DNA of 32,000 nt from Gemmata obscuriglobus (GTDB taxonomy: Bacteria; Planctomycetota; Planctomycetia; Gemmatales; Gemmataceae). The DNA is taken from contig NZ_CP042911.1 of assembly GCF_008065095.1 (NCBI RefSeq), positions 810,001 to 842,000 on the forward strand, read 5' to 3'. The position numbers and the translations under genes were made by a program. Shown in pieces: positions 1-32,000 of the stretch (its first letter is position 1; each line of letters opens with the position of its first letter). The notes under the pieces were generated by a model that had not been told where the DNA came from, did no database searches, and saw only the letters and a program-made list of their open reading frames with translations.

Positions 1-1914
1 TTTCGGCGCCGCCGGGCGCTTCACCGGGCGCGCTACCAGGGCCGTGCCACCGGCGCCCAGCTTGAACCTCCCGACCAAGTCCCGGAGCTGCCCGGCCTGG
101 TCGGTCAGGGCCTGCGCGGTGGCGCTCATCTCCTCGGTCTGGCTCGCGTTCCGCTGGGTGACGGTGTCCATCTGGGAGACCGCCTTGTTCACCTGCTCAA
201 TCCCCGTCGATTGCTCGCGGCTGGCGGCCGCCATTTCGGTCACGATGTCGGTCACCCGCTTGACGCTGGTGACAATCTCGGCCAGGGTGTCGCCCGACTT
301 GTTGACCAGCTCGGTGCCGGCGTCCACCTTCTTCACACTGTCCTGGATCAGGCTCTTGATCTCCTTAGCGGCGGTGGCGGACCGCTGGGCCAGGTTGCGG
401 ACCTCGGTGGCCACCACCGCGAACCCGCGGCCCTGCTCGCCGGCCCGGGCCGCCTCGACGGCCGCGTTCAGCGCCAGCAGGTTGGTCTGGAACGCGATCT
501 CGTCGATCGTCGTGATGATGTCCGCGATCTTCTTGCTGGACGCGTTGATCTCGCCCATCGCCTCGACCGCACCGCTCACCACCTGGCCGCCCCGCTCGGC
601 CGTCTCCTTGGAGCCGCTGGCGAGCTGCCGGGCCTGCTGGGCGTTGTCCGCGCTCTGCTTCACCGTGGCCGTGATCTCCTGCAGCGAGCTGGCCGTCTCC
701 TCCAGGCTCGACGCCTGCTCTTGAGCCCCCGAGGAGATTTCGTTCGTGGCCCCGGACAGTTGGGCGGAGGCGCTGGCCAACTGTTCCGAAACCTCTTGCA
801 CCCCTTCCAGCGCGCCCCGCATGTTAACGACCGCCTGGTTCAGGGCCCTGGCCATCTGGCCCATGTTGTCGGTACCGAGGTCCGGGATCGACACGGTGAA
901 GTCGCCGGCGGCGACCGCCGACACGCTGATCTGGATGGCTTCCACTTTGCGCTGCAACTCGGCCGCCGCGGCCGAGGCGGCGTCGGCTCGCTCCCGCACC
1001 GCTACCGCTTCCTTCTCGGCCCGCTCGGCGACCGTCCGCGCCTCCTGCACCACCCGCTCCTTGTCCCGCTCCACCTGTGCCCGCTCGGCCTCCCTGGCGG
1101 CGATCATCCCGTCGATGGCCACGTTCAGAGCCGTGCCCAGTTGGCCCATCTCGTCGGCCGACTTGACCTCCACCTTGCGGCTTAGGTCCCCCTTGGCGAC
1201 CCCGTCCAGGACCGAGACGGTCTGCGCGAGCGGCCGGGATACGGACGCGGTCAGCAGGAGCCCCAACGAGACGGCCGCGAGAATCGCGCCGGCGGTGACG
1301 GACCGGAGCGTCGTGCGGGCCGCGGCGTACGTCTCGTTGGCCCGAACGTTGTCTTCCGTCCCCAGAACCTCCTGGTAGTCCACCACGGACGTGAGGGCTT
1401 CGATCATCTCGTTCATCGGCTTGGTTTCGCCGATAATCGCGTCTTCCGCCTTGTCATAGCTTTTCTGATCAATGAGTTGGACAATGTTGTCGCTGATCCG
1501 CCGCCATTCTGCGAGCTTGGCCTCGAACGCCTTCCAAGCGATCTCCTCTTTGGGCGTCATAGGCAGCGCGGTGTACCCCTTGATCCCCTCGTCGACCGCT
1601 TTCCGAGCTTGATCGATGAACCCACGGCTCATCGCGAGTTGCTTTTCGTCGCCACGCTTTCCGTAAATGACCATCGTCCGCTCGGACCGCTGCACCGTGA
1701 CGAGGTTGCTCCGCACCTTGCCGAGGTTGCGGAGCGACGGGAGGAGGTTGGTGGCGGCGTTCACCTGGTACTCTTTGATCGTCGCCAGCGCCTCGAACGC
1801 CTGGTAGCTGAGGAACGCGCACGCCCCGGCGACGAAAAGGAAGCCGGCGATGAGCCGCGGGCCGAGGCGCATCTTCGACAGTGCCGCGAGAATGGAATCG
1901 ATCATGTGACGCAT
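1..1914 (-). CDS. methyl-accepting chemotaxis protein; C-terminal end cut by the window edge
   Basis: The minus-strand frame is open from ATG 1914-1912 to nt 1 (638 codons). It is absent from the ORF track because no stop lies inside the window. Hand translation gives [35 protein letters not shown] (TM1), a ligand-binding-type helical region (checked at 1441-1500: [20 protein letters not shown]), a second TM plus a HAMP-like segment, and the invariant MCP signalling hairpin [29 protein letters not shown] (checked codon by codon at 421-480). Confidence 0.9.
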
Positions 1915-2160
1915 ACACCTTCTTGTTCGAACGGCGGTAAGTGATCGGTGGGGCGTCCCAGAGCCCTGACCGGGGCGGGGGCGGACCCGTGTATCGGGTG
2001 GCCGCGCGGCGCGACAATGCGCCGCGCCGGCGTGACGTTAACTGCCGGCGGTTGAGCCGGTGGTGCCAACAAGCCGTGACGCGCACGGGTACGGGCCGCA
2101 CAGCATTTAACCTCGCTCCGCGCCCAGGCGAGTCCTGAGCGTTCGTTGCGGTCGCACCCG

Positions 2161-2260
2161 GTTATGTCAGTCTTCAGTGATGGTTATCGATTAGGTTAAT
2201 GAATAGTTGTGCAAATTGTTCAAGGCACGTGGGCGTTATAGATTGATTGATTGTTTTGTT
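2161..2260 (-). promoter_or_regulatory. AT-rich island upstream of the MCP gene (candidate promoter region)
   Basis: About 100 nt much richer in A+T than the surroundings (ttatcgattaggttaatgaatagttgtgcaaattgtt ... gattgattgattgttttgtt), 250-350 nt upstream of the MCP start. No -35/-10 pair could be assigned. Confidence 0.2.
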
Positions 2261-2478
2261 GCGCTGTCGTGCGCTGATCTGTTGTGCGCGTGGGGCCGTC
2301 ACAGCCGCACCGCCCTCACGGGTGGGTGCTGGTGAGTCGGCGCACAAACTCGCATCCGCGGTGGTGTACCGTGCGCGGTCGTCGCGCGGTGGGGCGTGGT
2401 CGTTGAGTTAACGTGTGCGGCTGATTGCTCGGGCTAATATCGGGCGCGGGCTCTTACGCAAGTGAAACGGATTGTGTT

Positions 2479-2486
2479 CAAATCTT
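2479..2486. repeat. 8-bp target-site duplication (left copy) of the IS66-family element
   Basis: CAAATCTT lies immediately outside the left inverted repeat and is identical to 4063-4070 immediately outside the right inverted repeat. Confidence 0.9.
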
Positions 2487-2510
2487 GTAAGCGTTCACGG
2501 GTGATGCGGC
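2487..2510. repeat. left terminal inverted repeat of the IS
   Basis: GTAAGCGTTCACGGGTGATGCGGC compared with the reverse complement of the right end, GTAAGCGTTCATGGGGGTGCGCCA. The first 11 nt are identical, and about 20 of 24 match with one gap. Confidence 0.85.
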
Positions 2511-2516
2511 AGTGTA

Positions 2517-3959
2517 TCAACAGTTGGCGAGTAGCGGATTCACAACGTTCTGTTGTTGAGCTTCAGCTGGAACGAGCGTCGGTGCCTTCGCGCCGGTCCG
2601 GTGTGCGGTGACGGCGTCGATGAGGAACGCCAAGACGTTGCGCTTCTGGCGGCGGCACGAGGCGATCACCGTGAGGATTCGTTCCACGAACCGGCTCCCG
2701 CGTTCGCTGTCGGTCCCGAAGCTGGTTTTGCGCCAGCACACGGCGTGACGCACCTCACGCTCGGCCGCGTTGTTGGTCGGTTCCACGCCGACGACACGCG
2801 CGAACGTCCACAACGACGCCTCGACCGACAACAGTTCCGCGCAGGTCGTGGCGGTCTTGGCGCAGCCGCACGCCGCCCCGTTCCGCAGGTGCGTGCCGAC
2901 CTGACGACGCAACGCGGGGATGTAGGTCGAGCGACATGTGGACCGCGCGAGGGTTCCGTCCCGCACCCGATACCAGTTCTCGAACAGGGCGTCCGAACAC
3001 GCCAACAGAGCCGCGCCGATCGCCTGTCCGGAACCGCCCCGGTCGATCATCGCCTGGAAATCGCGTCGCAGGTGCGCCCAGCAGAGTTGACGCTTGTACT
3101 TGTCGAGGTGCGTGTACACCGGATACCGGTCCGTCGTATGCACGGCCGTGGACCCGGCACGCAGGTCATCAAAGGCGGCCCGGCCCCGGGTCCGGCGGAT
3201 CAGGAACGCCACCACGAACGTGGTCACGGCGGCCCACAGCCAGGCCCGCTGACGCCCCTGCTTCCAACCGGTCTCGTCCACGTTGGCCGGGTGCCCGCGG
3301 GTGTACACCAGGGCCTGTTCGGCCACCGGCTTCAGCGCCTCGGCGGTTCGGTGCTGGAGCTTGCACACCATGGCCGGGCTCAGGGGCAGGCCGAACAGAT
3401 CGTCGAACAGTTGGCTCGTGCCCCGCTTGCCCAGACGGCACGAGCCGGTGAGAAGCGCGGCCACCGCCTGCGCCCGGGGGCCGTATCCGGTGCGCGCCTC
3501 CGACGGCACCGCGGGCACCGTGGTCGTGCCGCAGTGGGGGCACCGGAGCCGGTGGCACCGATACTCGGTCACGTGGGGTTTGATAACGGGCAACTCGTGG
3601 ACCTGATGAATGGCCGGAGCCGGATCGTCCCCGGCCAGCGACCGCGAGCAGTCCCGGCACACGGACGGCTTGAGGGTCCGGATCTCATCGGGTGGCAGGA
3701 GCGTGCGCTCGGCTTTGGGATGCCCCGGTTGCCCGCCCCGACGCTTCCCCGAAGGGGCCTTGGGCGGGGCCAGTTTCACCTGCGGAGGATCGGACGAGGG
3801 CGGCTTCGACGAGTTGGTGGAGCTCTGGTTGAGTCGGGCCTTGAGTTCGGCGACCTCGGCCACCAGAGCAGTGATCGTGGCCTCCAAGGCGCGAATATAC
3901 GCCACCACCGCCGGTGGTAAGTTATCGGGCAGTTCCGGCGGTTGAGGAACAGGCGTCAT
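2517..3959 (-). CDS. IS66-family transposase (DDE_Tnp_IS66 type)
   Basis: The track ORF 2517-4052 has an N-terminal coiled-coil helix (VVAYIRALEATITALVAEVAELKARL), KRRGGQPGHPK, a Cys-rich zinc-finger-like region (CRDC ... CPHCG), VDETGW, TDRYPVY, QLCWAHLRRDF and TNNAAEREVR, all recalled as IS66 TnpC hallmarks. The preferred start is ATG 3959 (MTPVPQPPELP), because the track start at 4052 lies inside the right IR. Confidence 0.9.
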   Translation of the reverse strand: MTPVPQPPELPDNLPPAVVAYIRALEATITALVAEVAELKARLNQSSTNSSKPPSSDPPQVKLAPPKAPSGKRRGGQPGHPKAERTLLPPDEIRTLKPSVCRDCSRSLAGDDPAPAIHQVHELPVIKPHVTEYRCHRLRCPHCGTTTVPAVPSEARTGYGPRAQAVAALLTGSCRLGKRGTSQLFDDLFGLPLSPAMVCKLQHRTAEALKPVAEQALVYTRGHPANVDETGWKQGRQRAWLWAAVTTFVVAFLIRRTRGRAAFDDLRAGSTAVHTTDRYPVYTHLDKYKRQLCWAHLRRDFQAMIDRGGSGQAIGAALLACSDALFENWYRVRDGTLARSTCRSTYIPALRRQVGTHLRNGAACGCAKTATTCAELLSVEASLWTFARVVGVEPTNNAAEREVRHAVCWRKTSFGTDSERGSRFVERILTVIASCRRQKRNVLAFLIDAVTAHRTGAKAPTLVPAEAQQQNVVNPLLANC

Positions 3960-4038
3960 GACGTCTGCTCGATTACGGAACATGCCCGCTTGTGGCAACC
4001 GCGTATCCAAACGGGCTAAAATGACGGGCAAAAGCGGG

Positions 4039-4062
4039 TGGCGCACCCCCATGAACGCTTAC
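4039..4062. repeat. right terminal inverted repeat of the IS
   Basis: See the left IR. The sequence ends ...catgaacgcttac at 4062. Confidence 0.85.
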
Positions 4063-4070
4063 CAAATCTT
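4063..4070. repeat. 8-bp target-site duplication (right copy)
   Basis: CAAATCTT, identical to 2479-2486. Confidence 0.9.
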
Positions 4071-4920
4071 AGCTCCCAGTCCTGACACGGCGTGTCGGGG
4101 AACTCGGACATTCCGTTCGCATTTATTTACGAGCGGGTGCCGGCGTACAGCTTTCACCTCTGCCGTCGGTACGATCGCCCGAGAGCCGCCGGCCTCCGGA
4201 CGGGTGGCCAATGCGGTCACCGGGGCCAGCCGATGCTCTTTGAACGGAGAGTCGGGCGCTTTAGACGAACCCGGGCCTCACGGCGATTTGTGATGAGGCA
4301 CACGCGGTTGCCTTTAGACATCCGGGGGCACATAATCTTTCAGACGTGTGAAGAGCTGATGCGCGGCGGGAGCGCCGGCGGCCGTCTCCGACTCTCTCCC
4401 GGAAACAGGAGCCCCGGTAATAAGCCGGGAGTCTGGGTTCGACTCCTGGAAGGGTCTCTCCGGGAAACGAGTGCGGCCCCAGGAATGATCTGAGGCCGCC
4501 TGGGGCGTCAGGAGGAAAAGAAGTGGCAACCAGGCCAGCGCCCTGAAGCCGGTAAGGCGTGCGAGTTGTCCGGTTCAAACTCGGCGGCGGGGCCGGCAAG
4601 AAAGCGACCGGCACGAAGCCCTGGCCGGCGATCTCGAACGCGCTCGGCGACAATCGCCCGGCGGTCGCACCCCGGCCGGTCACGACCTCGATCCGCTGAA
4701 CGGCGGTGGGGACACCGAGTTCTGAATGGTCCTCTCAACTGCTCTTAAATGTGCAGGCCAATCGAGCGGGCCGGGCTCAATCTTGAGGCCACTCTCATCA
4801 CAGCAGCGCGGGCCGGCTCGCACCTTGTGCCCGGCCGGGCAGAGGCCGACGCCGCCTGCACGATGGCGACGCGCAACGGCGGTCGCGGGAGAACGCCATC
4901 CGGACGGCGTGTGTCCCGTG

Positions 4921-4990
4921 TAAACGTTTATTAAATTATTGTCAGATATAATTAATTTATAATTATAATTATCAAGAAAATTTTCACATC
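4921..4990 (+). promoter_or_regulatory. extreme AT-rich island with three TATAAT hexamers upstream of the response-regulator gene
   Basis: Only 10 G/C in 70 nt by my count. TATAAT occurs at 4947-4952, 4958-4963 and 4964-4969, within tataattaatttataattataatt. The island lies 150-220 nt upstream of the 5139 start. Confidence 0.35.
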
Positions 4991-5138
4991 TTGAGTCCTC
5001 GACATGCCCGAGCCGGTCGGAGGCTGTTCAGGTGCGGGCGATTTAGGGATTTCTCTGACGCGGCGAGATTATCCCATCACTACTTAGCTTAACGGAGGGT
5101 GTGTTCTCATTCATGGCATCCGCTTTCCCTCCGCCGGC

Positions 5139-5894
5139 GTGCCTAGCGCGGGGCACCCGCTCGCCCCATACCGCGAGACCCAAGTGCCCTTGCAGCATTC
5201 ACCCCCATCGGCACCGCTGCGCCTTCTGCCGGACGCGCGCACTGTGCTGATTGTGGACCCACACGCCGTCACTCGCGAAGGTCTGAAGGCTGTAATTAAC
5301 ATGAGTCAGGGCGTTCGCGTTGTCGGAGAGGCGGGGGACGGACCGACGGCGCTGGCTCAGGCCAAGGAACTCAACCCGGACCTGGTCGTAATGGAGGCCG
5401 TGCTACCGGGCCTCGGTGGCGCTTACGTGGCCGCCCGCCTGCGTGCAGTTAAGGATCAGAGTGTGCTCGTGCTCACGGCGAGCGAGCACGCCGGTATGGC
5501 CCGCCTGTTCCTCGGGATGGGGGTGCGCGGCTACGTCCTCAAGAGTTCGTCGACTGAGAACGTTGAGGAGGCGGTGCGGACGATCGCCGCAGGGGGCCGG
5601 TATTTCAGCCCCGGGATTATTGGGCACTCGAGTGGTGAGGGGCCACGTGGTCCATCTGGTATGGCACTGGTCGAACGGGAAGTCACGGTGCTGGTACTGG
5701 TCGCCCGAGGCTACAGCAACAAGGAGATCTCCGTTAAACTGATGTGCTCGGTCAAGTCCGTTGAAATACACAAAAGGCGCGCGATGCGGAGGTTGGAGTT
5801 GCGCAGCCGGGTGGACCTCGTCCACATGGCGGCCGCGCACGGCTGGTTGGCCGACCGTGGCTCGCACGCCGCCCCTGGCACGCTGCCGACATGA
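5139..5894 (+). CDS. NarL/FixJ (LuxR-HTH) family response regulator with an atypical receiver domain
   Basis: Receiver elements: TVLIVDPH, PDLVVMEAVLPGLGG, VLVLTASEH, GVRGYVLKS. C-terminal LuxR-type HTH: EREVTVLVLVARGYSNKEISVKLMCSVKSVEIHKRRAMRRLEL. The start is GTG at 5139. The first ~35 residues are Pro-rich, so a later start (for example GTG in ..ACT GTG CTG ATT..) is possible. Confidence 0.85.
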   Translation: MPSAGHPLAPYRETQVPLQHSPPSAPLRLLPDARTVLIVDPHAVTREGLKAVINMSQGVRVVGEAGDGPTALAQAKELNPDLVVMEAVLPGLGGAYVAARLRAVKDQSVLVLTASEHAGMARLFLGMGVRGYVLKSSSTENVEEAVRTIAAGGRYFSPGIIGHSSGEGPRGPSGMALVEREVTVLVLVARGYSNKEISVKLMCSVKSVEIHKRRAMRRLELRSRVDLVHMAAAHGWLADRGSHAAPGTLPT

Positions 5895-6577
5895 TTCGGA
5901 GACCAGCCGGCTGAGGGGCCGTAACTTGACCCCGGCTTCGCCGGAGCACCGGCGCCGGCGCCCCGGCGCAGCCTGCGGGTCAAAGGCGATGCGGCAAAAA
6001 TTAGGATGCAAGACAGCGATTGGTAGCAGTTGCTGCGGGGCCTGGATCTGTCGGACCCGTTGATTTGGCGAGCCGGCGAAGTACCGCTCATGTGAGTGAT
6101 ATTAAACTTAGACTTTGCACGATTCATACGTGCAATCATCGCCCCTTAGAGTGCCGACGGCTCAGGATCAATCACCCGAACGTCCGCTCACCCACTCACC
6201 GTTTGCGGATCGGCACGGACCCGATAGCCCGGCTGTCAAGCGCTTTCGCGGACGGGGCCAGGGCCGCACTCGCGCCGCTGATCCGCCGTCAGGTTACCGT
6301 TTTTCGCCCACTCGGTGTCGTGGTACGGCACCGATGGCGGGGGCGGGAAGTCGTGCGGCCCCCGTGGGCACAAGTATAGCCGTTGGCGTTGATGTCTCTA
6401 ATGGGAACCGTCTGGCGACGCCCGCGGGCCGATGTGCTTGTGCTCGATATGGCTTCATCATAGCTCATCAAATTTTAGATCACTGCGATTGCACAGGGTA
6501 AAAATAGAATTTTGATTTGCAATGTATTTGTTATTGATGTGTTTTGTATACTCAGCGGCCTTGTGAGTGTGCGCGGC

Positions 6578-6917
6578 TCACGTCGGATGTGACCTCTTGG
6601 CTATTCGGGATGTCGAGGGCTCAACGTACCACATCCCGGGCGGCCCCACGAGCCCGCACCCTTGGCTCCAACACGTTTCCTGAAACCCGCGGTCTGCGGG
6701 GCGCAGCGGGCAGTAGTCGCCTCGGTGCCATTTGCCGCATAGGCCGGTGCGCGAGGTGCTCCGCGAGGGGCACACATCGGGTGCTCCAGCACCGGGTTGC
6801 CGTGCGCCCCGAGATCGCCGAACCCGTGATCGTCGGTAATGACGGCCAGCACGTTCGGCGGCGCGGCGAAGGCGGCCGCGCGAGCAACACGAACCAACCG
6901 ACGAGTGGCCACCGCAT
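6578..6917 (-). pseudogene. sulfatase (arylsulfatase-family) remnant, frameshifted and truncated
   Basis: Three different minus-strand frames carry consecutive pieces of a sulfatase N-terminus. First, a signal-peptide-like MRWPLVGWFVLLA from 6917. Second, AAPPNVLAVITDDHGFGDLGAHGNPVLEHP (the DDxGxGD metal-binding motif; frame of ORF 6601-6957). Third, TGLCGKWHRGDY..RGFQE (the GKWHLG-type motif; frame of ORF 6578-6775). The C/SxPxR active-site segment expected between the last two is missing, and everything downstream is absent. Confidence 0.6.
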
Positions 6918-7020
6918 CAGGTGTTCCCGGTGCGCGGTGGTGGGGCGGGAGCGGCAAAACTGTCTAAGCTGAACACAGCCGGCACGGCCGGGCAACACCG
7001 AACCTCCGAACGAAAGTGTC

Positions 7021-7638
7021 ATGGCCGATCCGATCCGAATCGTCGCCCTGTTGAGTGGCGGCGGAACGACCCTTCAGAACCTCATCGACCGCATCGCGGC
7101 CGGGACGCTGAACGCGCGGGTAGTGGGGGCCGTGTCGAGCCGGCCGGACGCGTTCGGCGTGACCCGTGCCGGGCGTGCGGGCGTGCCGGTGCGCGTGGTG
7201 CGTGCGGCCCCGAGGCGCGCCAGCTTCGCGGACGAAGTGTGGGCCGCCGTCCGCGGGTTCGCGCCCGAACTGGTGTGCCTCGCCGGGTGGCTCCACCTGC
7301 TCACGATTCCGGACGACTTCAAGCACAAGGTGCTGAACATCCACCCCTCGCTGCTGCCCGCGTTCGGCGGAAAGGGGATGTACGGGCACCACGTCCACGA
7401 GGCGGTGTTGAACTACGGGGCCAAGGTGAGCGGCTGCACGGTCCATTTCGCCGACGACACCTACGACACCGGGCCGATTCTGGTGCAGCGGTGCGTGCCG
7501 GTGAACGACGCCGACACGCCGGACGCGCTCGCGGCGCGGGTGTTCGAGGCCGAGTGCGAGGCGTACCCCGAGGCGATTCGACTGATCGCCGAGGGGCGCG
7601 TTGCGGTTCAGGGCAGACGGGTCGTCGTTTCGGGGTAA
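7021..7638 (+). CDS. purN: phosphoribosylglycinamide formyltransferase
   Basis: 205 aa with IVALLSGGGTTLQNLI, NIHPSLLPAFGG and GCTVHFADDTYDTGPILVQ, which are the classic PurN/formyltransferase motifs. Confidence 0.92.
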   Translation: MADPIRIVALLSGGGTTLQNLIDRIAAGTLNARVVGAVSSRPDAFGVTRAGRAGVPVRVVRAAPRRASFADEVWAAVRGFAPELVCLAGWLHLLTIPDDFKHKVLNIHPSLLPAFGGKGMYGHHVHEAVLNYGAKVSGCTVHFADDTYDTGPILVQRCVPVNDADTPDALAARVFEAECEAYPEAIRLIAEGRVAVQGRRVVVSG

Positions 7639-7720
7639 CCCGCCGCCGGACCGCGCGCCGAACTGGTGGTGACACCGCCGCCCCGGGCGCGATACCATCC
7701 GCTGCCTTTGAGGGACCGGA

Positions 7721-8701
7721 ATGGCGCGAAAGCAGCGGAACCGTGCCGCGGACTACGCGGTGTACCTGGTCGTGCGGTTGCTCGTCGCGGCGGTGCAAGC
7801 GGTGCCGCCGCGCTGGGCCTACGCGGTCGCGGGCGCGCTCGCGTGGCTCCTGTACACGCTGGTCAAGAGCCGGCGGCGCATCGCGCTCGAAAACGTTCGC
7901 GCCGCGTTCCCCGAACTCGTGAACGACCCCGCAAAGGCCGACCGGCTCGTGCGGGCCATGTTCGGGCACTTCGCGCAGTCCGTTGTCGAGTTGATGCTGA
8001 TCCCGCGCAAGTTGCACGTGGGGACGTGGCGCAAGCACCTCGCGCTGCCCGAAGGGCACCTCACGCTCCCGCACCTGCTCACCGGGCGGGCGGCGCTGAT
8101 CGTGACCGCGCACTTCGGGAACTGGGAGATCGCCGGGTTCCACCTCGGGCTGTGCGGGTTCCGCACCCACGCCATCGCCCGCGCGCTCGACAACCCGTAC
8201 CTCCAGCGGTTCGCGCTGCACTTCCGCCAGCGCACCGGGCAAACCATCATCGACAAGAACGACGACTTCGAGTTCCTGACCGAGGTGCTGAAGGGGGGCG
8301 GGAAGGTGGCGACGCTCGCCGACCAGGACGCCGGCCCGCGCGGGGTGTTCGTGGACTTCTTCGGCCGCCCGGCGAGCACGCACAAGGCCGTCGCGCTAAT
8401 GGCGATGCAGTTCGACGCCGTGATGGTGGTGATCGGCGTCCCGCGGGTGCCCCGGACGGCGTACCCGCAGCGGCCGGACTTCGACCCGACGGACCCGCTC
8501 GCGCCGCTGTTCTACGCGGTGCGGGTGGCGGACGTCATCGACCCGCGCGAGTACGCGAGCGACCCGAACGCGGTCAAACGCATCACCCAAAGGTACAGTG
8601 CCGCACTCGAAGCACTGATTCGCGAGCACCCGGAGCAGTACTTCTGGCTCCACCGGCGGTGGAAGCACCAGCCGAAAGCAAAGGGCGCGAAAGCGGCGTA
8701 G
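7721..8701 (+). CDS. LpxL/HtrB-family (lipid A biosynthesis-type) acyltransferase
   Basis: 326 aa with an N-terminal hydrophobic anchor (YAVYLVVRLLVAAV). Motifs: VTAHFGNWEIAG (the H-x-x-N-W-E motif of PF03279 family proteins), ADQDAG..GVFVDFFGRPASTHKAVALMA, and C-terminal HPEQYFWLHRRWK. Confidence 0.8.
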   Translation: MARKQRNRAADYAVYLVVRLLVAAVQAVPPRWAYAVAGALAWLLYTLVKSRRRIALENVRAAFPELVNDPAKADRLVRAMFGHFAQSVVELMLIPRKLHVGTWRKHLALPEGHLTLPHLLTGRAALIVTAHFGNWEIAGFHLGLCGFRTHAIARALDNPYLQRFALHFRQRTGQTIIDKNDDFEFLTEVLKGGGKVATLADQDAGPRGVFVDFFGRPASTHKAVALMAMQFDAVMVVIGVPRVPRTAYPQRPDFDPTDPLAPLFYAVRVADVIDPREYASDPNAVKRITQRYSAALEALIREHPEQYFWLHRRWKHQPKAKGAKAA

Positions 8702-8769
8702 CACGCCGAGGGGCCGCGGCCTTCAGGTTCGCATTCGCAGCCCCGTGGCACGGCTGGTCGGTTGATGTG

Positions 8770-8793
8770 GCGCTGTAACGGGGGTTACAGCGC
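8770..8793. repeat. REP-like palindromic element, copy 1
   Basis: GCGCTGTAAC-GGGG-GTTACAGCGC: a 10-bp stem with a 4-nt loop. Confidence 0.8.
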
Positions 8794-8805
8794 GATGCCG
8801 GTGCG

Positions 8806-8829
8806 GCACTGTAACCCCCGTTACAGCGC
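8806..8829. repeat. REP-like palindromic element, copy 2 (inverted relative to copy 1)
   Basis: GCACTGTAAC-CCCC-GTTACAGCGC equals the reverse complement of copy 1 with one mismatch. It lies 12 nt away, a BIME-like inverted pair between convergent genes. Confidence 0.8.
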
Positions 8830-9069
8830 GACACCGGCGGATGGGGTTACCGACTGGACACCTGCTACCACCCGACTACCCACGAACTGGCAATTCGCTG
8901 GGTGGTTGCTACCACCGAATCACACGCCTCTCGCAGGCGAATTACCGGAGGTCGGCAATCAGTAGCTGTACCGTAACATGCTGCTGGTGCAGCACTTGTG
9001 GTCGCAGTGCTTGCGTAAGCAGTTCCACTTCCAGGTGCGAGGAATGGAATCAGACGCTTCCCTCGGCAC

Positions 9070-9096
9070 CGCGCGGACTTCCAGAAGTGCCGCGCG
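9070..9096. terminator. GC hairpin between convergent genes (possible terminator)
   Basis: CGCGCGG-acttccagaagtg-CCGCGCG: a 7-bp GC stem with partial inner pairing (cttc/gaag). There is no U-tract on either strand, so this is only a hairpin observation. Confidence 0.2.
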
Positions 9097-9216
9097 AGGA
9101 ATTAGGGACCAGCGATGTCAATTATCCGATCGATGACGGCTCCGCGAGCGGGAAGAGGCGTTCCCGTGCCGGCCGAGGGATCGAATCGTCCCTCCTTCTT
9201 GCGCGGTTCTCTGCCC

Positions 9217-12200
9217 TCACTTCACCCACGGGGCGAGCCGCTGCCACACGGCCCACAGCTTCGCGCTCAGGCTTCCGGCCTCGCCGGCCACACACGAGAC
9301 CACCCGTCGGTACGCACGCGCCGCACCGGGGGGCACGTCCTTCGCCGCACACGCGCCGGCCGCGACCCGCAGCGTGTCCTTCGCTTCCTTGAACGCCGCC
9401 CCCTTGCCGTCGGGGCCGGCCTGTTTGATCAGCATCACCGCCTGAGCCATGGCAACGATCAGGCGCGTCGCGTCGGACGCGGTCACGCCGTCGACCCGCG
9501 CGACGTGGGTGGCGGCCTCCGCCGGCTGGCCGCTCAGCGCCAGGTCCAGCGCCAGCCACGCGCGGAACTCGGCCAGCAGCTCTTCGGGGCCGCCCAGCCG
9601 CACCGCCGCGCGGCACACATCAAGCGCGCGCTCGTCCTGGTCCAGCAGGTGGAACACCACCACCAGCGGGCGCAGCATCCACGGCTCCACGCCGGCCCGG
9701 TCGCGCCAGTCGGCGAGCCACGCGGACGCCATCCCGTGGTGCCCGGCCGTCACCAGCGCCGCACCGGCTCGCGCCCACGCCACGTCGTCGGCGCGGAGGG
9801 CGTCGTTGTACTTCTGAACGACCCCCTGAACCGGCTTGCCGGCCTCGGCCAGCGACCAGACGTAGGTGAGCAGCAGCTCGCGCCCGGCCGCCGGGTTCTG
9901 CGCGAGCAGCTCGGGCAGCCGCTCGGCCACCTGCTCCGCCGCCCCCTCGGCGACGGCCCGATCGGCCCACAGCCCCGCGATGTCGGCGTTGGCGTCGGGC
10001 GCGAGGGCCAAGTCTTTGAGGTCATCGGTCAGGCGCCCGGACCAGCCCTCGGCGTCGAACGCCAGCGCCGCCTCGCGCAGGGTGCCGCGGGTCACGTCCG
10101 GGTCGGCGGCCAGTTCGCGGAAGCGCGCCAGCGCCGGTTCGGGGTCCCCCTGGCGGCACGCGACCTGGACCGCACGCAGCCGCACCAGCGGGCCGCTGGC
10201 GGTTTCCTGAAGGGTCCGGAGCGACCTTCCCGCGGAGGCGACGTCGCCCGCGGCGAGCTGCTCCGTGATGAGGTTCAGCCCGGCCGCCTCGAACGTCGGG
10301 TCGAGGTCGAACGCCTTCTGGAAGTCGGCCATCGCGCCGCGCCGGTCCGCCACCCCGCGCCGGGCCTCGCCGCGGTAGATGTACGCCAGCGGGTTCAGCG
10401 GCTCGAGCCGAACGAACTGCTCGCTCGCCTCCAGGCACTCGCGGGGCCGCCCGACGGTGTCGTACCACGCCGCGAGCTGGCGCCACCCGTGGACGAACTG
10501 CGGGTGCTCGGTCACCAGCTGCCGCATGACGGAAACGGCCCGCGCCCGGTCCCCGCGCCGGGCCTCGATCCACGCCGCCCGCCCCCGCAACTCGAGCGGC
10601 AGCGGCTCGGCGAACTCGGCCGGCTTGCACGCGGCCAGCGCCTCTTCGTACCGCCCGGCGAGCGCGAGCTGCTCGGCCTTGCAGTCGTGCCCCGGCACGA
10701 ACCGCGGGTGCGCCCGGATGACGGCGTCCGCGGCCCGGAGCCGCTCGTTCGGCTCGGCCTCGCGCCCCTCCCGGGACTCGATCCAGAAGATCGGGGCCCA
10801 CGGGTGAAACGGGCCGCCGCTCTGCCACGACTCGCGCAGCACCCGGTGCGCCCGGTCCCCCATCCCGGCCGACTGGAGCTCGTTGAGCGCCGACTGGACC
10901 GGGTACGCCGACGCGCCCGGCCCCTCGCAGATCTCGGTGAACGCGCGGGTCGCGGTGTCGGCGTCGTCGAGCCGGCACGCCAGCTGAATTTGCTTCACCG
11001 CGACCTCCGGCCCGGCCGCGTGCTCCTGCAGCACGGCCAGCGCCAGGGACGCGTCGCGGTACTCTTCGTCCGCGAGGCACGCGTCGAACAGGATCGCGGC
11101 CGCGGGCGAGTAGGTGGCGCTGATCTTCAGCGCCTCGCGGAGGTCTCCCTTGCCGCCCTCGCGGTCGCCGGTCTGGAGCTTGGCCTCGCCGCGCATGGTC
11201 CAGCCGGTCGGGTGGTGCGGCTGCAGCCGCACGAGCGCCGAGGCCGCCTCCAGGTAGTGCTCGGACTTGCCCGTCTCGTTGTACCAGTCGGCGAGCTGGT
11301 GCCAGCCCCACACGTAGGCCGGGTCGAGCTGCACCAGCGCGTCCATGCTCTTGATGGCGCCGGCGTAGTCGCCCCGGCGGGCCAGCACCCACGCCTCGCG
11401 GCCCTGGAGGATCATGGGCACGTCGTCCACGAACTGGGGCGGGCGGGCCGCCTCCAGGGCGGCGTCGAACCGCCCCATCTCGGCGAGCCGCTCGGCCTTC
11501 AGGTCGTGCGCCTCCACGTTCTTCGGCTCGAGCGCGATGGCGCGGTCGAGGGCGGCGAGCACCTCGTCGTTGAACCGCGGGTGGTGCAGCGTGCGCGCGA
11601 GCCGGAGCCACACCCGCGGGTCGCCGGCCCGGTCGCGGGCGAGCTCGCGGGTCAGCTCCGCCGGCTCGTCGGGCAGCTCCATCCGGTCGGCCCACAACTG
11701 TACCGCGTGCCAGGCCCAGTCGTACCCGGGCTCCAGCCGGACCGCGGTCTTCGCGCGGTCGAGCGCCTCGCGCGACCGCCCCTCGTCCCACAGCCGCTCC
11801 GCGAGAAACCCGTGGGCCAGCGCGTCCGTCGGGTTACGGACCGTGGCCCGCTCGAGCACCGCGATGGCGTCGTCGCGCTGGTCCGCGTCGTCGAGGGCCT
11901 CGGCCAGCTCGCGGGCCGCCAGCGACCACCCGGGCGAGACGGCGACCGCCTGGCGCAGCGCGTCGAGCCGGCCGTCGGCGTTGCCCAGAGCGTGACACAC
12001 CTGGGCGAGGTCGAGCCACAGCTTCCCGAGCAGCGGGAACCGGTCGACCGCCTCGCGGGCCAGCGCGTGGGCCTCGTCCAGTCGCCCCAACCCGGTCAGC
12101 TGCTGAGCGACCGCCGACCACGCGTGCCACAGGTCCGGGCGGTCGTCGAGAATCTGTTCCAGCGTTTCGAGCAGCCGCGTGTGATCTTCGGGGTCGCTGT

Positions 12201-15195
12201 TGCCCTGGAACACGTGGTGCGACACGCCGACGAACGCGATCAGTCCTTCCCCTGTGTGCGGCTGGCGCCTCAGCTCGGCCTCGATGAATTCGAGCGCGTC
12301 GCGCTTCTCGCGGCGCCCTCGGGCGAGTTGCACCAGCTCGGCGATTTGCGGCTCTTGGTCGATGTTGAGCCGCAACCCAGCGCGAATCGCCTCCGCCGCC
12401 TCCGCGGTGCGGTCCGCCCGCTTGTGGACCTGTGCGAGGACCGAATGGTACCACACGTGATTCGGCTCCAGCTCGCCGGCCCGGACGGCGTGGGCGAGTG
12501 CCTCGTCCAGGCGCTTACGGTCCGCGCACACGAGGGCCCGCTGGCGCAGCGCCCACGCGTCGTCGGGGCACACGTCGAGCAGATCCCGAAGGGCTCGCTC
12601 GGCGTCGCCTTCGGGGTCGCCGCTGAGAAATTCGGCCCGGAACTTGAGCAGCGGGTAGTAGTGCGGGAACCGCTGGCACGCCTGGGTCAAGTGCGCCCGC
12701 GCCGCGCCGCGGCCGTCGGTCTCCGCGAGCAGCGCGGTGAGCGTGCGATGCGCCTCCAGCGGGAGCGGGTCGAGTTTGACAACTTCGAGGTAGTGTGCGC
12801 CCGCGGCCGCCAGGTCCGGCCGGGTGCGTGAGACTCGCGCCGCGGCCTTGTGCCACGCGCCGGCGGGCACGAGCGGCTTCGCCGCGGTCAGATCGACATC
12901 GGCATCGGCGAACCGGTCGGCGGACGCGCGGCACTCCGCACGAAACAACAAAAGCTCACCGAGCGCGAGCGCGCGCTCGCGGGCCGGCCCGGGTGTGTCC
13001 TTGCTGTCCGCCACAGCGGGAGCCGTCGCCGCGTCTTGGAGCTTCCGAATCGCTTGATCGACCGCCGCCGCGGCTTGCTGCGGTTCGTCGCGGTCGAGCA
13101 GCGCGTGGTACAGCGCGCGCGTCGCCGCCGGGACCGGCACCGCGGCCCGGCCGGCCCGCTGCTGGAACAACCGAATCGCCTCTGGAACCTGTTCGGTGGC
13201 GCGGGCCGCGCGGAAGTACGCGTCGGCGAACTGGTCCTCGCGCTCCTCGAGCGTGCAGGCGAACCGGTACAGTTCGGTGGCTTCGTCGAACCGCCGCTCC
13301 TCCCACCACTGCGACGCGAGCAGGTAGTAGCCGGCCGCGGCGGTGGGGCGCACCTGAACCGAGTGCCGCAGCAGTAGCGCCGCCTCGTACTGCCGCCGCG
13401 GATCAGGCAACAGCGCCTGCGCCAGCGTTTGGGCGACCATGGGCTCGGCCGCACGGCGCCAGCCCTCGGCCGCAAGTAACGCGTCGCGCTCGGGGAACCG
13501 GTGCAGCTCGCGCAGCACGGCCGCCTTCCCCAGCACCCAGGTCGATTCGTGCGGGTACAAGGCGAGCAGTCGATCGTACAGGGCAAGCAACTTCAGCGGG
13601 TGTGCGTCGTACCGCGCTAACGCGAGCTCACCGAAGAGCGAAAGTGTGCTCCCGGGGAACCGGTCGCGCAGCACCCGGAGAGCACCCTCCGCGGCCGCCC
13701 GGTCGTGACCCAGTAGCGGCTTCTGCACCGCGTACAGTACCTCACGCGGCTCGGCGTCCGTGAGCCCCGGGAGGCCGTCGAGCCGATTCGCCTCGTGGGC
13801 CGGGACAAGTGCGAGGCAGCGCGGGCCGAACGGCTTGAAGCGCTTCAGCAGCGATCCGGCGGGCGCGTCGACCGGGCGCCGGTCCTGGCCGTCGATCACC
13901 GAAACCGTGCCGCGCATCGCATCCGCACCAACACATAATCGCGGTTGCGAGAACCCGGCTTCGACCAGCGTGAGGAGGAACGGCACGCCGCGCCCGATCA
14001 GCGCCACGGCCGCGTCGAGTGAGAGGGTAAAATCGCACGCGACCCAGCCGGCTTCCTCGGCGCGGTCGCGTTCCGCCGCGTCCGGAAGACCGTCGACCGG
14101 AGGCGGGCTCTCGCCTCGCTCCGGCAGCGGGTGCTTCCAGAACCGCGCCAGCAGTTCGTACACGCTCGGGACCACTGGGAGGGGCGGGAAGTCGAGCGCG
14201 ATTTTCGACCGAGACGGCACCGAGGAACGGGAACCGTGAGGCCCTTGCTCAAGCGAATCGCCCCCGCCTGGCACGTCGCGCACTCCGTCCGCACCCGGAG
14301 GAGCGCCACTCGCGCGTGCTTGTGTGTCGAGGCGATCGGCGAACTGGTCGTAGAACTCGTCCTTCACTTCTCGCGCGAACCGTGCCGCGGCGGCCGGATC
14401 GCCCAAAAAGTACGCGCAGTCGGCTCGCCGTGCCGACTGCCACTTGGCGAGTTCGGGCTCGAGCAGCGGCGACAGGTCCGCGTACCGGTCCAGGGTGCGC
14501 CGGGCGGCGGCGTGGTACCCGAGGTCGGTTTGCAGCGCGGCCAGTTGCGCCGCGATCAGCCCGCTCTCCAGGTTCGCATCGGCCTCGGTGAGGAACTCGA
14601 GGGCCGCACGGTCGTGCCCTTGCCGGAGCAGCAAGTGGGCGACGGACTGCACCCCCGGCCGGAACCACGGGTGCAGCTCGAGCGACCGCCGCGCCACCGC
14701 CATCGCGTCATCAAGGCGGTCGGCCAGTTCGTACACGCTCGACCGCTCGATGCACGGCCACGGCCGGTCCGGAGCGATCGCCTCGGACCGGTTCAGCAGT
14801 CGCTCCGCGCGGTCGAAGTCGCGGAGCCGCGCCACGATGAACGCGTGCAGCGCCAGCCAGTCGGCGTGCAGTTCGGGAGGTGCGTCGGACCAGTCGGGGT
14901 TGTTCCGCATGAACCGCCACGTCGAGAGCGGCCCGAACCGCTCCATGCGGTAGCGCGCGTGGTAGTAGATGGCCTCGGGGTGCGCGGGCGTAGCGCGGAA
15001 CGCCGCCAGGTGCATCTGGCGCCCCAGCTTCGGCCCGCCCAACTGGATCGCGAGCCGCCCGCCGATGAGCCGGGCCGCCGTGCCGGACCACCCCCGCAGC
15101 GGCCCCCACGCGGTCGCCGCGTCGTAGGCCCGTCGGTAGTACCCTTGCGTGTACAGCTCGCGAACGCGGGTCAGGTCGGCGGGTGCGATTTCCAT
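9217..15195 (-). CDS. giant TPR-repeat protein (1992 aa)
   Basis: Single ORF, rich in Ala/Leu/Arg/Asp/Trp. TPR-like units recur through most of aa ~480-1990, for example AVRLEPGYDWAWHAVQLW, LVQLDPAYVWGWHQLADWY, LVRLQPHHPTGWTMRGEA and FVRLEPLNPLAYIYRGEA. The N-terminal ~290 aa are also TPR-like. They are followed by a low-complexity linker and a non-TPR insert (aa ~330-480). Confidence 0.85.
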   Translation of the reverse strand: MEIAPADLTRVRELYTQGYYRRAYDAATAWGPLRGWSGTAARLIGGRLAIQLGGPKLGRQMHLAAFRATPAHPEAIYYHARYRMERFGPLSTWRFMRNNPDWSDAPPELHADWLALHAFIVARLRDFDRAERLLNRSEAIAPDRPWPCIERSSVYELADRLDDAMAVARRSLELHPWFRPGVQSVAHLLLRQGHDRAALEFLTEADANLESGLIAAQLAALQTDLGYHAAARRTLDRYADLSPLLEPELAKWQSARRADCAYFLGDPAAAARFAREVKDEFYDQFADRLDTQARASGAPPGADGVRDVPGGGDSLEQGPHGSRSSVPSRSKIALDFPPLPVVPSVYELLARFWKHPLPERGESPPPVDGLPDAAERDRAEEAGWVACDFTLSLDAAVALIGRGVPFLLTLVEAGFSQPRLCVGADAMRGTVSVIDGQDRRPVDAPAGSLLKRFKPFGPRCLALVPAHEANRLDGLPGLTDAEPREVLYAVQKPLLGHDRAAAEGALRVLRDRFPGSTLSLFGELALARYDAHPLKLLALYDRLLALYPHESTWVLGKAAVLRELHRFPERDALLAAEGWRRAAEPMVAQTLAQALLPDPRRQYEAALLLRHSVQVRPTAAAGYYLLASQWWEERRFDEATELYRFACTLEEREDQFADAYFRAARATEQVPEAIRLFQQRAGRAAVPVPAATRALYHALLDRDEPQQAAAAVDQAIRKLQDAATAPAVADSKDTPGPARERALALGELLLFRAECRASADRFADADVDLTAAKPLVPAGAWHKAAARVSRTRPDLAAAGAHYLEVVKLDPLPLEAHRTLTALLAETDGRGAARAHLTQACQRFPHYYPLLKFRAEFLSGDPEGDAERALRDLLDVCPDDAWALRQRALVCADRKRLDEALAHAVRAGELEPNHVWYHSVLAQVHKRADRTAEAAEAIRAGLRLNIDQEPQIAELVQLARGRREKRDALEFIEAELRRQPHTGEGLIAFVGVSHHVFQGNSDPEDHTRLLETLEQILDDRPDLWHAWSAVAQQLTGLGRLDEAHALAREAVDRFPLLGKLWLDLAQVCHALGNADGRLDALRQAVAVSPGWSLAARELAEALDDADQRDDAIAVLERATVRNPTDALAHGFLAERLWDEGRSREALDRAKTAVRLEPGYDWAWHAVQLWADRMELPDEPAELTRELARDRAGDPRVWLRLARTLHHPRFNDEVLAALDRAIALEPKNVEAHDLKAERLAEMGRFDAALEAARPPQFVDDVPMILQGREAWVLARRGDYAGAIKSMDALVQLDPAYVWGWHQLADWYNETGKSEHYLEAASALVRLQPHHPTGWTMRGEAKLQTGDREGGKGDLREALKISATYSPAAAILFDACLADEEYRDASLALAVLQEHAAGPEVAVKQIQLACRLDDADTATRAFTEICEGPGASAYPVQSALNELQSAGMGDRAHRVLRESWQSGGPFHPWAPIFWIESREGREAEPNERLRAADAVIRAHPRFVPGHDCKAEQLALAGRYEEALAACKPAEFAEPLPLELRGRAAWIEARRGDRARAVSVMRQLVTEHPQFVHGWRQLAAWYDTVGRPRECLEASEQFVRLEPLNPLAYIYRGEARRGVADRRGAMADFQKAFDLDPTFEAAGLNLITEQLAAGDVASAGRSLRTLQETASGPLVRLRAVQVACRQGDPEPALARFRELAADPDVTRGTLREAALAFDAEGWSGRLTDDLKDLALAPDANADIAGLWADRAVAEGAAEQVAERLPELLAQNPAAGRELLLTYVWSLAEAGKPVQGVVQKYNDALRADDVAWARAGAALVTAGHHGMASAWLADWRDRAGVEPWMLRPLVVVFHLLDQDERALDVCRAAVRLGGPEELLAEFRAWLALDLALSGQPAEAATHVARVDGVTASDATRLIVAMAQAVMLIKQAGPDGKGAAFKEAKDTLRVAAGACAAKDVPPGAARAYRRVVSCVAGEAGSLSAKLWAVWQRLAPWVK

Positions 15196-15279
15196 GCAGC
15201 GGGTCCGGAACGAATGGCGGAGCAGGGCGGGGGGCTTTCGTCCGCACCTCGGCTCCGGTCTCTTTTGTCGGGCGCAGGT

Positions 15280-15714
15280 TCAGCTCTTATCGGTCGCGGA
15301 ACTGGCGTCCGCGAGCGGCGAAAGCTGGTTGATGATGTTCCCCATCTGGGCCAGCTTCATGCCGTAGCGGTCCAGAAACTCGGCCAGAGCGAACTCGTTG
15401 GCCAGTAGTCCGTCGTCCTCGGCGAGCCGCTCGGTCGCCTCGTTGATCATGCCGATGTACGCGCGCTCCAAGGCCGGCAGCGCGCGCTTGCACGCGCCGC
15501 CGACGCCCGGGAACTCTTCGGCCCACCGCGCGAGGAACGACTTCCAGCGCCCGTTGGGGTCTTGGCTCGCCGCTTGCGCTTTGTGCAGAGCCACGAGCTC
15601 CCGCTGTGCCGTCAGCAGTTGGCGAAGCAGGTCCGCGACCTCGGCCGAACCGGTAGCCGGGGCCGGACCGGTGAGCGGTGTCGGCATCACGTAGACCGGG
15701 CCACTCATGGGCAA
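15280..15714 (-). CDS. hypothetical helical protein (144 aa), upstream partner of the TPR gene
   Basis: The ORF has protein-like composition, with LLRQLLTAQRELVALHKAQ and AEFLDRYGMKLAQMGNIINQL. The start is TTG at 15714, with an alternative ATG at 15708. It lies on the same strand as the TPR gene, 84 nt upstream. I recognise no domain. Confidence 0.6.
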   Translation of the reverse strand: MPMSGPVYVMPTPLTGPAPATGSAEVADLLRQLLTAQRELVALHKAQAASQDPNGRWKSFLARWAEEFPGVGGACKRALPALERAYIGMINEATERLAEDDGLLANEFALAEFLDRYGMKLAQMGNIINQLSPLADASSATDKS

Positions 15715-15744
15715 GCTCGTGCGGGCTCGGGTAATGTCCTGGTG

Positions 15745-15752
15745 ATTATACA
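15745..15752 (-). promoter_or_regulatory. extended -10 element (TGTATAAT) upstream of the 15714 gene
   Basis: The minus strand reads ..ctcTGTATAATcacc.., a perfect TGnTATAAT, 31-38 nt upstream of the start codon. No convincing -35 sits at 17-nt spacing. Confidence 0.3.
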
Positions 15753-16267
15753 GAGTCTTCCAAATCCGAGGTGTTCAGTCGCTTTACCGTTGATCACCAG
15801 AAAACGAGCAAGCCGCCCGGTGGGGGACCGGGCGGCTCACTTGGGGGGGATGGAAGCAAACCGGATGCGGAGGCGGTGGTTTATTGGGGGGAACCTTACC
15901 GGCCTCTGGTCGGGGTTCTGGGGGAAGAACCCTCACGACAAAAATAGTATAAGCACCCCCCGTGCCAAACCTCACGCGGCCGCGGCGTGAGGTCGCAAAC
16001 CGCTTCAAATCCAAGCAAATCCACGTTCGCAAATTTGGGGTCAATGGGACCGAGTGAACAAGCTGCACGCGACTTGCAATTTCGCGCGAAGAAGATGCAA
16101 TTCTTACCGGTAATCCTTACCACTCGCGGCATCCGAGAACCCGTGCATCCGGTACTTTCGCCATCCAAGGCGAGCTGCATGGGGGTAGTGAGCGGGTAGC
16201 GATTAGCCCGCAAAGGTACCAGTCGGGCGCCTACAAGTGTCCCGTCGGCGGCCCCACATGCCGCCCG

Positions 16268-16309
16268 CCCCGAACGGCGCTGTAACGGGGGGTACAGCGC
16301 CGTTCGGGG
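16268..16309. repeat. REP-like palindrome, third family member (extended stem)
   Basis: CCCCGAACGGCGCTGTA-acgggggg-TACAGCGCCGTTCGGGG: a 17-bp perfect stem. Its core GCGCTGTAACGGGG..TACAGCGC matches the 8770/8806 elements. It lies just downstream of the 16398-16955 (-) gene. Confidence 0.75.
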
Positions 16310-16397
16310 GCGGCGAGCCAGGAGCACAAGGTCGGCGCCCCGGCGCCAGACGACACTCATCGGACGACACCCGGCTTCGTCCGACGGTCGAATCGGC

Positions 16398-16955
16398 TCA
16401 CGGGGCTGAGGCGAACCGCCACTCGGGCACGTACGACGGCATCACCCCGGCGGCGAACGCCTCGGCGCCGATCGAGTCGCGGAGCTTCTTGAGGGCCGCC
16501 CGGCGCACCGTCACGTAGTAGAAATCGCACTGCGCGTCGCGGACCGCGTCCCACTGCTGGTACGCCCGGTCCGTCTCCTTCATCGCCTGCTGGAACAGGT
16601 CGGACCGGTCCGCCTCCCACACCTCGCGCTCCTCCAACCCCTTACGGAACGAGCGGTTGAACCGGATCAGCTCGTTCACCGTGCGCCGGTCCGGCAGGCG
16701 GTGGCAGTCGGCGAGCGGGGGCGCGTCCGCGAGGTCGGCGTAGCGCTTGCGGAGCAGGTCCAGGTCGCTCAGGAAATCGTCGCGGGTGCCCAACAGGTAC
16801 CGCTCCTCGCGCGGGTCCATGATCTCCCACTTGATCGCCGTCTGGTGAATGGCGTTGCGGACCGAAACCCAGCGCTCTTCGGACGGGGTTTGTTCGGGGG
16901 TTCCCACGGGAGCCGAAAGGAGCATTGCCGCCAAGAACAGATCAGTTGCCGACAT
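16398..16955 (-). CDS. hypothetical secreted protein (185 aa)
   Basis: N-terminal signal-like segment MSATDLFLAAMLLSAPVG followed by a charged helical body (DLLRKRYADLAD, RSFRKGLEEREVWEADR). No recognisable domain. Confidence 0.6.
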   Translation of the reverse strand: MSATDLFLAAMLLSAPVGTPEQTPSEERWVSVRNAIHQTAIKWEIMDPREERYLLGTRDDFLSDLDLLRKRYADLADAPPLADCHRLPDRRTVNELIRFNRSFRKGLEEREVWEADRSDLFQQAMKETDRAYQQWDAVRDAQCDFYYVTVRRAALKKLRDSIGAEAFAAGVMPSYVPEWRFASAP

Positions 16956-17487
16956 CTTCGCACCGTTGAGATTGGCGTTTTACGCGCGCGGGGCGGCGGC
17001 CCCAACGTGCGGGGAAAATGGACCCGTTTGTGACACCCGGTGTGTCGGGTCGGGGAGGTGCGGGCGGCCGACGTGGAGAGGGGTCCGCGTGGGTTCACGG
17101 CGCGGTGGTCGGCCCGGCCTCGGCGATCCGGCTACTCGCCGCGACGCGCACCCCGATGTCCCCGCCAACAGGCGGGAGAATAAGGTGCGAGAGCTCCGCG
17201 GCATGACGCCCCGCGTAATAGCGGAAGCGTCGAAGAAATTCAATACATTTTATGTGCCGCCCGTTGCCAGATGAGTGCATCTTCTGTAAAAACTGGCGGC
17301 TCACGCCCTGAACAATCGAACGCTTGGGCGGCGAATTTGCCACCACCTTCCCGCCCGCCCGCCCGATCCGGTCCGCTCGTCTCAACTCATAAGCCGTCGC
17401 TGCCAATTTGCAGACCGACGGCGCAAAACGCCGGTGGTAGCGGTTCGTACACTGCCCGCAACAGTCCTCCCTCATGGAGCGGGCCTC

Positions 17488-18288
17488 ATGGCGCAATCGT
17501 CCGCGGGCAAGGTGGCGCTGGTGACCGGGGCGTCGAGCGGCATCGGCTGGGAACTGGCCAAACAGCTCGCCGCGAAGGGGTACAAGGTCGGCGCGGTCGC
17601 GCGGCGGGCCGAACCGCTCGCCGACCTCGTCGCACAAATCACCGCGACCGGAGGGCAGGCGCTCGCCGTGCCCGCCGACGTCGGCGCGCGAGAGCAGGTG
17701 GAAGCGGCGTTCACTCAGGTGCGGGCGGCCCTCGGCCCGGTCGACTTCGTGATCGCAAACGCGGGCATCGGGCGCCCCACCCTCCGCGACCCCGTGAACA
17801 TGGCGGACGTCGAGAGCACCTTCCGCATCAACCTGATGGGTGCGGTCTACACCCTGTCCGCGGCGCTCCCCGAGATGCTCGCGCGGAAGAGCGGACACCT
17901 GGTCGCGGTTTCGAGCTTGGCGGCGTACCGCGGGCTGCCGGCCGAGTCCGCGTACTGCGCGAGTAAGGCCGCGGTCAACGTGTACATGGACGGCCTGCGG
18001 ATGCACCTGCGCGGCACCGGCGTCCGCGCCACCACCATCTGCCCGGGGTTCGTCAAAACCCCGATGACCGCGCCCAACACGTTCCACATGCCCCAGCTCA
18101 TGGAGCCGGCTTACGCGGCCCGGAAGATGATCGCCGCCGTTGAGGCCGGGAAGAAGGTGTACAACTTCCCGGGGCGGTTGCACCTGATCGTCAAGCTCAG
18201 CCGCTGGCTCCCGGACGCCGTCGTCTGCTGGGCAATGGGCGATTACGACACGGAAGCCAAACAGGCCGTCGCGAACCGGCAAAAATAG
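17488..18288 (+). CDS. short-chain dehydrogenase/reductase (SDR) family oxidoreductase
   Basis: KVALVTGASSGIG (TGxxxGxG), NAGIG and SS..YCASKAAV (catalytic Ser and YxxxK). ATG 17488 (MAQSSAGK) is preferred over the track's upstream GTG at 17434. Confidence 0.88.
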   Translation: MAQSSAGKVALVTGASSGIGWELAKQLAAKGYKVGAVARRAEPLADLVAQITATGGQALAVPADVGAREQVEAAFTQVRAALGPVDFVIANAGIGRPTLRDPVNMADVESTFRINLMGAVYTLSAALPEMLARKSGHLVAVSSLAAYRGLPAESAYCASKAAVNVYMDGLRMHLRGTGVRATTICPGFVKTPMTAPNTFHMPQLMEPAYAARKMIAAVEAGKKVYNFPGRLHLIVKLSRWLPDAVVCWAMGDYDTEAKQAVANRQK

Positions 18289-18357
18289 CAATCGAACCGC
18301 CGGCGTGCGGCGTCTGATTGGTGAGCGCAGCCGCGCTCGTAACCCGATGGAGAAAAC

Positions 18358-18759
18358 ATGCACAACGCGCTCCTGGCGATAGCGTTCCTGGCGGTGCCGG
18401 CCCTCACGGCTGATGACAAGCAGGTGGTGCGCGAGTTACAAACGAAGGAACTGAACGTGACACCGGCCCGCGAGGGAAAGGCCGGCGAGCCGACCGAGAT
18501 CAAGTCCGCGGACGACCTCGCCAAAAATGCGGTCCTCAAAGACGCGGCCGACGACGTGAAGAAGCTGGTCAATTTTGACACGGAGAAGCTGCTGGTCTTC
18601 GCGTGGGCCGGGTCCGGTCAGGACAAAATCGCGGTGACCGACGAGACCAAGGACGGCAAGACGGTCCTCACACTGACATACACCCCCGGACTGACCCGCG
18701 ACCTGCGCCAGCACGTTAAACTGTTCGCCGTGCCGAAGGGCGCGGAAATCAAGAAGTAA
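18358..18759 (+). CDS. hypothetical small secreted protein (133 aa)
   Basis: Signal-like MHNALLAIAFLAVPALTA followed by a Lys/Asp/Thr-rich beta-type sequence (KLLVFAWAGSGQDKIAVTDETKDGKTVLTLTYTPG). No recognisable domain. Confidence 0.6.
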   Translation: MHNALLAIAFLAVPALTADDKQVVRELQTKELNVTPAREGKAGEPTEIKSADDLAKNAVLKDAADDVKKLVNFDTEKLLVFAWAGSGQDKIAVTDETKDGKTVLTLTYTPGLTRDLRQHVKLFAVPKGAEIKK

Positions 18760-18871
18760 GGGCTTCGGGTCAAAAGTCGTCAGGTCAGCAAGTCGTAAAG
18801 TCACAAATTATCATTATCACTGGATTTGCGACTTTACAACTTTCGACGATCGGACTTTTGACCCGAAGCCC
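18760..18871. repeat. 112-bp nested imperfect palindrome immediately after the 18759 stop
   Basis: The outer arms GGGCTTCGGGTCAAAAGTC (18760-18778) and GACTTTTGACCCGAAGCCC (18853-18871) pair perfectly over 19 bp. The inner arms AAGTCGTAAAGTC (18790-18802) and GACTTTACAACTT (18830-18842) pair at 12 of 13 positions. The centre is AT-rich. Confidence 0.7.
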
Positions 18872-18948
18872 TGAGCCCGCGGCCGCGGGCCGGATTGCCG
18901 CCTCTCGTCGCCGGCCCGTCTCGGTCACGAACACCACATGCGCTCAAG

Positions 18949-18984
18949 AGCAGGGCCGACCGTTCGTCAACGGTCGGCCCTGCT
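18949..18984 (+). terminator. strong GC hairpin, candidate intrinsic terminator
   Basis: AGCAGGGCCGACCGTT-cgtc-AACGGTCGGCCCTGCT: a perfect 16-bp stem and 4-nt loop, followed by cctttcc, which is only a weak T-tract. Confidence 0.45.
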
Positions 18985-19161
18985 CCTTTCCTGCTACACA
19001 TGGAAAAAATTCCACAGCAAGCTCAATCATGATTCAGAATTAACCGCTGCCGGTGGTTTTCGTGCCGACCTTGGGCGCGCGTCGGCCGCCTGATGTGATA
19101 GCCTTAGCCATACGATTACCCGTACAGGGATCATTTCGGGCTCCGCACCCTCGCGGCCCTG

Positions 19162-22100
19162 TTGGCAGCAGGGAGCGTTTACGGATTACTTCCTGTGGAC
19201 GATCCCGCACTCGTTTTGCCCGATCGCCGGTTCCACCAGTTCAGCCGTGCGGTCGCAGCCGTGACCGGAGGCCTCGGGGCTGTTATTCTGGTCGGGTGGC
19301 TGGCCGCTGGGCGGGCGATGGCCGACCTGCCGGATTTTCTGGTCGTGAAGGCGAACACGGCCCTCGCGTTCGTGGCGACCGGGGGCGCGCTGTGGCTGCT
19401 GGTTCCGAGCGCGCGCAGTAAGGCCGGGAGGGCGGCCGCGGCCTTCTCCGTCCTCATCGGGCTCGTGACCCTCATCGAACACGCGTTCGGTTGCGATCTC
19501 GGCATTGATGGGTTACTCGTTCGCGCCGGGCCGGACGCGGACGGTACGATCCCCAAGCGCCTGGCGCCCGCCACCGCGGCCAACTTCGTACTGCTCGGTT
19601 CGGCCCTGCTGCTGCTCGACGCGCCGACGGTTCGGGGCTGGGTGCCCGCGCACCTGGCGGCCGTCCTCGCCGCTCTCGTCGCCCTTACCGCTTTGGCGGG
19701 ACACACGTACGGCGTCGAGGCGCTCTACCGCACGGGGGCATACGCCTCGGTCTCCATCCAGACGACCGTTGCCTTCATCATCCTGGCGCTCGGTGTGTTC
19801 GCCGCCCGCCCGCGCCGGGGCGTGGTCGTTCTGTTCGCGAGCCGAACGGCCGGCGGCTTGGTCGTGCGCCGGCTGCTCCCGCTGGTGTTCGTCGCGCTGT
19901 TCACCCTCGGCGCGGTGCGACTCGCGGGGGAGCGGGCCGGCTACTACGACACCGCGTTCGGGCTGGCGCTGATGGTGGTGAGCGGCGGAACCGTGTTCGC
20001 GGTTATGGTCCTCTGGACCGGGTGGGCCGCGCACGCACTCGATCTGCGGCTCCGCGCGGCCGAGCAAGTCGCCCACGACCGGGCGGAACTGCTCCGGGCG
20101 ACGCTCGCGAGCATCGGGGACGGGGTCATCACCACCGACCCGGAGGGCCGGGTCGTGTTCCTGAACGCGACCGCCCAGGCGCTCACCGGGTGGACGCAGC
20201 CCGAGGCAACGGGCCGGCCGCTGGAGCACGTGTTCGACATCGTGAACGCGGACACCCGGCAGCCGGTCGCGAACCCGGCGCGCCGGGCGCTGGCGGAGGG
20301 GACCGTCGTCGGGTTGGCGAACCACACCGTCCTGCTCGCGCGCGACGGGACCGAGCGGCCGATCGACGATTCGGCCGCGCCGATCCGCACCGTCGCGGGC
20401 GCGATCGGCGGGGCCGTCCTGGTGTTCCGGGACGTGACCGAGCGGTACGCCGCCGAAGAACAACTGCGCCAGGAGCGGGCCCTCCTGCGCACCCTCATTG
20501 ACGCGCTGCCCGATGCGGTCTGGACGAAGGACGCCGGGGGCCGGTTCGTGGTCAGCAACCGGGCGCACGACGAGATGGCCAGGGCGGTGCACGAATCGGG
20601 GGCGGTGGGTAAGACGGTGTTCGATCTGCACCCGCCGGAGCTGGCCCGGCAGTACGAGGACGACGACCTCCGGGTGCTGCGCCAGGGAGAGACGGTATTC
20701 AATAAGGAAGAGCGGGTGCGCCACCCGCGGGGCGGGGAGCGGTGGCACCTGACCACCAAGGCGCCCCTGCGCGACCGCGCCGGCAACGTCACCGGCCTGG
20801 TCGGCGTCAGCCGCAACATTCAGGCGCGCAAGGAGGCCGAGGAGGCGCTGCGGGCGAGCGAGGCCATCTTCCGCGGCGCGTTCGAGGACACGAACCTCGC
20901 GATGGGCATCGCCGACCTCGAGCACCGGTTCATCCGGGTCAACGCGGCCCTCGCCCGGCTGCTCGGGTACACGCGCGAGGAGCTGCTGGCGCGGTCCGTG
21001 TTCGACGTCGTGCACCCGGACGACCGGGACGAGAGCCGCGCCCGTCGGGAATGGCTCCGGGGCGGCGCGATCCACTTCGTGCAGGAAAAGCGGTACGTCC
21101 GCCGCGACGGCCGCGTCCTGTGGTGCGTCACCAACGTGTCCCTCGTCCGCGATGCCGACGGCCGGCCGCAACTGTACGTCGGGCAGATGCAGGACGTGAC
21201 CGCGCAGAAGCAGGCCGAGAGCGAGCTGCGGGCCAGCGAGGGGCGGTTCCAGGCGTTCTTCGACACGACCACGGTCGCGATGGTCGAGACCTCGCCGGAC
21301 GCACACTACCTTCGGGGGAACGCCGCGTTCTTCCGGATGTTCGGCTACGCCCCCGAGGACCTTCCGGCCCTGACCATCGCCGACGTTCTGTTCCCCGAGG
21401 ACCGGGAGGCGGCCCTCGCCCAGTACGCCCGGACCGCGCGGGGCGAGGTGCCGTCCTACGCGGCCGACCGCCGCTACCGGCGGAAGGACGGTTCGGTGCT
21501 GTGGGGGCAGGTGAGTGTGGTCGCCGCCCGCGACGAGAAGGGCACGCCGAATCTGGTGACGGCCGTGATCGTCGACATGACGGAGCGGAAGAAGCTGGAG
21601 GAGCAGTTCCAACAGGCGCAAAAGATGGAAGCGGTGGGGCGCCTGGCGGGCGGGGTGGCGCACGACTTCAACAACCTGCTCACCATCATCAACGGGTACG
21701 GGCAGATCCTCCTCGAGCAGCTCACGATCGGGGGGCCGGCCCGCGACATGGTGCAGCAGATGACCGCCGCCGGCGAGCGGGCCGCGGGGCTGACGGCGCA
21801 GCTGCTGGCGTTCAGCCGCAAGGCCATCGTCGCCCCCAAGGTGATCGACCTGAACGAGGTGGTGACCCAGGCCGCCAGCCTGTTGCGGCGGCTGATCGGC
21901 GAGGACATCATCCTCACAACCGCCCTGGCGAACGACCTGAGCCGGGTGACGGCGGACCCGACGCAAGTGGAACAGGTCCTCCTGAACCTGGCGGTGAACG
22001 CGAAGGACGCGATGCCCCGCGGCGGGCGGCTGACCATCGAGACGCGGAACGTGCGGCTCAACCGGGAGATGCCGGCGTGGCCCGACTGCCCCCCGGGCGA

Positions 22101-22737
22101 CTACGTCCAGTTGGCCGTTTCGGACACGGGCGTGGGGATGACGGAGGAGGTGAAGGCCCGGCTGTTCGAGCCGTTCTTCACGACGAAGGAAGTCGGCAAG
22201 GGAACCGGGCTGGGGCTGGCGGTGGTACACGGCGCGGTCAAACAGAGCGGCGGCCGGGTGGACGTGTACAGCGAACTCGGCGTCGGCACCACCTTCAAGA
22301 TCCTGTTGCCGGCCAGCGGCGACCCGCCCAGCCGCGAGCCCGTGGTGCGGTTCGCCCCGCGGGGCACCGAGACGGTGCTGCTGGTCGAGGACGAGGACGG
22401 GGTGCGCCAGTTCTCCCGGCTCGCACTGGAGACGCAGGGGTACACCGTCCTGGAAGCGGCGAACGGGTTCGACGCGCTGGCGGCGGCCGACGCGCACGCC
22501 GGGCCGATTCACCTGCTGCTGACGGACGTGGTGATGCCCCGAATGAGCGGCCGGGAGGTGTCCGAAGCGGTCCGCGCGCGGTACGAGGGGGTGAAGGTGC
22601 TGTACGTCAGCGGGTACACCGACGACGCCGTGGTGCGGCACGGCATCGTCGAAGCGACCGACGCGTTCTTGCAAAAACCGTTCACGCCTTGGTCACTGGC
22701 CCGGAAGATCCGAACCGTGCTCGATGCGAGTTCATGA
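19162..22737 (+). CDS. hybrid sensor histidine kinase: polytopic N-terminal sensor, four PAS modules, HisKA/HATPase, C-terminal receiver
   Basis: 1191 aa. The first ~290 aa contain about 8 hydrophobic helices. Four PAS-like units start near LRATLASIGDGVITTD, LRTLIDALPDAVWTKD, FRGAFEDTNLAMGIAD and FQAFFDTTTVAMVETS. Kinase motifs: H-box HDFNNLLTIINGY, N-box LNLAVNAKDAM, G1 DTGVGM, G2 GTGLGLAV. Receiver: VLLVEDEDGVR ... LLLTDVVMPRMSG ... LQKPF. Confidence 0.92.
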   Translation: MAAGSVYGLLPVDDPALVLPDRRFHQFSRAVAAVTGGLGAVILVGWLAAGRAMADLPDFLVVKANTALAFVATGGALWLLVPSARSKAGRAAAAFSVLIGLVTLIEHAFGCDLGIDGLLVRAGPDADGTIPKRLAPATAANFVLLGSALLLLDAPTVRGWVPAHLAAVLAALVALTALAGHTYGVEALYRTGAYASVSIQTTVAFIILALGVFAARPRRGVVVLFASRTAGGLVVRRLLPLVFVALFTLGAVRLAGERAGYYDTAFGLALMVVSGGTVFAVMVLWTGWAAHALDLRLRAAEQVAHDRAELLRATLASIGDGVITTDPEGRVVFLNATAQALTGWTQPEATGRPLEHVFDIVNADTRQPVANPARRALAEGTVVGLANHTVLLARDGTERPIDDSAAPIRTVAGAIGGAVLVFRDVTERYAAEEQLRQERALLRTLIDALPDAVWTKDAGGRFVVSNRAHDEMARAVHESGAVGKTVFDLHPPELARQYEDDDLRVLRQGETVFNKEERVRHPRGGERWHLTTKAPLRDRAGNVTGLVGVSRNIQARKEAEEALRASEAIFRGAFEDTNLAMGIADLEHRFIRVNAALARLLGYTREELLARSVFDVVHPDDRDESRARREWLRGGAIHFVQEKRYVRRDGRVLWCVTNVSLVRDADGRPQLYVGQMQDVTAQKQAESELRASEGRFQAFFDTTTVAMVETSPDAHYLRGNAAFFRMFGYAPEDLPALTIADVLFPEDREAALAQYARTARGEVPSYAADRRYRRKDGSVLWGQVSVVAARDEKGTPNLVTAVIVDMTERKKLEEQFQQAQKMEAVGRLAGGVAHDFNNLLTIINGYGQILLEQLTIGGPARDMVQQMTAAGERAAGLTAQLLAFSRKAIVAPKVIDLNEVVTQAASLLRRLIGEDIILTTALANDLSRVTADPTQVEQVLLNLAVNAKDAMPRGGRLTIETRNVRLNREMPAWPDCPPGDYVQLAVSDTGVGMTEEVKARLFEPFFTTKEVGKGTGLGLAVVHGAVKQSGGRVDVYSELGVGTTFKILLPASGDPPSREPVVRFAPRGTETVLLVEDEDGVRQFSRLALETQGYTVLEAANGFDALAAADAHAGPIHLLLTDVVMPRMSGREVSEAVRARYEGVKVLYVSGYTDDAVVRHGIVEATDAFLQKPFTPWSLARKIRTVLDASS

Positions 22738-22882
22738 TTTACGGTTCGGTCGTCGGTGCCTGTTTTGGCTGCCGCCGTTGCGGCGCATACGCTTCGCATC
22801 CACGTGCCCGGTAGTCGTGTCACATTTGCCGTTCCCACACGGGAGACAGTCGTTTCAAGTTGGTGCAGCGTATCCGTGCGTT

Positions 22883-23031
22883 GGCCGTTGAGTGTGGTCC
22901 GCTCACTCCGTGAGCGGTCGCTCGTGGTGTCGGGTGCGCGTGGCGCACAACGCCGGGGCCGGCAAGCCCGCGGAGCGAATCGGATGCGCGGAGCGACCGC
23001 TCACGGAGTGAGCGGACCACACTCAACGGCC
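22883..23031. repeat. 149-bp element bounded by perfect 41-bp inverted repeats (MITE-like or structured RNA)
   Basis: The left arm GGCCGTTGAGTGTGGTCCGCTCACTCCGTGAGCGGTCGCTC (22883-22923) is the exact reverse complement of 22991-23031. One more flanking pair makes 42 bp. Each arm contains its own hairpin (CCGCTCA-ctccg-TGAGCGG). The 67-nt spacer contains GTGCGC-gtg-GCGCAC. Confidence 0.8.
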
Positions 23032-23104
23032 AGAATCGCGCTGCGCGAGATTGAAACGGCTGAGAGGGTGTTGAGGGGCAATTCGCTCACCGCTGTTGCC
23101 CGAA

Positions 23105-23168
23105 CGCGCACCCGTTGAACACGCCCGGTCGCACGAGGGGGCGACCGGGCGTGTTCAACGGGTGCGCG
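23105..23168 (+). promoter_or_regulatory. perfect 28-bp-stem hairpin ending 8 nt before the phosphoesterase ORF start
   Basis: CGCGCACCCGTTGAACACGCCCGGTCGC (23105-23132), loop acgagggg, then the exact complement at 23141-23168. The track's start codon is at 23176. Confidence 0.6.
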
Positions 23169-23175
23169 CGATACA

Positions 23176-24057
23176 ATGGGCGTACATCCCGCTCGCCGAG
23201 GACCGCCAGTGCCCGCCCCCGATCGCATGCTGACGCACCTGCGCCAGGCCCTCGCGCTGGTCCGCGCGACCCCGGGCCGCCGCGGGCACACGGTGAGCCT
23301 GGAGAACTGCACCGACGTGCTGGTTGCCGGCGACCTGCACGGGCACGTCGGGCACTTTCAAGCGCTGCTCAAACTCGCCGACCTCGCGGCTCACCCGACC
23401 CGGCACTTCGTGCTCCAGGAGGTGATTCACGGGAAGTTCCGCTACCCGAAGGGCGGGGACAAGTCGCACCAGCTCGTCGATCTGTTCTGCGCGCTCAAGG
23501 GGCAGTTCCCCAAACAGGTCCACTACCTACCGGGGAATCACGAACTGGCGCAGTGGACGAACCGGCCCGTAATGAAGGCCGACGAGAACCAGAACCGGCG
23601 GTTCGAGGAGGGGGTGACGGAGGCCTACGGCCCGGCGTTCGGCCCGCAGATCTACGCGGCCTACCTGGACCTGTTCCGGGCGCTGCCGGTCGCGCTCCGC
23701 ACCCCCAGCGGGGTGCTGATCACGCACAGCCTCCCGGCGGCGCGGTTCCTTCCGGTGTTCGACCCGGCGCGTCTGGAGACCGAGGCCTACCGAGACGAAG
23801 ACCTGCAGGCCGGCGGGGCGGTCCATAGTCTGCTGTGGGGCCGCGACACCAGCGCCGACGCGGCGGCCAACTTCCTCCGCAAGATGGGGTGCGACCTGCT
23901 GGTGAGCGGGCACATCGCCAGCGAGGACGGGTTCCTGGTGCCCAACGACCGGCAGGTGATCGTCGACTGCGCCGAATCGCCCGCGGGGTTCGTGCTGTTC
24001 CCCGCCGATCGCGTTCTGACGCACGCCGAACTGGTCGCGTGCGTCAGAACGCTGTGA
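23176..24057 (+). CDS. PPP-family-like metallophosphoesterase (Ser/Thr phosphatase / ApaH-like fold)
   Basis: VLVAGDLHGH (GDxHG) and HYLPGNHELAQ (GNHE) sit at PPP-typical spacing. The position of the GDxxDRG motif reads FVLQEVIHG. An alternative start is ATG 23227 (MLTHLRQ). Confidence 0.75.
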   Translation: MGVHPARRGPPVPAPDRMLTHLRQALALVRATPGRRGHTVSLENCTDVLVAGDLHGHVGHFQALLKLADLAAHPTRHFVLQEVIHGKFRYPKGGDKSHQLVDLFCALKGQFPKQVHYLPGNHELAQWTNRPVMKADENQNRRFEEGVTEAYGPAFGPQIYAAYLDLFRALPVALRTPSGVLITHSLPAARFLPVFDPARLETEAYRDEDLQAGGAVHSLLWGRDTSADAAANFLRKMGCDLLVSGHIASEDGFLVPNDRQVIVDCAESPAGFVLFPADRVLTHAELVACVRTL

Positions 24058-24188
24058 GCCCGCGAGTGCCGCGGTGCCGATTGATAAGTCGCTGCGGAGC
24101 TGCGAGGTGGGGTTCTACTTTCGCTGCACCGCAGGCCGGCGCAACGACGAGGCCAGCGCCGGAGCGCCGGCCCGTGCGACAGCAGATG

Positions 24189-26531
24189 TTACGGCTTGGC
24201 CGGCTTCGGCGCGATCGATGGGACTACCTTGAGTTCGATTACGTCCTGAGCTTTTGTTTCGGTTCCGGCGAGTGCCCGGGCAACCGCGACCCACACCGTC
24301 TTACGGTCCGCGGCGGCGCCGACGGCGGCCTTGGCCAACTTCTTCTCCGCGTCGGTCGGGAGCCGGCTCTGGGTCGCCAGTGTGACCGCCTCCAGTAGCG
24401 CGTCGTCTGACTTTTGAGCGGCGATCAGCTCCCCGACCAGCTTCTCGAGCTTGTCGGACTTCAGTTGGGACGTGACGACCACTTTCGTGCCCTGAACCGT
24501 GACCGGCGGCGCGGGCGGGGCCGGCGGCTTCGGCGGCGTGGCCACACCGGTGACCGTAACCGTCGGCGGCTTCGGCGGCGCGGGCGGCTTCGGGGCGTTC
24601 GGCGGAAGCGGCACGACGAACGGCTGCACCTTGAGATCGAGGGTGGACTTGCCTTCCACGACCTTGGGCGTCACGAAGTAGAAGAAGTCGGCCTCTTTCG
24701 CTGCGAGCGGGGCGCCGGGCGCGAGCATCTTCTTCTTCCACTCGTCGCCGAGCTTCTTCGCAACGGCGGGCTCTTTCAGCAGCGTGTCGAGTAGCTTCTC
24801 GCGCTTCTTCGGGTCCTTGTCCTCGGTGAAGTACTTCAGCTCCAGCGCGGTCGGGGCGGTCCCGCGGGCGTCGGTCAGAACGCGCTTGAGGAACTCCGCG
24901 TCGGACCCGGGCGCGACGTTCACGACCGCTCGGAACTTGACGGTCTGGTTGGTTTGCTGGTTCTTATCGTCCGGAGTCGTACCCCACACCGTGAACACAT
25001 CTTCGACGCGGTACTCGGCCGCCGCTTCCGGCTTCGCGTCGTCCGACCGCACCCGCCGCAGAACGACCGTCTTCTTCGTTCCGTCGGCCGGGGGTTGGGG
25101 CTTGGCGGCGCCGGGTTCGCTGCTCTTGACGTCGTAGACGACCCCTTGAACCGTCGGGGCGATGGTCACATCGGTGGTGATCTCGTCCTGCAGAACGTCT
25201 GTCGTGATCGCCAGATCAGGTGCGGACAGTTCGATCGTGTCGGCGAACTTCGCCACCATGTTCGGGTCGATGAGCGACACGGACCGGCCGTCGGCGGAGA
25301 GCTTCGCGCGGAGCACCCGCACCCGCTCGACCGGCACGCCGAGCTTTTTCGCGGCCGCGACCCGCCGCTCCTCGTCGTCGGTGATCCACTCGATCACCTT
25401 GGCCCGCTTCCCCGCGTCCGGGTCGGACACGAAGAACCAGGTCTCGACGGGCGTCGGCACCGTGCCCCGCACATCGAGGCTGAGCCGGCGCAGGAACAAG
25501 GCGTCGTCCGGCACGGGGTCCGCTTGCACCCGCTCCTTGAGCCGGACCGTGCCGGCGTGCCCGTCCGGTGCCGGTGTGGTCGCGGTGACCGTGACTGTAG
25601 CCGTCCCCTCGCCGGCCGCCGCGGGGACGAGCCCCACGCCGAGCCCGGTCGTGAGCGCCAGTGCGACGGCGGCGACCACCGTGACCGCCTTCAGTTTGGC
25701 GAGCATCATCATTTGCATCACCCCTTCGGATAGTTGAACGGCTTGCGCGGACACAGCCGCCCCGACGGCCCCGCCCGCCGCCACCGCCTCGGCCGCCCGG
25801 GCGACGCCCGCGGCCAGCGCGTGCGGCACCGCGGACGCACTGGCGTGCGTGACGAGCAGCCCGGCGAGCGCGCCGCCGGACAGCGTAACGCCCCGGCGGG
25901 TGAGCCGGGCCGCGAGCGAGCGGCGGGCCGCCGCCAGGCGCGTCGCGAGCGTCGCTGGCGGCACCCCGAGCTGCCGGGCCACCTCGCGCTGGGGGCGCCC
26001 CTCGAGGTCGCACAGCACCACCGCGGTCCGGAGCTTTTCCGGCAGCCGGGCGAGTTCCTCGTCGATGACGGGTTGAACGTCGCCCCACGCGAGCGCGGCG
26101 GGCGGTGCGGGCGGTTCGGGCATGACATCTACCTGCTTTTCGCGGGACCGGCGGCGAGCCAGAACCATTCGGGCCTTGAGCGCCGTGCGGTACGCGATCC
26201 CGTACAGGTACGCGCCGACCCGCTCCCGGGGCCGCACGCCGGCCGCGCGCCGGGCGAGCACCAGGAACACCGCCTGGAACGCGTCGTCTGCGGTAGCGTG
26301 ATCGGGGATCAGCCGCCGGCACACCCCGAGCACCATCGGCCCGTGCCGGCGCACCAGCTCCGCGAATGCGTCCCCGCTGGCCGACGCGACGAACGCGGTG
26401 AGCAACTCGCCGTCGGTGCGCGCGGCCGTCTGGCGGCCCAGTACGACCCGCCGGAGGGTCGGCATCAGGCGATCGGCGTGTCTGGTCGGCATGGGAAACC
26501 TGTCGGGGAAGTTCGGGGTTTCGCGTCCCAA
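24189..26531 (-). CDS. ECF (sigma-70 group 4) sigma factor fused via a TM helix to a ~480-aa extracytoplasmic repeat region
   Basis: Region 2: FAELVRRHGPMVLGVCRRLIPDHATADDAFQAVFLVLARR. Region 4: LPEKLRTAVVLCDLEGRPQREVARQLGVPPATLATRLAAARRSLAARL. TM: MMMLAKLKAVTVVAAVALALTTGLGVGLV (aa ~276-302). There are two DUF1549-type motifs, FLRRLSLDVRGTVPTPVETWFFVSDPDAGKRAKVIEWI and FLKRVLTDARGTAPTALELKYFTEDKDPKKREKLLDTLL, plus PPKPPAPP linkers. The track start is TTG 26531; ATG 26492 or 26465 are alternatives. Confidence 0.85.
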   Translation of the reverse strand: MGRETPNFPDRFPMPTRHADRLMPTLRRVVLGRQTAARTDGELLTAFVASASGDAFAELVRRHGPMVLGVCRRLIPDHATADDAFQAVFLVLARRAAGVRPRERVGAYLYGIAYRTALKARMVLARRRSREKQVDVMPEPPAPPAALAWGDVQPVIDEELARLPEKLRTAVVLCDLEGRPQREVARQLGVPPATLATRLAAARRSLAARLTRRGVTLSGGALAGLLVTHASASAVPHALAAGVARAAEAVAAGGAVGAAVSAQAVQLSEGVMQMMMLAKLKAVTVVAAVALALTTGLGVGLVPAAAGEGTATVTVTATTPAPDGHAGTVRLKERVQADPVPDDALFLRRLSLDVRGTVPTPVETWFFVSDPDAGKRAKVIEWITDDEERRVAAAKKLGVPVERVRVLRAKLSADGRSVSLIDPNMVAKFADTIELSAPDLAITTDVLQDEITTDVTIAPTVQGVVYDVKSSEPGAAKPQPPADGTKKTVVLRRVRSDDAKPEAAAEYRVEDVFTVWGTTPDDKNQQTNQTVKFRAVVNVAPGSDAEFLKRVLTDARGTAPTALELKYFTEDKDPKKREKLLDTLLKEPAVAKKLGDEWKKKMLAPGAPLAAKEADFFYFVTPKVVEGKSTLDLKVQPFVVPLPPNAPKPPAPPKPPTVTVTGVATPPKPPAPPAPPVTVQGTKVVVTSQLKSDKLEKLVGELIAAQKSDDALLEAVTLATQSRLPTDAEKKLAKAAVGAAADRKTVWVAVARALAGTETKAQDVIELKVVPSIAPKPAKP

Positions 26532-26924
26532 GTTGAGGACGGGGCGTCGTGCCTTCGCTCGAACTCGGACCGTGGAACCCGGAACGCTTCCTGTGTCCGC
26601 TACCGTGTCTTGCCCGCGACCGCGGGCGCGCTCGGAAAAATTTTCCGGCGCCGAAGGATCTGGTGCATCATAGCCGGCGGGGCCGGGGCTTTTCGATTAC
26701 GGCGTCCGATCCGGTCGCGCCTCGTAAAGGCCCTTTACGCGAGCCGGTGAGCGGCGGTTAAGAACCGGGAGAACCCGGCACCGGTCGCGGTTATACTGAT
26801 CCCAGCCGTTTCCCGTTCCGTGCTCCAAGTTCCGAGCCGGGAACCGGCCCGGATTGGGCCGCCGGGCGCGACAGGTCCGGCGCCGGAGCCGACATCAACC
26901 CGTGGTACCTGCGGACGGGGCGTC

Positions 26925-28385
26925 ATGAATTCCGTGAAAAGTAGCGCGCTGGTGCTCGCCCTGGCGGCCCCCTTCGCGCTCTACGCGGCCTGGCAGATCC
27001 ACAGCGCAACGCGGCTCGACGCGTTGGGACCGGTTCCCCCTCCGGCGCCCGACCCGCCCCGGGACCAGCCGACGACCGCCGCGAGGGCCGCGACCGCCGC
27101 GGCCGAGACCCGCAAGGCGATCGGGGTGACGTGGCGGTACCGCGCGCCCGACGCGGCCGACCGGTCCACAGACCCGGACGCGGACGCGGTCGTGAAGGCC
27201 GCAGGGGCGCGGGCCGCGGACCTCACGGACCTCGACACGTTTCTGTCCGGAATCGAGAAGCCGGCGTTCGTCGGCAAGTTGAAGGACAAGTACACAACCT
27301 GGGCGGGCGACCAGACCGCCGCTCGGCGGGCGGAAGGCGCCGTGCGGGCGTGGCTCCTGAAGCCGCCGCCGGTCGAGTCCGCTGCGGACGCGGACCGGGC
27401 CGTAGCGGACGCCACGCAACTGATCGACGAGTACGCGCAGCGGTCACGGTTCGCGAACAAGGCGCGGGCAACGGTGTGGCGACTCGAGGCGCGGCTGAAG
27501 GTCGTGGACCGGCTCGCCGCGCTGGCGGACCGCGAGTACGCCAGCGCAACCAAGGCGAAGCTGCCGTTGGACCGCGACACCAATGTGGGTAAAACCGCAC
27601 TGGACGCGCTCCGCGGGCTCAACAGGCACTTCGCCGAACTCGGTGACGAGTTGCGCCGGTCGGACGCGGAGAAGGTCGCGCTGGCTCCGGAGCTGCGAAC
27701 GAGCATTGAGGGGCGGGGCGCCGGAGCCGACGAGTACACGGCCCGCGAGGAGCTGCTCGCGCTGTTCGCGCAGGAGGACCTGTTCGACAACCCGACCAAC
27801 GCCGAGCCGTGGCTGAAGAAGGTTCACGAGCGGTACGCGCGGACGAGGAGCGCCGCCGCCCGCAAGCTGATCCGCGACAAGGTCCAGGAGTTCGCCGACG
27901 CGTTCATCCCGCCGGTCGCCCGGCTCGATGACAAGGTGCTCGTGAAAGGGGCCGAGACGCCCCGCAAAGAGGTCGTCATTAAGTACGAGGCGGGCAACGG
28001 GGAGTACAAGCAGGCCCCGCTGTCGGACGAGGTCGCCGGCCTGACCGAGTTCAACTTCGCGAAGCGCCACCCGGGCGACAACACGCTTGTCGTGGCGCAG
28101 GGGGCCGAGGAGGTGCCCGGAGCGCTCAAACCCACGGCGGTGAGCCGGGCGGCCGTGGGGTACAACGCCGCGCGCGAGCAGGTGTCCCAACGGGCGGCCC
28201 CGCGTTGGACGGCAGAATCGGTCGCGGCTCTAAAAAAGGCGTGCGAACCGCAAATGGAGTTGGTAGACCAGTTGAGAACGCCCGAGCAAAAGGGGGCCGG
28301 CAAGGCCCCCCGGATCGCGACCCGGGTGCTCGGGCTGTCGGCGGGCGTGGCCGCGCATAAAGAGCTGTTCGAGTCGGCCCCGTAG
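26925..28385 (+). CDS. hypothetical membrane-anchored helical protein (486 aa), first gene of the vWA cluster
   Basis: ATG 26925 gives MNSVKSSALVLALAAPFALYAAW (TM/signal anchor), then a Pro-rich linker and a long Ala/Arg/Glu/Asp-rich helical region. No motif recognised. The track ORF begins at GTG 26820, but its first 35 codons are P/G/R-rich and precede the anchor. Confidence 0.65.
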   Translation: MNSVKSSALVLALAAPFALYAAWQIHSATRLDALGPVPPPAPDPPRDQPTTAARAATAAAETRKAIGVTWRYRAPDAADRSTDPDADAVVKAAGARAADLTDLDTFLSGIEKPAFVGKLKDKYTTWAGDQTAARRAEGAVRAWLLKPPPVESAADADRAVADATQLIDEYAQRSRFANKARATVWRLEARLKVVDRLAALADREYASATKAKLPLDRDTNVGKTALDALRGLNRHFAELGDELRRSDAEKVALAPELRTSIEGRGAGADEYTAREELLALFAQEDLFDNPTNAEPWLKKVHERYARTRSAAARKLIRDKVQEFADAFIPPVARLDDKVLVKGAETPRKEVVIKYEAGNGEYKQAPLSDEVAGLTEFNFAKRHPGDNTLVVAQGAEEVPGALKPTAVSRAAVGYNAAREQVSQRAAPRWTAESVAALKKACEPQMELVDQLRTPEQKGAGKAPRIATRVLGLSAGVAAHKELFESAP

Positions 28386-28419
28386 CGGCGGCGGACCCAT
28401 TTCCCCGACTGGGACGGAC

Positions 28420-30501
28420 ATGAGCCTGCTGGCGACCTGGAAGAAAGTGCTGCTGTTCGGCGCGTTCGGGGCGGTCGGCGCCCTGGCCGGCTGGCTCGTC
28501 GGCGAGCCGCTCCTGGCCGCGGGCGGCTACGCGGCGAAATCGGCCGGCGCCGGACCCGGGGCCACGCTCGTCACCAAACCCACCGCCCCGTCCGGCAACC
28601 CGCCGCTACCCGACGACTTCCGGCGCCGCGTCGAGCAGGCGAAGGGGAGCACCGGGGACGTTCAGATCACCCTCATCTGGGACGACGCGAACGACCTCGA
28701 TTTGCACTGCGTCGACCCGAGCGGGTACGAAATTTGGTACAAGCAGAAGGCGTCCCCGACCCGCGGCCGCCTGGATGTGGACCGCAACGCCGGGTGTCAG
28801 TCCATCGACCCTCAGCCGGTGGAGAACATCTTCTGGCCGGAGGGCGGCGCCCCGCAAGGGGATTACACCATCTACGTCAACTTCTTCCAGCGCTGCACGG
28901 GCGGCCCGGACCGGAGCGACTACCGGGTCAACATCCTGGCCAACGGCGAGCGGAAAGAGATCAAGAACAGCCTCACGAAGCTCCCGGGCGGCGGGCCGGG
29001 GCCAAAACAGGTGGTCCACCGGTTCAAAGTTGAGCCGCGCCTGGAGCTGTACACCCCGAACGACTTCGACCTTCAGCCGGGGCAAACGGTCAAGGTGCCC
29101 GTGACGGTCCGACGCGCCTACCACAACGGTCCGGTTGAGGTGCGACTGGAGAACCTACCGGACGGGGTCACCGCCGGCCGGCTCACGATCCCGGAAGGGA
29201 AGGACGACGGCGAACTCGAACTCGTTGCGAGCGACGCCTCGAAAGAGGGGGCGCGAGCGATCCAGTTCGTAGCCACGGGCGGCGCCCTGGTCAGCACCAA
29301 GAGCGTGAAGCTCACCGTCCCGAAGGCGTCCGGGGAGCTGTCGGCGTGGGGGATCGCGTCGACCGGCCTCTGGACCGCGCTCGTGGCGACGGGTCTGTGC
29401 CTCGCCCTGCTCGCCGGGCAGAACCGGCACCTCGGGAAGAAGCCGTTCGCGCCGGGGCGCGTGCCGCTCGCCCTGGTGGTCGCCGGCGCCGGCGCGGCCG
29501 GGCTCGTGTCCGGGGGCGTCGGGCAGGTGCTCTACACCCTCTTGCTCGGCCTCGGGGGCGCGAAGCTCGGGTTCGTCGTCGGGTGGGTGCTGCTCGGCGG
29601 CCTGCTCGGGCGCGGGGTGAGCCTTTTCATTCCCAACCTCGACGGCAATAAGGCGACCGGCGCGGGCCTCAGCGGCGGGCTGCTCGGCGCGGTCGCGTTC
29701 CTGGTCGCGTCCGGAGCGGGCGACTGGGCCGGGCGGTTGGGCGGGGCGGCGCTGCTCGGGTTCTGCATCGGGCTGATGGTCGCGGTCGTCGAGGCCGCGT
29801 TCCGCAGCGCGTGGCTGGAGGTGCGGTTCGGCGAGCGCGAGGCGATCACCGTCAACCTCGGCGCGGAGCCGGTGAAGGTCGGCGGCGACGCGCGGGCGTG
29901 TACCGTCTGGGCGCGGGGGGCGGCCGATGTCGCCTTCCGGTACTGGATTCGTGACGGGAAGGTGTTCTGCGAGGACGTGCCCGCGCGCCGCGAGGCCCCC
30001 GTGAGTGCGGGGGACACCCGCCTCGCGGGCGCCGTAACCGTCGTCGTGCGCACCAGCGCCGCGGCGGTGACCGCGCCCGTCGCCGCGCCGATCGCGCCGG
30101 CCCCGCCGCCGGTTCCGGTCCCCCCTCCGATTGCCGCGCCACCTACGCCCGCGCCTCCCGCGCCCCCTGCAGCCGGCGACTACGACGACGGCCTGCCGAT
30201 GCCGCTGGTGCCCCCGGCGCCGGCGCGCCGCCCGGTCGCTTCGATCCTCGACCTGGACGACCCGCGACCGGCACCGCCGAAGCCCGTGGCGCCGCCACCC
30301 CCGGCGGCGAAACCGCCGGGACCGGTCGCGGGTCCGAAACCGCCGGTGCCGGCCCCGCCGCGCCCGCCCGTTCCGACCGTCGCCAAGCCGCCGGCGATCG
30401 CCGCCAAGGACGGCGGCGCGGACGCGTGCCCGACCTGCCGGCGCAAGATCCCCGGCGCCCCGGGCGCGCGGTACTGCATGGTGTGCGACAAGACCTTTTG
30501 A
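28420..30501 (+). CDS. polytopic membrane protein: TM - DUF2135-like beta-sandwich - second beta module - 5 Gly-rich TM - beta-rich cytoplasmic segment - Pro-rich linker - C-terminal zinc ribbon
   Basis: 693 aa. TM1 VLLFGAFGAVGALAGWLVG. DUF2135-like stretch: VQITLIWDDANDLDLHCVDPSGYEIWYK...RLDVDRNAG...PVENIFWPEGGAPQGDYTIYVNFF. Gly/Ala-rich helices span aa ~310-470. PAPP/PPKP low complexity spans aa ~555-660. The C-terminus is CPTC-x12-CMVC. It starts 34 nt after the previous gene. Confidence 0.8.
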   Translation: MSLLATWKKVLLFGAFGAVGALAGWLVGEPLLAAGGYAAKSAGAGPGATLVTKPTAPSGNPPLPDDFRRRVEQAKGSTGDVQITLIWDDANDLDLHCVDPSGYEIWYKQKASPTRGRLDVDRNAGCQSIDPQPVENIFWPEGGAPQGDYTIYVNFFQRCTGGPDRSDYRVNILANGERKEIKNSLTKLPGGGPGPKQVVHRFKVEPRLELYTPNDFDLQPGQTVKVPVTVRRAYHNGPVEVRLENLPDGVTAGRLTIPEGKDDGELELVASDASKEGARAIQFVATGGALVSTKSVKLTVPKASGELSAWGIASTGLWTALVATGLCLALLAGQNRHLGKKPFAPGRVPLALVVAGAGAAGLVSGGVGQVLYTLLLGLGGAKLGFVVGWVLLGGLLGRGVSLFIPNLDGNKATGAGLSGGLLGAVAFLVASGAGDWAGRLGGAALLGFCIGLMVAVVEAAFRSAWLEVRFGEREAITVNLGAEPVKVGGDARACTVWARGAADVAFRYWIRDGKVFCEDVPARREAPVSAGDTRLAGAVTVVVRTSAAAVTAPVAAPIAPAPPPVPVPPPIAAPPTPAPPAPPAAGDYDDGLPMPLVPPAPARRPVASILDLDDPRPAPPKPVAPPPPAAKPPGPVAGPKPPVPAPPRPPVPTVAKPPAIAAKDGGADACPTCRRKIPGAPGARYCMVCDKTF

Positions 30502-30553
30502 AACGCTGCCCCGAAGCCGACCCGACCTCTGCCACAGATAAGGAGCCCCGCCA

Positions 30554-31450
30554 GTGCCCTACGACATGCAGATCGACCGCTCCAACCCCGGGTGCATCGT
30601 GTTCCTGGTGGACCTGTCCAACTCGATGCTCGACGGCATCGCGGGGACGCAGCGGGCCAAGATGGACACGGTCTCGACCGCGATCAACCGGTTCTTCCAG
30701 GAGCTGATCACGAGCTGCGAGAAGGGCGAGGAGAAGCCCCGCAACTACTTCGACGTGGGGCTCATCGGGTACACCACCGACGCCAACGGGGTCGCGATCG
30801 TCCGCCCGCTGTTCCAGCTCGGGCTGGCCGGCCGGGACCTCGTGAGCATCAGCGAGCTGTACGACCACCCGCTGGAGATCGAGCAGCGCCGCAAGAAGGA
30901 GTTCGTGGACGACGGCGCCGGCGGGCTGACCGAGGTGGAGCGGCAGATCGCGTTCCCGGTGTGGTTCCGCTCGCCGGCCCCGACGGAGATGTTCGGCACC
31001 CCGATGTGCACGGCGCTGGGGTACGGCAAGCAGGTGCTCCAGGCGTGGATCGACGCGCACCCGAACAGCTTCCCGCCGATGGTCATCAACCTGACCGACG
31101 GCGAGTCGACCGACGGGATCCCGGTCCCGTTCGCCGAGGACCTCAAGGCGCTGGCCACCGCCGACGGGAGCGTGCTGCTGTTCAACTGCCACCTGTCGGG
31201 CCGCGACGCGCAGCCGGTGTTCCTCCCCTCCACCGAGTCGGCCCTGCCGGACGAGTACGCCCGCGACCTGTTCGGCATGTCCAGCCCGCTGCCGGACAAG
31301 CTGCGGCACATGGCGGAGGTGAAGGGGATCTCGGCCCCGCTCGGGTGCAAGGCGATGGCGTTCAACGCCGACGCGGTGAGCCTGCTGAAGCTGCTTAACG
31401 TGGGCACGCAGGTGGTCGCGGCGGCCACCCTGCCCCCGCACCTGCGGTGA
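30554..31450 (+). CDS. TerY/YegL-like von Willebrand factor A (vWA) domain protein with intact MIDAS
   Basis: 298 aa with a GTG start preceded by AGGAG (30541-30545). CIVFLVDLSNSM (DxSxS), DVGLIGYTTD, GTPMCTALG and VINLTDGESTDG. No signal peptide. Confidence 0.85.
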   Translation: MPYDMQIDRSNPGCIVFLVDLSNSMLDGIAGTQRAKMDTVSTAINRFFQELITSCEKGEEKPRNYFDVGLIGYTTDANGVAIVRPLFQLGLAGRDLVSISELYDHPLEIEQRRKKEFVDDGAGGLTEVERQIAFPVWFRSPAPTEMFGTPMCTALGYGKQVLQAWIDAHPNSFPPMVINLTDGESTDGIPVPFAEDLKALATADGSVLLFNCHLSGRDAQPVFLPSTESALPDEYARDLFGMSSPLPDKLRHMAEVKGISAPLGCKAMAFNADAVSLLKLLNVGTQVVAAATLPPHLR

Positions 31451-31457
31451 GCGCACG

Positions 31458-31547
31458 TTTCAAGTTCCAGGTTCCGAGTTCCACGCCCGACGGTCGGGAG
31501 CCTGGTTTCGTGCCCCTAACTTGGAACCCGCCACTTGGAACATGAAA
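31458..31547 (+). promoter_or_regulatory. structured intercistronic element with GTTCC(A)/TGGAAC repeats overlapping the next start codon
   Basis: GTTCCA at 31464-69, GTTCC at 31471-75 and GTTCCA at 31478-83 face TGGAAC at 31522-27 and 31536-41. tttcaagttcc (31458-68) can pair with ggaacatgaaa (31537-47) at 10 of 11 positions. There is a central cccgac-g-gtcggg palindrome. Confidence 0.4.
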
Positions 31548-32000
31548 CTACAGCGGAGCCGCCGCCCGGGTGCCTCGTGCTGCTCCTGCGGCTCTCGGGC
31601 GGGATGACCCGCGACGTGGTCACCCCCCGGGGCGAGGCGCCGGCGGTCGAGGCGGCGCGGCTCCTCGCGGACGACCTCATCGAAGGGCTGGTGAACACGG
31701 CCGCGGCCGGGTACGCGGTCGGCGCGCTCGACGTCGCCGTGCTCGGCTACCGCGCGCCCGACCAGGAGGGCCAGCAGCTCCTCTCGCTGCTCCCCGACGG
31801 CGACCCCAAGCCGCGGTTCGTGCCGCTCGCGCACGTCGCCGGGGCGCCGGCGGTCCCGCGCGACGGGGACGGGCTCCCGCGGAAGTGGGCCGTGCTCCCC
31901 GCCTGCGCCGGCGAGCCGTCCGCCGGCGCGGCCCTCGCGGGCGTTTACCAGATGGTGTCCGTGTGGCTCACCGGGCGCTACGCGAGCCGCCCGCCGGTCG
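31535..32000 (+). CDS. second vWA-like paralog with degenerate MIDAS; 3' end beyond the window
   Basis: The frame is open from the stop at 31517-19 to the window edge, so it is not in the track (no stop). The translation ..PPPGCLVLLLRLSGGMTRD..DVAVLGY..AGEPSAGAALAGVYQMVSVWL parallels the previous gene (SNPGCIVFLVDLSNSM..DVGLIGY..GTPMCTALGYGKQVLQAWI). TTG 31535 is the only canonical start upstream of the homologous region. Confidence 0.7.
   Translation, partial: MEHETTAEPPPGCLVLLLRLSGGMTRDVVTPRGEAPAVEAARLLADDLIEGLVNTAAAGYAVGALDVAVLGYRAPDQEGQQLLSLLPDGDPKPRFVPLAHVAGAPAVPRDGDGLPRKWAVLPACAGEPSAGAALAGVYQMVSVWLTGRYASRPPV

What the first reader, a model, noticed from the sequence alone, without database searches (positions are those of the whole stretch)
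26925..32000. Candidate uncharacterised membrane-anchored twin-vWA system (cluster continues past the window edge)
Seen: four same-strand genes sit 34, 52 and 84 nt apart (26925-28385, 28420-30501, 30554-31450, 31535->32000), which is operon-like. (A) has an N-terminal TM anchor plus ~450 aa of helical sequence with no motif I recognise. (B) is a polytopic protein with an outward-facing beta-sandwich module and a cytoplasmic Pro-rich/Zn-ribbon tail. (C, D) are two vWA paralogs without signal peptides. Established: cytoplasmic TerY/YegL-type vWA proteins are known from Ter clusters and from the TerY-P triad (vWA + PP2C phosphatase + Ser/Thr kinase; Anantharaman, Iyer and Aravind 2012). vWA modules also recur in NTPase-linked conflict systems. 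Inference: this looks like a related but differently wired module, in which a membrane sensor/scaffold accompanies the vWA pair. No kinase, PP2C, MoxR or other NTPase is visible in the window, so either they lie beyond nt 32000 or this is a distinct type. Its function (signalling, envelope stress, phage/conflict response) is unknown.
Basis: partly seen in the sequence, partly recalled or inferred. Interest (0 to 1): 0.75.

Follow-up and report, generated by a model that had tools for sequence, protein, structure and literature searches.

The report
Split TerY-P / GTPase membrane signalling cluster
These Gemmata genes are the membrane-sensor, vWA and phosphatase half of a larger kinase/phosphatase/GTPase system that was predicted by comparative genomics in 2020 and never tested; in this species the system is split over two chromosomal sites, so it is a variant of a known kind rather than a new one.

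Summary
The four genes are real, sit on the same strand and are spaced exactly as described. The window is Gemmata obscuriglobus (A, B and C are GobsT_07250, 07260 and 07270).

- **C** is a full-length TerY-type vWA protein (PADLOC TerY, E = 2e-77) with an intact MIDAS motif.
- **D** starts with a TerY-like vWA paralog whose MIDAS is degenerate (hhalign 97.8%). Just past nt 32000 it continues into a PP2C phosphatase with conserved catalytic motifs.
- **B** has one TM helix, a YfaP/DUF2135-like and an Ig-like periplasmic β-sandwich, five TM helices, a cytoplasmic FHA-fold domain that lacks the canonical phosphothreonine-binding residues, a Pro-rich linker and a zinc ribbon.
- **E**, a secreted tandem-repeat protein, follows D.

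In about 15 other Gemmataceae genomes the same genes sit directly downstream of a DO-GTPase2, a protein kinase and a GAP1-N2 protein. The kinase matches the TerY-P kinase model (PADLOC STK_OB, E = 3e-54). G. obscuriglobus keeps those three genes at a second locus (kinase = GobsT_02160).

The cluster is therefore a planctomycete variant of the GAP1-N2 GTPase-centric system with a kinase/PP2C/vWA theme (Kaur et al. 2020), which contains a TerY-P triad. It is not a kinase- and NTPase-less type. No member has been characterised experimentally. Novelty: new variant of a known kind. Interest: moderate.

The parts
26925..28385 (+). A (GobsT_07250, 486 aa): an N-terminal hydrophobic anchor or signal followed by an unassigned domain that is probably periplasmic.
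   Evidence: ORF. No Pfam, NCBIfam, PADLOC or PDB sequence match. The family is tiny: 60 clusters at 50% identity among 1.84 billion proteins, all about 470-500 aa. It sits directly upstream of B in about 22 loci. In L029 an A-like domain is fused after the TM helix of GAP1 (HMM E = 1e-28). That links A to GAP1 and puts the domain on the far side of the membrane from GAP1.
28420..30501 (+). B (GobsT_07260, 693 aa): the polytopic membrane protein that forms the constant core of the cluster together with C and D.
   Evidence: More than 344 homologs. AF2 model. B-C-D is conserved in 21 of 22 informative loci.
28615..29034 (+). B residues 66-205: an outward-facing beta-sandwich resembling YfaP/DUF2135, with invariant acidic motifs (LDLHC.DP, GG.LDVD.N, P.ENI.W, G.Y).
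   Evidence: Alignment A1. The Pfam DUF2135 hit is below threshold (E = 0.13). Sources name the protein 'DUF2135 domain-containing' or 'YfaP family'. pLDDT is above 90. The same module occurs in Verrucomicrobia, Armatimonadota and cyanobacteria.
29035..29325 (+). B residues 206-302: an Ig-like beta-sandwich. Homologs carry one to four copies.
   Evidence: AF2 model and Foldseek hits to tandem Ig domains. Repeat number varies in A1 and among loci.
29332..29799 (+). B residues 305-460: five Gly-rich transmembrane helices.
   Evidence: AF2 helices 309-337, 350-376, 381-403, 409-431 and 436-460. Many invariant Gly residues. The HMM for this segment recurs with the FHA-like domain in five phyla.
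29800..30060 (+). B residues 461-547: a cytoplasmic FHA-fold domain that lacks the canonical phosphothreonine-binding residues.
   Evidence: Sub-model pLDDT 88. The top 50 Foldseek PDB hits are all FHA or FHA-like domains (OdhI, GarA, Rv1747, FhaA, YscD), with TM-scores of 0.57-0.72 and probability 1.00. Alignment to a canonical FHA domain shows GR changed to GG and the SxxH and TNG loops deleted (this alignment has low probability).
30061..30498 (+). B residues 548-693: a disordered Pro-rich linker carrying a conserved acidic motif ([DE][YFW]DDGLPMP...RP....SILD.DD), then a C-terminal zinc ribbon (CPTC...C..C).
   Evidence: pLDDT below 50 for 548-665. The motif and the Cys residues (C670, C673, C689 are nearly invariant) are visible in A1. 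Some homologs replace the linker with GYF_2 domains.
30554..31450 (+). C (GobsT_07270, 298 aa): a cytoplasmic TerY-type vWA protein with an intact MIDAS motif.
   Evidence: PADLOC PDLC02224 'TerY', E = 1.9e-77, covering profile positions 1-272 of 277. Invariant D20, S22, S24, T74/T75 and D182. It is the most conserved component, with a median of 88% identity to orthologs.
31535..32000 (+). D, the 5' part only. The full protein is 599 aa as annotated (C1280_29615), or 613 aa from the TTG at 31535. It consists of a TerY-like vWA paralog with a degenerate MIDAS motif, fused to a PP2C phosphatase that lies beyond the window.
   Evidence: Full gene read in L001. D-N against C by hhalign: 97.8%, E = 9e-13. 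Pfam PP2C_2 E = 4.9e-6 and PADLOC PDLC02222 'PP2C' E = 7e-24 at residues 247-477. PP2C motifs WEDA, ADGASxGI, LATDAVA and MVNDDCTL are conserved in the 10 orthologs aligned.
26532..26924 (.). The intergenic region between the divergently transcribed ECF-sigma fusion gene and A. This is the junction where relatives carry GTPase-kinase-GAP1 instead. It presumably holds the promoter.
   Evidence: tblastn with GTPase, kinase and GAP1 queries finds nothing anywhere in the window. No + strand sigma-70-like site was found, so no promoter is shown.

Best explanation
This locus is the distal half of a conserved Gemmataceae system of 8-10 genes. The ancestral gene order is DO-GTPase2, TerY-P-type Ser/Thr kinase, GAP1-N2, A, B, TerY vWA (C), vWA*-PP2C (D), E, and often one or two B paralogs that carry an outward-facing vWA domain. 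In other words, it is a TerY-P phosphorylation triad wired into a GAP1-N2 GTPase-centric system. In G. obscuriglobus the system is split. GTPase-kinase-GAP1 lie at GobsT_02160 and its neighbours, and A-B-C-D-E lie here.

Shown:
- The identity of each part.
- The conserved gene order.
- The split into two loci.
- The membrane layout of B.

Inferred working model:
1. A, E and B's YfaP-like and Ig-like modules face the periplasm. They are the fastest-evolving parts (40-54% identity) and probably act as the sensing surface.
2. The membrane-anchored GTPase-GAP1 pair acts as the switch.
3. The kinase, encoded in trans here, and the PP2C of D set the phosphorylation state of a cytoplasmic assembly.
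4. That assembly is built on B's tail: the FHA-like domain, the acidic Pro-rich motif and the zinc ribbon.
5. C would dock on it through its MIDAS site. D's degenerate vWA would tether the phosphatase by pairing with C or B.
6. The output is unknown. It is either a conflict response (phage or invader), as for TerY-P, or envelope-linked signalling.
For: - **Parts.** C matches PADLOC TerY at 1.9e-77. D matches PP2C, and its motifs are conserved across the aligned orthologs. D-N is a TerY-like vWA. The G. obscuriglobus protein P0266 (GobsT_02160) matches PADLOC STK_OB, the TerY-P kinase model, at 2.6e-54 over residues 3-316. Its K62, HGDLQHDN and DYDG motifs are invariant, and sub-threshold Pkinase, RIO1 and TCAD9 hits occur in 8 of 9 orthologs.
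- **Upstream genes in relatives.** Pfam identifies DO-GTPase2 and GAP1-N2/GAP1-M.
- **Gene order.** GTPase-kinase-GAP1-A-B-C-D-E is seen, whole or up to a contig end, in L010-12, 15-18, 20-22, 24, 25, 28, 29 and 36.
- **Second locus.** G. obscuriglobus encodes DO-GTPase2, kinase and GAP1-N2 together elsewhere.
- **B.** AF2 models and an FHA-fold match.
- **Link between A and GAP1.** A GAP1-TM-A fusion exists in L029.
- **Independent recurrence.** Proteins with the 5TM plus FHA-like module sit next to PP2C, kinase and vWA genes in cyanobacteria and Pirellulaceae.
- **Conservation gradient.** Median identity is C 88, PP2C 74, kinase 64, B 54, A 43 and E 40.
- **Literature.** Kaur et al. 2020 (PMC7159879) describe GAP1-N2 systems, including planctomycete ones, with a theme of kinase (with zinc ribbon, beta-rich domain or TM helices) plus PP2C plus stand-alone vWA. 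TerY-P is an experimentally shown anti-phage system (PMC7699616; bioRxiv 10.1101/2022.08.12.503731).
Against: - No experiment exists on any member, so the working model is inference from architecture.
- B's FHA-like domain lacks the Arg, Ser, His and Asn residues that bind phosphothreonine. A simple kinase-to-FHA read-out is therefore not supported.
- That the kinase at the second locus acts on this locus is inferred only from synteny in relatives. G. obscuriglobus has many other kinases.
- The very high conservation of C, the family-wide vertical-looking distribution and the absence of variable effectors or mobile-element context are unusual for a defence system.
- Kaur et al. said the kinase/PP2C/vWA theme was restricted to actinobacteria. 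No FNIII-repeat component was identified here.
- L025 carries GTPase-kinase-GAP1-A-B without C-D-E, so the two halves are separable.
Confidence: 0.65

Rival explanations
1. A lineage-specific housekeeping signalling system, not a defence system. The same parts would form a trans-envelope Ser/Thr phospho-switch that controls some Gemmataceae-specific aspect of envelope or membrane organisation, or the assembly of a cytoskeleton-like vWA complex.
For: - C is 80-97% identical across genera, and its 90%-identity cluster has 125 members from many species.
- Gene order is conserved across the family.
- When the cluster fragments, the pieces are kept rather than lost.
- GC content equals that of the surroundings.
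- No variable effector genes or defence-island neighbours were seen.
Against: - The closest experimentally tested relatives, the TerY-P triads, are anti-phage.
- The periplasmic parts A and E evolve fast, as sensors of external, changing ligands do.
- Paralogous second copies exist in the same genome (L017 and L031), as is typical of conflict systems.
- G. algarum lost E, and G. palustris and Gemmata sp. IIL30 lost A and E.
Confidence: 0.3
2. One reading: a self-contained twin-vWA membrane module without a kinase or NTPase, and therefore a distinct new system type.
For: - Within 27 kb upstream and 4.4 kb downstream in G. obscuriglobus there is no kinase or GTPase belonging to the system.
- B-C-D alone persists in G. 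palustris and Gemmata sp. IIL30.
- In G. palustris the kinase is solitary elsewhere.
Against: - The PP2C is part of D.
- The TerY-P-type kinase, GTPase and GAP1 are contiguous with A-B-C-D-E in about 15 genomes.
- G. obscuriglobus, G. algarum and G. palustris all retain the kinase, at 70-74% identity to the query ortholog.
- An active PP2C implies a partner kinase.
Confidence: 0.04
3. A canonical Ter (tellurite or metal stress) cluster, or a BatA-D or vWA-MoxR system.
For: Only the TerY-type vWA domain and the presence of vWA proteins next to membrane proteins.
Against: No TerB, TerC, TerD or TerZ, no MoxR or other AAA+ protein, and no DUF58 were found among the cluster proteins or any other window gene.
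Confidence: 0.01

Closest known systems
GAP1-N2-type GTPase-centric conflict systems, 'third theme' of kinase + PP2C + stand-alone vWA (Kaur, Burroughs, Iyer and Aravind, eLife 2020; PMC7159879). These are computational predictions only.
   Same: - DO-GTPase2 with N-terminal TM helices and zinc ribbons.
- A GAP1 protein with N2 and M domains and a C-terminal TM helix.
- An active kinase, an active PP2C and a TerY-like vWA.
- Membrane-proximal organisation with outward-facing beta-sandwich and vWA domains.
- Planctomycetes are listed among the host phyla, and a GYF/TM-rich partner is mentioned. Some B homologs carry GYF_2.
   Different: - That theme was reported as restricted to actinobacteria.
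- Here the zinc ribbon, beta-rich domain and TM helices sit on a separate kinase-less protein (B) rather than on the kinase.
- The PP2C is fused to a second, degenerate vWA.
- A, E and B' are additional conserved genes.
- No FNIII-repeat protein was identified.
- In G. obscuriglobus the GTPase-kinase-GAP1 half is at another locus.
TerY-P triad (Anantharaman, Iyer and Aravind 2012). The stand-alone TerY-P anti-phage system was shown by Gao et al. 2020, as relayed by PMC11090510 and PMC7699616. A P. aeruginosa variant is active against Autographiviridae (bioRxiv 10.1101/2022.08.12.503731).
   Same: All three PADLOC TerY-P profiles are matched: TerY by C at 1.9e-77, PP2C by D at 7e-24, and STK_OB by the kinase at 2.6e-54.
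   Different: - The kinase matches only the kinase half of the profile (positions 2-298 of 562), so it has no OB fold. Instead it carries about 660 aa of helical repeats and a beta-rich C-terminus.
- It is not a three-gene cassette.
- In this genome the kinase is unlinked.
- B, A, E and the GTPase-GAP1 pair are added.
FHA domains used as phospho-independent scaffolds (for example the T3SS YscD/PscD cytoplasmic domain), and classical pThr-binding FHA domains (GarA/OdhI, FhaA).
   Same: B residues 461-547 adopt the FHA beta-sandwich fold (TM-scores 0.57-0.72 to these structures). The domain sits on the cytoplasmic face next to TM helices, as in YscD.
   Different: Pfam FHA gives no hit. The GR, SxxH and TNG elements are missing, so phosphothreonine binding is doubtful.
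YfaP/DUF2135 beta-sandwich domains.
   Same: Motif pattern, database naming and a weak Pfam hit.
   Different: Below the Pfam threshold. Here the domain is the ectodomain of a 6-TM protein linked to phospho-signalling genes.

Membership tests
TerY-P phosphorylation triad | TerY-type cytoplasmic vWA protein with a MIDAS motif | tested here: met
   C matches PADLOC PDLC02224 at E = 1.9e-77 over the full length. DxSxS, T and D are invariant in 14 orthologs.
TerY-P phosphorylation triad | PP2C-family phosphatase encoded next to TerY | tested here: met
   D residues 247-477 match PADLOC PDLC02222 at 7.4e-24 and Pfam PP2C_2 at 4.9e-6, above the gathering score. The metal-binding motifs are conserved. 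Here the PP2C is fused to a second vWA.
TerY-P phosphorylation triad | Ser/Thr kinase of the TerY-P type encoded in the same cassette | tested here: not met
   There is no kinase in the window or within 4.4 kb downstream. The cognate kinase (PADLOC STK_OB, 2.6e-54) is at a second locus in this genome and in the same cluster in about 15 relatives.
TerY-P phosphorylation triad | Kinase fused C-terminally to an OB fold (stand-alone defence form) or to a zinc ribbon (CoCoNuT-linked form) | tested here: not met
   The match covers only profile positions 2-298 of 562. No Cys-pair motif was noted in the kinase sequence read, although no motif scan was run. A zinc ribbon is present at the C-terminus of B instead.
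TerY-P phosphorylation triad | Protects against phage | not testable with these tools
   Needs experiments.
GAP1-N2-type DO-GTPase system (Kaur et al. 2020) | DO-GTPase (Pfam DO-GTPase2) | tested here: met
   Not present in the window. Present in the genome at L085 (PF19993). Present upstream in relatives (6.9e-9).
GAP1-N2-type DO-GTPase system (Kaur et al. 2020) | GAP1 protein with GAP1-N2 and GAP1-M domains, encoded downstream of the GTPase | tested here: met
   L086 carries PF20013 and PF20014. L025 scores 6.7e-4 and 4.2e-5. Directly upstream of A in relatives and fused to an A-like domain in L029.
GAP1-N2-type DO-GTPase system (Kaur et al. 2020) | FNIII-repeat component | tested here: inconclusive
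   No fn3 Pfam hit in any protein scanned. B and B' carry 1-4 Ig-like beta-sandwich repeats that might be the counterpart.
GAP1-N2-type DO-GTPase system (Kaur et al. 2020) | Physical linkage of all components in one neighbourhood | tested here: not met
   The system is split into two loci in G. obscuriglobus and G. algarum. Linkage is met in most other Gemmataceae.
vWA-MoxR (VMAP ternary) and BatA-D systems | MoxR-type AAA+ ATPase partner | tested here: not met
   No AAA or MoxR hit in any cluster protein here or in relatives.
Ter (tellurite resistance) operon | TerD/TerZ, TerB or TerC genes nearby | tested here: not met
   None among the window genes or cluster proteins.
FHA domain (B residues 461-547) | FHA beta-sandwich fold | tested here: met
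   Foldseek: the top 50 PDB hits are all FHA or FHA-like domains, probability 1.00, TM-scores 0.57-0.72, on a model with pLDDT 88.
FHA domain (B residues 461-547) | Conserved pThr-binding residues (Arg of GR, Ser/His of SxxH, Asn of TNG) | tested here: not met
   hhalign to a canonical FHA domain shows GR changed to GG and both loops deleted (that alignment has low probability). No Pfam FHA hit.
YfaP/DUF2135 (B residues 66-205) | Match to Pfam PF09906 | tested here: inconclusive
   E = 0.13 and 12.8 bits against a cut-off of 22, covering 15 of 48 positions. UniRef names the protein DUF2135 or YfaP.

The most novel reading that the evidence does not exclude
B, TerY and vWA*-PP2C form a previously unrecognised trans-envelope device. 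A YfaP-like periplasmic sensor is coupled through five TM helices to a cryptic, phospho-independent FHA-like domain and an acidic Pro-rich tail, and this tail nucleates a MIDAS-dependent vWA assembly. The assembly's state is set by a kinase encoded in trans and a tethered PP2C. The system serves a core Gemmataceae function in cell envelope or membrane organisation rather than phage defence. It would be a bacterial analogue of integrin-style outside-in signalling.
Probability: 0.2. Interest if true: 0.75.

Novelty: new variant of a known kind. Interest (0 to 1): 0.45.

Why it matters
TerY-P is a validated anti-phage system whose mechanism is unknown. The DO-GTPase/GAP1 systems exist only as computational predictions. 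This Gemmataceae variant matters for five reasons.

1. It shows the two are one system in a phylum where the kinase/PP2C/vWA theme had not been reported.
2. It moves the zinc ribbon, beta-rich domain and TM helices from the kinase onto a separate protein. The beta-rich domain can now be identified as an FHA fold.
3. It supplies candidate interaction elements: B's acidic tail motif, C's intact MIDAS site and D's degenerate vWA.
4. The split into two loci in cultured, genetically tractable Gemmata gives a natural experiment for testing which parts depend on which.
5. The unusually high conservation of TerY here raises the question of whether such 'defence' triads can be core signalling machinery.

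Tried and rejected
- **Standard family libraries.** Pfam and NCBIfam on A-D gave almost nothing: only weak VWA and DUF2135 hits. PADLOC profiles were what identified C, D and later the kinase.
- **PDB sequence searches.** Searches with C and with family profiles of B, the kinase, E and A found nothing.
- **Whole-protein fold search of B.** It returned only generic tandem Ig domains. A separate model of residues 455-550 was needed to see the FHA fold.
- **A as a truncated GAP1 paralog.** My first clustering merged A with GAP1. HMM searches showed they are unrelated, apart from one fusion protein, L029_0.
- **Kinases sharing B's 5TM/FHA-like module.** Single-linkage clustering suggested this. 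Domain HMMs did not find the module in the kinases, so the idea was dropped.
- **B's FHA domain reading the kinase's phosphothreonines.** The binding residues are absent, so this was weakened.
- **E as a kinase or NTPase.** It is a secreted protein with roughly 86-90 aa tandem repeats and no family match.
- **Promoter and terminator scans.** Uninformative.
- **Anantharaman 2012 paper.** It is not held in the library, so its content is cited only as relayed by PMC11090510 and PMC4978471.
- **Structures of A and E.** Not predicted.


Full report
**1. Observation**

The window is from Gemmata obscuriglobus. Protein C is encoded on the draft contig ABGO01000249 and on complete genomes. A, B and C are GobsT_07250, 07260 and 07270.

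- The four + strand ORFs are at the stated coordinates, with 34, 52 and 84 nt spacers.
- Third-codon-position GC of 0.88-0.99 identifies them as the coding frames.
- No + strand terminator-like site interrupts them.

**2. The four proteins and what follows them**

- **C** (298 aa) matches the PADLOC 'TerY' profile end to end (E = 1.9e-77). Pfam VWA hits are only sub-threshold. Its MIDAS residues (DxSxS, T, D) are invariant in 14 orthologs.
- **D** was read in full on L001 (599 aa from the annotated start, 613 aa from the TTG at 31535).
  - Residues 247-477 are a PP2C phosphatase (Pfam PP2C_2 E = 4.9e-6, PADLOC 'PP2C' E = 7e-24). All metal-binding motifs are conserved in the 10 orthologs aligned.
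  - The N-terminal ~245 residues are a TerY-like vWA paralog (profile-profile 97.8%, E = 9e-13 against C). Its MIDAS motif has decayed, with DLSNS changed to RLSGG.
  - The 'twin vWA' reading is therefore right. The missing PP2C sits just past nt 32000.
- **B** (693 aa) was modelled with AlphaFold2 (pLDDT 76.5).
  - The layout is TM1, two beta-sandwiches, five Gly-rich TM helices, a beta-rich cytoplasmic domain, a disordered Pro-rich linker and a CxxC...CxxC ribbon.
  - The first beta-sandwich resembles YfaP/DUF2135 and has invariant acidic motifs. The second is Ig-like, and homologs carry one to four copies.
  - A separate model of residues 455-550 (pLDDT 88) gives only FHA and FHA-like domains among its top 50 PDB matches (TM-scores 0.57-0.72).
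  - Aligned to a canonical FHA domain, the Arg of GR and the SxxH and TNG loops are missing. It is an FHA fold that probably does not bind phosphothreonine in the usual way.
- **A** (486 aa) has no detectable relatives outside a tiny family (60 clusters among 1.84 billion representatives).
- **E** (743 aa, downstream of D) has a signal peptide and about seven tandem repeats of 86-90 aa, with no family match.

**3. Neighbourhoods**

A scan of one genome per species with a B profile gave 77 loci. I analysed them with tblastn, my own ORF calling and clustering.

- B-C-D is conserved in 21 of 22 informative Gemmataceae loci. A precedes B and E follows D in most of them.
- Wherever enough upstream DNA is present (about 15 loci), A is preceded on the same strand by three more genes:
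  - a DO-GTPase2 (Pfam PF19993);
  - a ~965-aa protein with an N-terminal kinase domain;
  - a ~945-aa GAP1 with GAP1-N2 and GAP1-M domains and a C-terminal TM helix.
- One or two B paralogs, with an outward-facing vWA in place of the YfaP-like module, often follow E.
- One genome (L029) fuses GAP1, a TM helix and an A-like domain. This ties A to GAP1 and places A's domain in the periplasm.

**4. The missing half in G. obscuriglobus**

- Nothing in the 32 kb window resembles the GTPase, the kinase or GAP1. The other window genes are unrelated.
- A search with the kinase profile, followed by a cluster look-up, found GobsT_02160 (976 aa) in G. obscuriglobus.
- Its locus reads DO-GTPase2, kinase, GAP1-N2, then a 313-aa membrane protein.
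- Residues 3-316 of that kinase match the PADLOC TerY-P kinase profile 'STK_OB' (E = 2.6e-54), but only its kinase half.
- All three TerY-P profiles are therefore matched. The system is split over two loci about 500 locus tags apart. The physical distance is an inference.
- G. algarum shares the split, with different locus-tag ranges for the kinase and for B/D.
- Other cultured relatives show different break points:
  - Frigoriglobus tundricola: GAP1-A-B-C-D-E-B';
  - G. palustris: B-C-D alone, with a solitary kinase elsewhere.

**5. Comparison with what is known**

- Kaur et al. [quoted passage not shown]
  - One theme combines an active kinase with a PP2C and a stand-alone vWA. [quoted passage not shown] The authors reported this theme as restricted to actinobacteria.
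  - For planctomycetes they mention FGS effectors and a GYF/TM-rich partner. Some B homologs carry GYF_2.
- The kinase/PP2C/vWA trio is the TerY-P triad (PMC11090510). As a stand-alone cassette it is anti-phage (PMC7699616). In P. aeruginosa it acts against Autographiviridae and most cells survive (bioRxiv 10.1101/2022.08.12.503731).
- No later paper on DO-GTPase systems is in the library.
- The Gemmata cluster is thus a member of a predicted, untested class. Its lineage-specific differences are:
  - the zinc ribbon, beta-rich (FHA-fold) domain and TM helices sit on a separate protein;
  - the PP2C is fused to a dead vWA;
  - A, E and B' are additional constant parts.
- MoxR, Bat and Ter-operon assignments fail.

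**6. How it probably works**

The parts, the gene order, the split and B's topology are shown. The mechanism is inferred.

- Periplasmic modules (A, E and B's ectodomains) evolve fastest. Median identity to orthologs is 40-54%, against 88% for C and 74% for the PP2C. This fits a sensing surface coupled to a constrained cytoplasmic core.
- I propose that the membrane-bound GTPase-GAP1 pair gates the kinase.
- The kinase and the D-tethered PP2C would set the phosphorylation state of an assembly on B's tail.
- C's MIDAS site would bind an acidic motif there ([DE][YFW]DDGLPMP...SILD.DD, which is conserved among the closer orthologs).
- The 5TM plus FHA-like module recurs next to PP2C, kinase and vWA genes in cyanobacteria and Pirellulaceae. 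That supports a functional link between this membrane module and Ser/Thr signalling.
- The biological output is open.
  - Homology to TerY-P and the framing of Kaur et al. favour a conflict role.
  - The extreme conservation of C, the family-wide synteny, the retention of pieces after fragmentation and the lack of variable effectors favour a housekeeping envelope-signalling role. I give that rival 0.3.

**7. Verdict**

Novelty is 'new variant of a known kind'. Interest is moderate (0.45). The value lies in the FHA-fold assignment, the planctomycete TerY-P/GTPase linkage and the natural split, not in a new system type.

Noticed in passing
L086:6102-7043 (G. obscuriglobus second locus, ABGO01000279): Directly after GAP1-N2, where relatives carry A, G. 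obscuriglobus encodes a 313-aa protein with two TM helices and a weak Exo_endo_phos (EEP nuclease/phosphatase) hit. It could be an effector of the relocated GTPase-kinase-GAP1 half.
   Followed up: partly
L029:3-3608: A 1201-aa protein made of GAP1, a TM helix, a Lys/Asp-rich low-complexity stretch and an A-like domain. It is a Rosetta-stone fusion linking GAP1 and A.
   Followed up: yes
L031:1262-4663 and L031:9004-18884: The same MAG as L017 carries a paralogous second system: a long B with four Ig repeats, TerY, vWA*-PP2C, then a contiguous STK_OB-type kinase (E = 1e-63) with a TM helix and a large C-terminal region. A kinase-FGE-sulfatase fusion lies upstream, which recalls the 'FGS' effectors of Kaur et al.
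   Followed up: partly
L039:7621-16750 and L045:6313-16111 (Okeania, Trichodesmium): A cyanobacterial cluster with this order: vWA, a vWA-5TM-FHA-like protein, a short B-like protein, PP2C, a Ser/Thr kinase, and a protein with the YfaP-like module. It looks like an independent assembly of the same parts.
   Followed up: partly
L001:417-1878 versus window:26925-28385: In the 2008 draft assembly, gene A is split into two ORFs (335 and 147 aa). It is intact (486 aa) in the window, in complete genomes and in many read-set assemblies. A frameshift error in the draft is the likely cause.
   Followed up: partly
L021:4727-5509: An IS200-like transposase (Y1_Tnp) is inserted between the kinase and GAP1 genes of one Gemmata MAG. 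Such insertions may be how the cluster gets broken up.
   Followed up: no
window:24189-26531 (- strand): A 780-aa ECF-type sigma factor (regions 2 and 4) fused to a TM segment and a large C-terminal region with PSCyt2/DUF1549 repeats. It is divergently oriented from A and is not conserved next to the cluster in other genomes.
   Followed up: partly
window:9217-15195 (- strand): A 1992-aa protein whose only detectable domains are TPR repeats, in its middle third.
   Followed up: no
window:2517-4052 (- strand): An IS66-family transposase sits in a region of lower GC (0.61-0.65) than the rest of the window.
   Followed up: no
window:19162-24057: A hybrid histidine kinase with four PAS domains and a receiver domain (1191 aa) is followed by a calcineurin-like metallophosphoesterase (293 aa). 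These are further signalling genes upstream, unrelated to the cluster in other genomes.
   Followed up: no
L001:11118-11867: A canonical FHA-domain protein (Pfam FHA 8e-16) with a long Pro/Ala-rich tail lies 2 kb downstream of E, beyond an oppositely oriented 504-aa gene (no Pfam match) that from its sequence looks like a solute-binding protein. G. algarum has the same arrangement (L007, a 250-aa ORF). I used it only as a reference FHA sequence.
   Followed up: partly
L007 (G. algarum JC673), L008 (Gemmata sp. IIL30), L089 (G. palustris): The genus Gemmata shows stepwise erosion of the cluster. E is lost in G. algarum. A and E are lost in IIL30 and G. palustris. B-C-D always remains.
   Followed up: yes
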